Below, one piece after another: positions 1 through 64,000 of a stretch of 64,000 nt of DNA. Within the stretch, counting starts at the first letter, position 1; each line of letters begins with the position of its first letter. Source of the stretch: Candidatus Saccharimonadota bacterium (GTDB taxonomy: Bacteria > Patescibacteriota > Saccharimonadia > Saccharimonadales > JACDBH01). A program made the position numbers and the translations under genes. A model generated the notes under the pieces. That model did no database searches, was not told where the DNA came from, and was given only the letters and a program-made list of their open reading frames with translations. The stretch is taken from the NCBI GenBank assembly GCA_013694995.1, contig JACDBH010000002.1, positions 17,425 through 81,424 on the forward strand. The letters run 5' to 3'.

Positions 1-80
1 CAGCAGACTTGGCATTTGGAGGTCTCACAGTAGTTTTAGATACAGGGCCCCATTCGTGAACTTGATAATTTTCCATAATC

Positions 81-89
81 TGTTACAAT
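81..89 (+). promoter_or_regulatory. Extended -10 element TGtTACAAT about 235 nt upstream of rpsB
   Basis: Same TGtTACAAT as in front of proS (5509-5517) and the GH1 gene (45869-45877). Confidence 0.4.
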
Positions 90-323
90 TAAACAGTAAT
101 TAATTAAGCAGGGCGGAGCAGAATCCTCCTGACGCATACTGTGCAGGTTGCGATCAGGTAAGCATCGTACCGAAGTGAAAGGATTTATTTAGGCTTATCA
201 GCCATGCACATTTTGTCGCTTTTTGCTTAAGTTCCGCATTCGCAGAATTAAAATACAGCGAACCTGCGGTACTCGCAAAAATCAACAAACTGCACTTGCC
301 TGAAAACCTTAAAGGTAAAAAAT

Positions 324-1094
324 ATGAGCACAAATGTAGACATCAAAGCATTATTACAGGCCGGAGCGCACTTTGGCCACAAAACCAGCCGTTGGCATCC
401 GGCTATGGCCCAATATATCCATAGCAAACGTGGCGGCAGCCACATAATCGACCTTGTTAAAACAGTTGAAAAATTAGAAGAAGCCCTGAGCTTTTTGACG
501 CAAACTGCGGCTAGCGGCAAGCAAGTCTTATTTGTAGGCATAAAGCGCCAGGCTTATGACATAACTAAAAAATTAGCCCTAGACACTGACATGCCATACG
601 TAGTTGAGCGATGGGCGGGTGGAATGTTGACCAACCGCAATACTATCGGCGGACGCATCAAGCACCTCAAGGACCTTGAAGCCAAAATGGAAAGCGGGGA
701 ATTAGGCAATAAGTACAACAAACTTGAAGTCCAACGCTTCCAAGAAGAAATCGAGAGTATGAACGTGCTCTACGGCGGCATCAAAGACATGCAGCCCAAA
801 GTCGGTGCGGTATTCATATTTGACCCGACTCACGACAAAAATGCAGTTCTTGAAGCTCGCAAGCTAGGCGTACCAATTGTTGCGATTACTGATACTAACG
901 CCGATCCAACATTAATAACTTACCCAATTCCATGCAACGACGACGCCATCAAAACCCTGCAACTAATTGCGGACTACGTAAAAGTAGCAATAGATACAGG
1001 TAAGGTCAAGGCCTCCAAGGTTTCCGAAAAGGAAGTTTCGATGGACAAGGCCGCCAAGCCTGTTGATAAAACTGAAGCAGCTGAAGCAAAGTAA
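324..1094 (+). CDS. rpsB: 30S ribosomal protein S2
   Basis: 256 aa. S2-type motifs LLQAGAHFGHKTSRWHP and RWAGGMLTN. Followed by tsf as in the conserved operon. Confidence 0.97.
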   Translation: MSTNVDIKALLQAGAHFGHKTSRWHPAMAQYIHSKRGGSHIIDLVKTVEKLEEALSFLTQTAASGKQVLFVGIKRQAYDITKKLALDTDMPYVVERWAGGMLTNRNTIGGRIKHLKDLEAKMESGELGNKYNKLEVQRFQEEIESMNVLYGGIKDMQPKVGAVFIFDPTHDKNAVLEARKLGVPIVAITDTNADPTLITYPIPCNDDAIKTLQLIADYVKVAIDTGKVKASKVSEKEVSMDKAAKPVDKTEAAEAK

Positions 1095-1105
1095 GAGAGG
1101 GAACT

Positions 1106-1696
1106 ATGAAAATTGAAGAAATTAAGAGACTTAAAAACCTAACTGGAGTTGGTCTAACTGACGCCAAGGCGGCACTAGAACAAGCTAATGGCGATTTTGA
1201 TAAGGCACTCGAAGCCATGCGCAAAAAGGGCATGACTAAGGCAGAAAAGCGCGGCGAACGTGAGGCCAGGGCCGGATTGATTGGAACCTATAACCACGAC
1301 AACCGTATTGGCGTGCTGGTTGAGATTAACTGCGAAACTGACTTCGTGGCCCGCAACGAAATCTTTGTGAATTTAGTTAAAGACGTAGCCATGCACATTG
1401 CTGCCAGCAATCCAGAGTTTGTTTCAAGCGAAAATATTCCAGCCGAAGCCCGCGAACAAGCAACCGCTGAATTTACCGATAAAGTAAAAGGCGAGGGTAA
1501 ACCTGAAAATATGGTCCCAAACATTGTTGAAGGCATGCTAAAAAAATATTTTGCCGAAAAGTGCCTGCTAGACCAGCCTTTCATTAAAAACCCAGACCAG
1601 ACTGTTAGCGATTACGTCAAAGAGCATAATGCTCGTCTGGGCGAAAATATCGTTGTACGTCGCTTTAGCCGCATCGCTCTCGGCGAAATCGTCTAA
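1106..1696 (+). CDS. tsf: Elongation factor Ts (short form)
   Basis: 196 aa. UBA-like N-terminus IKRLKNLTGVGLTDAKAALEQANGDFDKALEAMRKKG. Purine-rich SD GAGAGGGA upstream. Sits directly after rpsB. Confidence 0.95.
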   Translation: MKIEEIKRLKNLTGVGLTDAKAALEQANGDFDKALEAMRKKGMTKAEKRGEREARAGLIGTYNHDNRIGVLVEINCETDFVARNEIFVNLVKDVAMHIAASNPEFVSSENIPAEAREQATAEFTDKVKGEGKPENMVPNIVEGMLKKYFAEKCLLDQPFIKNPDQTVSDYVKEHNARLGENIVVRRFSRIALGEIV

Positions 1697-1712
1697 GCTT
1701 AGTCCAAATAAA

Positions 1713-1741
1713 TTGACACATAACTCATAATATGATATTAT
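1713..1741 (+). promoter_or_regulatory. Near-consensus promoter TTGACA-17-(TGa)TATTAT, leaderless onto ORF 1748
   Basis: TTGACA 1713-1718, 17-nt spacer, TGa + TATTAT 1733-1741, then 6 nt to the ATG. Confidence 0.6.
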
Positions 1742-1747
1742 TTAAGT

Positions 1748-2044
1748 ATGTCTAAAAATATAAAAAAATTGTCCGAACCCCTAAACTCTAACCAAGTAGT
1801 GTATGACCATGGGCATGAACTTGCACTGCAAGCTAATAAAGCGTTTGATCGTCGTACTAAAGTCGCAAAAAGGTTAACTCAACTTGAATTGATTAGTTAT
1901 GCTCCTGCAGCGATGCTTGTAAAAGTAGAGCTAGAAAAGGCGCAAGCAGATGCTGATTTTGAAGTGTTTGATAATGCGGCAGGCTTACTCCTAAACCCGC
2001 CCGATTATGTAATTCGTAAAGGCCAGCTTACTATTCCAAAATAG
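1748..2044 (+). CDS. Hypothetical protein (98 aa) in the slot usually held by pyrH
   Basis: Uninterrupted ORF with no motif I recognise. A near-consensus TTGACA-17-TATTAT promoter ends 6 nt before the ATG. Confidence 0.6.
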   Translation: MSKNIKKLSEPLNSNQVVYDHGHELALQANKAFDRRTKVAKRLTQLELISYAPAAMLVKVELEKAQADADFEVFDNAAGLLLNPPDYVIRKGQLTIPK

Positions 2045-2132
2045 GCAGCAGCCCAGTATTCAACCTATCTATTATTGTGAGAGTACCTTCTCTTAGGTTA
2101 AGATAAGTGCACAAGGGATAAAAGGAGATATA

Positions 2133-2696
2133 ATGAACCCCAACCAGGTACTGAATGACGCAGACGCAAAGTTCAATAGAGCTGCTGAGCATTTTGATGA
2201 CGAACTTAAGAAAATCCGTACTGGCCGAGCCCACCCGGGTATGCTTGATGGCGTAGTAGTAATGGCCTACGGAACGCCAATGCCGCTTATTCAGGTAGGT
2301 ACCGTTACGGCTCCAGAAGCCCAATTGCTGCAAATTACTCCGTTTGACCCGAGCAATCTACAAGCCATTGCAGCAGCTATCCGCGATAATCCAACATTGG
2401 GCTTAAACCCTAGTGATGACGGCCGAGTGGTAAGGGTACCGGTCCCGTCACTGACAGAAGAACGCCGCTGTGATATTGCCAAGCAATTGAATGGTAAAGT
2501 TGAAGACTGCATGATCGCTCTCAGGGGCGCCCGCCACGACGCGCTGGATCAAATCAATAAGGCTAAAAAAGACAAAGATATGGGCGAGGATGACGCCAAG
2601 CGTCTTACAGCTCAAATTGAAGATCTAATGAACAAGCAAAAGCAAGCCGTAGAGTCTGCGTCCAAGACCAAAGAAGCTGAAATAATGAAGGTTTAA
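2133..2696 (+). CDS. frr: Ribosome recycling factor
   Basis: 187 aa. RRF-like sequence (LKKIRTGRAHPGMLD, APEAQLLQITPFD). AAGGAG SD upstream. Confidence 0.95.
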   Translation: MNPNQVLNDADAKFNRAAEHFDDELKKIRTGRAHPGMLDGVVVMAYGTPMPLIQVGTVTAPEAQLLQITPFDPSNLQAIAAAIRDNPTLGLNPSDDGRVVRVPVPSLTEERRCDIAKQLNGKVEDCMIALRGARHDALDQINKAKKDKDMGEDDAKRLTAQIEDLMNKQKQAVESASKTKEAEIMKV

Positions 2697-2769
2697 AAAA
2701 ATGAGACACCAATGCGCAGCCCAAGCCACAAGAGCTGTTTTTAATTATAGAAGTTTATAATTCAACCCA

Positions 2770-3471
2770 ATGACAAACGAGTCACAAGAAGTTTTGCCAA
2801 GGCACCTGGGACTGATACTAGACGGCAACCGACGTTGGGCCAAAAGCCAGGGGCTGCCAACTCTAAAGGGTCATCAAGCAGGTTTGGAAAACTTTAAGAA
2901 AATTTCTATAACTGCAATCAACAGCGGCGTACCTTATGTATCTGGCTTTATGTTCTCGACCGATAACTGGAACCGCACAAAAACCGAAGTCAATTATCTA
3001 ATGCAGTTGATAATCAAATTTAGCGAAAAGCATGTCGATGAGATTATTAGTGAAGACATACGCGTAGTGTTTGTAGGGATGCGCGAGGGTCTTCCAAATC
3101 GGGTGCTGAAAGCTATTGATAGCGCCGTCACGAGAACTGCTAAAGGAACAAAAGGGGTTATCGCACTTTGTATAAATTACGGCGGGCAGCAGGAAATTGT
3201 CGATGCCGCTAAGAAACTTTTGCGCCAACGGCTAGATCCTATCAAGTTGACTGCAAAAGATATTGAGCAGGCACTTTATGCACCAGAGTTGCCTCCGATT
3301 GACTTAGTGGTACGCACTTCGGGCGAATATCGTGTAAGCGGTTTTATGCTCTGGCGTATTGCCTATGCAGAATTTATCTTTGTCGACAAGCACTGGCCAG
3401 CTTTTAATAAACAAGACCTAAAAATGGTACTGACTTATTATGCAGGTCGCCAGCGCCGCTTTGGCAAATAA
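2770..3471 (+). CDS. uppS: Undecaprenyl-diphosphate synthase (cis-prenyltransferase)
   Basis: 233 aa. HLGLILDGNRRWA and RTSGEYRVSGFMLWR motifs. Confidence 0.93.
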   Translation: MTNESQEVLPRHLGLILDGNRRWAKSQGLPTLKGHQAGLENFKKISITAINSGVPYVSGFMFSTDNWNRTKTEVNYLMQLIIKFSEKHVDEIISEDIRVVFVGMREGLPNRVLKAIDSAVTRTAKGTKGVIALCINYGGQQEIVDAAKKLLRQRLDPIKLTAKDIEQALYAPELPPIDLVVRTSGEYRVSGFMLWRIAYAEFIFVDKHWPAFNKQDLKMVLTYYAGRQRRFGK

Positions 3472-3525
3472 ACTGACCTAAAAGTATAGGGGCGAGGAAA
3501 TAAGGTTATAGAACTTCCTAGCCGG

Positions 3526-3560
3526 AAACCCTGTACCCTAAACCCTAAACCCTTTATACT
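3526..3560 (+). promoter_or_regulatory. AAACCCTGTACCCT element + TATACT -10 in front of rseP
   Basis: TGTACC (3532-3537) lies 17 nt from TATACT (3555-3560), with 8 nt to the ATG. Shares a 14-nt core with the elements at 7424 and 42654. Confidence 0.45.
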
Positions 3561-3568
3561 ATTACCAC

Positions 3569-4714
3569 ATGGCAATTTTCTATTTTGTTTTGGGGCTGCT
3601 GTTATTTATTGGCTTGGTCTTAGTCCACGAGTGGGGCCATTTTATTATGGCCCGACGTAATGGCGTTGACGTTGAGGAATTTGGTCTCGGTTTCCCGCCG
3701 CGCGCCAAAATTTTAGCTAAGAAAAATGGTACTATCTACAGTCTTAACTGGCTACCGCTTGGCGGCTTCGTAAAGCTAAAGGGCGAGCATGATATTGATA
3801 CTGAAAAGGGAACTTTTGGTGCCGCTGGCACCAAGGCAAAAATCAAGATTATGCTGGCGGGAGTAGTCATGAATTTGCTTACTGCTTGGTTAATATTCAC
3901 AGTCGTTGCGCTTATTGGTATGCCTAAAATTATCAAAAACCAATTTAGCGTAGGGTCTGATACAAAAATAACCCAAAGTCCCCTAAATGAAGGAGTTATA
4001 AAAATAGGTGCAGTTGTTGAGGGCTCGCCGGCAGAGCGCGCCGGTATTTTAGTAGAAGACCAACTTGTTTCCATTAACAAAGTGAGTATCAACGAGCCAG
4101 AAAGTGTCAGCGAACAAACCGAAGCCAATAAAGGTAAAACGGTCTTAGTTGAATTTAGACGCGGCGAAGAGACAATATCTAAAGATATAACGCTTAATGA
4201 AACATCGCCATACTTAGGTATTGGCCCTTATTCTGCTCAAACAGGTTTTGAGGTTAGGCGGTCTACCTGGTCGGCACCGATTGTCGCAGTTGGGGTGTCT
4301 AAGGATTTCACGCTTGCAACTCTCAATGGCCTAGGCAAGGCCCTCAAGGGCCTAGGCTCTGCAATTGCTGGTTTAATCACTGGCAACGATACTGCGCGCA
4401 AGGAGGGGCAGGCCGAAGCAAGTGACCAAGTATCAGGACCGGTTGGCATTTTTGCCGTTCTTTATGAAATTTCACGGCAAGGCATTGGCTTGGTGCTATT
4501 TATTATCGGTTTGATATCCTTGACACTGGCTATTATGAACGTCTTACCAATACCGGCACTTGATGGTGGACGGTTATTTGTAACACTTCTTTATAGGGCA
4601 GTCCGACGTCCGCTCAAACCGAGTACAGAGGATAGGATACACGGCACTGGTTTCGCAGTTTTAATGTTACTTTTTGTTCTAATAACAATTGTTGATGTAA
4701 AGCGCTTTTTGTAA
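3569..4714 (+). CDS. rseP: RIP site-2 metalloprotease, M50 family (RseP-like)
   Basis: 381 aa. HEWGHF (HExxH) in the first TM helix, a central PDZ-like segment, and C-terminal NVLPIPALDGG. Confidence 0.9.
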   Translation: MAIFYFVLGLLLFIGLVLVHEWGHFIMARRNGVDVEEFGLGFPPRAKILAKKNGTIYSLNWLPLGGFVKLKGEHDIDTEKGTFGAAGTKAKIKIMLAGVVMNLLTAWLIFTVVALIGMPKIIKNQFSVGSDTKITQSPLNEGVIKIGAVVEGSPAERAGILVEDQLVSINKVSINEPESVSEQTEANKGKTVLVEFRRGEETISKDITLNETSPYLGIGPYSAQTGFEVRRSTWSAPIVAVGVSKDFTLATLNGLGKALKGLGSAIAGLITGNDTARKEGQAEASDQVSGPVGIFAVLYEISRQGIGLVLFIIGLISLTLAIMNVLPIPALDGGRLFVTLLYRAVRRPLKPSTEDRIHGTGFAVLMLLFVLITIVDVKRFL

Positions 4715-4720
4715 CTAATT

Positions 4721-5503
4721 ATGGCTGATGTAAATCCCGCTATTTTTGCCAAAAAACCTTTTTACAGGCGGGATCCTTTTACGACAATTGCCTTGACGTT
4801 TGCTGTTTTTTTAATCAGCCAGGTTATTGCTGCCGTTATTATCGGTGTCTATCCGGCGCTAAAAAATTGGACTGAAGCGGAGTCAACTCTTTGGCTGGAG
4901 AATTCGGTTGCAGCTCAGTTTGTTTATATTGCGCTAGCTGAAATAATCGCCGTCCTGATGGTCTTGCAACTCGTTAAGCGGGCCAAAATCATAAAGGCAC
5001 GAGTAGGATTCGTATCACCGCGTTTGCGGGATATTGGCTACGCGGCGGTGGCGTACGGGCTGTATTTTATTGCGTATTTAATAATTATTATCGTCGCAAC
5101 GCGTATCGTACCAAGTTTGAATACCAACCAGGAGCAGCAGGTCGGTTTTGATAGTGCCTACTCTTCCTTGGAGCTACTAATGACTTTCGCCTCATTGGTT
5201 ATTTTCCCGCCGATTGCCGAGGAAATTATTTTTCGAGGTTATTTGTTTACTAGCCTTAGGGCCAAATTTCGCCTCCGATACGCCATCATTTTAACTAGCA
5301 TTTTGTTCGGCATTGCCCATCTGCAGTTCGGCAGCGGCGCGCCACTTTTATGGGTCGCAGCTATTGATACTTTCATCTTATCTTGCTTCCTATGTTACTT
5401 GCGCGAACGTTCTGGAAGCTTGTGGCCACCAATACTGTTGCATGCAATAAAGAACACTGTGGCATTCTTCATATTATTCGGTCCACGTTTCCTGGCTTAT
5501 TAG
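4721..5503 (+). CDS. CPBP (CAAX) family intramembrane glutamic protease
   Basis: 260 aa, polytopic. EEIIFRGYLF, FGIAHL and LLHAIKN motifs. Confidence 0.85.
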   Translation: MADVNPAIFAKKPFYRRDPFTTIALTFAVFLISQVIAAVIIGVYPALKNWTEAESTLWLENSVAAQFVYIALAEIIAVLMVLQLVKRAKIIKARVGFVSPRLRDIGYAAVAYGLYFIAYLIIIIVATRIVPSLNTNQEQQVGFDSAYSSLELLMTFASLVIFPPIAEEIIFRGYLFTSLRAKFRLRYAIILTSILFGIAHLQFGSGAPLLWVAAIDTFILSCFLCYLRERSGSLWPPILLHAIKNTVAFFILFGPRFLAY

Positions 5504-5525
5504 CAGTCTGTTACAATACGCTTTA

Positions 5526-6782
5526 ATGAAGATTTCAGAAATTTTTACCAAAACAATCAAAGAAGCACCGGCAGATGAGCAAGCTAAGAACGCGATTGTA
5601 CTTATCCGCGCTGGTTATATTCATAAGGAGATGGCAGGGGTCTATACATTTCTACCGTTCGGTCTAAGGGTGTTGGATAAAATCTGTAACATTATTCGCG
5701 AAGAAATGAACGCCATAGGAGGGCAGGAACTAAAGCTAACGACGCTGCAAGATCCCGAAATTTGGAAGGCTACCGATCGCTGGGATGATGAAAAGGTAGA
5801 TGTTTGGTTCAAGACTAAATTAAAGAATGACAGTGAGCTGGGCTTAGGCCCAACCCACGAGGAACCGCTTATCCGTGCGGTTAAAAAGTACATTAAATCC
5901 TATAAAGATCTCCCATTCCTGGCATATCAGATCCAAACCAAATTTCGAAACGAAACCAGAGCTAAGAGCGGGGTGATGCGCGGCCGCGAATTCTTGATGA
6001 AGGATTTGTACAGTTTTGCACGCACGGAGGCAGAGCATGAAGAGCTGTATGAGCGTATCAAGCATGCCTACGGCAAGGTCTACGAGCGTCTCGGTGTCGG
6101 AGAACAGACATTTTTAACATTTGCTAGCGGAGGCATGTTTAGTGAATTCAGCCATGAGTTTCAAACAGTCTGCGACGCTGGTGAAGATACCATATTCTTA
6201 GATCGCACCAAGAAAATTGCTGTTAATGAAGAAGTGAATAACGATGAAGTGCTAGCTAGTCTTGGCTTAAACCGTGAAAATTTGGAGGAGGTCAAAGCTG
6301 CTGAAGTTGGCAATATCTTTACGCTTAAGGATAAATTTTCAAAGCCTTTAGGTTTAACATTCGTTGACGAGCTGGACCAGGAACAAAACGTACTTATGGG
6401 CTGTTATGGCATTGGGCCGTCGCGCTTAATGGGGGTTATAACGGAACTGCTATCTGATGACAAAGGGCTTGTCTGGCCGGAAGCGATTGCACCATATCAG
6501 CTATACCTGGTACGTTTAGGTCAAGAAGCAGAAATAGTCAAAGCGGCCGACTCATTATATTCGGAACTTAAAGATGCAAATATCGATGTTTTGTATGATG
6601 ACAGGGATGCGCGTGCCGGTGAGAAATTTGCGGATGCTGATTTATTGGGAATCCCGTGGCGGGCTGTAATTAGCGCCAAGACTGTGGAGCAAAACAGCGT
6701 CGAGCTAAAAGCTCGCACTTCAGCTGACATGGCCCTCATACCTGTTTCTGAACTCAAGAATCGGCTTGTCAAACTAAGATAG
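5526..6782 (+). CDS. proS: Prolyl-tRNA synthetase, short form without INS editing domain
   Basis: 418 aa. ProRS N-terminus (IRAGYIHKEMAGVYTFLPFGLRV), class II motifs and a C-terminal anticodon-binding domain. Confidence 0.92.
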   Translation: MKISEIFTKTIKEAPADEQAKNAIVLIRAGYIHKEMAGVYTFLPFGLRVLDKICNIIREEMNAIGGQELKLTTLQDPEIWKATDRWDDEKVDVWFKTKLKNDSELGLGPTHEEPLIRAVKKYIKSYKDLPFLAYQIQTKFRNETRAKSGVMRGREFLMKDLYSFARTEAEHEELYERIKHAYGKVYERLGVGEQTFLTFASGGMFSEFSHEFQTVCDAGEDTIFLDRTKKIAVNEEVNNDEVLASLGLNRENLEEVKAAEVGNIFTLKDKFSKPLGLTFVDELDQEQNVLMGCYGIGPSRLMGVITELLSDDKGLVWPEAIAPYQLYLVRLGQEAEIVKAADSLYSELKDANIDVLYDDRDARAGEKFADADLLGIPWRAVISAKTVEQNSVELKARTSADMALIPVSELKNRLVKLR

Positions 6783-6811
6783 GTTGATATACTTGAAGTA
6801 CTTCAAGCGAA

Positions 6812-6845
6812 GCTGGCTAACAGATTATGCCAGCTATTTCTTTCA
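6812..6845 (+). terminator. Intrinsic terminator after proS
   Basis: GCTGGC (6812-6817) / GCCAGC (6829-6834) stem, 11-nt loop, then TATTTCTTTC. Confidence 0.6.
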
Positions 6846-6860
6846 GAAAGGAACAAACAA

Positions 6861-7322
6861 ATGAAGAAACAATTTTATTTGACCCCAGAGGGTCTTGCTG
6901 AATTAAAGACAGAGCACGAGCAATTGGTCTCTAAGCGCGCAGAAATAGCTGAAGAAATAGCCTCTGCTCGCTCGCAAGGTGACCTGGCGGAGAATGCTGA
7001 ATATCACGCCGCAAAAGAAGAACAAGGTCGGAATGAAATCCGAATCGAAGAAATTGAACATATATTACATAACGCCGAGCTTATCACTGCACCGAAAAAT
7101 GATAATAAAATTCGCCTTGGCTCTACGGTCAAACTTACAGGTGAGGGTGGTAAGGCCAAGCAGTTTCAGGTAGTTGGCACTGTTGAAGCCGATCCATTAA
7201 ACGGCAAAATCAGCGACGAATCTCCGATTGGCAAAGCACTGATTGGTAAAAAAGAAGGTGAAGCAGTCGAAATCAAAACTCCTACTGAAACAACTTCTTA
7301 CGTTATCGCACACATCTCTTAG
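6861..7322 (+). CDS. greA: Transcription elongation factor GreA
   Basis: 153 aa. GDLAENAEYHAAKEEQ coiled-coil tip motif. AAAGGAA SD upstream. Confidence 0.94.
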   Translation: MKKQFYLTPEGLAELKTEHEQLVSKRAEIAEEIASARSQGDLAENAEYHAAKEEQGRNEIRIEEIEHILHNAELITAPKNDNKIRLGSTVKLTGEGGKAKQFQVVGTVEADPLNGKISDESPIGKALIGKKEGEAVEIKTPTETTSYVIAHIS

Positions 7323-7405
7323 ATTTTATTTTGGCGCATTGCTTTAATAGTCAACTGTGCCGTCCTGCATTACCGAAATAAAGTGAGAGTAAAGTGCTTA
7401 TAAAC

Positions 7406-7446
7406 CCCTAGACCCTTGACCTTAAACCCTGTACCCTATAAATCAA
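7406..7446 (+). promoter_or_regulatory. Conserved promoter element in front of lysS
   Basis: ACCTTAAACCCTGTACCCTATAAATC (7419-7444) matches 42649-42674 at 25 of 26 positions. TAGACC-17-TACCCT geometry. Confidence 0.5.
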
Positions 7447-8955
7447 ATGGCTACACTAAAAGATTTCCGGGATGAGAGGCTGCGTAAATTAGCTGAGCTT
7501 AAAGAACTTGGCATTAATCCTTATCCTGCTAAATCAACTAGAACGCATTATCTAGTGGAAATAACCGAGCGCTTCGAGGAGTTGCTGGGGCAACAGGTTA
7601 CTATCGTAGGACGTATTAAATCCATACGTAAGTTTGGTAAAATTGCTTTCATTGTTATCAAGGACGAATCTGGCGAGGTGCAGTTATTCTGGACCCAAAC
7701 AGAAAAGGCCGATGCAGACCACAAAAATAGCGAACTTTTACTTAACAACATTGCATTACTTGACACCGGCGATTTTGTTGAAAGTACAGGACCTGTTATT
7801 AAGACTCAGACCGGTGAAATATCCATTGAGGTAAAGAAGTTTCGATTGCTTACAAAGTCACTACGGCCAATGCCCAATGAACAGGAAGGATTCACTGACA
7901 AAGAACAGCGGATGCGCCGTCGCTATGTTGATATGAACGTCAACCGAGACGTGCATGATAGGTTTGTGCGCCGAAGCAAGTTTTGGCAGGCAACACGGGA
8001 TTTCCTGAACGAAAAAGGCTTCTTAGAAGTTAATATCCCAGTTCTAGAACATACGACAGGTGGAGCTGATGCTAATCCATTCGTAACTCATATGGACGCG
8101 CTGGATCAGGATTTTTATTTAAGAATTTCGCACGAATTGCCGCTGAAGCGACTCATCGGTGCCGGATTTGAGAAAGTTTATGACATTGGCCCCCGTTTCC
8201 GAAACGAGAACTATAGTGATGAACATTTGCCAGAACATGTAGCCATGGAATGGTACTGGGCCTATACCGATTGGGAGAAGGGCATGGAACTGATGGAAGA
8301 AATGTTCAGTGAAGTGTTACTGAAAACTTTCGGCAAGTTGAAATTTACCATTGATGGCAAAGAAGTTGATATGAGTAAAGCCTGGGAGCGTTGGGACTAT
8401 GCAGGCGTGATTCGAGATCATTTTAATTTGGACGTTTTTAACGCCTCTGTTGAGGATGTGAAGGCTAAGTTGCAAGAGCATGGCTTGGTGGTGGAAAAAA
8501 CTGAAAATGTAGCTCGAGGTATAGACAAGCTCTGGAAAAAAGTCCGTGCAAACGTCGTGGGACCAATCTGGTTAATTAATACACCGGCTTTTATTTCACC
8601 TTTATCGAAAACAAGTGATGATAACCCAAACACTACTCAGCGCGCCCAAGCGGTTATTGCCGGCAGTGAACTATGCAACTTATTTTCGGAACTTAATGAT
8701 CCTATTGACCAACTTAGCCGCTTTACGCAGCAGGAAGCCATGCGTAGTGAGGGTGATAACGAAGCAATGATGCTCGATATCGATTATGTTGAGATGCTCG
8801 AATATGGTATGCCACCGACTTGCGGCCTAGGTTATTCCGAAAGATTATTCTGGATTTTTGAAGGTGTTACTGCCCGCGAAGGCGTGCCATTCCCTCAACT
8901 CAAAATGGAAATCGACAGTGTCACTAAATCCATCTATCCTGATCTAAAACTTTAA
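7447..8955 (+). CDS. lysS: Lysyl-tRNA synthetase, class II
   Basis: 502 aa. N-terminal OB fold, then YDIGPRFRNE and GLGYSERL class II motifs. Confidence 0.95.
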   Translation: MATLKDFRDERLRKLAELKELGINPYPAKSTRTHYLVEITERFEELLGQQVTIVGRIKSIRKFGKIAFIVIKDESGEVQLFWTQTEKADADHKNSELLLNNIALLDTGDFVESTGPVIKTQTGEISIEVKKFRLLTKSLRPMPNEQEGFTDKEQRMRRRYVDMNVNRDVHDRFVRRSKFWQATRDFLNEKGFLEVNIPVLEHTTGGADANPFVTHMDALDQDFYLRISHELPLKRLIGAGFEKVYDIGPRFRNENYSDEHLPEHVAMEWYWAYTDWEKGMELMEEMFSEVLLKTFGKLKFTIDGKEVDMSKAWERWDYAGVIRDHFNLDVFNASVEDVKAKLQEHGLVVEKTENVARGIDKLWKKVRANVVGPIWLINTPAFISPLSKTSDDNPNTTQRAQAVIAGSELCNLFSELNDPIDQLSRFTQQEAMRSEGDNEAMMLDIDYVEMLEYGMPPTCGLGYSERLFWIFEGVTAREGVPFPQLKMEIDSVTKSIYPDLKL

Positions 8956-10610
8956 CTAGTGCCGATTTTTAGTTCTTTGCCACCAATATTCCGGGCAAAG
9001 TAGCTGTCGTGGCTGATGTAAATAATAGCACCGTGGTAGGGTTTTAAAGCGTTCTCTAGCTCTTCAATGCTTGGCAGGTCAAGGTGATTGGTTGGCTCAT
9101 CTAAAATCAGCAGGTTGGGTTTGTTTATAAGCATTCTGATCAGTTGTAACCGGGCTTTTTGGCCACCGCTTAGGTTGCGTACCAGCACCATGGCATCAAC
9201 CGCTGGCTCAAATAAATAATCACCCATGCTGCGCATAATCGATTGTGGGTTAATGGCTAGGTCAAAATCCCTGTATATATTTTCGATAGCTTCGTAGAGT
9301 GTTAAGTCCAACAGTTTATCGCCCATTTCTTGTTCGTACATATTAAACCGGACATGCCGGCCCGGTGTAATGGTACCTTTTATTATTGTTGCCGGTTTAT
9401 CACCTCGTACGCTGGCAGCAATTGCTCGTACTAATGTAGTTTTGCCGGCACCGTTACGGCCAACAATATGCAGCCGTTCGCCGGATTGCAGCGAAAAGCT
9501 AACCGGATCAAACAGCGGAATGCCGTCATAGCCTAGCTGGGCGCCGTTAATAGTCAACATGTTTGTGGCCCGTTCGCCCTCTGTATGCTTGCCCATTTTT
9601 ATATTCTTAGCTTTAAATTTTTCATAATTGGCGGTGGTTTTTGGATTTAAGGCAGCGGCCGATTCTTGATCGATCCAAAAGCTTGGTTTTGGGTTAGCGT
9701 CTTCAATTTTTTTAAGTTGTTTACGCAACCTGTCACGCATGACGATAAAGGGGTTATTGGCAGACTTACCGGCATAGCCTGGGGCTCGGGCAATGGCATA
9801 GACAATCTGACTTTTTAGATTTGCCATAGTTTTTTGGGCTATTTCATAATTCTGTAACTGGTTAGTTGTGCTGGTAGTGTTTTGCTTCAAATAAGCTTCG
9901 TAATTGCCTTTATAAGTAACAGCTTTTTTATCTTTTAGTTCTATAATCCTATTCACTTTTGCTAACACATCACGGTCATGAGTAATAACTAGGCAACCAT
10001 GTTTCGCAGCCTCTAGCCAGGCAATAAAGGCGGCTTTGGCGATGTAGTCCATGTGGTTAGTAGGCTCATCAATTAGTGCCAGGTCGGGTTCTGAAAACTG
10101 TACAACTAACAATTCAACGAATCGTTTCTGCCCGCCGCTTAAGGCCGTCATAGGCAGACGGGCACTTTTTTCATTAATCTGGTATTTTGCAAGCGCCTGC
10201 AACAATCTGTCCTCAACATCATAATAATTTAAGTGCCCGTAGCGCTCGAGTGCATCTGAATATTCATGTATCTTACGCATATCATCGCCCATGCTGCCTG
10301 GGTGGTTGTCGATTACATGCTTTAGTCTTGCGTAATGCGGTAGGTTCGTAAGTATATACTCAACAGCCGACTGTTCCCCCAGGCCATGGTGCTCTTGCTG
10401 AGTAGCAATCATCCGTAAGCCTTTCCGCGCGTCAATCGAGCCTTCAAACTCGGTGTCTGTTCCGGCCAGCACATTGAATAGCGTCGTTTTACCGACGCCG
10501 TTACGGCCGACCACGCCGATTTTTTCATCGTCATCGACAAAAAACTGCAGATTGTTCAGCAGGTGCTTATTGCCAATAATTTTGTCTTCAATTTCTACTC
10601 TGAGTAACAT
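8952..10610 (-). CDS. ABC-F family ATPase (two ABC cassettes, no TM domain)
   Basis: Walker A GRNGVGKTT and GRNGAGKTT; signatures LSGGQKRF and LSGGQKAR. The track ORF runs to 10694. I prefer Met at 10610 because TGgTACTCT (-10) lies 9 nt upstream, matching the local leaderless pattern. Confidence 0.88.
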   Translation of the reverse strand: MLLRVEIEDKIIGNKHLLNNLQFFVDDDEKIGVVGRNGVGKTTLFNVLAGTDTEFEGSIDARKGLRMIATQQEHHGLGEQSAVEYILTNLPHYARLKHVIDNHPGSMGDDMRKIHEYSDALERYGHLNYYDVEDRLLQALAKYQINEKSARLPMTALSGGQKRFVELLVVQFSEPDLALIDEPTNHMDYIAKAAFIAWLEAAKHGCLVITHDRDVLAKVNRIIELKDKKAVTYKGNYEAYLKQNTTSTTNQLQNYEIAQKTMANLKSQIVYAIARAPGYAGKSANNPFIVMRDRLRKQLKKIEDANPKPSFWIDQESAAALNPKTTANYEKFKAKNIKMGKHTEGERATNMLTINGAQLGYDGIPLFDPVSFSLQSGERLHIVGRNGAGKTTLVRAIAASVRGDKPATIIKGTITPGRHVRFNMYEQEMGDKLLDLTLYEAIENIYRDFDLAINPQSIMRSMGDYLFEPAVDAMVLVRNLSGGQKARLQLIRMLINKPNLLILDEPTNHLDLPSIEELENALKPYHGAIIYISHDSYFARNIGGKELKIGTS

Positions 10611-10707
10611 AACTGTAATAGAGTACCACCTCTTTAGCTTTTGGTTAGTATCTAGTGCGGCTTTTTGCTTAATACTTATAAGCAAACTAATCATGTAAAC
10701 TATATTT

Positions 10708-11187
10708 ATGGAGCAAGCAATTTTTGCAGCAGGGTGTTTCTGGGGCGTGCAGTATTATTTTGACCAGGTACCGGGTGTTACAAAAACTACTGTGGGCTAC
10801 GTTGGCGGGCATACCGACAGCCCAAGTTACGAAGACGTGTGCACGCACACTACTGGACATGCAGAAGCAGTCGAAATTGAATTTGATCCGGCACAAGTTT
10901 CGTACGAAACATTGCTAAAGCAATTTTTTAAAATGCACGATCCTACTCAATTGAATAGGCAAGGACCTGACGTAGGGGATAGTTACCGCACGGCAATTTT
11001 TTATACTACCGAAAACCAAAATGAACAAGCCGAACGAATTAAAAAATCTGCAGCCAGCGATTTTAATGATCCAATTGTTACCGAAAGCTCTAAAGCCGGA
11101 GTTTTTTGGCCAGCGGAGGACTACCACCAGAAATTTGCAGAACGAACAGGCCGCGGTATTTGCCATATCCCGTACAAAGCCATTTGA
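10708..11187 (+). CDS. msrA: Peptide methionine (S)-S-oxide reductase
   Basis: 159 aa. GCFWG active-site motif near the N-terminus. Confidence 0.94.
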   Translation: MEQAIFAAGCFWGVQYYFDQVPGVTKTTVGYVGGHTDSPSYEDVCTHTTGHAEAVEIEFDPAQVSYETLLKQFFKMHDPTQLNRQGPDVGDSYRTAIFYTTENQNEQAERIKKSAASDFNDPIVTESSKAGVFWPAEDYHQKFAERTGRGICHIPYKAI

Positions 11188-11294
11188 GCCATAAAGTTTT
11201 TACCATCTAAGTCCTAAAACCCCTTATCTCCTGTTCAGTAGGGACTTTGTGCATGTTAGGGGTGTGATGAGTTTTTGGGAGCTGCTTTACGTGT

Positions 11295-11927
11295 ATGTAT
11301 ACTAAGATGGTGAACTATATCTTTGATTTTGATGGTACGATAGCAGACAGTTTACCGGCTTTTATAACTGTTTTTAATAAAGTCGTTCGCGGTGATGACA
11401 ATGCGTTAACTGACGAAGAGCTTTTAAAATTCCGGAGTATGACGTCGCGGCAAGCACTGCGGATGGCGGGAATACGTTGGTGGCAAATTCCTAAACTACT
11501 CATTTCCGGTATGGGCGATTTTCATGATTTAGTGCCCACGATGCAAACGTTTAAAGGCTTACCGGCAGTTATAAAAAAAATGTATGAACGTGGCGACCGT
11601 CTATACATAGTTACCTCAAACACACATGAAAATGTTGGCAAATTTTTAGAACTTCACGGCCTCAATATGTACTTTAGTGATATATCAACTGGCGCTAGCT
11701 TGTTCCGCAAATCCGGCTACATTAGCCGGTTAATCCGTAAGCATAATTTGAAGCGCAAGCATACGGTCTATATTGGTGATGAAACACGAGACGTACAGGC
11801 AGCCCGGCTGGCACGTCTTAAAACGGTGTCAGTGACATGGGGCTTCAATACCGAAGAAATTCTTCGCAAGCAACGCCCTGCGTATATCATTAATAAGCCG
11901 CTAGAACTCCTTGATATTGTGCTGTAG
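11295..11927 (+). CDS. HAD-superfamily hydrolase (phosphatase-like)
   Basis: FDFDGTIADS motif I and GDETRD motif IV. The start could be the second Met at 11307. Confidence 0.8.
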   Translation: MYTKMVNYIFDFDGTIADSLPAFITVFNKVVRGDDNALTDEELLKFRSMTSRQALRMAGIRWWQIPKLLISGMGDFHDLVPTMQTFKGLPAVIKKMYERGDRLYIVTSNTHENVGKFLELHGLNMYFSDISTGASLFRKSGYISRLIRKHNLKRKHTVYIGDETRDVQAARLARLKTVSVTWGFNTEEILRKQRPAYIINKPLELLDIVL

Positions 11928-11971
11928 TAATTGCTAAACATTAGCAGTATACTTAAAGCCAAATATATATA

Positions 11972-12736
11972 ATGGAGGGTAGTCATAAGAATATGGACCA
12001 GCAACACGGTGTTATTAACTCGTTCGGGGAATCAACAACTACTGTGCCCCCCACGCCTTCGCATGGTCCAAAGCCTATTTATATCGAGACCGATCATCAA
12101 ATAACCGATCACACCGCTCCTAATAAGGAAATAACTAGTCCGCAACCACCAGGCAATATTTTTCCCGATAGGATAAAAGAAGAGGAAGTAAAAAGTCCCT
12201 TTGCTGCCTCACCAAATGCCACAAATACTTTAGTCGATGCAAGCTCAGTACTAAGTTCGCCCGTCGACGATAAACCAGTACCTGTGGTAAAAGTATTAAG
12301 TGTCCGTGGGGTAGAATATGCCATGATGTCCATACTTCTATGGTTTGGCGCTGCTTCACTGATTACAATTTTAGCATCGCTCATTATGGGCGGTAGCGGC
12401 TTTGAGTCGATGGCATTCCCAATCTCCGTGCTGCTAGTCTGTTTGCCTGGGTTTGCATGGCTTTTTATCCGTTTGCGCCGCATAGAACTTGCCGACCCAA
12501 AGTTAAGGCTCGAACCGTCAAAGCGGCGTTTTTCGCAGATTACTCAAATTTTGGCTTTCCTGACCTGCTTCTTTAGTATCGTCGGACTTGTCTATACACT
12601 AGTCTCGGCAGCGGGCGGCGAAGAAGTTGACTCCTTGGGCAAGGTTGTAGGTGTCGTGGCTGTAATCCTGGCAGTAGCCGGCGGTATACTTGTTTATTAC
12701 TGGTTTGACGAGCACAAGCTGGTTGGCGGTAAATAA
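11972..12736 (+). CDS. Hypothetical membrane protein (Pro-rich N-terminus, about 4 TM helices)
   Basis: 254-aa ORF with four long hydrophobic segments. Alternative start at 11993. Confidence 0.6.
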   Translation: MEGSHKNMDQQHGVINSFGESTTTVPPTPSHGPKPIYIETDHQITDHTAPNKEITSPQPPGNIFPDRIKEEEVKSPFAASPNATNTLVDASSVLSSPVDDKPVPVVKVLSVRGVEYAMMSILLWFGAASLITILASLIMGGSGFESMAFPISVLLVCLPGFAWLFIRLRRIELADPKLRLEPSKRRFSQITQILAFLTCFFSIVGLVYTLVSAAGGEEVDSLGKVVGVVAVILAVAGGILVYYWFDEHKLVGGK

Positions 12737-12738
12737 TA

Positions 12739-13335
12739 ATGAAAAAATATTACATAGGTCTAATAATACTTAGTGTTCTGGTGCTAGGCCTGGCAGGGTA
12801 TGTCATAAGCCTGGGGATGTTGGCAAAGCAGGATAAAAAAACCGAAAAGCGAGTAGGAGAAATATCAGAAAAATTAAATAATTATATTTCCGATGAAGAT
12901 GAAATTCCTGAATCACTAGATAAGGCTGGTATTACGGGTGTACCAAGCACGATAAAATTTGAGAAATTATCAGACGAAAAATATAAGTTTTGTGTAACCT
13001 ATCAAGCTGATAAAGGCTATGGTAGCGGTAGTATAACAAGTGTACTGACTGAGGCAGCTTATGGTGGAATGTATAGCGATGCATACGAATCAAATTCTGA
13101 AAATGAAAAATCTTACTTATACATGCCATATACTCATACAAAAGGCGAGACTTGCCAGACGATCAAGCCTAATATTTATTCCTCACCAAGCAGGTTTAAT
13201 AATTCAGAACCAGAGTTGGACTACAATACGTACTTAGAGGATCTATGTAGTACTGACTCTGCTAGCGACACATATAGTACTAGTGAGATTTGTGCTCCAC
13301 AGGAAAATGACATACCGGGTACGGACGAGCTATAA
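12739..13335 (+). CDS. Hypothetical N-terminally anchored protein, pilin-like ectodomain?
   Basis: 198 aa. Single N-terminal TM helix, then KRVGEISEKLNNYISDEDEIPESL, which resembles the post-helix segment of pseudopilins. No G/FTLxE prepilin motif. Confidence 0.55.
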   Translation: MKKYYIGLIILSVLVLGLAGYVISLGMLAKQDKKTEKRVGEISEKLNNYISDEDEIPESLDKAGITGVPSTIKFEKLSDEKYKFCVTYQADKGYGSGSITSVLTEAAYGGMYSDAYESNSENEKSYLYMPYTHTKGETCQTIKPNIYSSPSRFNNSEPELDYNTYLEDLCSTDSASDTYSTSEICAPQENDIPGTDEL

Positions 13336-13345
13336 TAAGTTTGAA

Positions 13346-14047
13346 ATGAGATTACACCGGTTTTATGTTAGCCCCGACACGGCCGAATTAAGCCATGAGT
13401 TATGGCTGCGCGATGATTCTTTGCGTAACCAATGGTTTAAAGTACTACGCTACAGGGTTGGTGATGAAATAATCCTCTTTGACGGGGTCGAACACGATCG
13501 ACTTTATAAGATAAACCGTATCGAGCCTGATGCAGTACAGCTGCAACTAGTCACTGATTTTGAACGTAAACTTCCTGCTAAGCACATATATCTATTTTTT
13601 AGCCTACTCAAAAAAGATAAGAATGACTGGGTTTTACAAAAGTGTACTGAACTGGGAGTGCGCAATTTCGTGCCCATCATAGCTGAACGTAGCGAAAAAA
13701 CTGGTTTTAACATCGAACGGGCGGAAAAAATTGTCATAGAAGCGGCCGAACAGTGTGGAAGATCCGATATACCACATATCCGCGAACCTTTAACCATTAC
13801 CGAAGCGCTAGGTGAGTATAAAGACAAAGTAGATCTTCTTATATGCGATGAAGCTATCTCAGTTACTAACTCCCCACTACCAACTACCAATAATCCCACG
13901 GGGATTTTAATAGGTCCAGAAGGCGGCTGGACCGAAAATGAGCTTAATCTGTTTAAGCAATACAGTCTTAATCATCTGCATTTAGGCCAGCTAACTCTCC
14001 GTGCTGAAACAGCTGCTGTAGTAGCATCAAACAAGTTATTAACATAA
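13346..14047 (+). CDS. rsmE: 16S rRNA (uracil1498-N3)-methyltransferase RsmE family
   Basis: Starts MRLHRFYV. C-terminal GILIGPEGGWTENEL motif. The track ORF start (13283) would overlap the previous gene and was trimmed. Confidence 0.88.
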   Translation: MRLHRFYVSPDTAELSHELWLRDDSLRNQWFKVLRYRVGDEIILFDGVEHDRLYKINRIEPDAVQLQLVTDFERKLPAKHIYLFFSLLKKDKNDWVLQKCTELGVRNFVPIIAERSEKTGFNIERAEKIVIEAAEQCGRSDIPHIREPLTITEALGEYKDKVDLLICDEAISVTNSPLPTTNNPTGILIGPEGGWTENELNLFKQYSLNHLHLGQLTLRAETAAVVASNKLLT

Positions 14048-14086
14048 AGTTTACTTAATTAAAAAAGTATAATATAGTACATTATT

Positions 14087-14896
14087 ATGGATATTGAGAA
14101 ACTACAACTAGAAGGCCAGATTGACGCTGTAAAATTAATGCGTATTACTAGATTAGCCGGAGAACTGGGACTTAATGTAGTAGAAGTCAATATTGAATCT
14201 ATATATCCAGATGCCGATGCTAATGGATTGGTAGTACACACGCTGGATACAGATACTATTGGCGGTACTGATGAGGTTAAAGAACAGGAGAGTAATCCCA
14301 TACGCCGGACCGCTACATTATCATCTTTTCAAGCATATGGATTTAAGGCAGTTGTAGACCCTCAGGCTGATATGTTTCACCAACGTTCTAAAAAAGGTTT
14401 TGTAACTGCAATATGGGGTAAATTAGCAGAGGCACAATTCGCAGACCGTACTTATTATTCAGAAGTATACAAGATGAAAAGACCCGATAGGGTAGGTAAA
14501 CCAATTCATCCAGAAAATCTTATCGGCACTACATTACCTAGATATGGATTCATAGCAACGCAGAAGATGAGGCATACCGGAATGACCAATAATAATGACA
14601 AAATAATAGAATATATTGAGCCTGAAAACTGTGACAACATGGATTTAGATGGGTTGGCAAAGTATTTAGTAGCAGTTGCGGGCCACATAAAAGAAATTGC
14701 CGGTGTGCATAGCCTTAAGGGTAAAAGTGCTATGAGCAAGTTGAAGACTTTTATACCTAATGGTATATCGATGCCAGGCCTTATGTTACTTACTGATTAT
14801 TGTACAGAACTATTAAAAGATGATGAAGAATCGCCAGTATCACGAGAAAAATTAGTAGAAGCTTCCACTACTTACAAGCGTTTTATTGAACAGTAA
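14087..14896 (+). CDS. Hypothetical protein (269 aa, soluble, AT-rich codons)
   Basis: Long clean ORF with no recognisable motif. TATAAT lies 13 nt upstream. Confidence 0.6.
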   Translation: MDIEKLQLEGQIDAVKLMRITRLAGELGLNVVEVNIESIYPDADANGLVVHTLDTDTIGGTDEVKEQESNPIRRTATLSSFQAYGFKAVVDPQADMFHQRSKKGFVTAIWGKLAEAQFADRTYYSEVYKMKRPDRVGKPIHPENLIGTTLPRYGFIATQKMRHTGMTNNNDKIIEYIEPENCDNMDLDGLAKYLVAVAGHIKEIAGVHSLKGKSAMSKLKTFIPNGISMPGLMLLTDYCTELLKDDEESPVSREKLVEASTTYKRFIEQ

Positions 14897-14935
14897 CTAA
14901 ACTTTTATACATACAGCTTGCTACAATAATGTAAC

Positions 14936-15730
14936 ATGGCAAATGATTACTGGAGGCAGCGCACCAAACCTTACGAACCTGGGCAAAAAACGGCCTTTAA
15001 GTTGTCGCGTAGCAAAATCGAGCTGTTCATGCAATGCCCACGTTGTTTTTGGCTTGACGTGCGCCTCAAGATTACCCGACCCAACAGCCCGCCATTCAAT
15101 ATCAATAAAGCCATCGATGAACTTTTTAAAAAAGAATTTGATACTTACAGGTTAAAAAAACAACCGCATCCGTTAATGGTTGAGTTTGGCGTAGATGCAA
15201 TACCTTATGCAAGCGACGAGCTTGTTAAATGGCGCGAAAACTTTGTTGGCGTGGTTTCAATGCACGAGCCAACAAACCTGCACATCTTTGGGGCAATTGA
15301 TGACTTATGGGTAGACCCCGCAGGGAACGTGATAGTAGTCGATTATAAAGCTACCGCCAAAGCCAAGGAGGTTGATATCGACTCTGACTGGCAAATAAGT
15401 TATAAGCGCCAGTTGGAAATCTATCAGTGGTTGCTGCGGCAGAACGGCCTGAGTGTTAATGACACCGGTTATTTTGTCTATACTAATGGCCGGATGGATT
15501 TGGACGGGTTTAACGACCGGATTGAATTTCGTACAAAAGTCATACCTTATACAGGTAATGCCAATTGGGTTGAACCGACGATAAAAAAGATGAAAAAATG
15601 TATGGACGATGAAATGCCGGCGGTGGGTACGGCAGCTATGGGTGGCGAGTGCGACTTCTGCGCCTATGCAAAGGCACGTACAAGGCTGACACTAGAGGCT
15701 GTAAGCACTAAGCGGGCTATTAAAAAGTAG
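14936..15730 (+). CDS. PD-(D/E)XK nuclease with Cys cluster (Cas4/AddB-nuclease-like)
   Basis: 264 aa. N-terminal CPRCFW, central IDDLWV...VVDYKAT (D..D/ExK), C-terminal CDFCAY. Confidence 0.75.
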   Translation: MANDYWRQRTKPYEPGQKTAFKLSRSKIELFMQCPRCFWLDVRLKITRPNSPPFNINKAIDELFKKEFDTYRLKKQPHPLMVEFGVDAIPYASDELVKWRENFVGVVSMHEPTNLHIFGAIDDLWVDPAGNVIVVDYKATAKAKEVDIDSDWQISYKRQLEIYQWLLRQNGLSVNDTGYFVYTNGRMDLDGFNDRIEFRTKVIPYTGNANWVEPTIKKMKKCMDDEMPAVGTAAMGGECDFCAYAKARTRLTLEAVSTKRAIKK

Positions 15731-15754
15731 AGTTGACGGTCTATAATATATAAC

Positions 15755-17053
15755 ATGGTAGATATACAGTACATTCGCGATAACGCTGAACTAGTAAAAC
15801 AAAAAAGTCTAGAAAAAGGCTATCCAGTTGATGTCGACACCTTACTTAATTTGGATAAAGAGCGCCGGGAATTGCTAGCCGCCGTTGAAGCATTAAGGGC
15901 TCGTAGAAATGACAACGCGGGTAAAATAAACGGCGGACCGCCTGAACAAGCAATCATCGATGAAGGCAAGCAGATAAAGATTGAACTTGCCGAACGGGAG
16001 ACCTATCTGCTAGATATTGAAAGACAGTTTATGACACTGCTGAAACAAGTACCAAATATGCCACTTGCTGACGTGCCGGTCGGTAGCTCAGAGACAGAAA
16101 ACCAAGTAGTTTATGAATGGGGCGAGAAACCACAGTTTGACTTTGAGCCAAAAAACCATGCTGAACTGGCCGAAAAGCGCGGCTGGCTAGATAAAGAAAG
16201 GGCTGCAAAAGTTACAGGTAGTCGTTTTGCATACATCAAGGGTGATTTAGTAAAGCTACAGTTCGCCCTTATTAATTGGGTTACTGATGTACTGACTGAC
16301 GAGAACCGCATGCGTCAAATTATTGATGAAGCGGGATTGGGCGGCGTATCCCCCAAGCCGTTTACACCCGTTTTGCCGCCCCTCTTAATTAGTACTAGTT
16401 CTTTTGAAGCAATGGACCGGCTTGAGCCCCAGGAAGACCGTTATAAGATTGAGGGCGAAGATTTATGGTTGCAGGGAAGTGCCGAGCACGTACTGGGTTC
16501 TATGCATGCTAACGAAACATTTCAATCAAGTGACCTTCCAGCCCGCTACTTAGGTTTTGCTACCAGCTTTCGCAAAGAAGCCGGAACCTACGGCAAGGAC
16601 ATGGAAGGCATCATACGCATGCACCAATTCGATAAACTTGAAATGGAGAGTTTTACAGAAGCTAAAGACGGCATAAACGAACATCTTTTCATGATTGCAT
16701 TGCAGGAATATATTTTGAAAGCCCTAAATCTTCCTTACCGGAAGCTATTAAAATGCACATTTGATATCGGCAAGCCTAATGCTCGTGGCGTTGATATGGA
16801 AGTCTGGCTACCCGGACAATCTAAGTACCGTGAAACCCACACGGCCGATTACATGACTGATTACCAGGCTCGGCGGCTCAAGACCCGAACGAAATATGGC
16901 GACATGTTGTCGCATGTGCATACCAATGACGCTACTGCTTTGGCGTTGGGCAGGGGCATGGTGGCGATTATAGAAAATTATCAGAACGCTGATTTAAAAG
17001 TTCGAGTCCCAGATGTATTAAAGAATTACTTAGGTGGAAGGGAATTGTTGTGA
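15755..17053 (+). CDS. serS: Seryl-tRNA synthetase
   Basis: 432 aa. N-terminal coiled-coil arm and class II core (FRKEAGTYGKD, RMHQFDKLE). Confidence 0.95.
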   Translation: MVDIQYIRDNAELVKQKSLEKGYPVDVDTLLNLDKERRELLAAVEALRARRNDNAGKINGGPPEQAIIDEGKQIKIELAERETYLLDIERQFMTLLKQVPNMPLADVPVGSSETENQVVYEWGEKPQFDFEPKNHAELAEKRGWLDKERAAKVTGSRFAYIKGDLVKLQFALINWVTDVLTDENRMRQIIDEAGLGGVSPKPFTPVLPPLLISTSSFEAMDRLEPQEDRYKIEGEDLWLQGSAEHVLGSMHANETFQSSDLPARYLGFATSFRKEAGTYGKDMEGIIRMHQFDKLEMESFTEAKDGINEHLFMIALQEYILKALNLPYRKLLKCTFDIGKPNARGVDMEVWLPGQSKYRETHTADYMTDYQARRLKTRTKYGDMLSHVHTNDATALALGRGMVAIIENYQNADLKVRVPDVLKNYLGGRELL

Positions 17054-17421
17054 TCCGAAAATTTGAAATTACTGGCGTTCATGTAGACCCCGATGAAAAA
17101 TTGAAAAAATATGTAATGCAATGTGTTAATAAATTAGAACGCTACATTCCCAAACATGCCCGTGATAGCGTCCATGTCGATGTTAAACTCAAAGAAAGCA
17201 AGCGCCAACAGGACAAGCAGTGCATGGCAGAAATTATTATGTATTTGCCTAAAGAAACTTTAACCGCCAAAGAATCGACCATTAATTTGTTTGCCGCTGT
17301 AGATATTGTTGAAGCAAAATTACGCAACCAGTTAAAAAAATACAAAGACACACATACCGACCCGCGGCTTTACCGCCGGCTTACAAATAAGTTCCGCCGC
17401 AATCATCCCAACGAGATCTGA
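17050..17421 (+). CDS. hpf: Ribosome hibernation promoting factor / RaiA family (short form)
   Basis: 123 aa. HPF-like fold pattern (ITGVHVD..KLKKYV...KLERY; LFAAVDIVEAKLRNQLKKYKD). 4-nt overlap with serS. Confidence 0.85.
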   Translation: MIRKFEITGVHVDPDEKLKKYVMQCVNKLERYIPKHARDSVHVDVKLKESKRQQDKQCMAEIIMYLPKETLTAKESTINLFAAVDIVEAKLRNQLKKYKDTHTDPRLYRRLTNKFRRNHPNEI

Positions 17422-17516
17422 TTAATTTTACAACACTATAACATCTCCCAGGGAAGTTTTTTACGCCCAACAGTGGTACAATATTTTGGACTACAAAGAC
17501 AGTAAGAGGCCATGTA

Positions 17517-20129
17517 TTGATGAATAACAGGTTACTGAAGCGTATTTTAGGTGATCCGCAGATAAAAACTCTCCGCCGCCTCCGTAAACGGGTGGAAATT
17601 ATTAACGGGCTGGAATCAAAATATAAAAAACTCAGCGATACAAAGCTTAAAGATCAAACCAGTGTGCTTAAGAAACGCCTTGAAAAAGAAACCCTGGATG
17701 CAATTCTTCCCGATGCCTTCGCAGTCGTGCGGGAAGCTGCGCTGCGCACGCTAGGACAGCGTCACTTTGATGTCCAATTGATTGGTGGTATAGCGCTCCA
17801 CGAAGGCAAAGTAGCTGAGATGAAAACAGGAGAAGGCAAGACCTTGGTTGCAACACTGCCACTTTACTTAAATGCTTTAACTAAAAAAGGTGCCCATCTT
17901 GTAACGGTCAATGATTATTTGGCTCGAATTGGTGCCGGTTGGATGGCGCCCGTTTATGATTTCTTAGGAATCAGCGTTGGAGTTATTATCCCAGACCAAT
18001 CTTTTATTTATGATCCTGATTTTACCGATAATAGTCATGACGATCCACGGTTCAGCCACCTTAAGCCTTGCACTCGCCAAGAGGCTTATCGTGCGGACAT
18101 TACCTACAGCACCAACAATGAACTCGGTTTTGATTACTTGCGTGACAACATGGTGCGCAAAACAGACCAGTTGCGGCAACGCGAATTACATTATGCAATT
18201 GTCGATGAGGTGGACTCTATCCTAATTGACGAAGCCCGGACACCGCTGATTATTTCAGCTCCAGCTGTCGCCTCCGGAGCCAGCTATTCACAGTTTTCTA
18301 AATTTGTCCGCCAGCTAGAGCCCGAGCATTACGAAATCGATGAGAAACGTCGAAGTGTTATCTTGACTGATATTGGCGTTGAGAAAGTTGAGAAAATTCT
18401 TGGCATTAAAAGCCTTTATTCGACCGAAAATATCCGCAACATTTATCACCTGGAACAAGCCCTAAAGGCCCAGCTGCTCTTCAAGCGCGACAAAGATTAC
18501 GTAATTAGCTCAGACGGCGAGATTGTAATCGTTGATGAATTCACAGGACGGCTCTTAAAAGGCCGGCGCTATAACGAGGGTCTACACCAGGCCATTGAAG
18601 CTAAAGAAAACGTCGAAATACAACAAGAGTCTATGACACTTGCTACAATCTCGTTTCAGAACTATTTCCGCTTATACGAAAAATTGTCTGGTATGACAGG
18701 GACGGCCCTTACAGAGAGCGAAGAATTTCATCAAATATACAAATTAGATGTGTTGGAAATACCGTCAAACCGCAAAATAATCCGCGAAGACCGCTCTGAC
18801 CGTATTTATAAAACCGAAACCGACAAGTTCAAAGCCATAGTCGCTGAAGTCAAAAAGCTGCATGTCACTGGCCAGCCGGTGCTTATCGGCACGGTTTCAA
18901 TCGAAAAGAATGAAGCCCTTGCTAGCGCGCTCAAAAAAGCTAGCATTCCTCACCAGATACTGAACGCCAAGAATAATGAGCGTGAAGCAGCAATAGTTGC
19001 CCGTGCGGGCCAAAAGGGCGCGGTAACACTAGCCACAAACATTGCCGGACGTGGCACCGATATAGTACTAGACGAAGAAACAAAAAGACTTGGCGGACTG
19101 TTTGTTTTAGGCTCAGAGCGACATGAATCTCGACGCATCGACAACCAACTTCGGGGACGCAGTGGCCGTCAAGGAGATAAGGGTATTACGCAGTTCTTTG
19201 TGAGCACCGAGGACGAATTGATGCGCATATTCGGCGGTGAGCGTATCGGTTCTCTGATGGACCGACTCAAAGTAGACGATGAAACACCAATTGAAAACCG
19301 TATTATCAGTAAAAGCCTGGAATCGGCCCAGAAGAAAGTTGAAGGTTTCAACTTTGATATGCGCAAAAACGTTGTCCAGTATGACGATGTAATGAACCGC
19401 CACCGCAAGGCCGTCTATGCAATGCGCAAGGAAATACTACAGCAAGCCAACATCAGCAAACGCATAAAAGCCTTTATCCAGGATGAGGTTAGTCTATTAA
19501 TAGCTTCGCCGGAATCGTTAACGGATAAATTTGAGTCAGTACTAAAACAAATTTTCCCGTTTGATGAAGCAACACTAGACCGTTTGTTCGATGCTGATGC
19601 CAGCCAATTTGAGAAAACTTTACTAACAGAAGCTGAGGAACTTTATACTTCGCGCGAGGCAGCTTTTGGCGGCAAAGTGCTAAAAAAAGTGGAGCGCGAT
19701 ATATATCTTCAGGTGCTCGACAACTTATGGATGCAGCATCTTGAGAACATGGATCATTTGCGCGAAGGTATTCACTGGCTGAGTGTCGGACAGCGTGATC
19801 CTTTGGTAGAGTATCGTCGCCAGTCGCAAGTAATATTCGCTGAAATGCAAAGACAGTTACAGCACGATGTGCTCCGAAGCGTATTTAATGCCCAGCCAGT
19901 TGATGATAGCGAATTGGACGAACCGACCGATACCGAACTCACCCGGGCAGCGCGAGCCTCGGTAGATAATGCCGATCGCATCTTAGAAGTGGATGAGTTC
20001 GATGAGCGTGATTTTAAACCTTCAGCTCAAGCTGGTGGTGGCACCAAAGTTCAAATTACCAAAAGCAAGAAACAGAAGCAGCGGAAAGCCGAACGCCAAC
20101 GCCGCCATAAGACAAAAAAGCGAAAATAA
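17517..20129 (+). CDS. secA: Preprotein translocase ATPase SecA
   Basis: 870 aa. MKTGEGKTL Walker A and DEVDSILIDEARTPLIIS motifs. Lys-rich C-terminal tail without Cys. The start may be ATG at 17520. Confidence 0.96.
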   Translation: MMNNRLLKRILGDPQIKTLRRLRKRVEIINGLESKYKKLSDTKLKDQTSVLKKRLEKETLDAILPDAFAVVREAALRTLGQRHFDVQLIGGIALHEGKVAEMKTGEGKTLVATLPLYLNALTKKGAHLVTVNDYLARIGAGWMAPVYDFLGISVGVIIPDQSFIYDPDFTDNSHDDPRFSHLKPCTRQEAYRADITYSTNNELGFDYLRDNMVRKTDQLRQRELHYAIVDEVDSILIDEARTPLIISAPAVASGASYSQFSKFVRQLEPEHYEIDEKRRSVILTDIGVEKVEKILGIKSLYSTENIRNIYHLEQALKAQLLFKRDKDYVISSDGEIVIVDEFTGRLLKGRRYNEGLHQAIEAKENVEIQQESMTLATISFQNYFRLYEKLSGMTGTALTESEEFHQIYKLDVLEIPSNRKIIREDRSDRIYKTETDKFKAIVAEVKKLHVTGQPVLIGTVSIEKNEALASALKKASIPHQILNAKNNEREAAIVARAGQKGAVTLATNIAGRGTDIVLDEETKRLGGLFVLGSERHESRRIDNQLRGRSGRQGDKGITQFFVSTEDELMRIFGGERIGSLMDRLKVDDETPIENRIISKSLESAQKKVEGFNFDMRKNVVQYDDVMNRHRKAVYAMRKEILQQANISKRIKAFIQDEVSLLIASPESLTDKFESVLKQIFPFDEATLDRLFDADASQFEKTLLTEAEELYTSREAAFGGKVLKKVERDIYLQVLDNLWMQHLENMDHLREGIHWLSVGQRDPLVEYRRQSQVIFAEMQRQLQHDVLRSVFNAQPVDDSELDEPTDTELTRAARASVDNADRILEVDEFDERDFKPSAQAGGGTKVQITKSKKQKQRKAERQRRHKTKKRK

Positions 20130-20136
20130 TTTAGTC

Positions 20137-21426
20137 ATGAAACATACTGTTGAAAAAGTGACACTTTTGAACGGCGCAGAAGGATTATTAATAGATGTAG
20201 CCGATGCCAGCGTCATGACTTTTGAGTTCAATTTCCGTGCCGGAGAGTATTTGGTAGACCCCGTTAAATGGGAAACACCACACATAATGGAACACGTACT
20301 ACTCGGCGCCAATAAGCTGTACCCCAAGGCTAGGATTTTCCAAGCTGAGTTTGAAAAAAACGGCGCCTACAACAATGCTAGCACCGGCGTTTATGATATT
20401 ACTTACGAAGCCGAATGCGCCGAATTTGAATGGGAACGTATCCTGGACCTCATGGTACTGGCTATCAGCCAGCCATTGTTCTTGCAGGAAGAGTTTGATG
20501 CTGAACTGGGTAACGTCCGAGAAGAACTAAACGGCCGGGCAAATAACCATTTTCGGCACCTAAGCCTTGCTATGCGCAAGTACTGCGGCTACCAGGCTAT
20601 GACCGATCGCGAGCGATTAAAGCTCCTAGCTAATAATCAGAAAAATGACATCGAAGAACATTATAAAAAGACCCACACAACTTCGAACATGAGGTTTGTT
20701 ATTGCCGGTAGTATTACCGGGCACCGGGCAACCATTGTCCGCATGCTGGAGGATATGCAGCTGCCGAAAGGTAAAGGTCGGATCCCATTGCCGCTGGAAA
20801 CGCCGCTGAAACAATCTAAAGGGATGTACCTGCGCAACCCCAGTGTTAAAAATGCCTACTTTATTGTCGATACTTTTCATTTGGAACGCCTTGATGAACC
20901 TGAGTGGGATGCCGGCCAGCTTATCAATACCATGCTTACAGAAACACTGTATTCGCGGATATTAGGTGCGGCACGAGAGCGTGGCCTCGTATATTCCATG
21001 AGTTCGGGCTTCAATCAGCTCAGCCAAAATGTTTCATGGTGGTTTGGCGCTCAGGTCATGCCTTCTAACGCCCAAGCTTTATTCAAGATTATGATTGATG
21101 AACTATATATGGTGCGCGACGGTAACATCGACGAACAAGATATAGAAGCTGCTAAGCAGTACATGCTCGGCCGGTATCAGAGGGCAGGGCAGACCGTAGC
21201 CGGCACGGCGTCAGGTTATACCAACCGGTACTTTTTTGAAGACATAGTCGACGATTATTATGCGCTGCCGGAACGTATAAAAACTGTTACTAAAACTCGT
21301 ATTATTAGTACCACTAATTTAATGTTCCAAGACGATGTCTGGAATATGGGAATGCTGTGTAGCGCCGGCCGGCCTTTTGTTGACGAACTATATGAACAAT
21401 TAGCGCCACTCTGGTTAAAGCCATAA
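20137..21426 (+). CDS. M16 (pitrilysin/insulinase) family zinc peptidase
   Basis: Starts MKHTVEKV. Inverted zinc motif HIMEH (HxxEH). The track ORF start (19993) lies inside secA and was trimmed. Confidence 0.82.
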   Translation: MKHTVEKVTLLNGAEGLLIDVADASVMTFEFNFRAGEYLVDPVKWETPHIMEHVLLGANKLYPKARIFQAEFEKNGAYNNASTGVYDITYEAECAEFEWERILDLMVLAISQPLFLQEEFDAELGNVREELNGRANNHFRHLSLAMRKYCGYQAMTDRERLKLLANNQKNDIEEHYKKTHTTSNMRFVIAGSITGHRATIVRMLEDMQLPKGKGRIPLPLETPLKQSKGMYLRNPSVKNAYFIVDTFHLERLDEPEWDAGQLINTMLTETLYSRILGAARERGLVYSMSSGFNQLSQNVSWWFGAQVMPSNAQALFKIMIDELYMVRDGNIDEQDIEAAKQYMLGRYQRAGQTVAGTASGYTNRYFFEDIVDDYYALPERIKTVTKTRIISTTNLMFQDDVWNMGMLCSAGRPFVDELYEQLAPLWLKP

Positions 21427-21432
21427 TTAATT

Positions 21433-22503
21433 ATGGACCAATTAAAAAAACAAATTTCGGCACTACAGAAAGACATTGCCGATGCGCTAGAGCGGATTGG
21501 ATTGAAATCAATTGAAGCCGACTTAGAAAAATTACATACTCAAGTTAATAATCCCGATTTTTGGCAGGACCCAAAACGAGCGGCAAAAGTTTCTAAAGCA
21601 CAGGCTGAACTTGAACAGCGGATTCTACCCTGGGTATCGATTCGTGACGAAACGACGGAAGTAGCAGAGATGGCGATCTTAGATGACGAATCACTAAAAG
21701 CCGATCTGGATGCTCAGTTGCAAAAACTTTTAAGTCGTTTTGAAAAACAAAAAAAAGAATTACGTTACAGCGGTCCTTACGACCATAGCAACGTAATCCT
21801 AAGTATTTATGCCGGAGCAGGGGGCACAGATGCCCAGGACTGGGCTGGCATGCTGCAGAGGATGTATGTCCGTTGGGCTGAACGGCATCGCTATAGCGTC
21901 GTCACCATTACTGAATCTTTAGGAGAAGAGGCAGGTCTCAAAACAGTTACAATAGCAATCAATGGTAATATGGCTTACGGTAAATTAAAAGGCGAACATG
22001 GAGTTCATCGCCTGGTAAGACTAAGCCCATATAATGCCGATTCGTTGAGGCAGACCAGTTTTGCGAAAGTCGACGTGCTGCCAAAAATCGACCAGCCTGA
22101 AGAGGCTGAGATTGACGAAAAAGATCTGAAAATCGATGTCTACCGCAGCGGCGGTCATGGCGGCCAGAGCGTTAATACAACTGATTCGGCCGTTCGTATT
22201 ACCCACTTGCCGACGGGCATTACGGTTGCTATCCAAAACGAGCGTTCACAATTACAGAACCGCGAAACAGCAATGACGATTATCCGCTCCAAACTTGTCC
22301 AGCAGCAGCTGGAGCAACATCTCGAAAAAATTGCAGATTTAAAGGGTCCTAACGAGCAAGCGGCATGGGGAAATCAGATACGTAACTACGTGCTGCATCC
22401 ATATCAGATGGTCAAAGATTTGCGTAGCAGTGTCGAAACAAGTGATACGGACAGTGTGTTGGACGGAGAGATAGATAAATTTATTGAAGCTTACGAAGGC
22501 TAA
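21433..22503 (+). CDS. prfB: Peptide chain release factor 2 (single ORF, no frameshift)
   Basis: 356 aa. GGQSVNTTDSAVRITHLPTG, and RLVRLSPYNADSLRQTSF where RF2 normally has SPF. Confidence 0.92.
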   Translation: MDQLKKQISALQKDIADALERIGLKSIEADLEKLHTQVNNPDFWQDPKRAAKVSKAQAELEQRILPWVSIRDETTEVAEMAILDDESLKADLDAQLQKLLSRFEKQKKELRYSGPYDHSNVILSIYAGAGGTDAQDWAGMLQRMYVRWAERHRYSVVTITESLGEEAGLKTVTIAINGNMAYGKLKGEHGVHRLVRLSPYNADSLRQTSFAKVDVLPKIDQPEEAEIDEKDLKIDVYRSGGHGGQSVNTTDSAVRITHLPTGITVAIQNERSQLQNRETAMTIIRSKLVQQQLEQHLEKIADLKGPNEQAAWGNQIRNYVLHPYQMVKDLRSSVETSDTDSVLDGEIDKFIEAYEG

Positions 22504-22535
22504 AGACCTTTTTAGATGGTATACTTAAGCTTATT

Positions 22536-23411
22536 ATGAAACGCTTTGGTGGGTTGCTGATAGTGTTTATGCTTGCACAGGTTATGTTTGTGCAGGGTAA
22601 GGCCAATTCAGCTGCTTGTGCCAATGTATCGAGCTATGGCACGGTGCGCTTGTCTTTACCTGAGCTGCCCCGTAAAGGAAAGTATGCGCTATGGGTAAGA
22701 ACGCAATCCGCGTTCCGGCAGAGCCGTATTTTGCTTGAGGTTAATAAAGAAAATTGCCTAACACTTGAATCTTTGGATGCTCCAGCTAACCAGTGGTTTT
22801 GGCTGACTCAAAAAGACTCGCAGGGAGTTATAATACCCGTAAATATTGATAATATAAGTGGCAATGTTATCACATTAATTGGCATTGACGACGCCATCAA
22901 AGTCGATAAGGTCGTTCTGACGGAACTGGACTGTATGCCACAGGATTTTGGTGATAATTGTAATAACATAGAAGCCATGCCGCCGGACACCACTAGTATT
23001 ACCCAATTAGAGCCTTACCAAGGAATAGTTAGTGGTAGCATAAAAGTCAGTAAGACGCCGGATATTAACCGAGGGCTGCTCCAGGAAGTCAGGTACAGCA
23101 CCAACGGCCGGGTTTTCCAGAGGAGTGAAGAAGGTGCCTGGCTTGATACGACACTAATCGAAAACGGCAAGCACACGGTTTTTATTGATATATTACTAAA
23201 AGATGGGCAATCAATAAGGGAAAGTATAATCTTGGACGTCAAAAATCCGGTCAATGCCATTACGCCAGTCATAAGATGGGTACGGATCAGTTCATCATCA
23301 ATAAAATTTGTGTTTATACTTATTGCTACTATCGTAGCTATTGTAGGAATGTTGTATTTATTACGAAGTAGCTATAAAAAGCGCCGGGAGCTGGAATTCC
23401 GAGGATTCTAG
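22536..23411 (+). CDS. Hypothetical exported protein with C-terminal TM anchor
   Basis: 291 aa. N-terminal signal-like helix, beta-rich ectodomain, C-terminal hydrophobic helix followed by KKRR. Confidence 0.6.
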   Translation: MKRFGGLLIVFMLAQVMFVQGKANSAACANVSSYGTVRLSLPELPRKGKYALWVRTQSAFRQSRILLEVNKENCLTLESLDAPANQWFWLTQKDSQGVIIPVNIDNISGNVITLIGIDDAIKVDKVVLTELDCMPQDFGDNCNNIEAMPPDTTSITQLEPYQGIVSGSIKVSKTPDINRGLLQEVRYSTNGRVFQRSEEGAWLDTTLIENGKHTVFIDILLKDGQSIRESIILDVKNPVNAITPVIRWVRISSSSIKFVFILIATIVAIVGMLYLLRSSYKKRRELEFRGF

Positions 23412-23488
23412 CTATTTAATAAAAAGCAGCATTTTGGCAAAAAAGTTGTCAGGCTATACAAGAATAAGCGATTTGGTATAATGGTCTG

Positions 23489-24172
23489 GTGATATTGCTT
23501 GATCGTGTGAGTAAAGCCTACAGCAAGAAAGGTGGGACCGCTTTAGAGCGGATTAGTCTGCATATAGAACCAAAAGAATTTGTTATTATAGTCGGCGCTT
23601 CTGGGGCAGGAAAATCAACGCTACTTAAGTTACTAACCCGTGAGGAAAAACCGACATCTGGCAAAATTATCGTCGGCGGGATTGACTATGAACGTTTGCA
23701 TGACCGCGATGTACCGCGCTTGCGCCGCCGCATCGGAGTTGTTTTCCAAGATTTCAAGCTATTGCCAAATAAAACCGTGTATGAAAATGTCGCTTTTGCA
23801 CTGGAAATAATAGGCGTTAGCACTAAAGAAATACGTAACACGGTGCCTCGGGTACTGGATATAGTCGGGCTTAAGGATAAAGAAAAAAGCATGCCGCTGG
23901 AACTATCCGGCGGTGAACGGCAGCGTGTTGCCATAGCCCGGGCAATAGTGCGGCAGCCTAAAATCCTTATTGCCGATGAGCCGACCGGTAACCTGGACCC
24001 TAAGCACGCCTGGGATGTCATTAAAGTACTAGAAAAAATTAACCGTTACGGAACTACCGTCCTACTTACTACCCATAACCAAGACATCGTCAACAAGTTG
24101 AAACGCCGGGTAGTGACTATAACCGACGGCAAGATACAAAGTGACGAAGCCCGCGGAAGCTACAATCTGTGA
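23489..24172 (+). CDS. ftsE: Cell division ATP-binding protein FtsE
   Basis: 227 aa, GTG start. GASGAGKST, LSGGERQR and ILIADEPTGNLD motifs. Overlaps ftsX by 4 nt. Confidence 0.93.
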   Translation: MILLDRVSKAYSKKGGTALERISLHIEPKEFVIIVGASGAGKSTLLKLLTREEKPTSGKIIVGGIDYERLHDRDVPRLRRRIGVVFQDFKLLPNKTVYENVAFALEIIGVSTKEIRNTVPRVLDIVGLKDKEKSMPLELSGGERQRVAIARAIVRQPKILIADEPTGNLDPKHAWDVIKVLEKINRYGTTVLLTTHNQDIVNKLKRRVVTITDGKIQSDEARGSYNL

Positions 24173-25116
24173 AGAATCGCCGCCTTATAATGTTAGGCCG
24201 TGTATTTATAAACGGCGGTATAAATTTTGTACGTAACGCCTGGCTGAGTATTGCCGCCATGGCTATCATGGTCGTGACACTTAGTATTGTCTTGTTTTCG
24301 TTTATCGCAAATGCAACTTTTTCCCACACAATCCAAGAAATTCGCGATCGCATTGATGTATCAGTATTTTTACTGGACAGCGTAACTACACAGCAGCGGG
24401 ATCAGCTCATAGGACAGCTTGAAGATATTGATAACGTTCGTGCGGTAGAGTATATTTCAAAGGATCAGGCGCTGGCCGATTATATTGAACTGAATAAAGA
24501 CAATGTCGATTTACAGCTTGCAATTTCCCAGACCGAGAACCCCCTACCAGCGAGCCTTCGCCTTAAGCTTCACAATCCGGACATCATAGACCAATTAAAA
24601 TCATTCCTTGATACGCCTGAAATCCAGACTCTCCAGTCAGACGAGACTTCCTATTCCGGGGACCGCAAAGAGGCGATAGATAAGATTGCTAAAGCAACAA
24701 CTTTTATCCGTCAGGCAGGTATTATCGGGGTCCTAATATTCGCATGTATCTCAGTTTTAATTATTTTTAACACTATTCAAATGGCTATTTTTAACCGCCG
24801 CGACGAACTGAGTATTATGCGTTTGCTTGGGGCGAGCCGTTGGTATATCCGCGGACCGTTTTTAGTTGAGAGCCTACTGATTGGCATTTCTGCCGCATTA
24901 ATTTCGGTGGGGCTTTGTAATATTATATTTTCCATCGCCTCAGGCACGCTTGACGCCAGCAGCCTGGGATTATTAGACATAAACTATGCCAGCCGCTATT
25001 TCGAAGAACGTTACTGGATGATTTTGGCTATTCAGCTAGGTATAGGTATAGTTATTGGCGTTACATCATCATTTGTAGCTACCCAGCGATATTTAAGATT
25101 GCGCGATACTAAGTAA
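24169..25116 (+). CDS. ftsX: Cell division permease-like protein FtsX
   Basis: 315 aa. TM1, a large extracytoplasmic loop, then 3 C-terminal TM helices. Coupled to ftsE. Confidence 0.9.
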   Translation: MKNRRLIMLGRVFINGGINFVRNAWLSIAAMAIMVVTLSIVLFSFIANATFSHTIQEIRDRIDVSVFLLDSVTTQQRDQLIGQLEDIDNVRAVEYISKDQALADYIELNKDNVDLQLAISQTENPLPASLRLKLHNPDIIDQLKSFLDTPEIQTLQSDETSYSGDRKEAIDKIAKATTFIRQAGIIGVLIFACISVLIIFNTIQMAIFNRRDELSIMRLLGASRWYIRGPFLVESLLIGISAALISVGLCNIIFSIASGTLDASSLGLLDINYASRYFEERYWMILAIQLGIGIVIGVTSSFVATQRYLRLRDTK

Positions 25117-25131
25117 TTAATTTAAGCTGTG

Positions 25132-25162
25132 ACCCGCCTTATTTTAAGCGGGTTGCTTTTGG
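25132..25162 (+). terminator. Hairpin + T-run between ftsX and the first CHAP gene
   Basis: ACCCGC (25132-25137) / GCGGGT (25148-25153), 10-nt loop, then TGCTTTTGG, which runs into the GGAGGA SD. Confidence 0.5.
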
Positions 25163-25171
25163 AGGATATGC

Positions 25172-26335
25172 ATGTCATACGTTTTAACTCCAAAAGAAAA
25201 ATTATTTAAAAAAAATACCTACAAATTTAGGACGAGGGTGCTGCACGCCGGGCTTTTAGCAGTAACTATCTTTTACAGCATGATTACTTTGGCTAGCTCG
25301 CAAGCAGCCAATGGCCAAAGTCTACAGCAGCAAATTAATAATCTAAACGCCCAGAACCAGCAGTCGCAGTCTAATGCCAGCGCACTGGATATGGAAGCTG
25401 CTAACTTCCAAGATACGATTAATGCCCTGCAGGCGCAAATAGATGCCCAACAGGAGCGGATAAATGAAATCGGGCAAAAGCGGAATGAGCTCCAGGCGCA
25501 AATTACCGAGGCTGAGGCTGAAATTGCTAGGCAGCAGGTGATTTTGGGCAAAAACATCCGAGCCATGTACCTTGAAGGTGATATGTCGACGATTGAGATG
25601 ATTGCAACCAGCAAAAGCCTTAGCCATTACCTTGACAAAGAACAGTACCGCAGCGTGGTGCGCGATACGATTAAAGCTACACTCGATACTATTAAGGAAC
25701 TAAAGGTCTCACTTACTGCTCAGAAAGTGGAGCAGGAGCGACTGCTCAGCGAACAACAAGCCGCACGAGACCAGGTTGCGGCCCAACGTAATGAGCACTC
25801 CAGGCTCTTAGGTCTCAACAAGTCTGAACAGGCGTCGATCGATGCAAGAATCCAAAGTAACAGTTCACGAATTGCAGCCTTAAGAAAACAACAAGCGGCC
25901 GAAAACGCCCGGTTGCAACGCCGTAACGGTGGTACTGTACGCAACGTACCAGATACTACAGGTTACCCGTGGGCGAATGTAGAACCTTTTCCTAATGCTT
26001 TTCCTGATCCTTGGGGCATGTACAAACGCCAATGCGTCAGTTACACCGCCTGGAAAGTCTACAAAAATGGTAAAGACATGCCTTACTGGGGCGGACGTGG
26101 TAATGCCAAGAACTGGGCTAATAATGCCCGAGCCGACGGTATCCCAGTTTTTACTTCGCCACAAAAAGGCGATATTGCCGTCAGTACTCGCGGCACTTAT
26201 GGACACGTGATGTATGTCGAAGAAGTACTTTCCGGCGGACGTATACGTATCAGTCAGTACAACGCCGGTTGGGATGGCCGTTACTCTGAAGCTACAATTT
26301 CATCTGCCGGTTATGAGTACGTACGGTTCCGATAA
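25172..26335 (+). CDS. PcsB-like peptidoglycan hydrolase (signal/TM + coiled coil + CHAP), copy 1
   Basis: 387 aa. About 230 aa Q/A/E-rich coiled coil. C-terminal CHAP domain (QCVSYTAWKV, GHVMYVEEV). GGAGGA SD upstream. Confidence 0.85.
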   Translation: MSYVLTPKEKLFKKNTYKFRTRVLHAGLLAVTIFYSMITLASSQAANGQSLQQQINNLNAQNQQSQSNASALDMEAANFQDTINALQAQIDAQQERINEIGQKRNELQAQITEAEAEIARQQVILGKNIRAMYLEGDMSTIEMIATSKSLSHYLDKEQYRSVVRDTIKATLDTIKELKVSLTAQKVEQERLLSEQQAARDQVAAQRNEHSRLLGLNKSEQASIDARIQSNSSRIAALRKQQAAENARLQRRNGGTVRNVPDTTGYPWANVEPFPNAFPDPWGMYKRQCVSYTAWKVYKNGKDMPYWGGRGNAKNWANNARADGIPVFTSPQKGDIAVSTRGTYGHVMYVEEVLSGGRIRISQYNAGWDGRYSEATISSAGYEYVRFR

Positions 26336-26409
26336 ATCACTACTTTAGCGGATTGTATTTAGAGTCGTTTCATGCTACAATGCATTCGTTATAGTTAAAA
26401 ACAAAAACA

Positions 26410-27576
26410 ATGAAAATTAAGCTAACATCAAGTAACATCAAGATTACCCGTCTCGGATTCCTATTGATTGCGGCAGTGATGAGTGTAGGTAGTTACCGGA
26501 TAGTCCAGGCCCAGAGTCTTCAGGAACAGATTAACGATTTAACTGCCGAAAATAATCAGACAAAACAACAGGTCAATGCGCTTGCAGCTGAAGCCGCCAG
26601 CTACCAGGATGCTATTAACAACTTGCAGGCGCAAATCAATGAATATCAGCGCCAGATTAATGCTCGTCAGGCGGAAAGCGAGAGTTTGAAGGCTCAGATT
26701 GTAGAAAAAGAAGCCGAGCTGCTGCGTCAGAAAGATCTTTTAGGACAAAGCATCAAGGCAATGTATTTAGAGGGCGATATAACCACGATTGAAATGCTTG
26801 CAACCAGCAAGAATCTAAGTGACTACTTTGACCGCCAGCAATATAGAGAAGTGGTAAAAAGTAAAATCAAGACCACGCTTGATAAAGTTACGGCTCTGAA
26901 GGCCGAACTCCAGACAAAGAAAGCAGAAGTCGAAAAGATCATCGTCCAACAGAAGGAGTTGCGAGCCCAAGCCGATGCCCAAAAGGCAGAGCAAAAGCGG
27001 CTTTTAAGTTTCAATAAGTCACAACAAGCAGATTTTAATAACCAGGTGAAGGAAAACCAAGCCAGAATCAATGAGCTGAAACGTCAGCAGGCGATAGAAA
27101 ATGCTCGTTTGTTTGGTGGTACGGGCGGTACTCTGGGTGGCGGTGGCTATCCTTGGGGCAGTGCCAGGTGTATCCACACCGGACAGATTGAAGGTTGGTG
27201 CTATAACTACGATTGGTCAGTTGGTGGTTCGATTTATAATTGGCAGACAGGTGGCTATGGCTACCGTAACTGTACTGACTGGGTGGCCTTCCGAGTCCGA
27301 ATTGCCGGTGGCTACGTCCCATCAGGCCTAGGCAATGCTAGGCAGTGGGATGACCGTGCCCCAAATTACGGTTATACAGTCAGCGGCACACCAAAAGAGG
27401 GTGCTGCGGCCGTTAGCAACAGCGGTTATTACGGCCATGTCATGTATGTTGAAGCAGTAAATGAAGACGGCACTATTATCGTTAGCGATTATAACCGAGC
27501 AGGGACCGGTAAGTACGACATGAACGAATTGTCTGCAGGCACTGCCGGTAATCTTAGATACGTTTATTTCCGCTAG
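26410..27576 (+). CDS. PcsB-like peptidoglycan hydrolase (coiled coil + CHAP), copy 2
   Basis: 388 aa, colinear paralogue of the previous gene. CHAP motifs NCTDWVAFRV and GHVMYVEAV. Confidence 0.85.
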   Translation: MKIKLTSSNIKITRLGFLLIAAVMSVGSYRIVQAQSLQEQINDLTAENNQTKQQVNALAAEAASYQDAINNLQAQINEYQRQINARQAESESLKAQIVEKEAELLRQKDLLGQSIKAMYLEGDITTIEMLATSKNLSDYFDRQQYREVVKSKIKTTLDKVTALKAELQTKKAEVEKIIVQQKELRAQADAQKAEQKRLLSFNKSQQADFNNQVKENQARINELKRQQAIENARLFGGTGGTLGGGGYPWGSARCIHTGQIEGWCYNYDWSVGGSIYNWQTGGYGYRNCTDWVAFRVRIAGGYVPSGLGNARQWDDRAPNYGYTVSGTPKEGAAAVSNSGYYGHVMYVEAVNEDGTIIVSDYNRAGTGKYDMNELSAGTAGNLRYVYFR

Positions 27577-27638
27577 AAGTTCGCATTCTTACGAAGTACT
27601 TTATGGTACAATACCTCTAAACATAAGAGGGAAAACGC

Positions 27639-28865
27639 GTGCAGGATGAGGCAGACAAACAGCCGGCTATATTAGAAAAACGTCGTAAAAAAGGCCGGTT
27701 CCTACCGCGCTTAAGTTATCTGGTACTAGCCCTGGCTATTTTTACAGCCGGCTGGCTAGCCGGCTGTGGACGCTTGCAAGTCCGGCAATACGGGGCAGTT
27801 AGTAGCAATAGTGGCTTACCGGATAAGCTTGATCTTTCTAGCGTCGATAGCATCTATCAATCATTAAAAAATAATTTTGATGGCACGCTCGACGAAGCAG
27901 CTTTGCTGGACGGCATTAAAAGTGGCCTGGCAAAAGCTACAGGTGACCCATACACTGAGTACTTTAACGCTGAAGGTGCTGAAGAGTTTACTAACGAAAT
28001 TGACGGAGTATTTGAAGGCATCGGAGCTCAACTAGGCAAGGATGCCGACAATAATATTATTATCATTTCGCCGCTTTCTGGCTATCCGGCCGAACGAGCT
28101 GGGCTTAAACCAAAAGATATTATTGCCCAGATAGACGGTGAAACCGCATATGACTTGACAATCGGTGAGGCTGTCGACAAGATCCGAGGCGAAAAGGGCA
28201 CTACGGTAATACTTACCATTGTACGCGATGGCAAACCCATAGAGATTCCGGTTGTACGCGAACAAATAGACGTACCGAGCGTAAAATCTGAAATCAAAGA
28301 CGGCATCGGTGTCATAGAAATTACCCGATTTGGTGACGATACGGTTGAGTTGGCCCGTAAGGCCGCACAAGATTTCAAAGCCGCAAATGTAAAAGGTATC
28401 GTGCTTGATTTGAGGGGCAACCCTGGCGGCTACTTGGAGGGTTCGGTTGATGTTGCCAGTCTATGGCTTGATAAGGGCACGACAATTCTAACTGAAAGGC
28501 GCGAGAATGTGGTAATAAATACGATTTCAGCTAAAGGCAACCCGCTATTAAAAGGTATACCGACTATAGTGCTAATCGATGAAGGCAGCGCCAGTGCCTC
28601 TGAAATCCTAGCTGGAGCTCTTAAGGACAATAACGCAGCAACACTTATCGGTCAGAAATCTTTCGGTAAAGGCTCGGTCCAACAACCAGTTAATTTGCGT
28701 GACGGGGGACTACTTAAAGTAACGATTGCAAGATGGTTTACGCCTGCAGGCAAAAACATAGATAAAGAAGGTATAGAGCCTGATACCGCAATCGAGCTGA
28801 AGCCGGAAGATGTGACCGCCGGGCGAGATCCGCAACTCGACGCCGCTATAGCTAAATTACGATAA
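27639..28865 (+). CDS. ctpA: S41 C-terminal processing peptidase
   Basis: 408 aa, GTG start after an AAGAGGG SD. PDZ domain, then RGNPGG, GSASASE and FGKGSVQ motifs. Confidence 0.9.
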   Translation: MQDEADKQPAILEKRRKKGRFLPRLSYLVLALAIFTAGWLAGCGRLQVRQYGAVSSNSGLPDKLDLSSVDSIYQSLKNNFDGTLDEAALLDGIKSGLAKATGDPYTEYFNAEGAEEFTNEIDGVFEGIGAQLGKDADNNIIIISPLSGYPAERAGLKPKDIIAQIDGETAYDLTIGEAVDKIRGEKGTTVILTIVRDGKPIEIPVVREQIDVPSVKSEIKDGIGVIEITRFGDDTVELARKAAQDFKAANVKGIVLDLRGNPGGYLEGSVDVASLWLDKGTTILTERRENVVINTISAKGNPLLKGIPTIVLIDEGSASASEILAGALKDNNAATLIGQKSFGKGSVQQPVNLRDGGLLKVTIARWFTPAGKNIDKEGIEPDTAIELKPEDVTAGRDPQLDAAIAKLR

Positions 28866-28936
28866 CTTAAATTTGGCTCTACTGAGTCGGACATGGTAGC
28901 ATTGTTACATAAAAGTACAAGGGGATTAATAGGGCC

Positions 28937-30532
28937 GTGACCAAACGACCGACTAAGTTCGTGTTTGTGACAGGAGGTGTACTTTCCGGAGTCGGAAAGG
29001 GTATTACCGCCGCTTCCATCGGCAATATTCTCAAATCTCGTGGCGTCTCCGTTAATATTCAAAAATGCGATCCCTATCTAAACGTTGATGCCGGAACGCT
29101 CAACCCAGCCGAACATGGCGAGTGTTTTGTAACCAAAGACGGGGCTGAAACTGATCTGGACCTTGGACATTACGAACGCTTCCTCGACATGGAACTTACG
29201 CATTCCAGTTCTTTGATGAGCGGCCGGATTTTGCAAAAAGTCATTGCCGACGAGCGCGCCGGCAAATACTTGGGTAAAACCGTGCAATTCATTCCCCATG
29301 TTACTAGTGCAATTCAAAATGAAATACTCTCTACCGCCGAAGGCTTTGATGTCCATATCGTTGAAATTGGAGGAACCGTCGGTGACTACGAGGGCCTAAG
29401 TTTTATTGAGGCTATTCGTGAGCTTGCACTGCGCCTCGGTCCTCAGCGCTGTATATTCGTCCACGTTGTTTATTTGCCGTATTTAGGCGCCAGCCAGGAA
29501 ATTAAGACTAAGCCTGCTCAGAACGCAGTCCGCGAACTTAGGGGACTGGGTATTGTCCCGGACATTTTAGTAGCCCGCAGCGAGGATAAAGCCGACAGCC
29601 ATGTAATTGATAAATTAAGCTTATTTAGCGGGGTAGAGAAGGAAGCGATTGTGCTACTACCTAATGCCAGTACAATCTATGAAGTGCCCCTGACACTCGA
29701 GGCCAAGGGAATAGATGACGTTATTGTGAGTAAGCTGGACCTGAAAGCCCGCAAGTCGGACATGAAGGAGTGGCGGCAAGTCGTTGCCCGGGCCCATAAC
29801 GGCCATAAGAAAACCGTTAAGATTGGAATTGTCGCCAAGTACCTCAATAATCAGGATACGTATATGTCAGTATTTGAAGCCTTAAGGGCAGCGTCATGGC
29901 ATGAAGAAATCAAGGCACAGCTGGTCTGGATAGATGCCGAGAGGTTAGATAATGAGAAACAAGTCGCTGTAGCACTAAAAGGAGTCGATGGGATTGTTGT
30001 TCCTGGAGGTTTCGGTATACGCGGTCTAGAAGGCAAGATAAGAGCCGCACAGTATTCCTTAAAAAATAAATTGCCGTATTTAGGCCTGTGCCTCGGATTG
30101 CAAATGGCGGTGGTTGCCGCAGCTAGAAACGCTGGACTTAAGACTGCTTCTTCAAAAGAACTTGATCCTAAAGCTAAAGATTTAATAATTACAACTATGA
30201 ATAATCAGGTTGGAAAGGAAAATACCGGTGGCACAATGAGACTAGGGGACTATGACTGCAAGTTAAGTCCCGGCAGCCTGGCCCGTAAGCTATACGCCCG
30301 TGACATGATAGTTGAGCGCCACCGACACCGCTATGAGTGCAATAATGATTATCGGGATAAATATGAGTCATGGGGTATTAGGGCTTCTGGAGTCTCGCCC
30401 GACAATCATCTGGTGGAAATAATAGAAGGTACCGATCACCCGTTCTTTATTGCCAGTCAATTCCATCCCGAATTCAAATCTCGTCCCAATCATCCGCACC
30501 CTATGTTCAGTGGCTTTATTAAATCGCTATAG
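28937..30532 (+). CDS. pyrG: CTP synthase
   Basis: 531 aa. FVTGGVLSGVGKGI N-terminus and a GATase domain (GLCLGLQ, QFHPEF). Confidence 0.96.
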   Translation: MTKRPTKFVFVTGGVLSGVGKGITAASIGNILKSRGVSVNIQKCDPYLNVDAGTLNPAEHGECFVTKDGAETDLDLGHYERFLDMELTHSSSLMSGRILQKVIADERAGKYLGKTVQFIPHVTSAIQNEILSTAEGFDVHIVEIGGTVGDYEGLSFIEAIRELALRLGPQRCIFVHVVYLPYLGASQEIKTKPAQNAVRELRGLGIVPDILVARSEDKADSHVIDKLSLFSGVEKEAIVLLPNASTIYEVPLTLEAKGIDDVIVSKLDLKARKSDMKEWRQVVARAHNGHKKTVKIGIVAKYLNNQDTYMSVFEALRAASWHEEIKAQLVWIDAERLDNEKQVAVALKGVDGIVVPGGFGIRGLEGKIRAAQYSLKNKLPYLGLCLGLQMAVVAAARNAGLKTASSKELDPKAKDLIITTMNNQVGKENTGGTMRLGDYDCKLSPGSLARKLYARDMIVERHRHRYECNNDYRDKYESWGIRASGVSPDNHLVEIIEGTDHPFFIASQFHPEFKSRPNHPHPMFSGFIKSL

Positions 30533-30572
30533 CGCACAACCTTTATTGCTAATTCAATCACCTTGAGTTAGC

Positions 30573-30974
30573 ATGAGTGGTATGGAAGAAAATCTTGGAC
30601 AGCGCCGTAAAAAAATTTTGTTAGTTGAAGACGATGACGGTCTGGCGCAGGTTTATGTTATCCGCCTCGAGACCGAAGGTTTTGAGATCAAACGCGTTCC
30701 CAACGGCGAAGATGCCCTGGCTGCCACTCTAGAATTCAAACCCGATTTAATCCTGCTCGATGTTATGATGCCGAAGGTTAGCGGATTTGATGTACTGGAT
30801 ATTCTGCGCAATACTCCGGAAACAGCAAACGTTAAGGTAATCATGTTAACGGCGCTCAGCCAGGAGACAGACCGCGAAAAGGCCCAGAGCATGGGCGTGG
30901 ATGATTACCTCGTTAAATCCCAGGTTGTTATCGCTGACGTCGTTGAACGCGTGAAACTCCAACTCGGCGTCTAA
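30573..30974 (+). CDS. Single-domain response regulator (CheY-like receiver)
   Basis: 133 aa. Canonical residues are present: VEDDD, DLILLDVMMP, MLTAL and a conserved Lys (LVKS). Confidence 0.88.
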   Translation: MSGMEENLGQRRKKILLVEDDDGLAQVYVIRLETEGFEIKRVPNGEDALAATLEFKPDLILLDVMMPKVSGFDVLDILRNTPETANVKVIMLTALSQETDREKAQSMGVDDYLVKSQVVIADVVERVKLQLGV

Positions 30975-30981
30975 AATTATA

Positions 30982-31010
30982 TTGACAAATTTATAAGCTT
31001 GTGTTATTAT
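30982..31010 (+). promoter_or_regulatory. Near-consensus promoter TTGACA-17-(TGt)TATTAT for the 91-aa ORF
   Basis: TTGACA 30982-30987, 17-nt spacer, TGt + TATTAT 31002-31010. Confidence 0.6.
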
Positions 31011-31054
31011 GTAATTATTGGGCTGAAATAAACAAGTTACAAAGGAGAAATAGA

Positions 31055-31330
31055 ATGAACGAACAAGTACCAGAAATAATCGACCGAGTACCAACGACTG
31101 CAGAACTGCAAGGTAAAGAGCAGGTGTTAATTACTAGCGTTCCTGGCATGGAGCAAATCGTAAGTGTCGAACCAGTAGAGACAGAAGCTCCTTTAGGTAG
31201 TCGCCAAAATCCCGTTGTAGTGAAAGGGGCTAATTTTAGAGGTGACCCAAGAAAAGTACCCGGCCATCCATCGAATCCTACGAGTGATATGTCTGAAGCA
31301 TTTGGTGAATATTTAGATAAGCGTGAGTAA
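31055..31330 (+). CDS. Small acidic hypothetical protein (91 aa)
   Basis: AAAGGAG SD 7 nt before the ATG, a consensus promoter upstream and a strong hairpin downstream. The track start (31001) was trimmed. Confidence 0.6.
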   Translation: MNEQVPEIIDRVPTTAELQGKEQVLITSVPGMEQIVSVEPVETEAPLGSRQNPVVVKGANFRGDPRKVPGHPSNPTSDMSEAFGEYLDKRE

Positions 31331-31350
31331 CAACAGTAATTTTTAAACAT

Positions 31351-31379
31351 AAAAGGCCGGTTCTATGAACCGACCTTTT
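31351..31379. terminator. Bidirectional hairpin between convergent genes (91-aa ORF and rpmA)
   Basis: AAAAGGCCGGTTC-TAT-GAACCGACCTTTT: 13-bp stem with one mismatch, A/T runs on both sides. Confidence 0.65.
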
Positions 31380-31392
31380 ATATTAGGATAAA

Positions 31393-31665
31393 TTACTGGA
31401 CAGTGACTTCGGTGCGCCAAGCAGTTTTGCCGGTGAAGGTCTGGACTTTACGCTGACGGAAGGCTACAACACCGTCACGAGCCGCGTGGATAGTGTAGTT
31501 ACGAGATACTTTGGTACCATCGCCGCCGCGCTTGCTCATGCCGACCTGGCGGACAATAATTTGGCCGATTTTAACCTTTTCGCCGCCAAACAACTTAACA
31601 CCTAGGCGAGGGCCGCCGTTGTTATGGTTGTTTTTGCTGGTTCCACCTGCTTTTACGTGTGACAT
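31393..31665 (-). CDS. rpmA: 50S ribosomal protein L27
   Basis: 90 aa. MSHVKAGGTSKNN...RLGVKLFGGEKV...IIVRQVG pattern. Confidence 0.93.
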   Translation of the reverse strand: MSHVKAGGTSKNNHNNGGPRLGVKLFGGEKVKIGQIIVRQVGMSKRGGDGTKVSRNYTIHAARDGVVAFRQRKVQTFTGKTAWRTEVTVQ

Positions 31666-31678
31666 AGTGTTCGATTCC

Positions 31679-32845
31679 TTAGCTCTTTTCTAAAACTACG
31701 AGTTCACGGGCGACAATTTGGTCTGGTCTATGGTAGATCAGATCCTCATAAGAGGCGTGAACAAAACTCAAGCGAGTATACCCCAAATCTTTGAGATGGT
31801 CAAGCGTTCTAAGGTGTAAAAATCTGTGTTTTTGTTTCCAGGCTGGCACTGCAAGCGCAAGTTTTGCACCTTTTTTTAATTGACGGGCAATATTTTGTAA
31901 AAATTTTTCATTAAGTAAGTCGGGTTCTTTCATTATTTGATCGAGCACATGTCGGGGAGGTAATGACGTAAGCGGCTTACCCAAGAACGTCTCACTAACG
32001 ATACTATCGATCGGCGGATGCCAAACCAGGGTAGTGGAATCGCCTTGTTCGACGGTTCCATTGATTTTTACCCCATGGGAGCTATTGAGCCACTTGAGGT
32101 TTTCTATCGTATAACTAACCATCCGTTTATCAACATCGGTACCGTAGATCTCGAGCCCCATTAATGCTGCCTCCTGAAGTACTACACCCGTACCGCAAAA
32201 TGGGTCAAGTACCGTAGCGCCAGTGGCTGGATTAGCGAGATTAATCAAAATTTGCGCAAGCTTAGGTGGTAACATGCCGACCTTAGGGTCGCGCATAGGG
32301 CGATTCTGGTCCCGCCGGGCATAGGCATCAATATCTTGCTCCGCTGCTGTCAATCCAAGAATAGTCTGCTGTTCATCACGGACAAGTACTAGTTCCCAGC
32401 CGGTAGGGGTGGTGAGCTGGTTATGGAGCACCTGGGCGCTATTGAGTGCCGGTGCTTTATTGGGTATTATCCGCACCGAGCGGTCCTGAGCTTTAATAAT
32501 CTTCTTAAGCCTAAGCCCGGTGGCGTTGATATCGCGAGGCGATACCGACAGCCCGTAAGTGCTAAGCCCCAACTTGAATTTACCCTCAGGAACATACTGC
32601 AAATGTTCGGGTATCATTTTTCCTAGATAGGTTTCTATATCCGGCCAGTTTATTGTATCGAGAACATTTAATAGCTTACATAGTTTGATGCTGCCACCTA
32701 GTCGGACAAAATTAATCTCATTAGTGTCAACATCAAGCAGGGCAGCCTGCGTGCCTGCTGGTTTCACTGCAGCATGGCCATAAATACTTTCGAGTTCGGC
32801 TAATCCGATAAATGGCTGTCTACCTAAAATAATCAAACTCTTCAT
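31679..32845 (-). CDS. SAM-dependent methyltransferase (UPF0020/Trm11-like, probably RNA)
   Basis: 388 aa. VLDPFCGTGVVLQEAALMG motif I. About 190 aa N-terminal domain of unknown fold. Confidence 0.7.
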   Translation of the reverse strand: MKSLIILGRQPFIGLAELESIYGHAAVKPAGTQAALLDVDTNEINFVRLGGSIKLCKLLNVLDTINWPDIETYLGKMIPEHLQYVPEGKFKLGLSTYGLSVSPRDINATGLRLKKIIKAQDRSVRIIPNKAPALNSAQVLHNQLTTPTGWELVLVRDEQQTILGLTAAEQDIDAYARRDQNRPMRDPKVGMLPPKLAQILINLANPATGATVLDPFCGTGVVLQEAALMGLEIYGTDVDKRMVSYTIENLKWLNSSHGVKINGTVEQGDSTTLVWHPPIDSIVSETFLGKPLTSLPPRHVLDQIMKEPDLLNEKFLQNIARQLKKGAKLALAVPAWKQKHRFLHLRTLDHLKDLGYTRLSFVHASYEDLIYHRPDQIVARELVVLEKS

Positions 32846-32902
32846 TCTTAAATAGTATACATAAAAACCGCCGTCGCTTGTCGTATAATAGCTTGCAGGT
32901 AT

Positions 32903-33979
32903 ATGGCAGCGAAAATTAAGTTAAACTTTAAATTCTGGCTCAATATTATAACGATTGGGGCTTTGGTATTCCTGGTGGTTATTTCATGGGACCAGATAAT
33001 CGAGGCTTTCCGGAAGTTGGATAGTCTCAATACCTGGGCATTGTTACTTATGATTCCAATCCAGCTCATAAGTTACTACGGTGTGGCCCGATTATATCGC
33101 GACTTTTTTGCTTCGCAAGGTGAGCATGTACCCCTTAAAACCCTCTACTCAGTCGCGCTTGAGCTTAATTTTGTGAATCATGTGTTTCCAAGCGGTGGAG
33201 TTAGTGGATTCAGTTACCTTAGTTTGCGCTTAAAGAACTTAGGTATTAGTACTGCTAAGAGTACATTGGCTCAGATTTTGCGCTTTACACTAACATTTAT
33301 TTCTTTTTTGGTGTTGCTATTTTTTGGCATGATTATGCTGTCGTTTGGTTCTAATACCAGCCCGCTAACTATTCTTATTAGTTCAACTATAATTTTTATG
33401 ACTATTTTTGGCGTCATGGTTGGGGTTTATATAATTAGTGAACTAAGGCGAATCAATGCATTTGTCAGCTGGTTGCCCAGGGCGCTCAATAAGTTAATTG
33501 GTGTCTTCCGTAAGAACCGCCGATCAGTCATAGATATCGCTAAAGTTGAAAAAACCCTCGAGGACCTACATCAGGATTATATTTTGCTGCGTAAGGATCT
33601 GGGGCAGATCAAGAAGCTACTTGGTTGGGCGCTACTAATTAATATTACCGAAGTACTCACAATCTATATGGTTTACATTGCGTTCGGTAGCCTTATAAAC
33701 CCTGGCGCGCTCATCATAGCCTATGCAGTAGCTAATTTTGCTGGGCTAATAGCCGTATTGCCTGGAGGCGTGGGTATTTATGAGGGTTTAATGACGGCGG
33801 TGCTAGCTAGCGCTGGCGTTGAAAAAGCCCTGGCGTTGTCAGCGACTGTCATTTACCGTGTTTTGAGCATGCTGTACTTCCTGCCGGTGGGGTATTATCT
33901 ATATCAGCGTGCGCTCAAGAAATCAGACGGAAAAATTAAACCATCCAAAACCGATGTTACCTCTTTTATCACCAAGTGA
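32903..33979 (+). CDS. UPF0104 / flippase-like (MprF-TM-like) membrane protein
   Basis: 358 aa, about 8 TM helices. LPGGVGIYEGLMTAVL motif typical of the family. Confidence 0.7.
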   Translation: MAAKIKLNFKFWLNIITIGALVFLVVISWDQIIEAFRKLDSLNTWALLLMIPIQLISYYGVARLYRDFFASQGEHVPLKTLYSVALELNFVNHVFPSGGVSGFSYLSLRLKNLGISTAKSTLAQILRFTLTFISFLVLLFFGMIMLSFGSNTSPLTILISSTIIFMTIFGVMVGVYIISELRRINAFVSWLPRALNKLIGVFRKNRRSVIDIAKVEKTLEDLHQDYILLRKDLGQIKKLLGWALLINITEVLTIYMVYIAFGSLINPGALIIAYAVANFAGLIAVLPGGVGIYEGLMTAVLASAGVEKALALSATVIYRVLSMLYFLPVGYYLYQRALKKSDGKIKPSKTDVTSFITK

Positions 33980-35057
33980 ATTCGTAGCCCTAGTTAATCA
34001 AACATTGGAGTTCGCGTATCCTCTAGTGGAGATAGAAGGCGAAGTAAGTAACTTTAAAATCAGTAAAAATCGATGGGTTTATTTCGATATTCAGGACGAA
34101 GGAGCCAAAGTTCGCTGCTTCGGAACAGTCTATATGTTGCCGGCGCCGGTTGAGGATGGCATGATGGTGCGTCTCGTTTCAATACCTAAGCTGCATCCTC
34201 AATTTGGCTTCAGCTGCAATCTTCAGTCGCTACAATTCAGTGGCGAAGGGACAATCAAAAAAGCGTCAGATCTGTTGGCAGCCCAATTAGAAAAGGAGGG
34301 TTTATTTGCAGCTGAGCGAAAACGTCAGCTGCCGTATCCGCCGCAACGCATTGCATTAATTGCGTCGAGTGAATCCGCAGGATATAAGGATTTTTTAAAA
34401 ATATTAGAGAGCCGTTACGGCGGCATGGAAATTGAACTGGCTGACGTACAAGTACAAGGCGAAGCCGCTGTGCAGCAGATTGTTAGCGCTATAGAATGGT
34501 TCAACAAGCAGGCCGACCTTGCTGATGTTATAGTTTTAACTCGCGGCGGTGGCAGTGCTGACGACCTACAGGCCTTTAGCTCGGAGCAAGTGACGAGGGC
34601 GGTAGCTAGCAGCCGTATACCCACTATAATTGCAATTGGCCACGAGGTAGATATAAGCCTAGCAGAATTAGCGGCCGACAAACGGGCCAGTACACCTAGT
34701 AATGCCGCTGAAATATTAGTACCCGACAGACGCGCCCTATTGCAGGAACTATCTATGACCACTAAACAGCTTGAACGAGATTTTATGGCATCAATCGTGC
34801 AACAATCAGAATTTATACATGCACTCAGAGGCCAGCTAGATAGTGTTTTGCAACGTATGTTGACTAGTAAACAAACAGAGCTTATGCACCTGAGCCGTAC
34901 ACTAGAAGTACTGAGCCCACAAGCTATATTGCGCCGCGGCTATAGTATTGTACGGTCGCTGGATGGCAGGGCAGTGCGGATTGCAAAGTCATTACGTGCA
35001 AAAGACATGGTAAAGATAGAATTTGCCGACGGCAATGTAGAGGCTAAGGTACAATAA
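33954..35057 (+). CDS. xseA: Exodeoxyribonuclease VII large subunit
   Basis: Starts MLPLLSPSEFVALVNQTLE with EIEGEVSNF (OB fold). Contains TRGGGSADDL. The track start (33909) was trimmed. Confidence 0.92.
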   Translation: MLPLLSPSEFVALVNQTLEFAYPLVEIEGEVSNFKISKNRWVYFDIQDEGAKVRCFGTVYMLPAPVEDGMMVRLVSIPKLHPQFGFSCNLQSLQFSGEGTIKKASDLLAAQLEKEGLFAAERKRQLPYPPQRIALIASSESAGYKDFLKILESRYGGMEIELADVQVQGEAAVQQIVSAIEWFNKQADLADVIVLTRGGGSADDLQAFSSEQVTRAVASSRIPTIIAIGHEVDISLAELAADKRASTPSNAAEILVPDRRALLQELSMTTKQLERDFMASIVQQSEFIHALRGQLDSVLQRMLTSKQTELMHLSRTLEVLSPQAILRRGYSIVRSLDGRAVRIAKSLRAKDMVKIEFADGNVEAKVQ

Positions 35058-35061
35058 GCAA

Positions 35062-35259
35062 ATGAAACAATCCATGTCAGAACTACAATTTGAACTTGAG
35101 CAGATTATAGAATGGTTCGGGTCGGCCGATACTGATATAGATGAAGCGGCCGCTAAGTACAAGCGCGGCATGGAACTTATAGCATTACTTCAAGAGCGTC
35201 TTAAGGTCACTGAAAATACTGTTACCAAGCTCAAGCTGTCTTTTGATAAAAAAACATGA
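35062..35259 (+). CDS. xseB: Exodeoxyribonuclease VII small subunit
   Basis: 65 aa helical hairpin directly after xseA. Confidence 0.88.
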   Translation: MKQSMSELQFELEQIIEWFGSADTDIDEAAAKYKRGMELIALLQERLKVTENTVTKLKLSFDKKT

Positions 35260-35756
35260 GTATTATTAGTTTTGCACTCCTGGTTATTGGCCTGATTATT
35301 CTGTTGTTTGGTTTTGTTGTTGCATTTGGCGCCCCGTTTTTACCAACACTAAATAAACAGACCGAAGATATATTTACGCTATTAAATTTAAATCCTGGCC
35401 AGATTCTCTTGGAATTAGGAAGCGGTGACGGCAGGGTACTGTTAGCTGCCGCTAAGCGTGGTATAACCGCTATAGGCTATGAACTCAATCCGTTATTGGC
35501 AACCTTTAGCTGGCTGCGATGCTTTCGCTATAGACATCTTATTACTGTCCGGTGGGGAAACTACTGGCAGGCTTCTTGGCCACCGTGCGATGGAATCTAT
35601 GTGTTTCTACTCGATAAATATATGAAAAAACTGGATAAAAAAATTATTAGAGAAATTAGTAAACCCGTCAAGCTTGTGAGCTTTGCATTTAAAATACCAA
35701 ATAAGCGAGTGGTAACAGAGTCGCATGGACTTTTGTTGTACGAGTATCAGAAGTAG
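35256..35756 (+). CDS. TM-anchored class I SAM-dependent methyltransferase (FAM173-like?)
   Basis: 166 aa. N-terminal TM helix, GAPFLPT, and LELGSGDGRVLLAAAKRG motif I. Confidence 0.7.
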   Translation: MSIISFALLVIGLIILLFGFVVAFGAPFLPTLNKQTEDIFTLLNLNPGQILLELGSGDGRVLLAAAKRGITAIGYELNPLLATFSWLRCFRYRHLITVRWGNYWQASWPPCDGIYVFLLDKYMKKLDKKIIREISKPVKLVSFAFKIPNKRVVTESHGLLLYEYQK

Positions 35757-35839
35757 ACACTAGAAATTAATAGATAGTCCGAGCGAACTAGCTCATGCCT
35801 ATTTCCTAATTACTTTTTCTAAGCTAATATAAACGTAAT

Positions 35840-36490
35840 ATGCATAAGCTTGATCAAGCTGGGTCAATGGTGTTGCCGCTCGTTATTGTGAGTGTAATGT
35901 TTATTGCAAGTCTTGGCTTCGGTATTTGGGCATTTGCTGGCAGGCAAGACTATAAAAACAATTCAGACGCCAAAATCACGGCGGCGGTAGGAGTGGCCGA
36001 AGAAGCGCTGATTATCAAAAAGGACGAAGAGTTTGCCGAAAGCTCAAAGTCGCCCTACAAATCTTATCAAGGGCCAGTGACGTATGGCACGCTAACATTT
36101 GAATATCCCAAAACCTGGAGTGCTTATATAGATGAGAATGGCAGTGGAAGCCTTGTGCTTCAGGGCTTTGTTCATCCTAATTTCGTTCCTTCGACTGATT
36201 CAGCTGCAACATATGCGCTTCGTTTTGAGGTAGTCAATACTGGTTATGATCAGCTACTAAAGACGTACGAAAGTACAGTCAAAACAGGTAAGGTAAAACT
36301 TTCAGCCTACCGAGCTCCAAGGACCCAAAGCGAATTAGGTGCGCGAATCGAGGGCGAGATATCGAGTAAAAAGCAAGGCGTAATGGTTGTATTTCGACTC
36401 CGGGACAAATCTATCAAGGTTTGGACTGAGGGCCAAGAATACCGCGCGGATTTTGAAAGAGTCCTAGAAACGCTGACATTTGTTCCTTAG
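35840..36490 (+). CDS. Hypothetical N-terminally anchored protein
   Basis: 216 aa with one N-terminal TM helix. TATAAA lies 6 nt before the ATG. Confidence 0.6.
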   Translation: MHKLDQAGSMVLPLVIVSVMFIASLGFGIWAFAGRQDYKNNSDAKITAAVGVAEEALIIKKDEEFAESSKSPYKSYQGPVTYGTLTFEYPKTWSAYIDENGSGSLVLQGFVHPNFVPSTDSAATYALRFEVVNTGYDQLLKTYESTVKTGKVKLSAYRAPRTQSELGARIEGEISSKKQGVMVVFRLRDKSIKVWTEGQEYRADFERVLETLTFVP

Positions 36491-36526
36491 CCTATTTATA
36501 GTCGGCTATTACATTTTTGCTATGCT

Positions 36527-37285
36527 ATGATTAGAGTTGAAGAAGCGAGGGTAAATACAGTCATGGCACGTAGCGGCCAATATACCGAAACTGATAGATT
36601 ATTTTTAAATCTGGCCGAGCAAGTCAAATTGCCGTTTGTGCAGATTTTGCATGAATCGGAACTTTTAAGAACCAGATTCCAAGATCCAAGTATTGCAGCT
36701 TCGAGTCAACTTATTACCATGACCAGCCAGTCGGCTTTGAGCTTAATAGATGGCTATTTGCTTAGCGTTCAGATGCAGAACGAGCAGCAGTTGGAGTTGG
36801 AACCGGTGTCAGTAAGTTCGGCAGTCTATGATGTTGCAGAATCACTTGATCAGTATGCCCAAGCCCATAGCTGTAAATTAGAACTACACGTAGCCGGCAA
36901 ATACGGCCCAGTGATGGCCAACCGTCGCGCAGTTTACGTGGCTCTTAGAAATCTAAGCTCTAATTTTATAGAGGCTGTTTCAGCGCAACGCTCAGAAAGT
37001 GATATGACTTTGCGACTAGCAGTTAGAAAGAACGCCAGTGGAGTCAGTACGGGAATATTTTCATATTATCCATTACTTTCCAGTAGTTTGTTAGCCAAGG
37101 CAAAGCTTATAAACGGTATGGTTCATCAGCCAATGGCCAAATTTGATAGCGGTATGGGGAGCGGGGTTTTTGTTGCTGATGCTTTGCTGCGCCAGTTCGA
37201 CGCGCCTCTCAAGGTTGCACGATTTCAAGGTATGCACGGTCTCGCCACAACCTTGCTACCAAGTCGGCAGCTTAACCTCATTTGA
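36527..37285 (+). CDS. Soluble histidine-kinase-like protein lacking the phospho-acceptor His
   Basis: 252 aa. H-box-like FLNLAEQVKLPF (E/Q where His is expected), N-box ALRNLSSNFIEA, G2-like SGMGSGVF. The true start may be Met at 36563. Confidence 0.65.
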   Translation: MIRVEEARVNTVMARSGQYTETDRLFLNLAEQVKLPFVQILHESELLRTRFQDPSIAASSQLITMTSQSALSLIDGYLLSVQMQNEQQLELEPVSVSSAVYDVAESLDQYAQAHSCKLELHVAGKYGPVMANRRAVYVALRNLSSNFIEAVSAQRSESDMTLRLAVRKNASGVSTGIFSYYPLLSSSLLAKAKLINGMVHQPMAKFDSGMGSGVFVADALLRQFDAPLKVARFQGMHGLATTLLPSRQLNLI

Positions 37286-37677
37286 TTATGCCGAATATAT
37301 TACTGCTTGAGCCTAACCAGTTGTTGGGAGAACAATATTCCAACTATCTTCGTAATTTAGATTATGTAGTTGATTGGGTCAAAAACGCCCAAGAAGCGGT
37401 TTTCCAAGCTGATAAGAAAAAGCCCGATCTGGTACTGATGGAACTTCTGTTGGCAGCCCATAGTGGCCTGGAATTTTTATACGAATTCAGAAGTTACAAC
37501 GAGTGGCAATCGGTTCCGATTATTATTCTAAGCCGCATTCCAAGAGCGGAATTTCCAGTCAGTGATAAAATTCTCGCCGAGTTCGGTATTACTAAATTTT
37601 TGTATAAGCCAGAAACTACGCTTAACGATTTAAGCGCGAAAATTGCACGTATATTACCTGCAAAAATGCAGGCCTAA
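37282..37677 (+). CDS. Receiver-like protein with non-canonical active site (pseudo-receiver)
   Basis: 131 aa. LLLEPN replaces the acidic DD pair. DLVLMELLL has Glu at the phospho-Asp position. IIILS and LYKP are retained. Overlaps the upstream stop codon. Confidence 0.7.
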   Translation: MIMPNILLLEPNQLLGEQYSNYLRNLDYVVDWVKNAQEAVFQADKKKPDLVLMELLLAAHSGLEFLYEFRSYNEWQSVPIIILSRIPRAEFPVSDKILAEFGITKFLYKPETTLNDLSAKIARILPAKMQA

Positions 37678-38378
37678 TGAATAACCTGGCGACAAGCGGG
37701 ATCATACTCCGACGCATAGAGTACGGTGAAGCTGATCGCATTATTACTTTTTTGACTGCCGAATATGGCAAAATGACAGCAATTGCCAAGGGTGTACGGA
37801 AACAAAATAGTAAACTTGCGGGTGGGGTCGAACTATTCAGTGTATCTGAACTGCATTTTATAAAAGGTAGAAAGGAAATAGATACACTAGTCTCAACCCG
37901 GCTGCAAAAACATTTTGGTTCAATTGTTAAAGATGTCCGTCGTACCGAAATTGGATTTTTGATGCTCAAGGTTGCCTATAAGACAATTGAAGATGGAGCC
38001 GGCCAAGAATACTATCCGGTACTCGAAGATGGACTGTCCGCCTTGAATGAATTAAGTATCCCGGCTGTACTTAGTGAATTATCATTTGATATGCGGGTAC
38101 TTCAGCTGCTCGGGCATGTGCCTAAGTTTAATGTCGATCAAAAAGGGGATGCCATCGGTGAGGCTGACTCCTATCAGTTTGATTTTGACTTGGTGAAGTT
38201 TATTCCTGCCGGTGGCGGCTTATTTACTAAGAACCATGTCAAGCTCCTCAGGCTGCTTGCCCATAATAGCCCACTGACCTTAAAAGCGGTTCAAAATGTA
38301 GAGCAGTACTGTGATGATTTAGCGCCGCTAGTACGTCATCTGGCACAACAGTATTTGCCTATAGTGCTACAAACTTGA
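37677..38378 (+). CDS. recO: DNA repair protein RecO
   Basis: 233 aa. GIILRRIEYGEADRIITFLT OB-fold N-terminus. Its ATG overlaps the upstream TAA by 1 nt. Confidence 0.88.
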   Translation: MNNLATSGIILRRIEYGEADRIITFLTAEYGKMTAIAKGVRKQNSKLAGGVELFSVSELHFIKGRKEIDTLVSTRLQKHFGSIVKDVRRTEIGFLMLKVAYKTIEDGAGQEYYPVLEDGLSALNELSIPAVLSELSFDMRVLQLLGHVPKFNVDQKGDAIGEADSYQFDFDLVKFIPAGGGLFTKNHVKLLRLLAHNSPLTLKAVQNVEQYCDDLAPLVRHLAQQYLPIVLQT

Positions 38379-38434
38379 CAATGATGCTTATGTTTGCTAT
38401 AATATAAGTATTAAATTAAAATAAAATAAAACTG

Positions 38435-38911
38435 ATGAATAATATAAATAATTACGAGTACATAGAACCAGACCAGGCAGCTGAACTAGCACGTCCTGGT
38501 ATCGCTGAGAATCGACCATTTGATCAAGAAAAGGGTGATGTGTTTTCATACTTCACCTTGGATCCATCACAATCAGTACAGTTAGATAAAGAACCTAACC
38601 CTAAATTAAATAACATTGTTAAATCTATCACCGATGCACCTAGCTTACGTGGCAAGAAAATTCCTAGTAATCAGCCCAGAATCTTCGATATTAGTGAACA
38701 AAGCGAATCTATTGAAACAGATCCGGTCAAGAAAATGTCAGCGCTAGACGTATATCAAGCACGAACAACAAAATTTGGAAAGTTTGTTGACCGGCTAGTA
38801 TTTGGCAAAGACGTTGTAGGCACTCGAGTTCACTCTAAGGCAGTTGATGCTGCTAATAAACGTAAGTTTGTCGAAAAGCAAACTGACCGGCTTACGCGCC
38901 CGCATTTCTAA
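38435..38911 (+). CDS. Hypothetical protein (158 aa)
   Basis: Clean ORF with no motif recognised. TATAAT promoter with a 30-nt AT-rich leader. Confidence 0.55.
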   Translation: MNNINNYEYIEPDQAAELARPGIAENRPFDQEKGDVFSYFTLDPSQSVQLDKEPNPKLNNIVKSITDAPSLRGKKIPSNQPRIFDISEQSESIETDPVKKMSALDVYQARTTKFGKFVDRLVFGKDVVGTRVHSKAVDAANKRKFVEKQTDRLTRPHF

Positions 38912-38970
38912 AGACTGCTTAAACTTGGGTCATTTCTTAACTACATAAAGCTCCTGTATACTTATGCTCA

Positions 38971-40308
38971 ATGAGCGAAGTTAAGATGGAAGATATCGTA
39001 AGCCTTTGTAAGCGTCGCGGTTTTGTATTCCAGGCAAGTGAAATATATGGTGGTTTGGCAGGTTTTTATGACTACGGCCCTCTCGGAGTAGAGCTGCTGA
39101 ATAATATCAAACAGGAGTGGTGGCAGGCTATGGTCCATGAGCATGAAAACATATTTGGTGTTGATGGCGCTATCATTCAAAATCCTAAGCTATGGGAAGC
39201 AAGTGGCCATATTGCCGGCTTCACAGATCCTCTGGTGGATTGTAAAAATTGTGGTGCGCGTCACCGAGCTGATCACTTAGCCGGAACGGACTCCACGGAT
39301 TTATTAGAATTAAAAAAATTGCTTACAGATAAAGCATGTCCGTCTTGCGGTAAAAAAGCCCTTATGGAGCCACGCAAATATAACATGATGATGAAGACCT
39401 GGATCGGCCCAGTTGAAGACGACAGCTCGATAGCATATTTACGGCCAGAAACTGCTGGTTCTATTTTTACTAATTATGAAAATGTTCGCGAGACTATGCG
39501 TGCAAAACTTCCGTTTGGCATTGCACAGATAGGTAAAGCTTTTCGCAATGAAATTTCCCCTCGGGATTTTATCTTTCGAGTGCGTGAACTCGAACAAATG
39601 GAAATGCAATATTTCATCAATCCAAAAGATGAAAAAGAATCATACGAACGATGGCGGGAATTTGCCTGGACATTCGTAACAGAGCGAATGGGGATAAATG
39701 AGGAAAATATTCAATGGCATGAACATGGTCCGGAAGAAAGGGCTCATTATGCTGCCGCTGCACACGATATTTATTTTAAGTTCCCACAAGGCTTTAAGGA
39801 GCTCATGGGTACGCATGATCGTACAGACTTTGATTTAGGTAATCACCAGAGAGTGAGCGGCAAGGATCTGCAATATTACGAGGAAGAGACTAAGCAGAAG
39901 TTTATTCCTTATGTCATAGAGTCTTCCATGGGCCTGGGCCGCATATTCCTAGCCGTGCTTATTAACGCATATTGTGAGGACGAGCAGAAAGGTGAGAAAC
40001 GCATATTCTTGAAATTGCCGGAACATCTGGCGTCCGTTAAATATGCCGTTTCACCATTACTAAAAAACAAACCGGAGCTTGTTGATAAAGCCCGCGAAGT
40101 TTACAAAATGCTGAAGGAAAAATACGGTGCTGTCATGTGGGACGATAACGGCAACATCGGCAAACGCTACCGCCGCCAGGACGAAATCGGCACTCCCAAC
40201 TGCGTTGTGATTGATTTTGAAACATTAGAAAATAACACCGTAACCATACGCGACCGCGATACTACGGAACAAAAGCGGGTAAGCATTGATGAACTTACAA
40301 ATCGTTAG
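38971..40308 (+). CDS. glyQS: Glycyl-tRNA synthetase (alpha2 type)
   Basis: 445 aa. RRGFVFQASEIYGGLAGFYDYGPLG N-terminus and a class II core. Confidence 0.95.
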   Translation: MSEVKMEDIVSLCKRRGFVFQASEIYGGLAGFYDYGPLGVELLNNIKQEWWQAMVHEHENIFGVDGAIIQNPKLWEASGHIAGFTDPLVDCKNCGARHRADHLAGTDSTDLLELKKLLTDKACPSCGKKALMEPRKYNMMMKTWIGPVEDDSSIAYLRPETAGSIFTNYENVRETMRAKLPFGIAQIGKAFRNEISPRDFIFRVRELEQMEMQYFINPKDEKESYERWREFAWTFVTERMGINEENIQWHEHGPEERAHYAAAAHDIYFKFPQGFKELMGTHDRTDFDLGNHQRVSGKDLQYYEEETKQKFIPYVIESSMGLGRIFLAVLINAYCEDEQKGEKRIFLKLPEHLASVKYAVSPLLKNKPELVDKAREVYKMLKEKYGAVMWDDNGNIGKRYRRQDEIGTPNCVVIDFETLENNTVTIRDRDTTEQKRVSIDELTNR

Positions 40309-40368
40309 AATCTGGCACATCTACTTAAAGGCAAAGTTATTCTCTAAAAACGTCTAAGTTAATAATAC

Positions 40369-40422
40369 TTACAGAAAAAGCTTGCTTTCTGTTAAGCATA
40401 AGAGTATTACAGAAAGTAATAC
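40369..40422 (+). other. Two tandem hairpins downstream of glyQS, each starting with TTACAGAAA
   Basis: ACAGAAA (40371-40377) / TTTCTGT (40386-40392), and GTATTAC (40404-40410) / GTAATAC (40416-40422). Neither has a clear U-tail. Confidence 0.35.
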
Positions 40423-40444
40423 ATAATTAAGGAAAAACAAAATT

Positions 40445-40861
40445 ATGGCTGAATGGCTAAAAGTGCTACCCGCCTCTTACACGCGCCCTAAAGAAGTAAG
40501 AGAGACGGCTTGCAAGGAGTTGTTTGCTAAACTGAATTATGATGCAGCTGATAGTGGCACGGAAATATCTAGGCTAGATGCCCAGGGTGTACTTAATCTA
40601 CTTGGACCGAATTTTTGTCATGCTCTAGATTTTGCAACCAGGCGAGAATACAACGATAAAGTTCGGCTTACGGAAGAAGATTATCAATATCGGCGTATAG
40701 CGGCAGGTGGTGAAATAGCCTGGGCGATAAACCATGCCGTTGAAGCCCAAACTTTGTCAGAAATCCGGCAAGCGGATTCGGTTGTATTGAGCTTGGTTGA
40801 AGTGCCCGAGCAAGAACAGGAATTACAGCCGCTCATGTTAGATAAAGACGTAGCAGCCTAA
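40445..40861 (+). CDS. Hypothetical protein (138 aa)
   Basis: Clean ORF with an AAGGAAAAA purine tract upstream. No motif recognised. Confidence 0.5.
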   Translation: MAEWLKVLPASYTRPKEVRETACKELFAKLNYDAADSGTEISRLDAQGVLNLLGPNFCHALDFATRREYNDKVRLTEEDYQYRRIAAGGEIAWAINHAVEAQTLSEIRQADSVVLSLVEVPEQEQELQPLMLDKDVAA

Positions 40862-40916
40862 TTGTAGAAATAACAATTGTTAACATGATAATTATTTAAG
40901 TGGTTAATATCCTTTT

Positions 40917-41450
40917 ATGAACCTTACCGAGCGATACAACACGATGTCCAGCCCACCATCTTACGGCGATTTTGAAGTGATAAAAGAAGCGGTAATTGAA
41001 CTAGGTAAAATATCGGGAGCGTCGGTTCGTAGTACTTTTACTAGCACGATGGTGCATGTGGAACGGCTGTATGCCGATATGGACTTTCTTGCATGGCCAC
41101 TACTCCAGAGGCGTATTGTCGCCAAAGTCAAATACAACCCCGAGACTGAGCAAGAAAGGATGCTGTGTGCATTTACAGACAACGCGTTAAATAATACAAA
41201 GATCGGGCATGGAATAAGACATACGTATGTAATAGGCGCCAATAGCGGTGAGGTAGATGAGTTTTGGCACACTGTTGTGGCTGTGCCCAAAATATTGGCG
41301 CCCGTTAATGAACCTAAATTAACTGACGCAGAGCTAGATTCTAGCTATAGAGGAGAAAAAATATTACGAAGCAACTTAGAAGGGCAACTAGACCTGTCTA
41401 AACACGAATGTATTGTCTTATATGACAGAATTGCTGAATTTTCTAAGTAG
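40917..41450 (+). CDS. Hypothetical protein (177 aa)
   Basis: Clean ORF with TAATAT 6 nt before the ATG. No motif recognised. Confidence 0.5.
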   Translation: MNLTERYNTMSSPPSYGDFEVIKEAVIELGKISGASVRSTFTSTMVHVERLYADMDFLAWPLLQRRIVAKVKYNPETEQERMLCAFTDNALNNTKIGHGIRHTYVIGANSGEVDEFWHTVVAVPKILAPVNEPKLTDAELDSSYRGEKILRSNLEGQLDLSKHECIVLYDRIAEFSK

Positions 41451-41528
41451 AAAATAAAAAACTATACTTGCTGAGCTTTGGCAGTCGGAGCATAATCAAA
41501 GTATAAGTTTTAACAAGGAGTTAATCTC

Positions 41529-41948
41529 ATGGACGTGCAGGTAAATTATTTAGCAGTTTTACTGGCTGCACTATCCAGTATGGTAGTAGGTATGGTCTGG
41601 TATGCCAAGCCCGTTTTTGGTACTGACTGGCAGAAGCTCGTTAAACTAAGCGATAAGGACATGAAGGCTTGGGCGCCATTTGCACTAGTTGTGGCATTTA
41701 CTTCTTCGCTCGTCATGGCTTATGTGCTGGCGCATGTAGCGTTCCTGTCTAATAATTTTTATCATAATTCTTTTTTGCAAGATGCATTAACGACAGGCTT
41801 ATGGATATGGCTAGGCTTTCAAGGGCTAAGATTATTTATGCATGACCAATTCGAACGCCGCCGCAAAAAACTCAGTATCATCAACGCCGGCAATGAACTA
41901 GCGACTATCATGTTGATGGCACTTATTATCGGTTTAATGAAACCATAA
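41529..41948 (+). CDS. DUF1761-like small membrane protein
   Basis: 139 aa. N-terminus NYLAVLLAALSSMVVGMVWYAKPVFGTDW is typical of the family. AAGGAG SD upstream. Confidence 0.7.
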   Translation: MDVQVNYLAVLLAALSSMVVGMVWYAKPVFGTDWQKLVKLSDKDMKAWAPFALVVAFTSSLVMAYVLAHVAFLSNNFYHNSFLQDALTTGLWIWLGFQGLRLFMHDQFERRRKKLSIINAGNELATIMLMALIIGLMKP

Positions 41949-41996
41949 GCCCTACCTTACCAGTATTGAGAACTAGCATGGTAGTATAAACGTAAG

Positions 41997-42635
41997 ATGC
42001 GACCTTTTAAGAAAAATAAACCAGAGATAAAGCAACGCGGCAATTACGCCTTCATTGACAGCCAAAACCTTAACCTTGGAACCCAGAAAATGGGCTGGAA
42101 GATGGATTGGAAGAAATTTAGGGAATTCCTTAGGGATCAGTACAATGTCGAAAAAGCCTTCATGTTTATCGGTTACATGCCAGACTATGAAAAATTATAT
42201 GACCAGTTGCATTCCCAAGGCTACTTGGTAGTTTTAAAACCGACGCTTGAAATGTTTGCAACTGAGTCGAAAACGACTGAAGCAGGGGGGTTGATGTCCG
42301 AGGAAAACACCAAAGAGCCAGAGGAGAAAAAAATAGCTCCGAAGGGTAACGTTGATGCCGACTTGGTACTCTACGTTTTAAAGGAAATGCCCAACTACCA
42401 TAAGGCAGTAGTAGTATCGGGAGATGGAGATTTCTACTCAATGATTGAATATTTAGACCAAAAGCAAAAATTACACAAGCTGCTGACGCCAAACTGGCAA
42501 TATTCCAGTCTTTTAAAGCCCTATGAACGTTATATCGAGCGCCTTGACCAAAAGCGCAAGGAGCTGCGCTACCATGACCATCACAAGCGGAAGCCAAACC
42601 AGAAGCCGGAACCTCAACAAGGCTCACGGCATTAA
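41997..42635 (+). CDS. NYN (LabA-like) domain protein with basic tail
   Basis: 212 aa. YAFIDSQNLNLG and VVSGDGDF motifs. Lys/His-rich C-terminus. Confidence 0.75.
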   Translation: MRPFKKNKPEIKQRGNYAFIDSQNLNLGTQKMGWKMDWKKFREFLRDQYNVEKAFMFIGYMPDYEKLYDQLHSQGYLVVLKPTLEMFATESKTTEAGGLMSEENTKEPEEKKIAPKGNVDADLVLYVLKEMPNYHKAVVVSGDGDFYSMIEYLDQKQKLHKLLTPNWQYSSLLKPYERYIERLDQKRKELRYHDHHKRKPNQKPEPQQGSRH

Positions 42636-42636
42636 T

Positions 42637-42674
42637 CCTGTACCCGTAACCTTAAACCCTGTACTCTATAAATC
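42637..42674 (+). promoter_or_regulatory. Conserved promoter element in front of the PIF1-like helicase gene
   Basis: Two CCTGTACYC copies. TGTACC (42639-42644) lies 17 nt from TACTCT (42662-42667), with 7 nt to the ATG. Confidence 0.5.
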
Positions 42675-44213
42675 ATGACCCAAGCGGAGGCTCTGGCTAT
42701 TTTAGAGTCGGGCCAGTCGGTGCTGCTGACTGGTGCGGCCGGTACTGGCAAGACTTATGTTTTGAATCAGTTTATTCGGCGCGCCCGAGCGAGTGGTAAG
42801 AATGTGGCGGTTACAGCTACTACCGGACTGGCGGCAACTCACCTGAACGGCACAACTATTCACGCCTGGTCGGGTATTGGTGTGCGCGACTTAATTGACG
42901 AAGGATTTTTTCATAAAATGAGCAAGCAGCGCACTGACCTTATTAATAAAGCGGACATATTAATTATCGATGAAGTCAGCATGTTACATGACTTCCGCTT
43001 GGATATGGTTGAAGAAATCACCCACTCAGTACGAGGTGGTGAGAGACCTTTTGGAGGACTGCAGGTAATATTGTGTGGTGATTTTTTCCAGCTGCCACCA
43101 ATAAATAGACGCGATAACCGGCAGGGAAGTTTTGTAACAGGATCGCAAACCTGGAAGAACGGCGCCTTTACAGTCTGTTACCTGGAAGAACAATTCCGCC
43201 AGAGCGAAGATAATGCCTACGGAGCGATTTTAAATGGCATACGAGCGGGGCAACTGACCCGTAGCCAGCTTGAGGCCTTGCAGCAGCGATCTGAAGGAGT
43301 TGCCAGTCCATTTACTACCCGTACACGGCTGTTAACTATCAACGTTGATGTCGACGCTATCAATGCAGAGCATTTGGAGGACTTAAAAGAAAAAAACTAT
43401 GAATATAAGATGGAAACCAGCGGTCGTAAGCAATATATTGAAACCCTGATGCGTTCCTGCCTGGCACCCGAAACATTGAACCTCAAACGGGGAGCACTGG
43501 TAATGTGTATCAAAAATAGTCAAGACAGGAAATATGTAAATGGCAGTTTAGGAATAGTGGAGGATTTTGAGCCTTACACCAATTATCCGGTTGTTAAACT
43601 TACAAATAACAAAGAAATTACCATTAAACCCGAATCCTGGGAACTAATGGACGGCGACAAGCGACGGGCGACGGTTACGCAGCTGCCGCTACGGCTAGCT
43701 TGGGCCATTACCGTTCATAAGAGTCAAGGCATGACGCTCGATGCTGCTCAGATTGATTTGAGCAAGGCCTTTGTCGAAGGCATGGGCTATGTAGCATTAA
43801 GTCGGGTACGCGGACTAAAATATTTAATTTTGGACGGGTTGAACGGTATGGCGCTACGTACGAGCCCGCTTGCGCGGCAGCTTGATATCGAACTGCGCGC
43901 TCGCAGCCAGACTACACGGCAAGAATACAAAGATGTGATTGATGACTGGCATAAAAGAGAAGAGCTGCGGAAGAATGAACCAGAAAAGCCGGTCAAAACA
44001 GGGAAAAGCTGGGCAGAAAAGTTAGAAAAAATGCGTGAGGAATACCCAAATGCCTATAGGCCATGGGCGGAGGCAGAGGATGTAAAGCTTGTTAAATTAT
44101 TTGCTGGTGATGTCAGTGTTAAATCTTTAAGTAAGATGATGGGGCGGCATCCCGGGTCTATCCGAGCCCGGCTTAAGAAGCATTTCGGTGAAGATGTAGT
44201 TTTTAAAAAATAG
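42675..44213 (+). CDS. PIF1/RecD-family SF1B helicase with C-terminal HTH-like extension
   Basis: 512 aa. GAAGTGKTY Walker A, IIDEVSM, CGDFFQLPP and ITVHKSQG motifs. Confidence 0.85.
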   Translation: MTQAEALAILESGQSVLLTGAAGTGKTYVLNQFIRRARASGKNVAVTATTGLAATHLNGTTIHAWSGIGVRDLIDEGFFHKMSKQRTDLINKADILIIDEVSMLHDFRLDMVEEITHSVRGGERPFGGLQVILCGDFFQLPPINRRDNRQGSFVTGSQTWKNGAFTVCYLEEQFRQSEDNAYGAILNGIRAGQLTRSQLEALQQRSEGVASPFTTRTRLLTINVDVDAINAEHLEDLKEKNYEYKMETSGRKQYIETLMRSCLAPETLNLKRGALVMCIKNSQDRKYVNGSLGIVEDFEPYTNYPVVKLTNNKEITIKPESWELMDGDKRRATVTQLPLRLAWAITVHKSQGMTLDAAQIDLSKAFVEGMGYVALSRVRGLKYLILDGLNGMALRTSPLARQLDIELRARSQTTRQEYKDVIDDWHKREELRKNEPEKPVKTGKSWAEKLEKMREEYPNAYRPWAEAEDVKLVKLFAGDVSVKSLSKMMGRHPGSIRARLKKHFGEDVVFKK

Positions 44214-44402
44214 TTTTTGTACTTTCTCCGGCCAAAGAAACTCAGCATTCGCTCACTTTTTGGCACTAAAGATCAAAATAAGGCTAAGTATAGGTGGTGC
44301 TAGTTATCTCAATATTACAATTATTTGATATGAAATATAGTTTAGGAATATTAATTTACGTTTGCTAGACGAACATAATCAAACAAAGGTAGAATATAAG
44401 CA

Positions 44403-45227
44403 ATGCCTAAAAAAATTCTTGAGAGGGTGGGTAAAAAGCCTTATTTTACTGATAAAAATTTTGTATTGTATAACGACGACTCTGTAGAATTTCTAAAACT
44501 GCTTCCTGCGGATAGTATAGATATGATTTTTGCGGATCCTCCTTACAACCTATCTAACGGTGGGTTTACAGTACATGCGGGTAAGATGGTAAGCGTCAAT
44601 AAAGGTAAGTGGGATGTAAGCAAAGGGTTGGACGAGGATTTTGTGTTTCATCATCGCTGGATCCAAGAATGCTGGCGAGTCTTAAAACCCAGTGGAACAA
44701 TATGGATTAGCGGTACATATCATTCCATTTACCAGTGTGGGTATGCCCTGCAATTACTCGGTTATAAAATACTCAATGATATCGCATGGTTTAAGCCTAA
44801 TGCTTCTCCAAATCTCAGCGGGCGTTATTTTACTGCAAGTCATGAAACACTACTTTGGGCTCGCAAAAATCCAGAAGCCAAGCACATTTTTAATTATAAG
44901 GATATGAAAAACGGCGAATGGCACAAAAACGACTTTATTAAAAAGGCTGAGAAGCAAATGCGTAGTGTTTGGGCAATTGGTACACCCAAAGCAGAGGAAA
45001 AAATATTTGGTAAACATCCAACCCAGAAACCAATGGCATTACTTGAAAGAATAATACTGGCTTCAACTAACCCTGGGGATGTTGTAATAGATCCCTTCAC
45101 GGGTAGCTCTACGACAGGACTTGTTGCAGCCAAACACGGACGTCAATTTATTGGCATAGACTTAGAAAAGGAGTACCTTGACCTATCAAAGAAACGTTTC
45201 ATTCATCAGAGAGAAAGGCTACTATGA
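44403..45227 (+). CDS. Type II DNA methyltransferase, beta class (N6-adenine type DPPY)
   Basis: 274 aa. FADPPYNL (motif IV) precedes DPFTGSSTTG (motif I). GKHPTQKP also present. Confidence 0.88.
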   Translation: MPKKILERVGKKPYFTDKNFVLYNDDSVEFLKLLPADSIDMIFADPPYNLSNGGFTVHAGKMVSVNKGKWDVSKGLDEDFVFHHRWIQECWRVLKPSGTIWISGTYHSIYQCGYALQLLGYKILNDIAWFKPNASPNLSGRYFTASHETLLWARKNPEAKHIFNYKDMKNGEWHKNDFIKKAEKQMRSVWAIGTPKAEEKIFGKHPTQKPMALLERIILASTNPGDVVIDPFTGSSTTGLVAAKHGRQFIGIDLEKEYLDLSKKRFIHQRERLL

Positions 45228-45751
45228 AAAAAGGTGGAGTAGGTGGTGCCAACACTCAAACAGGGATTAAATTTGAAGGCAGAGTTGATCTGTTAACAAA
45301 ACTTGACCAACTTACCGATTATGAAGTCAATGGACATACAATCCTTTTCAAAGGTGAAGAGGTTGCATACTCATATCGGAAGAATTCTTTGTATGTATTC
45401 CTTAAGGAACAAGGAGTAGATTATAAAAACTATATTTCTAAACGGTTACTTCCAGATGATGCCATTTATGTCATAAAAGACAACACAGTTTATATAATTG
45501 AAATGAAATTTCAAATTGTAGCAGGTTCAGTTGATGAGAAACTACAAACTTGTGATTTTAAAAAGAAACAATACCAAAAACTTTTTGCTTCGCTTAACTA
45601 CGAAGTGGAATATATTTATGTGCTGAGCGATTGGTTTCGCAAAGAGGAGTATAAAGACGTACGTGATTATATAGTGTCAGTTGGTTGTCGTTTCTATTTC
45701 GAATACTTGCCTCTTAAAGAGATTGGTTTGCCCGTACCAAAACTAAACTAG
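45224..45751 (+). CDS. Putative type II restriction endonuclease (PD-(D/E)XK)
   Basis: 175 aa. ATGA overlap with the methyltransferase gene. LLPDDAIYV...IIEMKFQ fits PD...ExK. Confidence 0.65.
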   Translation: MKKGGVGGANTQTGIKFEGRVDLLTKLDQLTDYEVNGHTILFKGEEVAYSYRKNSLYVFLKEQGVDYKNYISKRLLPDDAIYVIKDNTVYIIEMKFQIVAGSVDEKLQTCDFKKKQYQKLFASLNYEVEYIYVLSDWFRKEEYKDVRDYIVSVGCRFYFEYLPLKEIGLPVPKLN

Positions 45752-45886
45752 GAACAAGTTGTACTTCAATCCCATAACCTAAACTGTGTATATGGCAGGT
45801 GTTTTCCGCATACTTTTTGACAAAAAAAAGTAGCGATTTGTTTCTTAATCAGAAGATAAGCAGTTATTTGTTACAATAAACCATAT

Positions 45887-47176
45887 ATGGATAAACCCGC
45901 AAAAACAAAAAAGCCCAACATTCGGGAAATTATGGGCGAAGATTTTATGTGGGGAGCTAGTACAGCCGGGCACCAAGTCGAGGGCGGTAACTATGACCAA
46001 TGGACTGTGTGGGAGTTAGCGCATGCTAAGGAACTGGCAGAGACGGCGGCCGACAGGTTGCGCTGGCTGCCAGGCTGGCTAAATATTAAAGACCAAGCCG
46101 AAGATCCGGATAACTACGTAGCTGGCAAGGGTGTAGACCATATCCACCATTATAAGGAAGACTTTGCAATCTTAAAAAAACTTAACATGAATGCTTTTCG
46201 TTTTGGCATCGAATGGAGCAGAGTAGAGCCAGATATGGGGGTATGGGACAAAACTGCCTTGGATCACTACCATAATTACCTGGATGAACTAAAAAAACTG
46301 GGGATGGAGCCGATTGTTAACCTTTGGCATTGGACAATGCCGGTATGGTTTGCCGAAAGCGGCGGCTTTAGCAAACGGAATAACATAGCGCGGTTCGTTC
46401 GGTTTGCAAAAAAAATTGCCGAGGAGTTTGGCGATGAAATTACCTACGTTTTAACCATTAACGAGCCAAACGTCTATTGCTCATTCAGCTATATGAGCGG
46501 TGAGTGGCCACCGCAGGAGAAAAACATAGTTAAAGCCCTCTGGACGTACGGCAATCTTGCCAAAGCGCACCGGGAAGTCTACAAGGTGATGAAAAATCTC
46601 AAGCCCCATTTACAGATAGGTGTTGCAAGCCAGTTCGGTAACGGCCAACCGAAGCGACCTGGCCACTGGCTTGACAGCAGGGTAGCTAGACTTGCGGATT
46701 ACGGTTGGAACTGGTGGTTTATAAATCGCATTAGGCATTGTCAGGACTTTGTTGGCTTTAATTATTATTTTACAAACTACTACCAAGGTATGAAGATAGT
46801 AAATCCACAGACTCCCTTAAACGATCTGGGCTGGTATATGGAGCCGGGTGGTTTAGCCGAAGTCATCATTAAGACGTGGCTGCGTTACCGTAAGCCGATT
46901 ATGATAACCGAGAATGGCGTAGCTGACCAAAAAGACGCACAGCGCCAGTGGTGGCTGGAAGAAACATTTGAAGCGTTAATTACCGCCCGCAAAGCTGGTG
47001 CCGATGTGATTGGATACCTGCATTGGAGCCTGCTTGATAATTTTGAGTGGAAATATGGCTGGTGGCCGAAGTTCGGCCTTATTAAAGTGGACAGGGAACG
47101 GGGCATGAAACGGGTAGTCCGACCCAGCGCAGTGTGGTTATCAGAGCAATTGAAACTGGATGCGGATGAGCGTTAA
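45887..47176 (+). CDS. Glycoside hydrolase family 1 (beta-glucosidase-like)
   Basis: 429 aa. FMWGASTAGHQVEG, TINEPN (acid/base Glu) and ITENG (nucleophile Glu). Confidence 0.9.
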   Translation: MDKPAKTKKPNIREIMGEDFMWGASTAGHQVEGGNYDQWTVWELAHAKELAETAADRLRWLPGWLNIKDQAEDPDNYVAGKGVDHIHHYKEDFAILKKLNMNAFRFGIEWSRVEPDMGVWDKTALDHYHNYLDELKKLGMEPIVNLWHWTMPVWFAESGGFSKRNNIARFVRFAKKIAEEFGDEITYVLTINEPNVYCSFSYMSGEWPPQEKNIVKALWTYGNLAKAHREVYKVMKNLKPHLQIGVASQFGNGQPKRPGHWLDSRVARLADYGWNWWFINRIRHCQDFVGFNYYFTNYYQGMKIVNPQTPLNDLGWYMEPGGLAEVIIKTWLRYRKPIMITENGVADQKDAQRQWWLEETFEALITARKAGADVIGYLHWSLLDNFEWKYGWWPKFGLIKVDRERGMKRVVRPSAVWLSEQLKLDADER

Positions 47177-47882
47177 AGCAATTTTATCGTTAGTAGGAGC
47201 CTTAGTACTAGCTATTATTATCGTAGCGTCAATCCGGCTCATAATACTGCGTCGCAGCATAGCCGAATATCGGAAATATTGGGAGCAACAGGCCGGGGAA
47301 TCTATAGCTGAAAACGCATTTATCTATATTGCACTCGGTGATTCAGCAGCCCAGGGCATAGGTGCCAGTTCTCCTGAACGAGGTTATGTCGGATTAGTAG
47401 CTAAAAATATAGAAGAGAAGATTAAACGGCCGGTACATGTGATAAATCTGAGCGTAAGTGGTGCTAAGGTAGCTGATGTATTGAGTGGCCAGTTACCTAA
47501 GTTAAGTAAATACCCGCCTCCTGAAATTGTAACTATTGAAATAGGTGCAAACGATGTTGGTAGTTTTAACGCGGATAAGTTCAGACTTGAATTTAGTCAG
47601 CTGCTTAATGAACTGCCCGCTAACACCTTGGTTTCTAATGTGCCTTCTTTTCGTGGGAGCATCAAAAATAACCTAAAGGGCCATTCCCGTGATGCTAGTG
47701 AAATAGCTACCGAATTAATCAAACAAAAACCTGAATTGTTTTTTGCAGATATTCATGCTGCCACCGACGCCCTTGGGCTTGGAGATTATGCCGCAGATTA
47801 CTTCCATCCGAATGATAGGGCATATAAAAAGTGGGCCGAAGCTTTTATATCAGCCATCGAACAAAACAACCTTCTTTTGTAG
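47160..47882 (+). CDS. SGNH/GDSL-type hydrolase, N-terminally anchored
   Basis: 240 aa. TM helix, IALGDSAAQG block I, GANDV block III and a C-terminal DYFHP. Overlaps the GH1 gene by 17 nt. Confidence 0.8.
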   Translation: MRMSVKAILSLVGALVLAIIIVASIRLIILRRSIAEYRKYWEQQAGESIAENAFIYIALGDSAAQGIGASSPERGYVGLVAKNIEEKIKRPVHVINLSVSGAKVADVLSGQLPKLSKYPPPEIVTIEIGANDVGSFNADKFRLEFSQLLNELPANTLVSNVPSFRGSIKNNLKGHSRDASEIATELIKQKPELFFADIHAATDALGLGDYAADYFHPNDRAYKKWAEAFISAIEQNNLLL

Positions 47883-48040
47883 GCGTTGTAAATTTATTTC
47901 AACTTAAGCTAGTGGCTAAGTTCATTTGTAATCTAGTGTCTAATTACCATTAACTGGCGCTATATGTTGTGTAGTAGTGTGCGACAGCAATAATCTGTGG
48001 ATAAGCTGAGCTTTATGGTAGTAAAAAAGCAATAAAACGC

Positions 48041-48092
48041 TTGCGTATGGGTAAGTGTGGGGAGTATGCTCATATCAGTGGGTAAAAGTGGG
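48041..48092 (+). promoter_or_regulatory. Putative Pmra promoter overlapping TGGG direct repeats (MraZ-box-like)
   Basis: TTGCGT (48041-48046) and TATGCT (48065-48070). TGGG at 48048, 48058, 48079 and 48089, i.e. two pairs with 10-bp spacing. Confidence 0.5.
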
Positions 48093-48160
48093 TAGCAAAA
48101 ATAGCTACTCGTAAAACAAAAAAACAAAAACCACTGTAAGTTAAATCAAAGGACCAATAG

Positions 48161-48514
48161 GTGGACTATTTCGAGAGGAAACTTGACGACAAACGACGGT
48201 TAACCATACCGGTCGAGTTGCGTGCCGAGTTTTCTAGTGGAGTAGTCATAACTAGAGGTTTTCAGGATTATCTCCATCTCTACCCGAAAACGGTATGGGA
48301 CGAAGAAGTCGAGCCGAAGCTCAAGGGGAGTATCCTTGATGAGCAGATTGCAGACATCAACGTTCAATTCCGGATGGGCCGGGTTGAGTCTGCTATTGAT
48401 GACAAGCAGGGCAGGATATCACTTGAACACCACCACCTTGATTACGCACATATAGCCCGTGATGTAATCGCGGTACGAGCCGGACGCTACTGGCGCATTC
48501 AAGCCAAAGCTTGA
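48161..48514 (+). CDS. mraZ: Division/cell wall cluster transcriptional regulator MraZ (short)
   Basis: 117 aa, GTG start. Two DxxxR-type repeats (LDDKRRLTIP, DDKQGRISL). First gene of the dcw cluster. Confidence 0.85.
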   Translation: MDYFERKLDDKRRLTIPVELRAEFSSGVVITRGFQDYLHLYPKTVWDEEVEPKLKGSILDEQIADINVQFRMGRVESAIDDKQGRISLEHHHLDYAHIARDVIAVRAGRYWRIQAKA

Positions 48515-48790
48515 AAATAAGCCAGCAGGCAATGATCTTTTACAATCAGCGATGCAAGCATTAGAAACTATAAAAACCGACTCGAGGTCAGCGAATCGGC
48601 AGCCAGCATGTGGCACCTATGGGGCACCACATTTAAAAACCCTAGAACCTTACTTTAAAAAACACCTCCCAAAACTCCACCTCACACAATAAGTCTCTCA
48701 AAACTTACGGTCTGGATGATGGTAAAAGATAGTAGACGGTCTCGAAACCGGCTCTCGTAAATCCTTTTACCGCTATAATTGTCCAGGCTG

Positions 48791-48894
48791 AACAAAAACA
48801 AAAACACCAAAAAAACAAAAAGTTGGCTGCTGGTTCGGTGACCTTGCAAAAAAACAAAAAGCAAAAACATGTCCAAAAACAAAAACACAAACAA
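48791..48894 (+). repeat. CA/A-rich (CAAAAA)n tracts flanking the rsmH start
   Basis: At least 9 CAAAAA-type units in three blocks (48791-48821, 48847-48868, 48874-48894) around a GC-rich 25-nt core. TATAAT at 48774-48779 upstream. Confidence 0.6.
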
Positions 48895-49786
48895 TATAAA
48901 TCATATTCCAGTCATGCTTCAAAGCGTACTGCAAATTTTAGACCCTAAGCCGGGGCAGAGATACCTCGACGTAACGGCCGGGTACGGTGGGCACGCTCAA
49001 GCAATACTGGAACGCACCTTAGTGCCGGAATCAGCCGTGCTGGTCGATCGCGACCAGATGGCAATTGATCGGCTCAATGACGTTTTCCAGGGTCGTGGCG
49101 TACAAGTATTCCACAAAGATTATTTGTCCGCAGCCTTGGAGCTCTCTCAAAAAGAATGTACGTTCGATATTGTGTTAGCGGATTTGGGAATGTCGTCACC
49201 GCACCTTAATATAGCGAGTCGTGGGTTTAGTTTTCGCTATGATGCACCGCTAGACATGCGTATGGATCAACGCCAAGAACTTACAGCTGCAACTATGGTC
49301 AATAGTTATAGTGAAGAGGACTTAGGCGAGATTTTGCGTTTGTATGGCGAAGAGCCAAAAGCTCGAGCTATAGCGAAGCTATTGGTCGCCAAACGACCGG
49401 TTAAAACCACCACGGAACTTGCACAAATAGTTGCCCTAGCTTGGCCGGGGTACAGTAAGGTCCATCCCGCAACAAGGACGTTTCAAGCGCTCCGTATAGC
49501 GGTTAATGACGAACTTAGCCTGTTACAATCAGCGCTACCAGTTATGTTAGATCTTCTGGCCCCGGAAGGGCGTCTGGCTATAATTACTTTCCATTCTCTA
49601 GAGGATCGTATCGTAAAACAGTTCTTTGCTGACAACGCAGGGGATAGGTACGATAGCGATTTCAGGAACCTGACTAAAAAGCCGGTTGTTCCAAGCCCTG
49701 ATGAAATAGTTTCCAATCCGCGAGCGCGCAGTGCAAAACTGCGAGCCGTAGCAAAAATAAAAAACCAACAGAAAGGAGATGCTTGA
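48869..49786 (+). CDS. rsmH: 16S rRNA (cytosine1402-N4)-methyltransferase
   Basis: 305 aa. HIPVML, LDVTAGYGGHA and FHSLEDRIVK motifs. Confidence 0.94.
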   Translation: MSKNKNTNNINHIPVMLQSVLQILDPKPGQRYLDVTAGYGGHAQAILERTLVPESAVLVDRDQMAIDRLNDVFQGRGVQVFHKDYLSAALELSQKECTFDIVLADLGMSSPHLNIASRGFSFRYDAPLDMRMDQRQELTAATMVNSYSEEDLGEILRLYGEEPKARAIAKLLVAKRPVKTTTELAQIVALAWPGYSKVHPATRTFQALRIAVNDELSLLQSALPVMLDLLAPEGRLAIITFHSLEDRIVKQFFADNAGDRYDSDFRNLTKKPVVPSPDEIVSNPRARSAKLRAVAKIKNQQKGDA

Positions 49787-49978
49787 CGTTATGCCTATAC
49801 AGGTAAAAAGCAGCTCCAGGGCCTATCGAATAAAGGTGAGAATCCTTTAGGCGTACTCCCAAAAAAAAAACAACTTCAGGTATGGCAGCACGTGTCGCGC
49901 GGCTGCCAGCCTGGAGCGGTAGCTAGCTTTGCCTGAAAACATTTTTAGGTAAACGTAACAATCATAAAATAATTGCCT

Positions 49979-50326
49979 ATGACGTATTCTAGTTCGCTGG
50001 CTATGAGCCGGCAGCGCTATGCACGCCGCAATCAAAACGCGGTGAGTTATAGGCGCGAGCAACGAGGCATTGGCCCCGTTAGCAATACGATAATTCTCAT
50101 CATCTTAGGCTGTATATTGGGCTTGCTATATTTGACGCAAGTTACTAAAACTAATGCGTTTGGGTATAAAATCAATGAACTGCGTACCGAAGCCACAAAC
50201 CTGCAGTCCGAACACGACGAGCTTGAAGTAGCCTCGGCACGTTTACAGTCGCTTGAACGCGCTAAAAACAGCCCAGTTGCCAACAATTTAGTTTCAGTCG
50301 CACCAAGTGGAATCGTACAAAACTAA
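49979..50326 (+). CDS. ftsL: FtsL-like cell division protein
   Basis: About 115 aa. Basic N-terminus, one TM helix, then a coiled coil (ELRTEATNLQSEHDELE). Sits between rsmH and ftsI. The track lists a TTG start at 49973. Confidence 0.7.
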   Translation: MTYSSSLAMSRQRYARRNQNAVSYRREQRGIGPVSNTIILIILGCILGLLYLTQVTKTNAFGYKINELRTEATNLQSEHDELEVASARLQSLERAKNSPVANNLVSVAPSGIVQN

Positions 50327-50346
50327 CCTCAATTAAGGAACTCCGG

Positions 50347-52137
50347 TTGCCGATTGTTAAGCGTACACCTCAGAGCCTGTCTGGACCTTCCATTACGGTC
50401 AGCAGTGCTAAACGGGCCCGTATTATCTATGGGCTACTACTTCTTGTGTCTTCGGTTTTTATCATACGGTTGTTCTACTTGCAGGTTATTAGACATGATT
50501 ATTACCGCCAGGCCGCGCTTGATTACCAACTGAAAGAGTATCAAATTCCAGCAGAGCGGGGGGTTATACTGGCCCATAATGGCAGCCAAACTACACCGCT
50601 GGTTCTGAATGAGACAAAATACACACTATTTGCCGATCCTATTTATGTCAAGGAGCCTGAAAAGCATGCCGTTGAACTGGCGGCGATTATCCAAGGTGAT
50701 GCCGGTGCATTAGTTAGTCAGCTTAAGACTCCGGATACTAGATATGTTGTTTTAGCAAAAAAATTAAGCCGCGAACAACACGAAAAGATTAATGAACTAG
50801 ATATAGCTGGCATAGGGACGAGGGAAGAAAGCTATCGTACCTATCCCCAGGGCTCGCTGGCCGCGCAAATCTTAGGATTCGTTAATGACGACGGTAATGG
50901 CCAGTATGGTATTGAACAGGCGCTTGATGAACGGCTCCAGGGCGTGCCTGGGGAGTTAAAGGCAATTACCGATGCCCGTGGTGTGCCGCTGGTTTCCAAT
51001 CCGGACAATATTGTTACTGAAGCTCAGACAGGTGAAGGGGTTACGTTAACTATTGATCTTGGCATGCAGAGGCAAGTCGAGGACTTATTGAAGGCTGGAC
51101 TGGATCGGGCTAAAAGTAGCTCCGGCAGTGCGCTTATAATCAACCCTAATGACGGTGCGGTAAAAGCCATGGCCAATTATCCGAGTTATGACCCAGCTAA
51201 TATACAGAACGTGATTAACCTTGCGGACTTTTCCAATACTGCTGTCAGCTCACCGCTTGAAGTCGGCTCCATTATGAAGACTCTGACGGCAGCGGCAGCT
51301 TTCGATCAAGAAGTTGTGGCTCCTAGCACGTCATTTTATGACGAGGGATTTGTTTTAATTGGTGACAGGAAAATTACTAACGTTCGCTATAACCCAGGTA
51401 CCCAGACCGTAGAATCGGTATTGGTTAATTCTCTTAATACCGGCGCCGTCTGGTTACTCAAACAGATTGGCCGCGGTGATATCAATGAGCGTGCCAGATT
51501 AACTTGGTACGACTATATGACTAAACATTACTTCTTAGGAACTACAACAGGTATTGAGCAAGCTGGTGAGGCCGAAGGTTATATACCGTCGCCAGAAGAC
51601 ACAGGCTATGGTATCAATGTTACCTATGCCAACACCGCCTTTGGACAGGCCCTGACTGCAACACCTTTGCAAATGGCAGCAGCTTTTTCGGCCATCATCA
51701 ACGGTGGTGTTTACTATCAGCCTCGGCTAGTAGATAGCTATAAAAACGCCGATGGTGAGGAAAATATGCAAGCGCCAATTATTAAAAAAAGAGACGTTGT
51801 AAGTAGGCAAGCTTCTGATAATATGGTTGGTCTGCTTCAGAGAGTTGTAGCTCAGAATATACCGGCAGCCACTCGTGCCGGTTATAGCGTTGGAGGAAAA
51901 ACTGGAACAGCTGAAATCGCTCGTCCAAGCGTGGAGGGTGGTGGTTATTATAGTGATCGTTTCAATGGAACGTACATAGGTTTTGTAGGCGGTGATCGGC
52001 CGGAGTACGTTATCATTATCAGGGTTAACGAGCCAGGAATTCCAGGTTTTGCCGGCTCGGCAGCAGCAGCTCCGATATTCCGTGATGTCAGCAATATGCT
52101 ACTTGATAATTTCGGGGTTACGCCCAAATCACAATAA
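50347..52137 (+). CDS. ftsI: Class B penicillin-binding protein (FtsI/PBP2-type transpeptidase)
   Basis: 596 aa, TTG start. N-terminal TM helix and SIMK (SxxK), SLN (SxN), KTGT motifs. Confidence 0.92.
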   Translation: MPIVKRTPQSLSGPSITVSSAKRARIIYGLLLLVSSVFIIRLFYLQVIRHDYYRQAALDYQLKEYQIPAERGVILAHNGSQTTPLVLNETKYTLFADPIYVKEPEKHAVELAAIIQGDAGALVSQLKTPDTRYVVLAKKLSREQHEKINELDIAGIGTREESYRTYPQGSLAAQILGFVNDDGNGQYGIEQALDERLQGVPGELKAITDARGVPLVSNPDNIVTEAQTGEGVTLTIDLGMQRQVEDLLKAGLDRAKSSSGSALIINPNDGAVKAMANYPSYDPANIQNVINLADFSNTAVSSPLEVGSIMKTLTAAAAFDQEVVAPSTSFYDEGFVLIGDRKITNVRYNPGTQTVESVLVNSLNTGAVWLLKQIGRGDINERARLTWYDYMTKHYFLGTTTGIEQAGEAEGYIPSPEDTGYGINVTYANTAFGQALTATPLQMAAAFSAIINGGVYYQPRLVDSYKNADGEENMQAPIIKKRDVVSRQASDNMVGLLQRVVAQNIPAATRAGYSVGGKTGTAEIARPSVEGGGYYSDRFNGTYIGFVGGDRPEYVIIIRVNEPGIPGFAGSAAAAPIFRDVSNMLLDNFGVTPKSQ

Positions 52138-52170
52138 GCGTACAATATAGATAGAAACCGCCCAACAAAC

Positions 52171-53214
52171 ATGCAAGAAACTATAACAATTATTATCGAA
52201 CAAGAAACATTACTAAGAATCATGGTATTAAGCTTTGCCGGTTTCTTAATCAGTATGCTTTTAACGCCTTTTTATACAACGCTTGCTTATAAGTACCAGT
52301 GGTGGAAAAAGGCTAGAACCGACACCGTTACTGGCGAGAAGGCTAGTGTTTACCAGTCATTGCATGGGGAAAAACACCGCCGAAATATACCGACTATGGC
52401 TGGCGTTATCTTTGTAGCCAGTATTGCGCTCGTGACACTATCTGGCAATCTGATTAGGACCGAAACCTGGCTACCACTTGCGGCAATGGTTGGAGCCGGG
52501 CTAATAGGACTAGTCGACGATGTTTTTAATACGCGCAGCACAGGTGGTATTGCCGGAATGCGGGCTAAGATTAAACTCTTTTTAATTACGATGGTCGCCA
52601 GTGTGGGCGGCTGGTGGTTCTATGATAAGCTGGACGTCAGCTCAATCCATATTCCATTCGTTGATTCGCCTTTGCAACTCGGCATCCTAATAATTCCTCT
52701 GTTTGTCCTGGTTGTAGTCTCTACTGCCAACGCTGTCAATATCACCGATGGTCTTGACGGACTGGCTGGCGGGTTGGTGTCAATTGATTTTGCTATGTAT
52801 GCGTTAATCGCGTTTTTAGAAGGACGTTACGGTGTGGCTGGCTTCTGTATGACCATTGTCGGGGCACTTTTAAGTTATACATGGTTCAATATATTCCCAG
52901 CGCGCTTCTTCATGGGAGACGTCGGATCGTTTGCATTGGGCACGGCCTTGGGCGTTGTTGCGATGTTAACCGATACAGTGTTGATATTGCCGATTATTGG
53001 CTTTGTTTTTGTAGTAGAAGCTGGCTCAAGTTTGCTGCAGATTTTATCTAAAAAATTACGTAAAGGACGAAAAATATTCCGCATAGCTCCAATTCACCAT
53101 CACTTTGAAGCCCTGGGATGGGAAGAAACCAAAGTAACTATGCGGTTCTGGGTAGTAGGTCAGGTGATGGGTGTCTTAGGTCTCATAGTCTATATTTTTG
53201 GTGGCAAATTATGA
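52171..53214 (+). CDS. mraY: Phospho-N-acetylmuramoyl-pentapeptide transferase
   Basis: 347 aa. NAVNITDGLDGLA and FMGDVGS motifs. Confidence 0.95.
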   Translation: MQETITIIIEQETLLRIMVLSFAGFLISMLLTPFYTTLAYKYQWWKKARTDTVTGEKASVYQSLHGEKHRRNIPTMAGVIFVASIALVTLSGNLIRTETWLPLAAMVGAGLIGLVDDVFNTRSTGGIAGMRAKIKLFLITMVASVGGWWFYDKLDVSSIHIPFVDSPLQLGILIIPLFVLVVVSTANAVNITDGLDGLAGGLVSIDFAMYALIAFLEGRYGVAGFCMTIVGALLSYTWFNIFPARFFMGDVGSFALGTALGVVAMLTDTVLILPIIGFVFVVEAGSSLLQILSKKLRKGRKIFRIAPIHHHFEALGWEETKVTMRFWVVGQVMGVLGLIVYIFGGKL

Positions 53215-54452
53215 ACGTAACCATCCGTTCTCGCCGACCAAGTCTTGATGAGCCACGCCGCCGCCATCGACCAGATTACTGGCTACCACTGATTGCAGTC
53301 GCATTACTATCTATTGGCTTGGTCGTTGTTTATGCTATTAGTCCCGGTATGAGCGCCCTAAAAGGAGTGTCAGAAAGCTATTATATTTCCAAGCAGTTGA
53401 TTGCCATATTACTAGGTGTGGCAGCATTCATTATCCTATCGAAAGTTCCTTATACATGGTGGCGCAGGGCAGTGCTACCGCTTATTATAGCCGCGATAGT
53501 ATCGGCAGTGGCTGTCCAGTTATTTGGTTCGCGTGTTAACGGTGCCTATCGTTGGATTCAGGTTGGCGGCGTTTCTTTTCAGGCTGCAGAACTAATAAAA
53601 TTCGCGTTACTTATATGGATGGCTGATTTGCTAGCTCGTCGCAAAGCCGAAAGTCGGCTCGGAAATTCTCGTTTGACTTTGCAACCACTGGTGATTGGCA
53701 TGTGTGCAATTGGTATAGTGGTGGGAGTAATGCAAAGTGACTTCGGCTCGACAGCCGTTATGGTCGGTATGGCAGCAGCCATGATGTTTGTGGCCGGGGT
53801 GCCGCTGAAACGGCTAGCAATAGTCGGCGGTGTAATTGTTATAGGGGCCTTTTTGCTCATTTCTACATCAAGTTACCGTCGTGAGCGCTTAACTACTTTT
53901 ATAAACCCAACAGCTGACTGTCAGGACGCCGGCTACCAGTCGTGCCAAGCGCTAATAGCAGTCGGATCTGGCGGTATGTTTGGGCTTGGTCTGGCGCGCA
54001 GTATCCAGGCTTACGGTTATCTACCAGAGGCTGCGAATGATTCGATTTTTGCAATCTTAGCAGAAAAATTCGGATTCTTAGGAGTGTCACTGATAATTGC
54101 CGCTTATGCAGTGTTCTTTGGCCGATTAACACGAATAATCGAACGCGCCCCCGATGATTTTAGCCGCTTGATAATTACTGGCATGTTAGCCTGGTTCAGC
54201 GTGCAAACTATTATTAATATTGGTGCTATGATTGGTTTGTTGCCGCTTAAGGGCATTACGCTTCCATTTGTCAGTTACGGCGGCACCAGCTTATTATTTG
54301 TAACTGGCGCCTTGGGAATTGCTTTTCAAATTTCGCGCTATGCGGCACTTTCAGGCAAGACTAACGACTCAGGAGCGACCTCGTATGACGATACTGCTTA
54401 CGGGCGGGGGAACAGGCGGCCATATTACGCCGCTGCTGGCCGTCGCACGTGA
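53211..54452 (+). CDS. ftsW: SEDS peptidoglycan glycosyltransferase FtsW
   Basis: Starts MNVTIRSRRP (ATGA overlap with mraY). SFQAAELIKF and LPFVSYGGTSLL motifs. The track start (53118) was trimmed. Confidence 0.92.
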   Translation: MNVTIRSRRPSLDEPRRRHRPDYWLPLIAVALLSIGLVVVYAISPGMSALKGVSESYYISKQLIAILLGVAAFIILSKVPYTWWRRAVLPLIIAAIVSAVAVQLFGSRVNGAYRWIQVGGVSFQAAELIKFALLIWMADLLARRKAESRLGNSRLTLQPLVIGMCAIGIVVGVMQSDFGSTAVMVGMAAAMMFVAGVPLKRLAIVGGVIVIGAFLLISTSSYRRERLTTFINPTADCQDAGYQSCQALIAVGSGGMFGLGLARSIQAYGYLPEAANDSIFAILAEKFGFLGVSLIIAAYAVFFGRLTRIIERAPDDFSRLIITGMLAWFSVQTIINIGAMIGLLPLKGITLPFVSYGGTSLLFVTGALGIAFQISRYAALSGKTNDSGATSYDDTAYGRGNRRPYYAAAGRRT

Positions 54453-55548
54453 ATTAAAACAGCTTGATCCTAGCTTAAACCTTATCGCAGTCTGCGAAAA
54501 GAATGCTAAATTCGTGTCTTTATTTGACAAAGAACCTGCAATAGACCAAGTACACCAAGTAAGGGCGGGGAAGTTCCGCCGCTACAGCGGTATGAAACTA
54601 CGACATAAAATAACCGATATTAAGACTATAGGTAAGAATGTAAGGGATAGCGCTTATGTCTTAGCCGGTTACAGACAAGCCCATAAATTAATTAAAGATT
54701 TAAAACCTGACGGAGTGTTTATTAAAGGTGGCTATGTCGGAGTTCCGGTCGGTCTGGCGGCCGCTCGGCTTAAAGTGCCTATTATCACGCATGATTCAGA
54801 TTCCACCCCAGGACTAGCTAACCGAATTATAGCTCGCTGGGCGACCGTTCACGCCACAGGTATGCCAGCCGAATATTATGACTATCCGAAAGATAAGACA
54901 GTATTTATCGGTATACCGGTTACGTCTGATTTCAAAATTGTCAATGATAAAGAACGTACCCAATACCGCGATGATTTAGGACTGGCCGATTGTCAAAGCG
55001 TCATAACGTTGATTGGAGGTAGCCAAGGGGCCGAACAGCTAAATAATGATATGGTCAGCATTGCTGGTCGCCTAATGCACTCAGATGAGCATTTGGGCAT
55101 CATCCACGTGACTGGACTAGCCCATGAACGCAATATACAGCAGAGTTATAATAATGAACTGCTGGCAGATGAGCGCCGACGGGTTGTTGTTAGGGGCTTT
55201 GTAACTGACATGTATCGTTACAGCGGGGCCGCCGATGTTGTTATCACCAGAGCAGGGGCCAACGCTACCTCTGAACTAGCAATCCAAAGGCTGCCAATTA
55301 TAGTTGTACCAGGTAGGTTGGCTAGCGGCCACCAGGATAAGAATGCACGTATTCTGGAAGAAAAGGGTGCTGCCATCGTGGTGGCTTATGGGGATAGCGA
55401 AGGCCTGTATGAGGCCATACAAGAGTTGCTTAAAAACACCGACCGGCGTCAGGATATGGCTGAACAACTTCATTTGCTGGCTAAGCCGCATGCCACCAAA
55501 CATTTGGCTGAACTTATATTAAAAACTTTTTCAGGTCAAGGCAGATAG
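54385..55548 (+). CDS. murG: UDP-GlcNAc:lipid I N-acetylglucosaminyltransferase MurG
   Basis: Starts MTILLTGGGTGGHITP after an AGGAG SD. Overlaps the ftsW 3' end by 68 nt. The track start (54319) was trimmed. Confidence 0.92.
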   Translation: MTILLTGGGTGGHITPLLAVARELKQLDPSLNLIAVCEKNAKFVSLFDKEPAIDQVHQVRAGKFRRYSGMKLRHKITDIKTIGKNVRDSAYVLAGYRQAHKLIKDLKPDGVFIKGGYVGVPVGLAAARLKVPIITHDSDSTPGLANRIIARWATVHATGMPAEYYDYPKDKTVFIGIPVTSDFKIVNDKERTQYRDDLGLADCQSVITLIGGSQGAEQLNNDMVSIAGRLMHSDEHLGIIHVTGLAHERNIQQSYNNELLADERRRVVVRGFVTDMYRYSGAADVVITRAGANATSELAIQRLPIIVVPGRLASGHQDKNARILEEKGAAIVVAYGDSEGLYEAIQELLKNTDRRQDMAEQLHLLAKPHATKHLAELILKTFSGQGR

Positions 55549-55554
55549 ACATAT

Positions 55555-56451
55555 ATGTTCCACCGCCGCCAGAGCGTACCGCGTCAGCGTCCGGACAGTA
55601 TCCGTCCCAGAGGCACTAAGGGCGTTTTTTCTTATTACAGTACCCCAAAAAGCAATGTCAGGCCGGGGAATAGAATGGAAAAGGCCATAGATAACATCGA
55701 AGTTGGGAGTAAAGCTCGTTCATTACCGGTACTAGTTGCCTTATCAGTAATAATATTAAGCATCTTAGCTAGCCTAACGGTTTCTATCCGTCCTAGTGTT
55801 AGTTTTGTCAAAGGTCAGACGGCACTTTATCGCAGCCAGTCGGATTATGAGAATGCCGCCCAAAATATATTAAGTAGGAAATTATCGAACCAAACGAAAC
55901 TTACAATCAACACCGGTAACGTAGAAGAGGAACTTGTAAACAGTTATCCGGAATTAGCAGCTGCAGCCTTTCGTCTGCCGGTTATTGGCCGCCGTGCCAA
56001 TCTTGTACTAGAGCTGAGGTTGCCGGCTATAATCCTGACTACCACTAGTAAGGCATATATACTCGACGACAGCGGGCTAATTGTAAGCGACTTGCAAAGT
56101 CTGGCAGTAGAGGCCAGAAGCGGCCTGCCGGTAGTACTGGATCAGGGAGGACTAGATCTTAAGGTTGGCGACCAGGCGGTTACAAGTGAAACGGTACGAT
56201 TTATACAAGCTATAACTGCGCAGCTTCAGGCCCAAAACCTGGTAGCTTCCCAGTTGACACTACCGGCTTCGGCCAATCAGCTCGACATCATACTTAAAGA
56301 TACTCCTTATTACATCAAAACCGACCTTTCAGGAGATGCAAGGGTGCAACTGGGCAGCTATTTAGCAGTCAAGGGCAGACTACTTAAAGATAATATTACA
56401 CCTGCCGAATATATTGACGTCAGGGTAGAGGAGAAGGTGTTCTATAAGTAA
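55555..56451 (+). CDS. ftsQ: FtsQ/DivIB-like cell division protein
   Basis: 298 aa. Basic cytoplasmic N-terminus, one TM helix, POTRA-like then beta-rich domain. Position after murG. Confidence 0.75.
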   Translation: MFHRRQSVPRQRPDSIRPRGTKGVFSYYSTPKSNVRPGNRMEKAIDNIEVGSKARSLPVLVALSVIILSILASLTVSIRPSVSFVKGQTALYRSQSDYENAAQNILSRKLSNQTKLTINTGNVEEELVNSYPELAAAAFRLPVIGRRANLVLELRLPAIILTTTSKAYILDDSGLIVSDLQSLAVEARSGLPVVLDQGGLDLKVGDQAVTSETVRFIQAITAQLQAQNLVASQLTLPASANQLDIILKDTPYYIKTDLSGDARVQLGSYLAVKGRLLKDNITPAEYIDVRVEEKVFYK

Positions 56452-56668
56452 AGGGTAGAGGGTTAAAGATAAAACGTCGTTAGTAAGCACAGCTGTACTT
56501 AAATCTAAATTCTTGGCCCAACGCCTAGAGAGCAATAAGGGTAGTGCCCCGTTACCCTGCGGGTGTTCATATTATGTTTATATTGTAGGTTGCAGTAAAA
56601 AAACATATAAAAATATAATTATATAAAAAAGCAAATATTGCAAATAGGGAAGGATAAGGTAGGGGTGT

Positions 56669-56708
56669 GGAAAAATCGTGAAAACCATATAGAAAGCAAG
56701 TTTTCACG
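56669..56708 (-). terminator. Intrinsic terminator on the minus strand inside the long spacer
   Basis: CGTGAAAAC (56677-56685) / GTTTTCACG (56700-56708), perfect 9-bp stem. On the minus strand it is followed by ATTTTTCC. Confidence 0.5.
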
Positions 56709-56836
56709 GTAAATAGCAAATACTTAGGCAATATGCTTATAAAATACTATGCAGGTGCTTAAGGCTCTAAATTAAAGTAATGTGAACCGCCTATGCAAAT
56801 AATCCTAAGTTATAAGCATAAATACTATGATAATAG

Positions 56837-56859
56837 TTAAAACTCCCCTGTAGTAGGGG
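56837..56859 (-). terminator. Weak hairpin + U-run on the minus strand downstream of the ATPase gene
   Basis: CCCCT / AGGGG 5-bp stem (56845-56859). Minus-strand tail AGTTTTAA. Confidence 0.3.
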
Positions 56860-56889
56860 TATAGTAAATCATTTACAAATGATATATAA

Positions 56890-56917
56890 GAGTCGTAAAA
56901 TATACATTGTGCGACGT
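56890..56917. other. dif-like 28-bp imperfect palindrome (11-6-11) with TGTATA/TATACA centre
   Basis: GAGTCGTAAAA-TATACA-TTGTGCGACGT. The inner 9-nt arms are complementary at 7 of 9 positions. The central hexamer equals that of E. coli dif as I recall it. Confidence 0.25.
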
Positions 56918-57014
56918 TCTTAATATACCTGCTTTCATTCCCCTAACACTTTCCTAATTACTGGCATTTACTTATTTATTTTTAATTTTTAATTCTTTTT
57001 GCCAATCACCCGCT

Positions 57015-59606
57015 CTAACGCAAGTGGATGATTTCTTCAGTTTCGTTTAAGTGCTTCGGCTGTATGTCTTTAGGTTCAGTATGTTCGTTATTTGTATGGT
57101 TCTGGGCAGCATGTTTTTTATGACGTGATCGAGTGCGTTTATGTTTGGCTGGTGGTTCAGTCTTACTATTTAGCTGAGATTCTACAGCATGGTTAATGAT
57201 AACCCGGGACAGAGTCGCTGCCTTGCCTGTTTCTTCGTGTGGGATTGGACGGTGTTCTTGTAACTGAGGCCTGACAAAGCTGCCCGGAGCTGGGCCAAGC
57301 TTTTTAGCCATGTTTTCCCTAACCCGGGCTTCGACTTCTGCACGGCTTTGGGCATAGTGTTTGCGGGACAGGGCAACAATTTCCTCGGTGTAATCCGCTT
57401 GCACTGGCGGCTGGTTTAAACTGGAACCGGAAAAAGGCGGCGACTTCTCACCATTGATTGTCATGGTACTTACGAAAAATCGATTATGAAGCTGAATCAA
57501 ATCGCCGGGTTCGAACTGCGGGGCGAAGTATTTGCTTAAGAACGAGGCATCATCGGCGCCGACGCGAAAGCTGACCATAGAGCCTACGTTACCAAAAACA
57601 GCGTCTCGGACTACCGGATCCATTTGTGAAACATACTGATTGGCGATGCTTAGATTGAGTCCGTATTTGCGGGCTTCGCTTAAAATAACTGCGAATGAAT
57701 CAGTTGCAAAGTTCTGGAATTCGTCAACATAAAGGTAGAACGGCTTACGTTCGCTCATGCCCACATTGGCCCGGCTCATGGCTGCTAACTGAATCTTAGT
57801 GACCATCAATGCTCCCAATATCGCTGCATTGTCCTCGCCTACAAGGCCCCGGCTTAAGTTAACCATCAATATCTTGCCTTCATCCATAAGTTTACGGATA
57901 CTGAAAGTGCTTTTAGGTTGTCCTACGATGTTTCTAATCATCGGGTTGGCCGTGAAGGCGCCGACTTTATTTAATACCGGTGCAACGGCTTCGGCGGCAA
58001 ACTTATCATTCCAGCTTGCGAACTCTGTCACCCAGAACGTCTTTACTACTGGATCGGTAAGGTATTTAATCACATCGTCTCTGAAGGCTTTCTCTGTCAG
58101 CATGCGGGTAATATCGAGCATAGTTGACTCGGGATAGTCTAGTAGCGCCAGGATGGTATAGCGCAGGATATACTCCAACCTTGGGCCCCAGCTATCGAAC
58201 ATGCGTTTCAAAACGCCTACTAACTCAGAGCTTATGTGATTCTTTAGGCTTTGGTCGGTGACTTCTAACGGATTAAAGCCAATCGGGAATTCCATATCGG
58301 ACGGATTAAAGTAAACCACGTCGTTTAAACGACGTTTTGGGATGAAGCGGAGCATATTTTGGGCATAATCACCGTGCGGATCAATAACACAGAAGCCCTG
58401 GTCGTAATAAATGTCGGATAAGGTCAAAAGTTCAAGCAAGCCGGTTTTGCCGGTGCCAGTCTGCCCAATAACGTAAATATGCCGGCCACGGTCGACACGG
58501 TTCATACCGAAAATTGTGTTAGTACCACGGAAGTTTGTGACACCAAAAAGGCTCAAATCCTGCTCGTTGTCGCCATCTATGACCGGTATATTGGATGGCG
58601 GTTCGGCCGTCTTGGTGGTAGCCCAGACAATATTGGGGGTTTCGACAGAAGTATGCGGCAGGTGAAATAGGCTCGCCAGCTCCTCTATATTCAATATATA
58701 TCCGCTATCGATAAAGAAACGGGCGCGATATTCGGTCAGTTTATCCATGCTAAAACTTGCTGTCTTTCCTTGGAAGCCATTCAAGTTGGTGGTATTAAAC
58801 TGCTTGAAGGCGCCGTGGATAGCCTGCATGCGCAGTTTTGCCATCTGTTGGTCGTGTCCGGCGTAAACTATCCGTATTTTTACCTGATAGCCTAATTTGA
58901 CCCCCTTCTCTTCTATGGCACGTATACGGGTCTTGTCACGCTCGCTTATTTCCGTTGCTCCACTCTTACTGCTCGCTTCAGGTGGCTTTACCAAGGCACC
59001 GAAGGCTTGACCGACAAATGCTGCCCCGGAGCCAGCAAATATGCCTCCCCCGCCCTGGATCTTACGGATCATTTTACTGCCGCGCTTATGCCAGTCATCA
59101 CTTATCGGTCGGGCCAGAATCTGAATCCAAACTTCTTCGTCAGGTTGATCGAGTTTAGCCAACGTGGCTGTTATTGCCGCCAGCGGGTCGACTTCAAAAC
59201 TCGGAAAAGTTTTAATAGGTATTGTTTCGTGGTCAGTCAGAACCAATTCGCTGGTATAGATTACAGATTGATCTAAGCTGCGGGTTGAATAATCATCCGG
59301 TTGTTCATATATCTGCACCGTTGGGTATTGGGCGTAAAGCTGGCCTTCTACGAATGGCTGTAGATGCTTGGGAGTCCAGATATAAAAGCGGATGCGTTGG
59401 CTCATAGCCACCATCTCTAATGAAATATGATCCTGCATGCCACCCTCAAACCGTACTTCCCTTTTTGTACGCAGTATTCCGTGTAAAGCCGCCAGCATCT
59501 GCTCGGCTGCCAGTTCCTTCTTATCGTTGGTGCGTGGAATCTCCAACAGGAGCAGTATGTCCCCGTTTGATTTTCTGCCGGTATTTTTAGTTCGTCGTAA
59601 TTTCAT
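57015..59606 (-). CDS. VirD4/TraG/TraD-like (type IV coupling protein family) ATPase with large N-terminal domain
   Basis: 863 aa. GQTGTGKTG Walker A, VIDPHGDY, FYLYVDEFQNF Walker B and LSIANQY motifs. About 380 aa N-terminal region with no clear TM helices. Basic C-terminal tail. Confidence 0.8.
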   Translation of the reverse strand: MKLRRTKNTGRKSNGDILLLLEIPRTNDKKELAAEQMLAALHGILRTKREVRFEGGMQDHISLEMVAMSQRIRFYIWTPKHLQPFVEGQLYAQYPTVQIYEQPDDYSTRSLDQSVIYTSELVLTDHETIPIKTFPSFEVDPLAAITATLAKLDQPDEEVWIQILARPISDDWHKRGSKMIRKIQGGGGIFAGSGAAFVGQAFGALVKPPEASSKSGATEISERDKTRIRAIEEKGVKLGYQVKIRIVYAGHDQQMAKLRMQAIHGAFKQFNTTNLNGFQGKTASFSMDKLTEYRARFFIDSGYILNIEELASLFHLPHTSVETPNIVWATTKTAEPPSNIPVIDGDNEQDLSLFGVTNFRGTNTIFGMNRVDRGRHIYVIGQTGTGKTGLLELLTLSDIYYDQGFCVIDPHGDYAQNMLRFIPKRRLNDVVYFNPSDMEFPIGFNPLEVTDQSLKNHISSELVGVLKRMFDSWGPRLEYILRYTILALLDYPESTMLDITRMLTEKAFRDDVIKYLTDPVVKTFWVTEFASWNDKFAAEAVAPVLNKVGAFTANPMIRNIVGQPKSTFSIRKLMDEGKILMVNLSRGLVGEDNAAILGALMVTKIQLAAMSRANVGMSERKPFYLYVDEFQNFATDSFAVILSEARKYGLNLSIANQYVSQMDPVVRDAVFGNVGSMVSFRVGADDASFLSKYFAPQFEPGDLIQLHNRFFVSTMTINGEKSPPFSGSSLNQPPVQADYTEEIVALSRKHYAQSRAEVEARVRENMAKKLGPAPGSFVRPQLQEHRPIPHEETGKAATLSRVIINHAVESQLNSKTEPPAKHKRTRSRHKKHAAQNHTNNEHTEPKDIQPKHLNETEEIIHLR

Positions 59607-59699
59607 AAGTCTCTATTTGCTATATGGCTGTATGCCATAAGCAATTCTCACTATATGATTATACAACTAAACAGAACCAACGAATAAGTCCGATAGTTA

Positions 59700-60749
59700 T
59701 TACTTTTCGTCTGTGAGTGAGTAGGTGGCCTTGGCGACTCGTTTAAACTGGGGTTTACCCTGTAGGTTCAAAAGGATAGTTGTCTCTTTGACATAGCGGT
59801 TCTTAAGTACACGCTTGACGATTTCGTCACGATGCAGTGGCTCGCCTGCCTTTTTTAGTACCTCGGTAATAATATCGGCGACGGTTCCCTTCTTATAGCC
59901 CCATTCTTTAAGAGCGTAGATACCACGGCCGATTAATATAAAGCGGTCATCTTTAATAAGCTCGTTATGGATAGCCTGGGTAGTGACGTCCTTGCGCTTA
60001 AAGCTTGAGTCTTTAATTGCAGCTGCAATCTCATTAAAGTGCATGTGTTTACCGTTTTCGTGCAAAATAACATAGATTTTATCGCGAATGTTCTTAGGAT
60101 TGACCATTGGCCATTTAATTAGGCCCCAGCGACCATTAAGGTTGGCAATTTGCTTGCTGATGCTAGCTAGTGCCCGGGTGTGCGCGACGCTTTTGTCTTT
60201 GACGGTCTCGGCTACTATTTCAATCCCGGCCGGTACACCGATTTTCTTAATCGCTTCAACTGTCGCTGTTACCTGATCTTTAAGGGTGTTCTTCTCATGT
60301 TCGCTGGCAATGGCTACAGCATGGTAAAAAAAGTCGTTTTCATCAAGTACGCTAAGTTTTGGGCTGAGGTTGGCTAAGAATGAGACCTGAGCTTGGTCAA
60401 TCTTGCTATTAGCTTTAGTTAAACGTGCGCTCAAGTCACTGACACGAGCAGCCATGCCTAAGCGATGTAGTTCCTGAACCAGTGTTTCCTGAAGCTTTAA
60501 AACATTAACAAAGTCACCCTTCTGAGCACTAGCCTTAAGCTTAGTTATAACTGCTTTCTCTAGCTGACGAACGCGTTCACGAGTAATACCCAAGAGTTCG
60601 CCTATTTGTTCCAATGTCTCTTTGCGGTCAAATAATCCAAAACGACGTGAAATAATTTCGCGCTCGCGCTCGCGCTCGATGGTATCAAGCACACTTCGAA
60701 CGACAGATTCGATTTGGGGTTCCGCAGCTTTAGGAGTAGTTTCGGCCAT
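59700..60749 (-). CDS. Sigma-70 region-4-like HTH fused to two HARE-HTH-like domains
   Basis: 349 aa. REREIISRRFGL..TLEQIGELLGITRERVRQLEKAVITKL is region 4.2-like. MHFNEIAAAI...DDRFILIGRGIYALKEWGY and PLHRDEIVKRVL...FKRVAKATYSL are HARE-like. Confidence 0.7.
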   Translation of the reverse strand: MAETTPKAAEPQIESVVRSVLDTIEREREREIISRRFGLFDRKETLEQIGELLGITRERVRQLEKAVITKLKASAQKGDFVNVLKLQETLVQELHRLGMAARVSDLSARLTKANSKIDQAQVSFLANLSPKLSVLDENDFFYHAVAIASEHEKNTLKDQVTATVEAIKKIGVPAGIEIVAETVKDKSVAHTRALASISKQIANLNGRWGLIKWPMVNPKNIRDKIYVILHENGKHMHFNEIAAAIKDSSFKRKDVTTQAIHNELIKDDRFILIGRGIYALKEWGYKKGTVADIITEVLKKAGEPLHRDEIVKRVLKNRYVKETTILLNLQGKPQFKRVAKATYSLTDEK

Positions 60750-61149
60750 TTGAAGGTATTTCTCGCTTTCCTGTTAGTATAAATAACACCTATGCTAATG
60801 CTATTTTAACAGCTATATTTTTAAATGTCAAACATATTTCGCCCGTGTTTTTCTATAACTTATTGTAGCATTGAATAGCCAAGTATGCACAAATTGTTTA
60901 TGGTAAATTACTAAAACACTTTTTTGCTAATCTGTAGAACCCGTGGACATCTGTTGTAAATTTGTTAAATATGATTTTTTAGTAATGCAATTTTATCCAA
61001 AGTTATGTCCTGCCCTCTCCCTCAACAAAGAAGCCTGACTTTTTCTATCTCCGGCCAAAGAACCAATGCTACTTACTATGGACAACCAGAGTGAGACAAA
61101 GCTGTTGGACTGCGTTTTTAGTGGCCTGGCTCTTATTAAAAGAAAAGAC

Positions 61150-63441
61150 TCACTTTTTCTTAGTAAACTTCCGCTTTACAAACCGTTTTTTAGCCGGCGC
61201 TTCATCCAATAACTTTTGAGCGGCCTTTTTATCCAAAGTAGTTGGGTCTATATCCTTAGGTATACGGGCATTTTTCTTGCCATCCGTAACGTACGGTCCG
61301 TAAGGACCACGGAGGATTTTAATCTTACCGAAGTCGGCGACGTTACGTTCGGCAATTTGTACCTGCTTGTCCGCAATAAGTTGCCGGGCTTCCGATTCGG
61401 TAATAGTAAATGGGCTTAAGTCTTTGATTGAAACATACATCTTTTCCACTTGGACATACGGTCCAAAGCGGCCCAGGTCTGCTGTAATTGTCTTGCCGTC
61501 AGGAGTTGTACCAACTGTTCGTGGTAGATCAAACATCGGCAGGGCTTGCTCTAAAGTAACATTGTCCATAGTGGCACCATCTGGCATCGGCGCGAAGGCC
61601 GGCTTTTCTTCTTCTGCTGTTTCGCCTCGTTGAAGCATCGGACCATATCGCCCGAAACGTACGACAATTGGCTTACCAGATTTAGGGTCGGCGCCAAGTG
61701 TCCTGGACTGGCTAGTTTCCTCACGGGTTACATCGGCGGAAGCTTTAATAAGCGGCTTAAAAGCGTCGTTATAAAATTCACTAATCATTTTATTCCATTT
61801 GGTTTTGCCGTCGGCAATGTCGTCGAATTCTTTCTCGGCCTTCACGGTAAATTCGTAGTCGACAATAGGCATAAAATACTTGGTTAAAAAGTCAGTCGTA
61901 ATTTCGGCGACTGGCGTTGGCAGTAATTTGTTCTTGTCAGCTCCTGCAGTAACGGTCTCTTTACTTTTGGTAATCTTGCTGTTTTTTAATTTGAGGCTGT
62001 TGATTTCGCGCTGCTCACCCTCCAAATCCCTTTTTTCGATATAACCGCGGTCCTGGATGGTCGAGATTGTTGGTGCGTAGGTACTAGGTCGGCCGATCCC
62101 CATCTCTTCCATGGCTCTAACTAGGGTCGCTTCAGAATAGCGAGCCGGTGCCCGGCTAAAGGTCTCGGTGGCAGTTATGCTTTCGGCTTCGACTGCCTGG
62201 CTTTGTTTGAGAAAAGGTAGCAAAGTATCGTCCTTACCCCCGCCGTATACCTTTAAAAAGCCATCGAATATTAATATTTCGCCCTTAGCTACAAATTGTT
62301 CTTTACGGTTGCTAACAGATATAACAATCTCAGTTCGATCGACTTTGGCAGGTGCCATTTGACTAGAAACCGCCCGCTGCCAGATAAGCTTGTAGAGCTT
62401 TTTCTGTTGTTCGTCATTACCTGCTGAGTTTTTACTGAAATCGGTAGGACGGATGGCTTCGTGGGCTTCTTGTGCCGAGCTGTTTTTGGTCTTATATTGC
62501 CTAACTTGATGGTAGTCTTTGCCGTAAGAACTTATAATAAATTTTTCAGCAGCTCCGATTGCCTGTCCAGACAATATGGTACTATCGGTGCGCATATAAG
62601 TTATAAGTCCGGATTCGTACAAACGCTGGGCGAGCGACATGGTCTGACGGACAGAATAACCTAAACGACGGGAAGCTTCCTGCTGCAGGGTGCTGGTTGT
62701 AAAAGGTGCCCCTGGGTTGCGGGTCCCGGGTTTTTTCTCGACGCTGATTACCTTAAATTCAGCGCCTATGCAAGCAGTAAGGAATTCTTCAGCCTTGGCA
62801 GACGAATCCGGTTTGGTATTGAGTTCGGCGGTGAAGTTCTGTTTAGATGCTAAAAAGTCACCGGTAATCCTAAAGCTACTTAAAGCGGTAAAATCTTTAA
62901 TTTCCCGCTCGCGTTCAACGATAATTCGTACAGCCACGGACTGGACCCGACCGGCGCTCAAACCCGCCCGAACCTTTTTCCATAATACAGGCGACAATTC
63001 ATAACCGACCAGCCTGTCCAGTACACGCCTGGCCTGCTGTGCGTCAACAAGCCGAAGGTCTACAGTTCGTGGCTTTTCAATCGCTGCTATAATTGCCGGC
63101 TTTGTAATTTCGTGGAATACGATCCGTTTGGTAGTTTTGGGATTAAGGCCGAGAGCAATGCATAAATGCCAGGCAATAGCTTCGCCTTCGCGGTCTTCAT
63201 CACTTGCCAGCCAGACATCATGGGTTTTAGATAACTTTTTAAGGTCACTGATAACCTTCTTTTTATCCGGTGAAATCTCATAAGTAGGCTCAAAATTCTT
63301 GGACTTATCGATACTCAAGCCTTTTTTAGGCAAATCACGTATGTGGCCAAAGCTGCTCCGGACAGTAAAATCCTTACCTAGGTATTTCTCTATCGTCTTG
63401 GCTTTAGCCGGGCTCTCTACTATTACTAAGTTCTTACTCAT
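61150..63441 (-). CDS. topA: DNA topoisomerase I (Cys-less C-terminal repeats)
   Basis: 763 aa. TOPRIM LVIVESPAKAKTIEKYLG and active-site GLITYMRTDS. C-terminal GRYGPM/GRFGPY/GPYGPY repeats and a Lys tail. Confidence 0.96.
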   Translation of the reverse strand: MSKNLVIVESPAKAKTIEKYLGKDFTVRSSFGHIRDLPKKGLSIDKSKNFEPTYEISPDKKKVISDLKKLSKTHDVWLASDEDREGEAIAWHLCIALGLNPKTTKRIVFHEITKPAIIAAIEKPRTVDLRLVDAQQARRVLDRLVGYELSPVLWKKVRAGLSAGRVQSVAVRIIVEREREIKDFTALSSFRITGDFLASKQNFTAELNTKPDSSAKAEEFLTACIGAEFKVISVEKKPGTRNPGAPFTTSTLQQEASRRLGYSVRQTMSLAQRLYESGLITYMRTDSTILSGQAIGAAEKFIISSYGKDYHQVRQYKTKNSSAQEAHEAIRPTDFSKNSAGNDEQQKKLYKLIWQRAVSSQMAPAKVDRTEIVISVSNRKEQFVAKGEILIFDGFLKVYGGGKDDTLLPFLKQSQAVEAESITATETFSRAPARYSEATLVRAMEEMGIGRPSTYAPTISTIQDRGYIEKRDLEGEQREINSLKLKNSKITKSKETVTAGADKNKLLPTPVAEITTDFLTKYFMPIVDYEFTVKAEKEFDDIADGKTKWNKMISEFYNDAFKPLIKASADVTREETSQSRTLGADPKSGKPIVVRFGRYGPMLQRGETAEEEKPAFAPMPDGATMDNVTLEQALPMFDLPRTVGTTPDGKTITADLGRFGPYVQVEKMYVSIKDLSPFTITESEARQLIADKQVQIAERNVADFGKIKILRGPYGPYVTDGKKNARIPKDIDPTTLDKKAAQKLLDEAPAKKRFVKRKFTKKK

Positions 63442-63454
63442 GCTTATGTTTTAC

Positions 63455-63469
63455 TAGTCTACCAGACTA
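63455..63469. promoter_or_regulatory. 15-bp palindrome TAGTCTaccAGACTA overlapping the likely topA -10
   Basis: Perfect 6-bp arms. Minus-strand TAGACT lies 14 nt upstream of the topA ATG. Confidence 0.3.
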
Positions 63470-63560
63470 ATTAATTTTCCTCGTAGGGCAATCAGTACCC
63501 TACGTGATTTTTATTACATTCGCAAGCATTTCATACTTTTCGTTCTTTTGAACTCTTCAG

Positions 63561-63578
63561 AACGATTGCGCAATCGTT
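63561..63578. promoter_or_regulatory. Perfect 18-bp palindrome AACGATTGCGCAATCGTT upstream of topA
   Basis: Reads identically on both strands. Lies about 120 bp upstream of the topA start in the spacer to the next minus-strand gene. Confidence 0.35.
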
Positions 63579-63683
63579 TAAGTATGTAAGCGCTGGAAAG
63601 AAAATGTGTTGTTCCTGAGCCGGAAAGGTTTGCAATGGTTCCCCACTACACATCTTTACCCTTCCGGCTTTGCCTTCCATTCG

Positions 63684-64000
63684 TCAGTCCGTGGCGAACC
63701 TCCGATCCCAAAGGATATGGTATTGACCGAGACGGTGCTCGATCTGATCGAGTTCGCCCGAGCCAAGGCCTATGGCCTTCAGCTGACGACGTGACATCAG
63801 AATCAAGCTTGCAATCGTTTTGACATCGTTCAAATTGAGCGACTCGACGATGTCGGTATCCAACCCGAGACTAGTGACTGATGATTCCGGTGCGAGTAAT
63901 TCGCTCCATGTCTCGGTTCTGGTATACCAGTTGTAGCCCAGGGTGTAGCCCAGTGTTTCGAGCTCGGTCCTGCATGCTTTGATCGTGTCTTCGATTCGCG
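63684..64000 (-). CDS. Partial CDS (C-terminal about 105 aa) with RpoA-alphaCTD-like helix-hairpin-helix
   Basis: Hand-translated open frame running from the window edge to a TGA at 63686-63684. Ends ...LGLDTDIVESLNLNDVKTIASLILMSRRQLKAIGLGSGELDQIEHRLGQY... Not in the ORF track because it has no start in the window. Confidence 0.5.
   Translation of the reverse strand, partial: RIEDTIKACRTELETLGYTLGYNWYTRTETWSELLAPESSVTSLGLDTDIVESLNLNDVKTIASLILMSRRQLKAIGLGSGELDQIEHRLGQYHILWDRRFATD

Follow-up and report, generated by a model that had tools for sequence, protein, structure and literature searches.

Heptamer arrays upstream of lysS, pif1 and rseP

The window, meaning the whole 64,000-nt stretch of DNA analysed here, comes from a Saccharibacteria MAG and carries three genes, lysS, pif1 and rseP, each preceded by a short tandem array of 7-bp units that ends a few nucleotides before the start codon. 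A further promoter array lies on the same contig outside the window, before a gene for a 174-aa protein with no significant Pfam match. The arrays, their genes and related sequences are as follows.

3484..3497, plus strand: G-rich GTATAGGGGCGAGG in the uppS-rseP spacer, a 14-nt exact repeat of part of the htrA/prmC G-rich array
3526..3560, plus strand: rseP array, AAACCCT GTACCCT AAACCCT AAACCCT plus the -10 unit TTATACT (lag-7 autocorrelation 17/21)
3532..3537, plus strand: rseP -35-like TGTACC, with a 17-nt spacer to TATACT
3555..3560, plus strand: rseP putative -10 TATACT, 8 nt short of the ATG at 3569 (PWM total 7.35)
3569..4714, plus strand: rseP, site-2 protease, from domain matches to Peptidase_M50 and PDZ
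7403..7437, plus strand: lysS array, AACCCCT AGACCCT TGACCTT AAACCCT GTACCCT, the last unit holding the proposed -10
7409..7414, plus strand: lysS -35-like TAGACC at the heptamer junction T/AGACC, 17 nt from TACCCT
7432..7437, plus strand: lysS proposed -10 TACCCT, followed by the 9-nt discriminator ATAAATCAA (7438-7446) and the ATG at 7447
7447..8955, plus strand: lysS, lysine--tRNA ligase, predicted leaderless (Pfam tRNA_anti-codon and tRNA-synt_2)
42633..42667, plus strand: pif1 array, TAATCCT GTACCCG TAACCTT AAACCCT GTACTCT, overlapping the stop codon of the upstream NYN gene
42639..42644, plus strand: pif1 -35-like TGTACC, with a 17-nt spacer to TACTCT
42662..42667, plus strand: pif1 proposed -10 TACTCT, followed by the 7-nt discriminator ATAAATC (42668-42674) and the ATG at 42675
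42675..44213, plus strand: Pif1-family helicase gene (PF05970 PIF1, E = 3.4e-37, and Pif1 2B domain)
56422-56431: a further AGGGTAGAGG inside the 3' end of ftsQ
56452..56465, minus strand: two inverted units, TAACCCT CTACCCT, directly 3' of the ftsQ stop codon
L083:6290-6331: fourth promoter array, before the 174-aa gene, outside the window

A preliminary description had singled out two nearly identical 26-mers, ACCTTAAACCCTGTACCCTATAAATC at 7419-7444 before lysS and ACCTTAAACCCTGTACTCTATAAATC at 42649-42674 before the helicase gene. They indeed differ at 1 of 26 positions, and 100 shuffled sequences gave no match at up to 3 mismatches. Both were said to abut a start codon, which is correct for pif1 (ATG 42675), whereas at lysS an AA intervenes before the ATG at 7447. 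Second boxes had been placed upstream of each; the one at pif1, CCTGTACCC, lies at 42637-42645 as described, while that at lysS, CCTAGACCC, occupies 7407-7415, one position from the 7406 given. The related rseP copy, AAACCCTGTACCCT followed by AAACCCTAAACCCT, is present at 3526-3553, and the common geometry (TnnACC, 17 nt, TAC(C/T)CT or TATACT, 7-9 nt, ATG) holds at all three genes. Matches to the AAACCCTGTACYCT core at up to 2 mismatches number 6, against 0.55 expected, a count reached in none of 100 shuffles. Chance is rejected as an origin by these shuffles: exact 15-17-mers do arise by chance in 83 kb, a 25/26 match does not. An independent Logan assembly of SRR11719867 has identical sequences upstream of lysS and rseP; this identity, and the bacterial genes that flank the arrays, lead us to reject an assembly artefact or contamination with eukaryotic telomere sequence (CCCTAAACCCTAAACCC). 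No known RNA family or tRNA was found in the window.

Array anatomy and distribution

The preliminary description overlooked the 7-bp periodicity of these elements, their leaderless context, the fourth promoter copy outside the window, and the copies that lie away from promoters in convergent spacers and within prmC. Each site consists of four imperfect tandem NNACCCT heptamers and an in-register heptamer bearing the -10, followed by 7-9 nt and the ATG. TRF reports a period of 7 with 4.7 copies at lysS and 4.0 at rseP (69-80% match), and the lag-7 autocorrelation upstream of starts exceeds that at every other lag (a value of 16/21 or more in 6 cases, and in no more than 1 at any other lag). 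Seven promoters align in register as four units, a -10 unit, 7-9 nt and the start: those of lysS, pif1, rseP and the 174-aa gene in this genome, of lysS in L088 and L089, and of a HAD-family gene in L004, whose leaderless start was read by eye as a GTG 8 nt past TATAAT. All four promoter copies in this genome are sense-oriented and registered to the ATG rather than scattered at random relative to genes.

In a set of 12 arrays with 49 units, ACCCT (positions 3-7) is 90-96% conserved, a figure inflated for positions 4-7 because the arrays were found partly through a CCCT search, while positions 1-2 are near random, with an entropy of about 1.9 bits. Between neighbouring NNACCCT units, the first two positions almost always change and ACCCT does not. 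A conserved ACCCT beside free NN positions is not explained by RNA polymerase alone; it may be due to a factor that reads the heptads or to a structure of the DNA.

Period-7 arrays are a feature of the wider clade, and are found inside coding loops too. Arrays of at least three copies are intergenic in 29 cases and coding in 14, though intergenic sequence makes up only about 10% of the DNA. The relatives L005, L006, L014, L031 and L074 have promoter arrays built from other units, with 3-4 units upstream of the -10 unit as judged by eye, and this extent is about that of the region contacted by polymerase. Units in relatives include CTGTAAA, CCTAGAA, CTATAAT and TTGCCCT. Arrays of the NNACCCT family also occur at sites that should hold no promoter, namely past the ftsQ stop codon, in the convergent htrA/prmC spacer and twice inside prmC, which speaks against a purely promoter role. 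Loops prone to indels contain arrays as well, both in prmC (at least 4 species) and in an rsmE-like gene (4 species).

These distributions bear on whether the arrays are neutral by-products of 7-nt replication slippage or micro-duplication that spacers and protein loops tolerate, with no function beyond a pre-existing -10, which we regard as highly unlikely. Heptanucleotides are the commonest class of long SSRs with 5-11-nt units in most surveyed prokaryote genomes, and polymerase slippage has been proposed as their source (Mrazek 2007, as summarised in PMC4679880). The arrays in the prmC and rsmE-like loops fit such an origin, as do the near-perfect repeats of relatives (CCTAGAA x3.4, AATTAGG x12.4), which resemble fresh slippage products, and the -10 context CCTGTAnnCT, whose 7-nt self-repeat could seed slippage. 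Neutral slippage does not, however, account for variation between neighbouring units that falls nearly always at NN and not at ACCCT, for the constant length of 4+1 units in seven promoters, for the retention of the lysS array between species, or for the shared orientation and register to the ATG of every promoter copy.

Leaderless context and promoter model

About one third of the genes in this MAG look leaderless, with TAnnnT 5-11 nt upstream of the start and no Shine-Dalgarno (SD) sequence. Within the window, TAnnnT lies at this distance in 23 of 63 genes, and an SD-like sequence precedes 18; clade-wide, the TAnnnT peak falls 6-11 nt upstream of the ATG. No SD-like tetramer occurs in the 18 nt upstream of the lysS, pif1 and rseP starts, in keeping with the promoter-proximal placement described earlier, and the proposed geometry is the one that fits the leaderless promoter model of the clade. 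This context matches that of the ‘group C’ leaderless genomes of GeneMarkS-2, for example Actinobacteria and Deinococcus (PMC6028130). Group C promoters likewise have TAnnnT 6-10 nt upstream, no SD, a weak or dispensable -35 and frequently an extended -10 (PMC6028130), but here the entire region from -42 to -7 is a 7-bp tandem repeat and the -10 is often a C-rich TAC(C/T)CT. Full-text searches of one paper library returned no paper on leaderless transcription in Saccharibacteria or Patescibacteria.

The putative -10 hexamers keep T-12, A-11 and T-7, and lie 9 nt (TACCCT, lysS), 7 nt (TACTCT, pif1) and 8 nt (TATACT, rseP) from the ATG. Under a PWM trained on 207 clade promoters, in which TAnnnT was required and the -10 score is thus partly circular, the three arrays total 6.4-7.4 (lysS 6.44, pif1 6.52), against a training interquartile range of 6.3-9.8, and all fall within the top 0.1% of random positions. 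Their -35 scores exceed the clade average (2.14 for TAGACC of lysS, against a training mean of 0.53), with TAGACC and TGTACC matching just 3-4 of the 6 positions of TTGACA. TACCCT and TACTCT are weak as -10 elements, C at position 4 occurring in 7% of the training set, and a generic sigma-70 consensus scan (threshold 9/12) calls none of the three sites. The three arrays score like ordinary leaderless promoters of the clade.

Other hexamers were considered and rejected. At pif1, ATAAAT scores -12.3 and sits too near the ATG; at lysS, TATAAA and CTATAA score far below TACCCT and are again too near. At pif1 and at lysS of L088 and L089, no hexamer other than the proposed ones fits the promoter model.

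From the sequence, the element is probably a leaderless mRNA core promoter built from four NNACCCT units and an in-register -10 unit. The last heptamer would supply the -10 (TACCCT, TACTCT or TATACT), and since it sits 7-9 nt upstream of the ATG, we infer that RNA polymerase uses these hexamers and begins transcription at or beside the A of the start codon. Three units farther upstream, a heptamer junction would provide the -35-like TnnACC at the optimal distance of 17 nt, since 6 + 17 = 23 = 3x7 + 2. The preliminary description had noted conservation through the spacer beyond what RNA polymerase needs; the spacer looks conserved because it is composed of the same repeat, and its conservation largely reflects this repeat nature together with paralogy. 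The arrays would form a lineage-specific family.

The lysS array in related species

At 80 Saccharibacteria lysS loci, the N-terminus MATLKD is conserved, and in most of them a -10 box precedes the ATG by 6-9 nt. Two related species have an array at the same place as here. L088, at 81% LysS identity, reads TTACCCT AAACCCC GTACCCT GTACCCT ATACACA ATG; L089, at 80%, reads TTACCCT AGACCCC GTACCCT GTAACCT ATAAACA ATG. Their putative -10 hexamers, TACCCT and TAACCT, both lie 7 nt upstream of the ATG. The lysS array is thus orthologously retained across related species at about 80% LysS identity.

This retention also favours a different reading, that the heptads are operators for a trans-acting factor reading ACCCT (or AGGGT) every 7 bp, which we consider rather unlikely and which is compatible with the promoter reading. 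Under it, lysS, pif1, rseP and the 174-aa gene would constitute a small regulon, and binding would most simply repress, because the heptad sites overlap the -35 to -10 region. Besides the lysS spacer kept between species at about 80% LysS identity, the 90-96% conservation of ACCCT beside free NN, a pattern that neutral decay of slippage products would not yield, points to such a factor, and so does the recurrence of one core at at least 4 promoters of unrelated genes and in four species. Precedent comes from PctxAB, where TTTTGAT heptads recruit ToxR, ToxT and H-NS (bioRxiv 10.1101/2021.05.14.444153). The window also encodes, at 59700-60749, a candidate protein of 349 aa that combines a free Sigma70_r4 HTH with a HARE-HTH domain. 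Against an operator, the downstream genes have no obvious functional link, the same heptads occur in prmC coding loops and past stop codons, and the CCCT-based ascertainment inflates the conservation of positions 4-7. Moreover, related genomes use quite different units at the same promoters, so one conserved regulator cannot cover the whole phenomenon.

Probable promoter reuse at pif1

The pif1 array and its 7-nt discriminator fill the 39-nt intergenic region downstream of the NYN gene, and the helicase start MTQ is conserved among orthologues. LysS and the helicase are unrelated proteins, yet their upstream sequences are highly similar: 25/26 and 33/38 positions match, and both have the deviant ACCTT unit and the ATAAATC discriminator. 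None of 40 regions upstream of Pif1 orthologues contains an NNACCCT array, a comparison that gives coarse timing since the nearest orthologue is 76% identical; relatives instead have TATACT-type leaderless promoters or a conserved TACAAT...GAGAGGG leader. The pif1 promoter is best read as a recent intragenomic copy of the lysS promoter, that is, as promoter reuse, because lysS-specific quirks are present and the array is absent from Pif1 orthologues. The earlier proposal offered a shared regulator or a duplicated promoter cassette, and it is the cassette that these similarities support.

The tight packing at pif1 also suits an alternative in which the arrays are transcribed leaders, C-rich unstructured (NNACCCU)n stretches that aid SD-independent initiation or bind an RNA-binding protein, with transcription coming from upstream or by read-through out of greA, the NYN gene or uppS. 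A role of this type has been proposed for TAACTGA repeats in Beggiatoaceae (PMC4679880), where heptamer direct repeats near start codons without SD are interpreted in this way. The terminator-free 39-nt spacer makes co-transcription of pif1 with the NYN gene likely, and in L052 an (AATTAGG)12 array between a TACAAT box and the ATG is clearly a leader. Nevertheless, for the arrays here we judge a leader very unlikely. The last unit always gives TAnnnT at the leaderless distance of the clade, with the ATG in heptad register; array-free lysS and rseP orthologues are plainly leaderless; leadered genes of the same genome do have SD-like sequences; and the lysS spacer holds no good promoter farther upstream.

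The rseP array and copies away from promoters

Among the rseP orthologues examined, which share at most 77% identity (including L004 and L158-L160 at 72-77%), the array is absent and the -10 alone is kept. The -10 form C(C)TTTATACT / CTGTATACT recurs in orthologues of L004, L009, L010, L005, L008 and L011. Under the core-promoter reading, the rseP array would have been added upstream of the gene's ancestral TTATACT -10.

The inverted copy reported earlier, AGGGTAGAGGGTTAAAG at 56452-56468, does lie immediately 3' of the ftsQ stop codon. Its two units are not a promoter copy, because no gene lies downstream on the minus strand, and they form no significant fold. In the uppS-rseP spacer, base pairing is possible between GTATAGGGGCGAGG and the rseP array at its 3' end, in a weakly supported RNA fold of -23.2 kcal/mol (z = -2.1).

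Such pairings raise the question of non-B DNA or RNA structure, in the form of a G-quadruplex (G4) on the G-rich template strand of promoter copies, an i-motif on the C-rich strand, or a G-rich/C-rich hairpin acting as terminator of the upstream gene and insulator of the leaderless promoter. The canonical G4 motifs (four G3 tracts, N1-7 loops) in the 83-kb contig all coincide with arrays, 3 being found against 0.41 expected; rseP has the motif, lysS qualifies as a fourth given an 11-nt loop, and at the three copies associated with promoters the template is the G strand. In L004, (AGGGTNN)4 and (NNACCCT)4 are inverted directly past the msrA stop codon and fold together (-44.1 kcal/mol, z = -4.8), and the 3' arm of this hairpin is the promoter array of the next gene. 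Folding is weak for the rseP and htrA/prmC spacers (z = -2.1 and -1.7) and not significant for those of lysS and pif1 (z = -0.4 and -1.1). With two G3 tracts in pif1 and three in L089, the potential to form a G4 is not conserved, and the AT-rich units of relatives (CTGTAAA, CCTAGAA) cannot form a G4. The open complex melts only about 13 bp, which likewise counts against structure, and we hold this account to be quite improbable.

Comparison with known repeat systems

One close parallel is with the TAACTGA repeats of Beggiatoaceae, Cyanobacteria and Bacteroidetes (MacGregor 2015, PMC4679880), which are likewise forward heptamers located a few nucleotides from starts. They comprise 2-6 tandem heptamers, and their downstream genes are unrelated, often essential and without SD (PMC4679880); occasional copies inside ORFs are common to both systems. 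At least two forward tandem heptamers near a start are found at three sites in the window and at one elsewhere on the contig. The arrays here differ, however, in their NNACCCT unit with two free positions, and neither it nor the units of relatives is a rotation of TAACTGA. They are also registered with the -10 and the ATG, they are proposed to act in transcription rather than translation, and their host belongs to another phylum (CPR). In the searchable literature, no report links Saccharibacteria to heptamer repeats or describes their promoter architecture.

In the cholera toxin promoter, (TTTTGAT)n units in tandem similarly form or abut a core promoter; they are bound by ToxR, ToxT and H-NS, and their copy number matters (bioRxiv 10.1101/2021.05.14.444153). 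Those heptads are near-perfect, AT-rich, strain-variable and confined to one virulence operon, whereas the arrays here are imperfect, have 4+1 units and precede housekeeping genes. Phase-variable SSRs, such as the poly-G of uspA1 and the AGAT of uspA2 in Moraxella (examples as cited in PMC4679880), also place short tandem repeats between or within promoter elements and the start codon, but the units here are non-identical and the genes are essential housekeeping genes. No copy-number switching was seen at the lysS and rseP arrays in one pair of identical assemblies from the same run. In a collection of 15 billion proteins, each of LysS, Pif1 and RseP is a singleton at 90% identity, and no close strain was found there for a comparison of copy number.

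The lysS/pif1 pair resembles the promoter reuse and putative mobile promoters described by Nijveen, Matus-Garcia and van Passel (2012, PMC3575422), in which similar upstream sequences precede non-homologous genes and, as here, no recognisable mobile element is present. It differs in that the shared segment is no more than about 38-47 bp and belongs to a repeat family that could favour gene conversion.

Several other repeat classes were rejected. REP/BIME elements are imperfect palindromes that flank or accompany a RAYT (Y1) transposase gene, but neither a palindrome nor a significant fold is present in the lysS and pif1 copies, and no array adjoins the contig's Y1_Tnp gene (L085:1-581). A DNA uptake sequence is at odds with the counts of the pentamer, which is not over-represented (ACCCT 33 and AGGGT 53 in 64 kb). 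MraZ operators are GTGGG-type direct repeats at about 10-bp spacing, and the arrays are spaced by 7 bp and lack GTG. GTGGG(T/G)A repeats with a 10-nt period do occur in the window upstream of mraZ, at 48046-48098, and we take these to be MraZ boxes.

Implications for Saccharibacteria

The genomes of Saccharibacteria and other CPR bacteria are tiny and encode few regulators that can be recognised, and to our knowledge very little has been reported on how their transcription is organised. The downstream genes of the arrays have no obvious functional link. A more speculative and distinctly doubtful possibility is a ‘heptad code’ specific to a narrow Saccharibacteria lineage, in which a factor or templated process reads or lays NNACCCT, or other units in sister lineages, and so makes portable promoters of 4+1 units. 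The free sigma-region-4/HARE-HTH protein at 59700-60749 would be one candidate factor, promoters would be installed before unrelated leaderless genes, and insertions of multiples of 21 nt in the prmC and rsmE loops would be a side effect. If true, this would amount to a dedicated system for making and reading promoters in a reduced genome, and not merely to repetitive sigma-70 promoters.

If the core-promoter reading is right, a 7-bp repeat serves part of this lineage as the material for entire core promoters of leaderless housekeeping genes, and such a promoter can be copied to another gene, a clear case of promoter birth and movement without mobile elements. It would provide a concrete promoter model and sequence for testing in genetically tractable Saccharibacteria, as well as a compact, portable promoter for their engineering. 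The conservation of ACCCT at 7-bp spacing, together with the heptads in protein loops, points in addition to a DNA-binding factor or an unusual mutational process.

Heptamer arrays upstream of start codons

The 26-mers at 7419-7444 and 42649-42674, upstream of the lysine-tRNA ligase gene lysS and of a Pif1-family helicase gene (pif1), differ at one position, and shuffled sequence gives nothing comparable. Further copies noted in the preliminary description, upstream of the site-2 protease gene rseP (3526-3553) and inverted 3' of ftsQ (56452-56468), were also recovered. Both 26-mers had been described as abutting a start codon; the pif1 copy does touch its ATG, whereas AA separates the lysS copy from its own. 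The core AAACCCTGTACYCT has three exact matches and three with two mismatches, against 0.55 expected, and the lysS and rseP upstream sequences are identical in a Logan assembly made independently from the same run. The element observed is genuine and non-random. Present too are the second related boxes and the conserved spacer reported earlier, both of which consist of additional heptamer units of an array. Tandem Repeats Finder detects period 7 at rseP (4.0 copies) and lysS (4.7 copies), and a fourth promoter copy, found on the contig extended to 83 kb, precedes a 174-aa gene without assigned function.

Predicted promoter arrays of the source genome and of two relatives (L-numbers denote loci; L083 lies on the same contig, outside the window)
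lysS, ATG 7447: AACCCCT AGACCCT TGACCTT AAACCCT GTACCCT, then ATAAATCAA, then ATG
pif1, ATG 42675: TAATCCT GTACCCG TAACCTT AAACCCT GTACTCT, then ATAAATC, then ATG
rseP, ATG 3569: AAACCCT GTACCCT AAACCCT AAACCCT TTATACT, then ATTACCAC, then ATG
174-aa gene, L083:6290-6331: CAACCCT TGACCCT CAACCCT TTACCCT AGATACT TATGCTT ATG
L088 lysS (81% identity): TTACCCT AAACCCC GTACCCT GTACCCT ATACACA ATG
L089 lysS (80% identity): TTACCCT AGACCCC GTACCCT GTAACCT ATAAACA ATG

Together with that of an L004 HAD-family gene (start GTG, read by eye), these promoters align in a common register of four NNACCCT units, a -10 unit, 7-9 nt and ATG, seven promoters in all. In 49 units taken together, ACCCT (positions 3-7) is 90-96% conserved, a figure partly biased by the way the arrays were found, and positions 1-2 are nearly random. 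Non-promoter copies comprise G-rich-strand units directly 3' of ftsQ and in the htrA/prmC convergent spacer, and two further arrays within prmC, in loops that are gaps in orthologues. The uppS-rseP spacer (3484-3497) shares a 14-nt exact identity, GTATAGGGGCGAGG, with the G-rich array of the htrA/prmC spacer (L085:6907-6920, window about -2771). The 563-nt AT-rich gap between convergent ftsQ and a DUF87/TrwB-type ATPase gene (56452-57014) holds no ORF >54 aa and no Rfam match, and could be an unannotated RNA or remnant.

Predicted promoters of leaderless genes

TAnnnT close upstream of a start without a Shine-Dalgarno (SD) sequence is a leaderless-transcription signature of 'group C' bacteria (PMC6028130). 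Of the 63 genes in the window, which comes from a 100.5-kb contig in a Saccharibacteria metagenome-assembled genome, 23 have TAnnnT 5-11 nt upstream of the start and no SD, and 18 have an SD-like sequence. In 80 related loci the distribution of TAnnnT has a sharp peak 6-11 nt upstream of ATG, and lysS has such a start in most of the 80 species. By sequence, the TAnnnT starts of the window and its relatives bear this leaderless signature.

A position weight matrix (PWM) trained on 207 such clade promoters, TAnnnT being required in the training set, describes an extended -10, TnTGnTAtAaT, its fifth position often C, and a weak -35 with T at -23 and G at -21, equivalent to a 17-nt spacer. The hexamers of the promoter geometry proposed in the preliminary description score 6.4-7.4, within the training interquartile range and in the top 0.1% of random positions; alternative -10 hexamers score far below them. 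The -10 hexamer TAC(C/T)CT is weak, and a generic sigma-70 scan reported none of the three array sites. The -35-like hexamer arises at a heptamer junction (T, then nnACC) three units 5' of the -10 unit, and its 17-nt spacing follows automatically from the repeat because 6 + 17 = 23 = 3x7 + 2. The proposed geometry is the best-supported reading, with the arrays as predicted promoters of leaderless genes; all statements on function are inferred from sequence.

Direct repeats of 10-nt period, GTGGG(T/G)A, at 48046-48098 (AGTGTGGGGAG ... AGTGGGTAAAAGTGGGTAGC), ~65-115 nt 5' of mraZ (48161), resemble MraZ operator boxes.

Conservation and origin

Among LysS relatives with greA-lysS synteny, the nearest have an array of this kind at the same position. 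In L088 and L089, TACCCT or TAACCT is the only hexamer at a workable distance (7 nt) from ATG. Over this evolutionary distance the control spacer 5' of greA has likewise retained its terminator hairpin and SD, so conservation marks functional non-coding elements, not recent divergence. L087 (82% LysS identity) has just two heptamer units at lysS, and L004 (80%) has no array there, carrying one instead before the HAD-family gene. Orthologues of rseP retain only the -10, C(C)TTTATACT / CTGTATACT, and none of 40 regions examined upstream of Pif1 orthologues has an array.

For lysS and pif1 the earlier suggestion of a duplicated promoter cassette finds support: the two have in common a deviant unit, ACCTT, the pair AAACCCT-GTACYCT and the discriminator ATAAATC, all lacking from the L088 and L089 lysS copies. 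Most simply, the pif1 promoter would have arisen within this lineage as a copy of the lysS promoter, a case of promoter reuse as that term is used in PMC3575422. In soil Saccharibacteria, many Pif1 genes (L096-L143) have a conserved leader in common, ~40 nt 5' of the start: TGnTACAAT, ~12 nt, GAGAGGG, ~8 nt and the start codon. These genes would accordingly have a leader and a strong SD, in contrast to the leaderless arrangement predicted in the window.

Arrays within genes

The same prmC loops carry heptad arrays in at least four species, as do those of an rsmE-like 16S rRNA methyltransferase gene in four, and in two genomes the prmC arrays share a unit family with that genome's promoter arrays. 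This recurrence hints at a mutational process besides selection.

Period-7 sites within genes
L085:6953-7822, minus strand (window about -2724 to -1855, outside it): source-genome prmC, in loops where orthologues are gapped by 4-10 aa, NNACCCT family; sense array CTACACC CTACAAC CTACAGC CTACACC, antisense array CACCCT TTACCCT AAACTCT AAACCCG
L031:1536-1970, L013:1144-1170, L029:1180-1210: prmC arrays where orthologues are gapped by 4-10 aa; one L031 array is of the CTGTAAA family, as in the L031 lysS promoter
13864-13890: rsmE-like gene, unit TACCAAC, variable loop
L004:15249-15277, L009:14006-14036, L010:13639-13663: rsmE-like gene, same position and loop, TATCAAA type

The contig also encodes a Y1_Tnp transposase (IS200/IS605 or RAYT-type; L085:1-581, about 11374-11954 of the contig record), and no ACCCT arrays adjoin its gene.

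A possible reader or structure

Slippage followed by neutral decay would not yield conserved ACCCT beside random positions 1-2, and RNA polymerase does not need this conservation; a factor reading the heptads, or a structural requirement, is therefore possible. The shared regulator put forward earlier is also a possibility. Consistent with structure, all canonical G-quadruplex motifs of the contig lie within these arrays, and inverted arrays in L004 fold into a highly stable hairpin that lies between msrA and the gene following it; however, the pif1 and L089 copies have no G-quadruplex potential, and no folding is predicted for the lysS and pif1 spacers. The L004 hairpin (14030-14103; (AGGGTNN)4 and inverted (NNACCCT)4, directly 3' of the msrA stop; RNA -44.1 kcal/mol, z = -4.8) has as its 3' arm the promoter array of the following HAD-family gene, and so looks like a compact terminator-promoter module.

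A 349-aa protein (59700-60749, minus strand) combines an N-terminal Sigma70_r4 HTH (residues 27-72) with a C-terminal HARE-HTH, an unusual architecture in which sigma regions 2 and 3 are absent; it is a speculative candidate reader of the -35-like repeats.

Distribution across the clade

In 1.47 Mb of related loci, where ~90% of the DNA is coding, period-7 arrays of at least three copies number 29 intergenic versus 14 coding, and no other period has such an intergenic bias. Lag 7 likewise stands out among lags 4-11 in self-similarity of the 50 nt 5' of gene starts. At the same promoters, relatives have arrays of other units: CTGTAAA (lysS promoters of L006, L011 and L031), CCTAGAA (L014), CTATAAT (L056) and TTGCCCT (rseP promoter of L074). 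As read by eye, they too keep register with the -10 and have only 3-4 units upstream of it. More distant Pif1-centred loci (478 kb) contain almost no period-7 arrays, and the trait is therefore confined to a sub-clade.

Other repeats also occur near starts. At L052:6277-6363, a perfect array of 12.4 AATTAGG copies separates a TACAAT box from the ATG of a class-II aminoacyl-tRNA synthetase gene and, with AGGA in each unit, looks like a genuine simple sequence repeat located in a leader; the array appears again in a related species at a contig end (L078:1-47). A-rich CAAAAAC/CAAAAAG repeats (48790-48870) lie directly 5' of the rsmH start (48869), and similar ones precede starts at L043:4473, L060:2143 and L067:118.

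Among the papers searched, none reported heptamer repeats from Saccharibacteria; the nearest likeness is to the TAACTGA heptamers, of unknown function, that Beggiatoaceae, Cyanobacteria and Bacteroidetes have just 5' of start codons (PMC4679880). As judged from its sequence, the element is a variant, specific to this lineage, of leaderless-gene promoters and of start-codon-adjacent heptamer tandem repeats, both of them known features.

Follow-up and report, generated by a model that had tools for sequence, protein, structure and literature searches.

The 64,000-nucleotide stretch of a Candidatus Saccharibacteria genome analysed here (the window) carries ftsE, ftsX, two adjacent genes for coiled-coil/CHAP proteins and a gene for a PDZ/S41 protease, in this order. 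A sequence-only reading had described this locus as an ftsEX module, then a tandem pair of coiled-coil/CHAP paralogues resembling PcsB, then an S41 protease. Domain HMMs, fold models and structural matches bear out this description, and all five ORFs were found where it had placed them.

Gene content and protein folds of the locus

The ftsE gene (23489–24172 on the + strand, as for all features below) starts with GTG and encodes the ABC ATPase of the FtsEX complex (227 aa; FtsE equivalog TIGR02673, 285.1 bits against a cut-off of 264.85; Pfam ABC_tran, 132.7 bits). It overlaps by 4 nt with ftsX (24169–25116), whose 315-aa product is the subunit that lies in the membrane and carries an extracellular domain (Pfam FtsX_ECD, 65.6 bits, residues 63–147; FtsX permease, 53.9 bits). 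FtsX scored below the NCBIfam FtsX_Gpos cut-off (199 bits against 225). Its nearest solved structure is M. tuberculosis FtsX of the FtsEX/RipC complex (8idb, E = 4.9e-18), with residues 19–288 colinear with 13–280 of the latter. At the other end, ctp (27639–28865) encodes a 408-aa PDZ-containing S41 C-terminal processing protease (Pfam Peptidase_S41, 172.6 bits; TIGR00225, 307.3 bits against a cut-off of 218.6), whose N-terminal hydrophobic segment closes with a lipobox-like LAGC, as read from the translation. The order ftsE-ftsX-[hydrolase(s)]-ctp-pyrG, with ctp directly downstream of the hydrolase gene(s), was kept in 58/58 complete related loci from the best 80 of 583 matches.

Between ftsX and ctp lie copy 1 (25172–26335, 387 aa) and copy 2 (26410–27576, 388 aa), coiled-coil/CHAP hydrolases of types A and B, respectively. 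Their similarity is far above chance (40% identity across 380 residues, E = 1e-86), and the shared motifs quoted in the sequence-only reading are found. That reading had singled out the CHAP assignment as open to refutation by HMM; both C-terminal domains scored above the Pfam CHAP cut-off of 26 bits (63.6 for copy 1 and 64.6 for copy 2). Copy 1 is 100% identical to the NCBI entry ‘CHAP domain-containing protein [Candidatus Saccharibacteria bacterium]’. It comprises an N-terminal signal/anchor segment, a helical hairpin (8–251), a GYPW linker and a CHAP domain (280–387) with the active-site set Cys288, His345, Gln362 and Asn364. Copy 2 comprises a signal/anchor segment, a helical hairpin (13–234), a Gly-rich GYPW linker, an insertion with Cys254 and Cys264, and a CHAP domain (279–388) with Cys288, His343, Asp360 and Asn362. 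The AlphaFold models (AF2) of both copies display the claimed long coiled coil followed by a CHAP fold, with helices 8–136 and 150–251 in copy 1 (mean pLDDT 78), and 13–122 and 136–234 in copy 2 (mean pLDDT 69), where the insertion was modelled with low confidence.

PcsB (4cgk) was the best full-length structural match of both models in Foldseek (top match of copy 1, E = 5e-9 over 370 columns; copy 2, E = 4.5e-9), followed by EnvC and RipC. EnvC (6tpi, 8tzl) and RipC (8idc_E), both from FtsEX complexes, matched the models colinearly (copy 2 against 8tzl, E = 2.4e-5), and the CHAP domain of copy 2 superposed on that of 5t1q with an rmsd of 1.5 Å and 37% identity. A family profile aligned colinearly with PcsB (E = 4e-11, 24–377 against 6–366) and also matched the EnvC coiled coil (E = 1.2e-7). 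The proposed likeness to PcsB is thus upheld by structure and profile. Both window copies scored below the cut-off of the PcsB equivalog HMM (NF046104; 49.7 and 39.2 bits against 450). Pfam CC_PcsB matches the tip region of homologues (24.7–25.5 bits) and gave no match in the window copies.

Divergence of types A and B

The sequence-only reading took the module to be duplicated at this locus. The tandem paralogues are real, but they do not stem from a recent duplication at this site. In our trees, which were neighbour-joining only, A and B split deeply into two clades that run across Saccharibacteria and roughly follow the species tree, and their CHAP cores group together against five outgroups with 99% bootstrap. 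On this evidence, A and B are ancient paralogues that have been differentially retained across Saccharibacteria. The 59 complete syntenic loci, drawn from the best 80 of 583 matches in a ranking against copy 2 and hence biased to type B, comprised 37 with B only, 12 with A only, six with A then B and three with A then A. Where both types occur among these matches, A always precedes B (8/8).

In each protein, conservation is highest in the CHAP domain (within-type conservation of 0.84 for A and 0.82 for B), and 62/62 type A and 64/64 type B sequences keep the catalytic Cys, His and Asn. The contexts of the catalytic Cys, QCVSYTAW in copy 1 and NCTDWVAF in copy 2, are as given by the earlier reading, in which they hinted at sub-functionalisation. 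This hint is made stronger by 13 type-specific CHAP differences, fixed in at least 90% of either clade. They include Q362/D360, the relay position occupied by Gln in type A and Asp in type B, and are concentrated around the catalytic Cys, at this relay residue and in the Cys-pair insertion. The insertion (27157–27252, about residues 250–281) was found in no type A sequence, and 64/64 type B sequences have both its Cys254 and its Cys264. The mature form of type B invariably contains exactly three Cys, whereas mature type A proteins contain exactly one in 61/62 sequences; Cys254 and Cys264 of type B are likely to form a disulfide.

The hairpin tip is the best-conserved stretch of the coiled coil and is common to both types, which have the same majority residue in 74% of its columns. 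In copy 1, the tip region covers residues 111–160 (25502–25651), contains LGKNIRAMYLEGDMSTIEMIATSKSLSHYLDKEQYR and includes the helix break of the AF2 model (136–150). The tip consensus is AMYLEGD-x-(S/T)T-x-EM-x-(A/L)TS(K/N)-x-LS-x(4)-D-x(2)-QYR. RipC and EnvC dock on FtsX through their hairpin tips; in RipC, the part that binds the extracellular domain of FtsX is the Lip (residues 110–128), and the coiled coil keeps the catalytic domain autoinhibited (PMC11627006). By analogy with the RipC Lip and the EnvC tips, the tips of copies 1 and 2 would be the sites that dock on the FtsX extracellular domain.

The two genes also differ in their upstream sequences. A hairpin with a T-run between ftsX and copy 1 had been proposed as an attenuator. 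The element is present (25129–25160), with a 9-bp stem GTGACCCGC/GCGGGTTGC and a 10-nt loop at 25129–25156 and TTTT at 25157–25160, and it runs straight into the copy 1 Shine-Dalgarno GGAGGA (25161–25166). The attenuator idea is weak: the fold is marginal (−15.1 kcal/mol, z = −1.8; 11/200 shuffles fold as well), and the hairpin is not conserved in L050, the closest relative among the best 80 of 583 matches. It was picked up by a relaxed hairpin scan and missed by the standard terminator scan because of its 10-nt loop. Promoter-like extended −10 sites, identified as consensus matches only, were located upstream of ftsE (TGGTATAAT, 23474–23482, −15 from the GTG start; the best such site of the region, with 10/12 matches and TG), 37 nt upstream of copy 2 (TGCTACAAT, 26373–26381; identical in L001) and 35 nt upstream of ctp (TGGTACAAT, 27604–27612). 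The motif scan found no such motif before copy 1, which starts 55 nt behind ftsX, making its co-transcription with ftsEX plausible. TGnTAnnnT precedes the downstream gene of a tandem in 12/12 cases and the gene of a single slot in 55/67, as against 3/12 for the first gene of a tandem (background 0.195; Fisher p = 5e-5). Read from consensus motifs only, the locus suggests the transcription units [ftsE-ftsX-A], [B] and [ctp].

One transducer and two candidate effectors

Taken as a whole, the locus probably encodes a Saccharibacteria version of the Gram-positive-type FtsEX/hydrolase machinery for cell separation, equipped with two alternative effectors. In the cytoplasm, FtsE would hydrolyse ATP, and FtsX would relay a conformational change to its own extracellular domain. 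Copies 1 and 2 would each be secreted as a long antiparallel helical hairpin holding a C-terminal CHAP cysteine peptidase/amidase; each probably docks on the FtsX extracellular domain via the conserved tip, where autoinhibition would be released, as in PcsB, RipC and EnvC. An ancient whole-gene duplication would have given rise to the pair. Type B may be regarded as the conservative copy: its Cys-His-acid-Asn relay contains Asp, an additional loop probably holds a disulfide, a promoter-like motif precedes the gene, and it is the type that usually fills the slot alone. Type A would be the derived copy, with Gln for the acidic residue and remodelled surroundings of the catalytic Cys; as the promoter-like motif is missing, its transcription probably continues from ftsEX across the weak hairpin. 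Because the tip is shared while the active-site surroundings differ in a fixed way, the most likely arrangement is that one FtsEX transducer serves two hydrolases differing in the peptidoglycan bonds or substrates that they cleave. For both copies we infer FtsX binding, activation, the difference in bond specificity and a link to Ctp, the adjacent protease, which may be a candidate to trim or degrade the two hydrolases. S41 proteases degrade peptidoglycan hydrolases, and P. aeruginosa CtpA controls cell-wall hydrolases (PMC8764530, PMC11021448).

We consider it rather unlikely that A and B are redundant back-ups for the same FtsEX-dependent cleavage, with differences attributable to neutral drift or lineage adaptation. 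Slots with A only (12) or B only (37) are frequent throughout the species tree, so that either type seemingly can act alone, and the types may be largely interchangeable and not specialised. Redundancy would also accommodate the A+A tandems (L050, L061, L074) and the docking tip common to both types. However, the clustering of the 13 differences at the active site and Cys pair, combined with the strong conservation of each CHAP type, argues for two maintained specificities rather than drift, and the constant gene order and the position-dependent promoter-motif pattern likewise speak against equivalence.

Saccharibacteria live on bacterial hosts, and one paralogue, most plausibly the faster-evolving A, might be a secreted weapon or tool against the cell wall of the host bacterium, not a division enzyme. 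Among close relatives, type A indeed diverges faster (60–65% identity against 68–82% for type B), the Gln in its catalytic relay is unusual, and type A genes occur outside the ftsEX locus (L069, L073, L075), so that type A need not always be tied to FtsEX. We nevertheless find this reading improbable: type A retains the conserved hairpin tip of type B, is the sole hydrolase of the ftsEX slot in 12 loci and, in the window, closely follows ftsX without a promoter-like motif of its own. Very improbable, in our judgement, is that one copy is a catalytically inactive adaptor regulating the other copy or another hydrolase. The model would be EnvC, which partners FtsX through a coiled coil and whose catalytic domain is degenerate (PMC11627006); the relay Gln of type A and a degenerate extra copy that lacks the His motif of CHAP (L032) fit it. 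Against it stand the invariance of Cys, His and Asn in every A and B sequence and the conservation of the CHAP domain above all other parts. Papain-type Cys-His enzymes function with an uncharged third residue, which likewise counts against an inactive copy.

Comparison with known FtsEX systems

The two-effector FtsEX machine that we favour resembles several known systems in part. PcsB of S. pneumoniae (4CGK) is, like the window copies are predicted to be, a secreted FtsEX partner in which a linker joins a long coiled coil at the N terminus to a CHAP domain with catalytic Cys and His at the C terminus, but identity is only 18–21%. Its five-helix V shape contrasts with the simple two-helix hairpin of the window models, and its relay residue is Glu360, as opposed to Asp (B) or Gln (A). 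Whereas pcsB is a single gene that is not known to adjoin ftsEX, the window has two diverged paralogues placed immediately between ftsX and ctp. PcsB acts as a D-iGln-Lys endopeptidase (bioRxiv 10.1101/2025.05.23.655736).

In FtsEX-RipC (Mycobacterium, Corynebacterium; 8IDB/8IDC) and FtsEX-CwlO (B. subtilis), FtsX directly activates a coiled-coil hydrolase, and the window FtsX is nearest in sequence to that of M. tuberculosis. In RipC and CwlO, however, the catalytic domain is NlpC/P60, whereas that of the window copies is CHAP (RipC NCBIfam model, 24.3 bits against a cut-off of 425). The literature searched yielded no description of tandem paralogous effectors beside ftsEX for the RipC/CwlO systems. 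In the Gram-negative EnvC-AmiA/AmiB system (6TPI, 8HD0, 8TZL), a homologous coiled-coil hairpin docks on FtsX (Foldseek E = 2.4e-5 to 5.6e-4 across both models), and a single FtsEX governs both AmiA and AmiB as hydrolytic outputs. EnvC is an activator with a degenerate LytM/M23 domain and not an enzyme, whereas both window copies keep an intact CHAP catalytic set; the two outputs pass through one adaptor there and would depend on two alternative FtsX partners here.

The nearest CHAP domains in sequence and structure are those of staphylococcal secreted proteins (2K3A, 2LRJ, 5T1Q; 37–40% identity), in which the Cys-His-acid-Asn relay is also present; these proteins lack the coiled coil and the FtsEX link, and are outgroups to A+B in the CHAP tree. 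In B. subtilis, an S41/PDZ protease gene likewise adjoins ftsEX, in the ftsEX-ctpB cluster (PMC5072692), and CtpB is known for sporulation signalling (PMC13174948); Saccharibacteria differ in having hydrolase genes between ftsX and ctp. The mechanism itself is not new, and the locus extends the known FtsEX/PcsB-type system to a little-studied phylum.

Gene products of the locus

The list of open reading frames (ORFs) confirmed five genes on the same strand, at the coordinates that the sequence-only reading had assigned to them: ftsE (23489–24172), ftsX (24169–25116, overlapping ftsE by 4 nt), copy 1 (25172–26335, 387 aa), copy 2 (26410–27576, 388 aa), and a protease gene, ctp (27639–28865, 408 aa). 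FtsE was assigned by its score of 285.1 bits against the TIGR02673 equivalog (cut-off 264.85). FtsX exceeded the Pfam thresholds for both FtsX_ECD (65.6 bits) and the FtsX permease domain (53.9 bits), and matched FtsX chains in the PDB with E = 5e-18 to 3e-9. Its scores against the NCBIfam models FtsX_Gpos, FtsX_Gneg, and FtsX_actino (199, 164, and 140 bits) were all below the cut-offs, as expected for a divergent phylum.

The C-terminal domains of both copies, previously proposed to be CHAP domains, scored 63.6 bits (copy 1, residues 280–364) and 64.6 bits (copy 2, residues 279–362) against Pfam PF05257, well over the gathering threshold of 26. Pairwise alignment of the two proteins covered 380 residues with 40% identity (E = 1e-86), in agreement with their proposed paralogy. 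An NCBI entry, 'CHAP domain-containing protein [Candidatus Saccharibacteria bacterium]', is 100% identical to copy 1. No further CHAP paralogue, DsbA, or VKOR gene was found within the 64-kb window.

The protease scored 172.6 bits for Peptidase_S41, 36–37 bits for PDZ, and 307.3 bits for TIGR00225 (cut-off 218.6), which identifies it as an S41 peptidase. The CtpA, CtpB, and CtpC exception models all remained below their cut-offs; the orthologue name ctpA used in the sequence-only reading is therefore unjustified, while the S41 assignment stands. Each complete locus has an S41/PDZ protease gene just after its hydrolase gene(s). Because an ftsEX–ctpB adjacency is also on record for Bacillus subtilis (PMC5072692), the linkage of ftsEX with a protease is old.

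Two upstream genes were also observed. The prfB gene (release factor 2; 21433–22503, forward strand) is one uninterrupted ORF of 356 aa that aligns as a single segment in relatives, and gives no sign of the programmed +1 frameshift present in many bacterial prfB genes. Between prfB and ftsE lies a 291-aa ORF (22536–23411, forward strand) whose N-terminal segment is signal-like and whose C-terminus has a hydrophobic anchor with basic residues after it. Pfam and NCBIfam searches gave no match for it. This ORF is kept (29–41% identity) only in the subclade of the window (L001–L005, L007, L008, L013, L017, and L050), and was not found at the same position in other Saccharibacteria loci.

Age and distribution of the two hydrolase types

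The genome scan yielded 78 related loci, nearly all from Saccharibacteria/Saccharimonadales metagenome-assembled genomes. The sample comprises the best 80 of 583 matches ranked against copy 2, and type B, the type of copy 2, is over-represented for this reason. The gene order M16 peptidase, prfB, ftsE, ftsX, hydrolase(s), ctp, pyrG, mapped by tblastn, was present in all 58 marker-complete loci. One 7-kb contig (L038, DATHYB010000071.1) is labelled Candidatus Limnocylindrales (Chloroflexota), yet shows the ftsE-ftsX-B-ctp-pyrG order typical of Saccharibacteria and encodes proteins with 50–80% identity to those of the window; it is probably mis-binned.

Motif typing separated two hydrolase kinds cleanly. 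Type A, represented by copy 1, carries R[QE]CVS[YW] and SQ[YF]N without an insertion, and type B carries RNCT[DS]W, SDYN, and an insertion of ~18 residues with two Cys. A neighbour-joining tree, distance-based like all our A/B trees, resolved A (33 sequences) and B (55 sequences) as two deep clades. In the 59 complete loci (including the window; best 80 of 583 matches to copy 2), most slots between ftsX and ctp hold a single gene, B only in 37 and A only in 12. The pair read from the window, A then B, recurs in few relatives (6/59 with the window), and the remaining slots contain A then A (3) or a degenerate copy then B (1). Tandem loci are dispersed over the species-tree proxy. Where A and B occur together, A precedes B in 8/8 loci, namely the six complete ones and the incomplete L009 and L040. 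B stands alone in the slot in several of the closest relatives of the window (L001–L004, L006–L008, and L017) among these best 80 of 583 matches.

Type A genes were also detected in unrelated contexts (L069, L073, and L075). In L073 (7170–9077), a DsbA-like thioredoxin gene immediately precedes the orphan gene, and an S11 D-Ala-D-Ala carboxypeptidase is encoded nearby; in L075 (5160–9074), the orphan gene lies near a VKOR-family gene. The DsbA-like and VKOR neighbours have extracytoplasmic disulfide-forming functions, yet type A has only one Cys.

The sequence-only reading regarded the module as duplicated at this locus. The two paralogues are genuine, whereas a recent local tandem duplication is ruled out by the depth of the A and B clades, each of which extends across many lineages; the phylogeny indicates ancient paralogy with differential retention. 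A domain swap as the source of the CHAP difference is likewise ruled out, since in a neighbour-joining tree of CHAP cores with five outgroup CHAP domains, A and B grouped together in 99% of bootstraps (A monophyletic in 100%, B in 94%). Most simply, the whole gene would have been duplicated long ago, within Saccharibacteria or before their origin; one copy would then have been lost or relocated repeatedly, with a few secondary A/A duplications. The outgroup CHAP domains are more alike to B than to A. Type A, with Gln at the relay position (the third catalytic residue), is the derived copy, and type B, with Asp at this position and a loop bearing a Cys pair, the conservative one.

The loci of three species (L050, L061, and L074) contain two type A genes in tandem between ftsX and ctp and no type B. 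The long or deep branches of their downstream copies within the A clade suggest that A was duplicated secondarily or took the place of B. In L032, the type B gene is preceded by an additional coiled-coil copy (6796–7641) in which neither the Cys-context motif nor the His motif of CHAP is present; this copy may be decaying, or may be a non-catalytic derivative resembling EnvC.

Shared tip, diverged active sites, and gene expression

AlphaFold2 models of copies 1 and 2, built from alignments of 62 and 64 sequences, both showed a CHAP fold after a single long helical hairpin. The helices span residues 8–136 and 150–251 in copy 1 (mean pLDDT 78), where the turn contains a short helix, and 13–122 and 136–234 in copy 2, where the linker and insertion are of low confidence (mean pLDDT 69). 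Across 126 homologues, the region of the turn, here termed the tip (copy 1 residues 111–160), is the best-conserved part of the coiled coil. The majority residue is the same in A and B in 74% of tip columns, compared with 32–46% in the helices and 2–21% in the N-terminus and linker. The CHAP domain is the best-conserved part inside each type (0.84 in A, 0.82 in B), and A and B agree on the majority residue in only 44% of its columns.

Catalytic CHAP domains require Cys, His, and a polar relay residue (Cys-His-Glu-Asn in 2K3A). Cys288/His345 (A), Cys288/His343 (B), and the final Asn are invariant in the 62 A and 64 B homologues. Thirteen positions of the CHAP domain show fixed A/B differences (≥90% of each clade). 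Six of them flank the catalytic Cys (positions 287, 289–292, and 295), and another is the relay position itself, Gln362 in A versus Asp360 in B. This residue is Glu in all five outgroups, as in PcsB (PMC11627006). Every mature type B protein has three Cys residues and no more, the catalytic one and the invariant Cys254 and Cys264, suggesting a disulfide within the B-specific loop; the catalytic Cys is the sole Cys in 61/62 type A proteins.

RipC docks on the FtsX extracellular domain through its tip ('Lip', residues 110–128), and packing against the coiled coil keeps its catalytic domain inactive; EnvC and PcsB are believed to work alike (PMC11627006). The tip common to both types is a probable docking site. 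A common tip together with diverged active sites is expected of two effectors that act on one FtsX and make different cuts. Synteny and tip conservation lend indirect support to the predicted binding of both proteins to the FtsX extracellular loops and to their predicted activation through the FtsE ATPase. The two types would differ in enzymatic specificity.

The two genes also differ in their upstream sequences. TGnTAnnnT, an extended −10-like motif, occurs just upstream of 55/67 single-slot genes and 12/12 downstream tandem genes, and precedes only 3/12 first-of-tandem genes, close to the background of 19.5% (Fisher p = 5e-5). In the window, it precedes ftsE, copy 2 (TGCTACAAT, 26373–26381), ctp (TGGTACAAT, 27604–27612), and pyrG, and is missing before ftsX and copy 1. 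Only the downstream paralogue gene has a conserved promoter-like motif, and the distribution suggests the putative units [ftsE-ftsX-copy 1], [copy 2], and [ctp]; the sites were called by consensus and not from mapped transcripts. Upstream of ftsE, the end of the best promoter-like −10 element (TGGTATAAT, window 23474–23489) is just 7 nt from the GTG start codon; an ftsE transcript made from it would have little or no leader, unless the true start is a different one. Copy 2 (26382–26409) and its L001 orthologue (L001 4319–4352) have an A-rich leader (aaaaacaaaaacaATG) without a Shine-Dalgarno sequence, whereas a canonical GGAGGA stands 6 nt upstream of the copy 1 ATG. The mode of translation start may differ between the paralogues.

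The hairpin and T-run noted earlier between ftsX and copy 1 exist, as a 9-bp stem (25129–25156) followed by TTTT and abutting the copy 1 Shine-Dalgarno sequence. The hairpin is real but marginal (−15.1 kcal/mol, z = −1.8, only four T), was not picked up by a standard terminator scan, and is not a conserved feature, being missing in the closest relative, L050 (among the best 80 of 583 matches). Under loose criteria, only 11 of ~70 loci have a hairpin with a T-run after ftsX, which rules out a conserved intrinsic terminator; the contrast between tandem (7/11) and single-gene loci (4/59) is inflated by related lineages. The ftsX-hydrolase spacers of L001 (4040–4300) and L009 (1175–1515) are long (266 and 338 nt) and form extremely stable folds (−118 and −94.5 kcal/mol). 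That of L001 consists of long inverted repeats, and could be an inserted small mobile or repeat element. Rfam gave no match in the spacers of nine loci and the window, and a riboswitch or other known RNA was rejected there on this basis.

The proteins end exactly at an invariant Phe in 51/62 type A and 59/64 type B sequences. A hydrophobic C-terminus is the kind of ligand read by PDZ-guided C-terminal proteases, and Ctp might act on the two hydrolases; the link between Phe and Ctp is only hypothetical, because this Phe also belongs to the last CHAP strand. In Pseudomonas aeruginosa, several cell-wall hydrolases are degraded by an S41 protease (PMC8764530, PMC11021448).

Taken jointly, these features could describe one FtsEX that switches between two docking-compatible effectors of different peptidoglycan bond or substrate specificity. 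Type A would be stoichiometric with FtsEX through one transcript, type B separately controlled and disulfide-stabilised, and the PDZ/S41 protease would clear both by way of the invariant C-terminal Phe. We consider this combination as a whole unlikely. In its boldest form, one paralogue would act on the host-bacterium wall at episymbiotic contact.

Relation to PcsB, RipC, and EnvC

Saccharibacteria and other Patescibacteria have tiny genomes, and their division is poorly understood. A literature search returned no paper on an FtsEX/CHAP module in Saccharibacteria; the one paper with all terms concerned the host's ftsX. The locus suggests that Saccharibacteria follow the Gram-positive strategy of direct FtsEX control over a coiled-coil hydrolase, and that two old effector types sharing a docking tip have been retained in the phylum. 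It offers a natural test of the relative shares of the hairpin tip and the catalytic domain in FtsEX specificity, and candidate genetic targets for the few cultivable strains.

The match to PcsB architecture proposed from the sequence was borne out for both copies, in which a signal peptide is followed by a long coiled coil and a linker, with CHAP at the C-terminus. The signal peptides were judged by eye alone (a basic N-region and a hydrophobic stretch, then SQA or VQA). In Foldseek searches against the PDB, the best full-length match of both models was pneumococcal PcsB (4CGK; E = 5e-9 and 4.5e-9, 370–394 columns). EnvC (6TPI and 8TZL) and RipC (8IDC chain E), whose structures come from complexes with FtsX or FtsEX, also matched colinearly. 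For the CHAP domains, the closest superposition was with staphylococcal CHAP domains (copy 2 versus 5T1Q, rmsd 1.5 Å, 37% identity). The family profile aligned colinearly with PcsB (24–377 versus 6–366, E = 4e-11), and with EnvC over the coiled coil alone (34–237, E = 1.2e-7). Against the Pfam PcsB coiled coil (PF24568, threshold 27 bits), two homologous proteins, P0027 and P0236, scored 24.7 and 25.5 bits over the tip region; the window proteins gave no match at E ≤ 1 and are not assigned to this family. The profile matches and near-threshold Pfam scores indicate that the coiled coils share ancestry with their PcsB and EnvC counterparts, beyond likeness of shape.

Scores against the PcsB equivalog NF046104 (49.7 bits for copy 1 and 39.2 for copy 2; cut-off 450) place both window proteins outside the PcsB orthologues, although a PcsB-like mode of working is probable. 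RipC and CwlO have an NlpC/P60 catalytic domain, in contrast to the CHAP domain of the window paralogues, which do not belong to that group; the RipC model NF038345 (cut-off 425) gave 24.3 bits, over the coiled coil only. EnvC ends in a LytM/M23 domain, whereas the paralogues gave no M23 match and are not EnvC proteins; the EnvC model NF008644 gave 16.2 bits, confined to the coiled coil. The earlier interpretation of the locus as ftsEX with two PcsB-like CHAP paralogues and an S41 protease is essentially right. The general picture of FtsEX function is unchanged, and the locus is a variant of the well-known FtsEX-hydrolase kind, unsurprising to a specialist.

Follow-up and report, generated by a model that had tools for sequence, protein, structure and literature searches.

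RetS of Pseudomonas, a large hybrid sensor in the membrane, still has its receivers and targets the kinase GacS, and ChxR carries a glutamate at the D site of its receiver. A pseudo-histidine kinase, in the definition of Collins and Childers as cited in PMC12632262, has a kinase fold and has lost at least one kinase function. Several percent of all receiver domains are pseudo-receivers, and a 2025 review (PMC12632262) describes their mechanisms as largely unknown and the studied cases as almost all orphans; where the D position has changed, the new residue is most often glutamate, which can be phosphomimetic (PMC12632262). PsmA of Streptomyces works by protein contact, with DivIVA (PMC12963549), and DivL of Caulobacter by binding a single-domain receiver (PMC4211667).

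Here we describe a locus, found in a 64,000-nucleotide stretch of a Candidatus Saccharimonadota genome (the whole of which we call the window), in which a kinase-like and a receiver-like gene precede recO. The pair belongs with the known pseudo-histidine kinases and pseudo-receivers, as a new variation on them; our literature searches found no description of it. Both halves of one cognate pair appear to be dead together, yet are kept together, in hundreds of sequence clusters, and the one relative for which Tn-seq data exist needs the genes at the same position in order to grow.

Organization of the locus

The pseudo-histidine kinase gene (ORF1) lies on the + strand at 36527..37285 and encodes 252 aa, or 240 aa from the alternative start ATG 36563 that is used by NCBI. 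It is followed on the same strand by the stand-alone pseudo-receiver gene (ORF2, 37288..37677, 129 aa) and by recO (ORF3, 37677..38378), which is identified by the TIGR00613 equivalog model (80 bits against a cut-off of 48.7) and by RecO_N (3.2e-20). These are the three + strand ORFs of a preliminary description, which had all three genes overlapping. At the receiver/recO junction the overlap is real, the ATG of recO sharing 1 nt with the pseudo-receiver TAA (TAATG at 37675-37679); at the kinase/receiver junction the TTG/TGA overlap (37282-37285) is probably unused, TTG at 37282 being the less likely start. The pseudo-receiver most likely begins at ATG 37288, 2 nt past the kinase stop, to give MPNILLLEP; we prefer this start because NCBI calls it as well (P0121, 129 aa) and because it agrees with the N-terminus of the family.

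Directly 5' of the pseudo-kinase gene is a promoter-like site (36473..36502, + strand; CTGACA-18-TATAGT), recognized by consensus match only (10/12), which is a possible start of the three-gene unit. A -10-like box is seen again in the intergenic region 5' of the pseudo-kinase gene in many relatives, where the -35 is weak. At the other end, a sigma-70 promoter of perfect consensus with an extended TG (38375..38403, + strand; TTGACA-17-TATAAT) overlaps the recO stop and by its sequence marks the predicted start of the next transcription unit; besides the window, six other loci have this 12/12 promoter directly 3' of recO. With this strong promoter right behind recO, the pseudo-kinase, pseudo-receiver and recO genes look like a separate three-gene unit. 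The gene upstream (35840..36490, + strand), which always adjoins the pseudo-kinase gene, encodes a membrane protein with an N-terminal TM helix and a domain of ~170 aa for which Pfam and profile searches gave no significant Pfam or PDB match; this protein is a possible partner of the pair.

A receiver fold with an altered active site

ORF2 matches Pfam Response_reg (PF00072) at 2.1e-12, with 47.6 bits against a gathering cut-off of 30.2, and its AF2 model (pLDDT 93.6) consists of five strands and five helices in the (beta-alpha)5 fold. The structures nearest to this model in Foldseek are the receivers of PmrA, DivK, RR468 and PhoP. Alignment to CheY and to the canonical stand-alone receiver of the window (30573-30974; Response_reg 3.9e-23; active site E/D, D, T, K) places Glu at DD1, Pro at DD2, Glu at D, Ser at T and the Lys of a Lys-Pro at K. 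ORF2 had been read earlier as a receiver fold with EPN for the acidic pair and with the phospho-Asp replaced by Glu, the Ser/Thr and Lys being kept, and the gene at 30573 as a normal receiver; the Pfam match and the alignment bear out both readings. With DD2 replaced by Pro and D by Glu, ORF2 is a pseudo-receiver, that is, a receiver in which at least one of DD, D, T and K is missing.

The altered site is shared by the 139 sequences of the receiver family, which have Glu at DD1, Ser/Thr and Lys in all 139, Pro at DD2 in 137 and Glu at the D site in 136. The beta3-alpha3 loop and helix alpha3 of ORF2 (HSGxEFLYEFRSYxEW) are unusually conserved.

A histidine-kinase core with degenerate catalytic residues

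ORF1 has no match in Pfam at E<=1 and weak kinase matches only in NCBIfam (CreC 3.9e-6, PhoR 9e-4). Its AF2 model (pLDDT 87.2, pTM 0.83) matches DHp+CA kinase cores in Foldseek with E values of 3e-11 to 1e-9; these include HK853, ZraS, GacS and CpxA, and also DivL and RetS, which are established pseudokinases. In the model, helices 6-50 and 54-85 form the hairpin of a DHp four-helix bundle and a CA-like alpha/beta domain follows, which supports the histidine-kinase core outline that had been proposed for this ORF. ORF1 has no TM segment (maximum 19-residue hydropathy 1.04) and, because the DHp helix begins at residue 6, no sensor domain, again as first described.

A PDB search with the single ORF1 sequence found nothing, whereas the family profile did give matches, and residues were mapped by aligning this 36-sequence profile to ShkA, GacS and HK853. 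LAEQVKLP of ORF1 aligns with LSHEfRTP of these kinases, which puts Glu31 on the phospho-His and agrees with the non-His residue suggested there in the preliminary description. In this HMM and profile check, the catalytic columns of the window pair hold neither His nor Asp. Glu also predominates at the His column of the kinase-like family (232/263), the rest being Q (12), D (6), H (3) and others; given that Q, D, H, A, R, L and Y are all tolerated, Glu at this position may play no specific role.

The CA-domain residues (N-box, G1) were mapped through one profile alignment, to GacS. The window protein keeps both N-box Asn (N142, N146) and has Ser179 at the G1 Asp column, which upholds the earlier reading of an N-box beside a degenerate G1; the N-box Asn is not, however, a feature of the family. 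At the Mg-ATP N-box Asn column the 263 members have S in 138, A in 45, V in 29 and N in 7, so this Asn is not under selection, and the G1 Asp column reads S132/G57/A22/T21/D8 (n=263). The G2 glycines are mostly kept (G213 in 247/263). The phosphatase motif E/D-x-x-T/N occurs in 2/257 family members, with Q-V-K-L in the window protein, and Pfam searches with 36 members gave weak HisKA matches for 12/36 and HATPase_c for 0/36. By sequence and model, ORF1 has the kinase fold and has lost at least one kinase function, and is thus a pseudo-histidine kinase.

The few His-bearing kinase-like variants, which still precede Glu-type receivers, were considered as functional kinases and rejected, since their N-box and G1 are equally degenerate; the two that were checked, P0278 and P0295, adjoin Glu-type receivers. 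The predominance of Glu at both the His and the Asp position argues that the two proteins are, by sequence, phosphorylation-dead and degenerated together, as had been proposed.

Some residual or unconventional chemistry might nevertheless persist in the pair, with turnover of a covalent mark, either through ATP held by the kept G2 loop or through modification of the two Glu, for example methyl-esterification by the neighbouring SAM methyltransferase. The largely intact G2 glycines would fit the former, and the window kinase-like protein, which keeps the N-box Asn N146, may retain residual nucleotide binding; a class I SAM methyltransferase is always found two genes upstream. Such chemistry seems to us very improbable: the N-box Asn and G1 Asp are gone across the family, the His position also accepts Q, A, L or R, and in Southlakia epibionticum the methyltransferase gene at the corresponding place is non-essential (PMC10633639) whereas the pair-position genes are essential.

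The preliminary description had also raised a partner-switch. In the RsbW/RsbV sense this does not hold, and a partner-switching module (RsbW/SpoIIAB with STAS) was rejected: ORF1 is a DHp+CA dimeric kinase core and not a single-domain anti-sigma kinase, and its partner is a receiver by Pfam match and by fold, in which Pfam finds no STAS domain at E<=1.

Conservation and synteny

The kinase-like family comprises 266 clusters at 50% identity (E<=1e-30), and the labelled matches are from Saccharibacteria or Patescibacteria, except for a few that are probably mis-binned. No named oral or Southlakia member was found in the clusters of 10 family members or by a receiver-family profile search, which returned environmental MAG names only. 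The kinase-like gene is linked to a receiver gene in 27/27 loci, window included, and each of the 25 other loci whose completeness allowed the check has the order pseudo-kinase, pseudo-receiver, recO. Orthologue identity for the pair is 41-58%, similar to that of RecO, which indicates purifying selection on the pair.

If a two-component system had decayed and its non-functional remains had simply travelled with the operon, all catalytic residues could be lost, as they are. We find a relic scarcely credible, however, since the ORFs are intact at all loci, hundreds of clusters exist and divergence is close to RecO's. The proteins also contain new invariant motifs that are absent from canonical proteins (HSGxEFLYEFRSYxEW, LEPVS and GxxxQP), and the same-position genes have an essential Tn-seq phenotype.

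In 20/24 other loci, as in the window, the stop codon of the receiver gene overlaps the start codon of recO (ATGA, GTGA or TAATG). This tight coupling favours the proposal that the pair controls RecO, as a scaffold or switch independent of phosphorylation, and hence recombinational repair or the processing of incoming DNA, as do the apparent separate three-gene unit with its strong promoter directly behind recO, the nearby xseA and xseB genes, and the natural competence of Saccharibacteria (PMC10633639). In 4/24 other loci, however, the receiver and recO genes are separated by 60-140 nt. Moreover, the entire 10-kb block of L27, MTase, LPG-synthase-TM, xseA, xseB, MTase, membrane protein, pseudo-kinase, pseudo-receiver, recO and glyQS is collinear in these genomes, so that adjacency to recO is not specific evidence for a link between them.

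Tn-seq data from Southlakia epibionticum

Published Tn-seq data for S. epibionticum ML1 (PMC10633639) provide a phenotype for genes that we matched to the window by position, from a gene order that is identical for at least 9 genes, from the sizes of the genes and from 4-nt overlaps. The two at the pair position, putative orthologues, may share the Glu/Glu state. Both genes at the pair position are class II essential (PMC10633639 Table S1): SEML1_0246 is scored GD/GD/ES, with reads falling from 91.9 to 3.8 to 0.9, and SEML1_0247 NE/GD/ES, with reads falling from 46.6 to 0.75 to 0, although this gene is short, with 10 input insertions, and its call is weak by itself. SEML1_0246 is annotated as 'HAMP domain-containing histidine kinase' and, given that annotation, may be less degenerate than the window kinase-like protein. 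SEML1_0245, at the position of the upstream membrane protein, carries the ECOD annotation of a Mog1p/PsbP-like fold and is scored class I essential (PMC10633639 Tables S1 and S2). Polarity on glyQS or SEML1_0245 is not the cause of the pair phenotype, because recO and the upstream MTase tolerate insertions.

These data weigh against RecO as the sole target. S. epibionticum recO is scored NE/NE/GD, with 25-36 insertions kept, and recF likewise, a late mild defect (PMC10633639 Table S1). Since the same-position genes are class II essential, the essential role would not run through RecO alone, and since they are needed for growth where recO is nearly dispensable, the main role of the pair appears to be broader than RecO. 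With the collinearity of the block, this makes control of RecO an unlikely explanation of the pair. Of the earlier claim that the pair is wired to a recombination mediator, the fixed operon with recO stands, but the functional tie to RecO or repair does not follow from it.

The same data bear on reverse signalling of the DivL type, in which the pseudo-kinase would read the phosphorylation of a canonical receiver, such as the orphan at 30573-30974, with the pseudo-receiver as competitor or adaptor. DivL is among the best structural matches of the kinase model and DivK among those of the receiver model, and no kinase for the orphan receiver is encoded in the 64 kb. There is a published precedent in DivL (PMC4211667), and competitor roles have been proposed for pseudo-receivers (PMC12632262). 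Yet SEML1_0238, at the position of the canonical receiver, is NE at every time point (PMC10633639), whereas the same-position pseudo-kinase gene is essential, and we judge this arrangement to be quite improbable.

Proposed mode of action

We propose that the locus encodes a phosphotransfer-incompetent two-component pair that probably works through protein-protein contacts. A HisKA/OmpR-type pair would have given rise to a soluble kinase-like protein, which has lost the phospho-His, the phosphatase motif and the ATP-binding residues, and a single-domain receiver-like protein, which has lost the metal-binding acidic residue and the phospho-Asp. The kinase-like protein would dimerize through its DHp bundle, and the receiver-like protein would dock on the usual DHp/receiver alpha1 surface. 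Glu at the Asp site, together with the kept Ser/Thr and Lys, would fix the receiver in one conformation, probably 'on-like', and the receiver alpha3 face and the CA-like lid region, both conserved, may touch other partners in the cell and so form the output surface. To our knowledge, the alpha3 face has been reported as an output surface so far only for the pseudo-receiver FrzS. Information, if any, would travel by binding and conformational change, without phosphoryl transfer. The pair would be co-transcribed with recO, with translational coupling between the receiver and recO genes.

A more speculative extension, which we put forward tentatively and consider unlikely as a whole, is that a PsbP-like membrane-anchored protein, a dead kinase dimer and a permanently 'on-like' dead receiver form an essential phosphate-free conformational relay or scaffold in Saccharibacteria. 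Output would be via the receiver alpha3 face, and the assembly might coordinate the state of the envelope or of host contact with DNA transactions by way of co-translated RecO.

At about 240 aa + 129 aa, with no other domains, the pair is a compact test case for kinase-like and receiver-like folds that work without phosphate, and S. epibionticum is genetically tractable, with published natural transformation and allelic replacement. The current labels 'histidine kinase', 'response regulator transcription factor' and 'hypothetical' credit these reduced genomes with too much signalling capacity.

Comparison with known systems

By sequence, the closest matches to both proteins are HisKA/OmpR-family systems (PhoR-PhoB, CreC-CreB), in which the kinase-receiver order and tight coupling seen here are typical. 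Unlike those systems, the present pair has no sensor, TM segment, HAMP domain, DNA-binding output, His, Asp, ATP-binding residues or phosphatase motif.

PsmA resembles the kinase-like protein in its HisKA-type core, in Glu for the H-box His (variable between species), and in its lost phosphatase motif and degenerate ATP-binding motifs (PMC12963549). It differs in being a large hybrid whose receiver keeps the Asp, confined to Streptomycetaceae and not essential (PMC12963549), whereas the present pair consists of two separate small proteins with no further domain, and the receiver is dead too. In DivL-DivK, too, a kinase fold without the phospho-His works by binding a single-domain receiver (PMC4211667); in contrast to ORF1, DivL carries a membrane anchor and PAS sensor domains and its residue at the His position is Tyr, and DivK, whose gene lies elsewhere, can be phosphorylated as a normal receiver. 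RetS, a structural match of ORF1, is likewise kinase-like and signals by binding another DHp domain and not by canonical phosphotransfer; no second kinase, however, is encoded near the present pair. Finally, the receiver-like protein resembles Glu-type bacterial pseudo-receivers (ChxR) and plant PRRs, which are PF00072 domains without the Asp, with Glu the commonest replacement, that are active unphosphorylated (PMC12632262). Compared with these, it is a single-domain protein with Pro at DD2, and its gene always adjoins that of a dead kinase-like protein.

Residues of the pseudo-kinase and pseudo-receiver

ORF1 (36527-37285, + strand, 252 aa; 240 aa from the NCBI start, ATG 36563) matches nothing in Pfam at E<=1 and gives only weak NCBIfam kinase matches (CreC 3.9e-6, PhoR 9e-4). 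Its family consists of proteins of ~230-250 aa without a precomputed Pfam domain, with 181 matches in a word-indexed search and 266 clusters at 50% identity (E<=1e-30) in an exhaustive one; among 36 members, HATPase_c matched none at E<=1 and HisKA weakly matched 12. An AF2 model built from an alignment of these 36 is confident (pLDDT 87.2, pTM 0.83); in it, residues 6-50 and 54-85 form a helical hairpin ahead of an alpha/beta domain. Foldseek against the PDB returned sensor-kinase DHp+CA cores only (E 3e-11 to 1e-9), among them ZraS, HK853, GacS and CpxA as well as the known pseudokinases DivL and RetS. Alignment of the family profile with PDB sequences sets LAEQVKLP against LSHEFRTP (ShkA), MSHEIRTP (GacS) and ISHELRTP (HK853), thereby placing Glu31 at the phospho-His position. 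ORF1 contains neither a TM segment nor a sensor domain. The preliminary description, which had proposed a kinase-core outline lacking the phospho-accepting His and any TM segment or sensor domain, is borne out.

The family carries the same substitution almost throughout: the phospho-His position in 263 members holds Glu in 232, Gln in 12, Asp in 6, His in 3, another residue in 4 and a gap in 6, and the HisKA phosphatase motif (E/D-x-x-T/N after the His) occurs in 2 of 257. The CA domain was mapped by a single profile alignment to GacS, in which the N-box column for the Mg-ATP Asn is mainly Ser (138), Ala (45) or Val (29), with Asn in 7, and the G1 Asp column is mainly Ser (132), Gly (57), Ala (22) or Thr (21), with Asp in 8; the G2 glycines are largely retained. 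The reported N-box is understandable because ORF1 of the window has Asn at both N-box positions, but this Asn is not conserved across the family. Invariant motifs of its own (LEPVS, GKYGPVM, GxxxQP, PSxQL) indicate that the family is under selection for something other than kinase chemistry.

Three family members (P0221, P0278 and P0295; loci L024 and L025) have His at the H-box position, e.g. LAHDLRLPL. Their N-box and G1 are as degenerate as in the rest of the family, and in the two whose loci were read, P0278 and P0295, the next gene encodes a Glu-type receiver, the complete P0295 locus continuing into recO. The His seems to have arisen by drift, the position being no longer catalytic.

ORF2 (37282/37288-37677, + strand) matches Pfam Response_reg above the gathering score (2.1e-12), and its AF2 model (pLDDT 93.6) has the normal (beta-alpha)5 fold of a receiver, its nearest structures being the receivers of PmrA, DivK, RR468 and PhoP. 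Active-site residues were mapped by alignment to CheY and to the canonical single-domain receiver of the window (30573-30974, + strand; Response_reg 3.9e-23). In 139 family sequences the acidic pair is replaced by Glu (139) and Pro (137), and the phospho-Asp by Glu (136; Asp in 3), while Ser (108) or Thr (31) and the Lys of a Lys-Pro (139) are kept, in agreement with the residues originally read from the window. The receiver at 30573, which had served as an internal control, has a full active site (E/D, D, T, K), so the control is valid. Conservation in the ORF2 family peaks in the beta3-alpha3 loop and helix alpha3, where HSGxEFLYEFRSYxEW is nearly invariant; the usual alpha4-beta5-alpha5 output face is not the most conserved part, and variation is greatest in the alpha4 region.

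The canonical receiver is itself an orphan, with no kinase within the 64-kb window, and sits after genes for an S41 peptidase and PyrG; Southlakia epibionticum has a similar, non-essential orphan receiver (SEML1_0238) just past its S41 peptidase.

As far as sequence can tell, the pair is incapable of autophosphorylation, phosphotransfer and HisKA-type phosphatase chemistry.

Gene layout and conserved neighbourhood

ORF1, ORF2 and recO (37677-38378, + strand; TIGR00613 80 bits, with the cut-off at 48.7; RecO_N 3.2e-20) are arranged in tandem on the + strand, in a window that matches Saccharibacteria MAG GCA_020063845.1, contig JAITZI010000011.1. The most likely start of ORF2 is ATG 37288, since MPNILLLEP agrees with the family N-terminus and with the NCBI protein P0121. 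This start lies 2 nt past the ORF1 stop, so the TTG/TGA overlap first proposed between ORF1 and ORF2 is probably unused; the TAATG overlap of ORF2 with recO is real. Elsewhere the kinase and receiver genes are spaced by -4 to +24 nt, and in 20 of 24 other loci the end of the receiver gene and the start of recO share 4 nt (or 1 nt). Overlapping the recO stop is a perfect TTGACA-17-TATAAT promoter with extended TG (38375-38403, + strand), and a weaker promoter-like site precedes the pseudo-kinase gene (36473-36502), both by consensus match only. The identical 12/12 site lies directly 3' of recO in six other Saccharibacteria loci (L004, L005, L006, L010, L015, L026), with near-perfect versions in others, and the gene downstream of it differs between loci. 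Given the spacing, the overlaps and these flanking sites, the three genes look like one transcription unit.

Automated start calls in the kinase-like family are inconsistent, as with 36527 and 36563 here: some public records in the P0089 protein cluster (218 aa, 36 contigs) start at an internal Met past the H-box (MPFVQIAY...), and a 249-aa member carries the full N-terminus.

The survey took in 18 loci from genomes of the GTDB species set, each labelled Saccharibacteria, Saccharimonadia or unclassified 'bacterium', together with loci reached through single proteins down to 38-41% identity. All have the same order: xseA, xseB, a SAM-methyltransferase-like gene, a membrane protein gene (216 aa), pseudo-kinase, pseudo-receiver, recO, 0-3 variable genes and glyQS. 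Insertions occur at the xseB/methyltransferase and recO/glyQS junctions and were never seen, in the loci surveyed, between the methyltransferase gene and recO. Identity to the window proteins is 41-52% for the kinase-like protein, 42-58% for the receiver and 39-62% for RecO; the rate of evolution of the pair is about as low as that of RecO. The pair is strongly conserved. The dead pair first described is confirmed and is a lineage-wide trait, not a single-genome quirk.

Upstream, the order L27, RNA/DNA methyltransferase-like (UPF0020), LPG_synthase_TM (flippase-like), xseA and xseB (31393-35259) is conserved with the pair across Saccharibacteria to ~40% protein identity, an unusually stable 10-kb collinear block. 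The next gene (35256-35756, + strand), conserved in every locus, shares its first 4 nt with the end of xseB and encodes a 166-aa protein with an N-terminal TM helix, the SAM-binding motif LELGSGDGR and weak methyltransferase matches (archaeal protein-lysine MTase 1e-4). The gene always directly upstream of the pair (35840-36490, + strand) codes for a protein that has an N-terminal TM helix and a conserved domain of ~170 aa with invariant DYKxN, PKTWS and RDK, and that matches no Pfam or PDB sequence. Between recO and glyQS, the window has a 158-aa ORF (38435-38911, + strand) with no family match; this slot holds 0-3 unrelated genes according to genome, e.g. a short-chain dehydrogenase in L021.

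Fitness data and proposed mechanism

The same block is present in the cultivated oral saccharibacterium S. epibionticum ML1 (family Saccharimonadaceae), for which transposon fitness calls at T0/T1/T2 are available (Wang et al. 2023, Table S1; PMC10633639) and were matched to window genes by position. There xseA/xseB (SEML1_0242/0243) and the class I SAM methyltransferase (SEML1_0244, 552 bp) are NE/NE/NE. SEML1_0245 (hypothetical, 663 bp; ECOD Mog1p/PsbP-like, residues 66-220) is ES/ES/ES, Patescibacteria-enriched and class I essential; insertions in SEML1_0244 are tolerated even though SEML1_0245 is essential. SEML1_0246 is GD/GD/ES (reads 91.9, 3.8, 0.9) and the response regulator SEML1_0247 (366 bp) is NE/GD/ES (reads 46.6, 0.75, 0); these two, the positional counterparts of the pair, are class II essential by that paper's definition, with 4-nt overlaps at 0246/0247 and 0247/0248. 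RecO (SEML1_0248, 675 bp) is NE/NE/GD, retaining 25, 36 and 29 insertions, as is RecF (SEML1_0003; NE/NE/GD), and GlyRS (SEML1_0249) is GD/ES/ES (PMC10633639). Because recO insertions are tolerated, the phenotype of the two genes cannot be put down to polarity on glyQS. Judged from these positional counterparts, the pair is probably essential. Co-translation with recO, as originally proposed, is conserved; the suggested role in DNA repair is the weakest part of that proposal, since collinearity extends over the whole region and the fitness calls set RecO and RecF apart from the pair.

As a mechanism, the most economical proposal is a protein complex, either constitutive or modulated by a ligand. 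The kinase-like protein would dimerise via its DHp and bind the receiver-like protein, which the D-site Glu, together with the Ser/Thr and Lys still present, would lock in one conformation; a review covers the phosphomimetic logic of such a Glu (PMC12632262). Output might pass through the conserved alpha3 surface, as reported for the pseudo-receiver FrzS and not for true receivers (PMC12632262). A candidate input is the essential, membrane-anchored PsbP-like protein encoded next to the pair in every locus.

Comparison with known systems

Pseudo-histidine kinases and pseudo-receivers are both accepted classes, and the D-site replacement in pseudo-receivers is most often Glu (PMC12632262). Our literature search found no paper describing the present pair; among 20 reviewed bacterial atypical regulators only two are non-orphans, and a dead partner kinase is mentioned for neither (PMC12632262). 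When ORF1 is compared with DivL, RetS and Streptomyces PsmA, the most similar is PsmA, which carries Glu in place of the His, has lost the phosphatase motif and shows degenerate ATP motifs (PMC12963549). What is unusual here is that a cognate pair encoded in one operon is dead in both its members, that each is a minimal, single-module protein, and that the pair has become fixed throughout a large radiation and appears to be required for growth.
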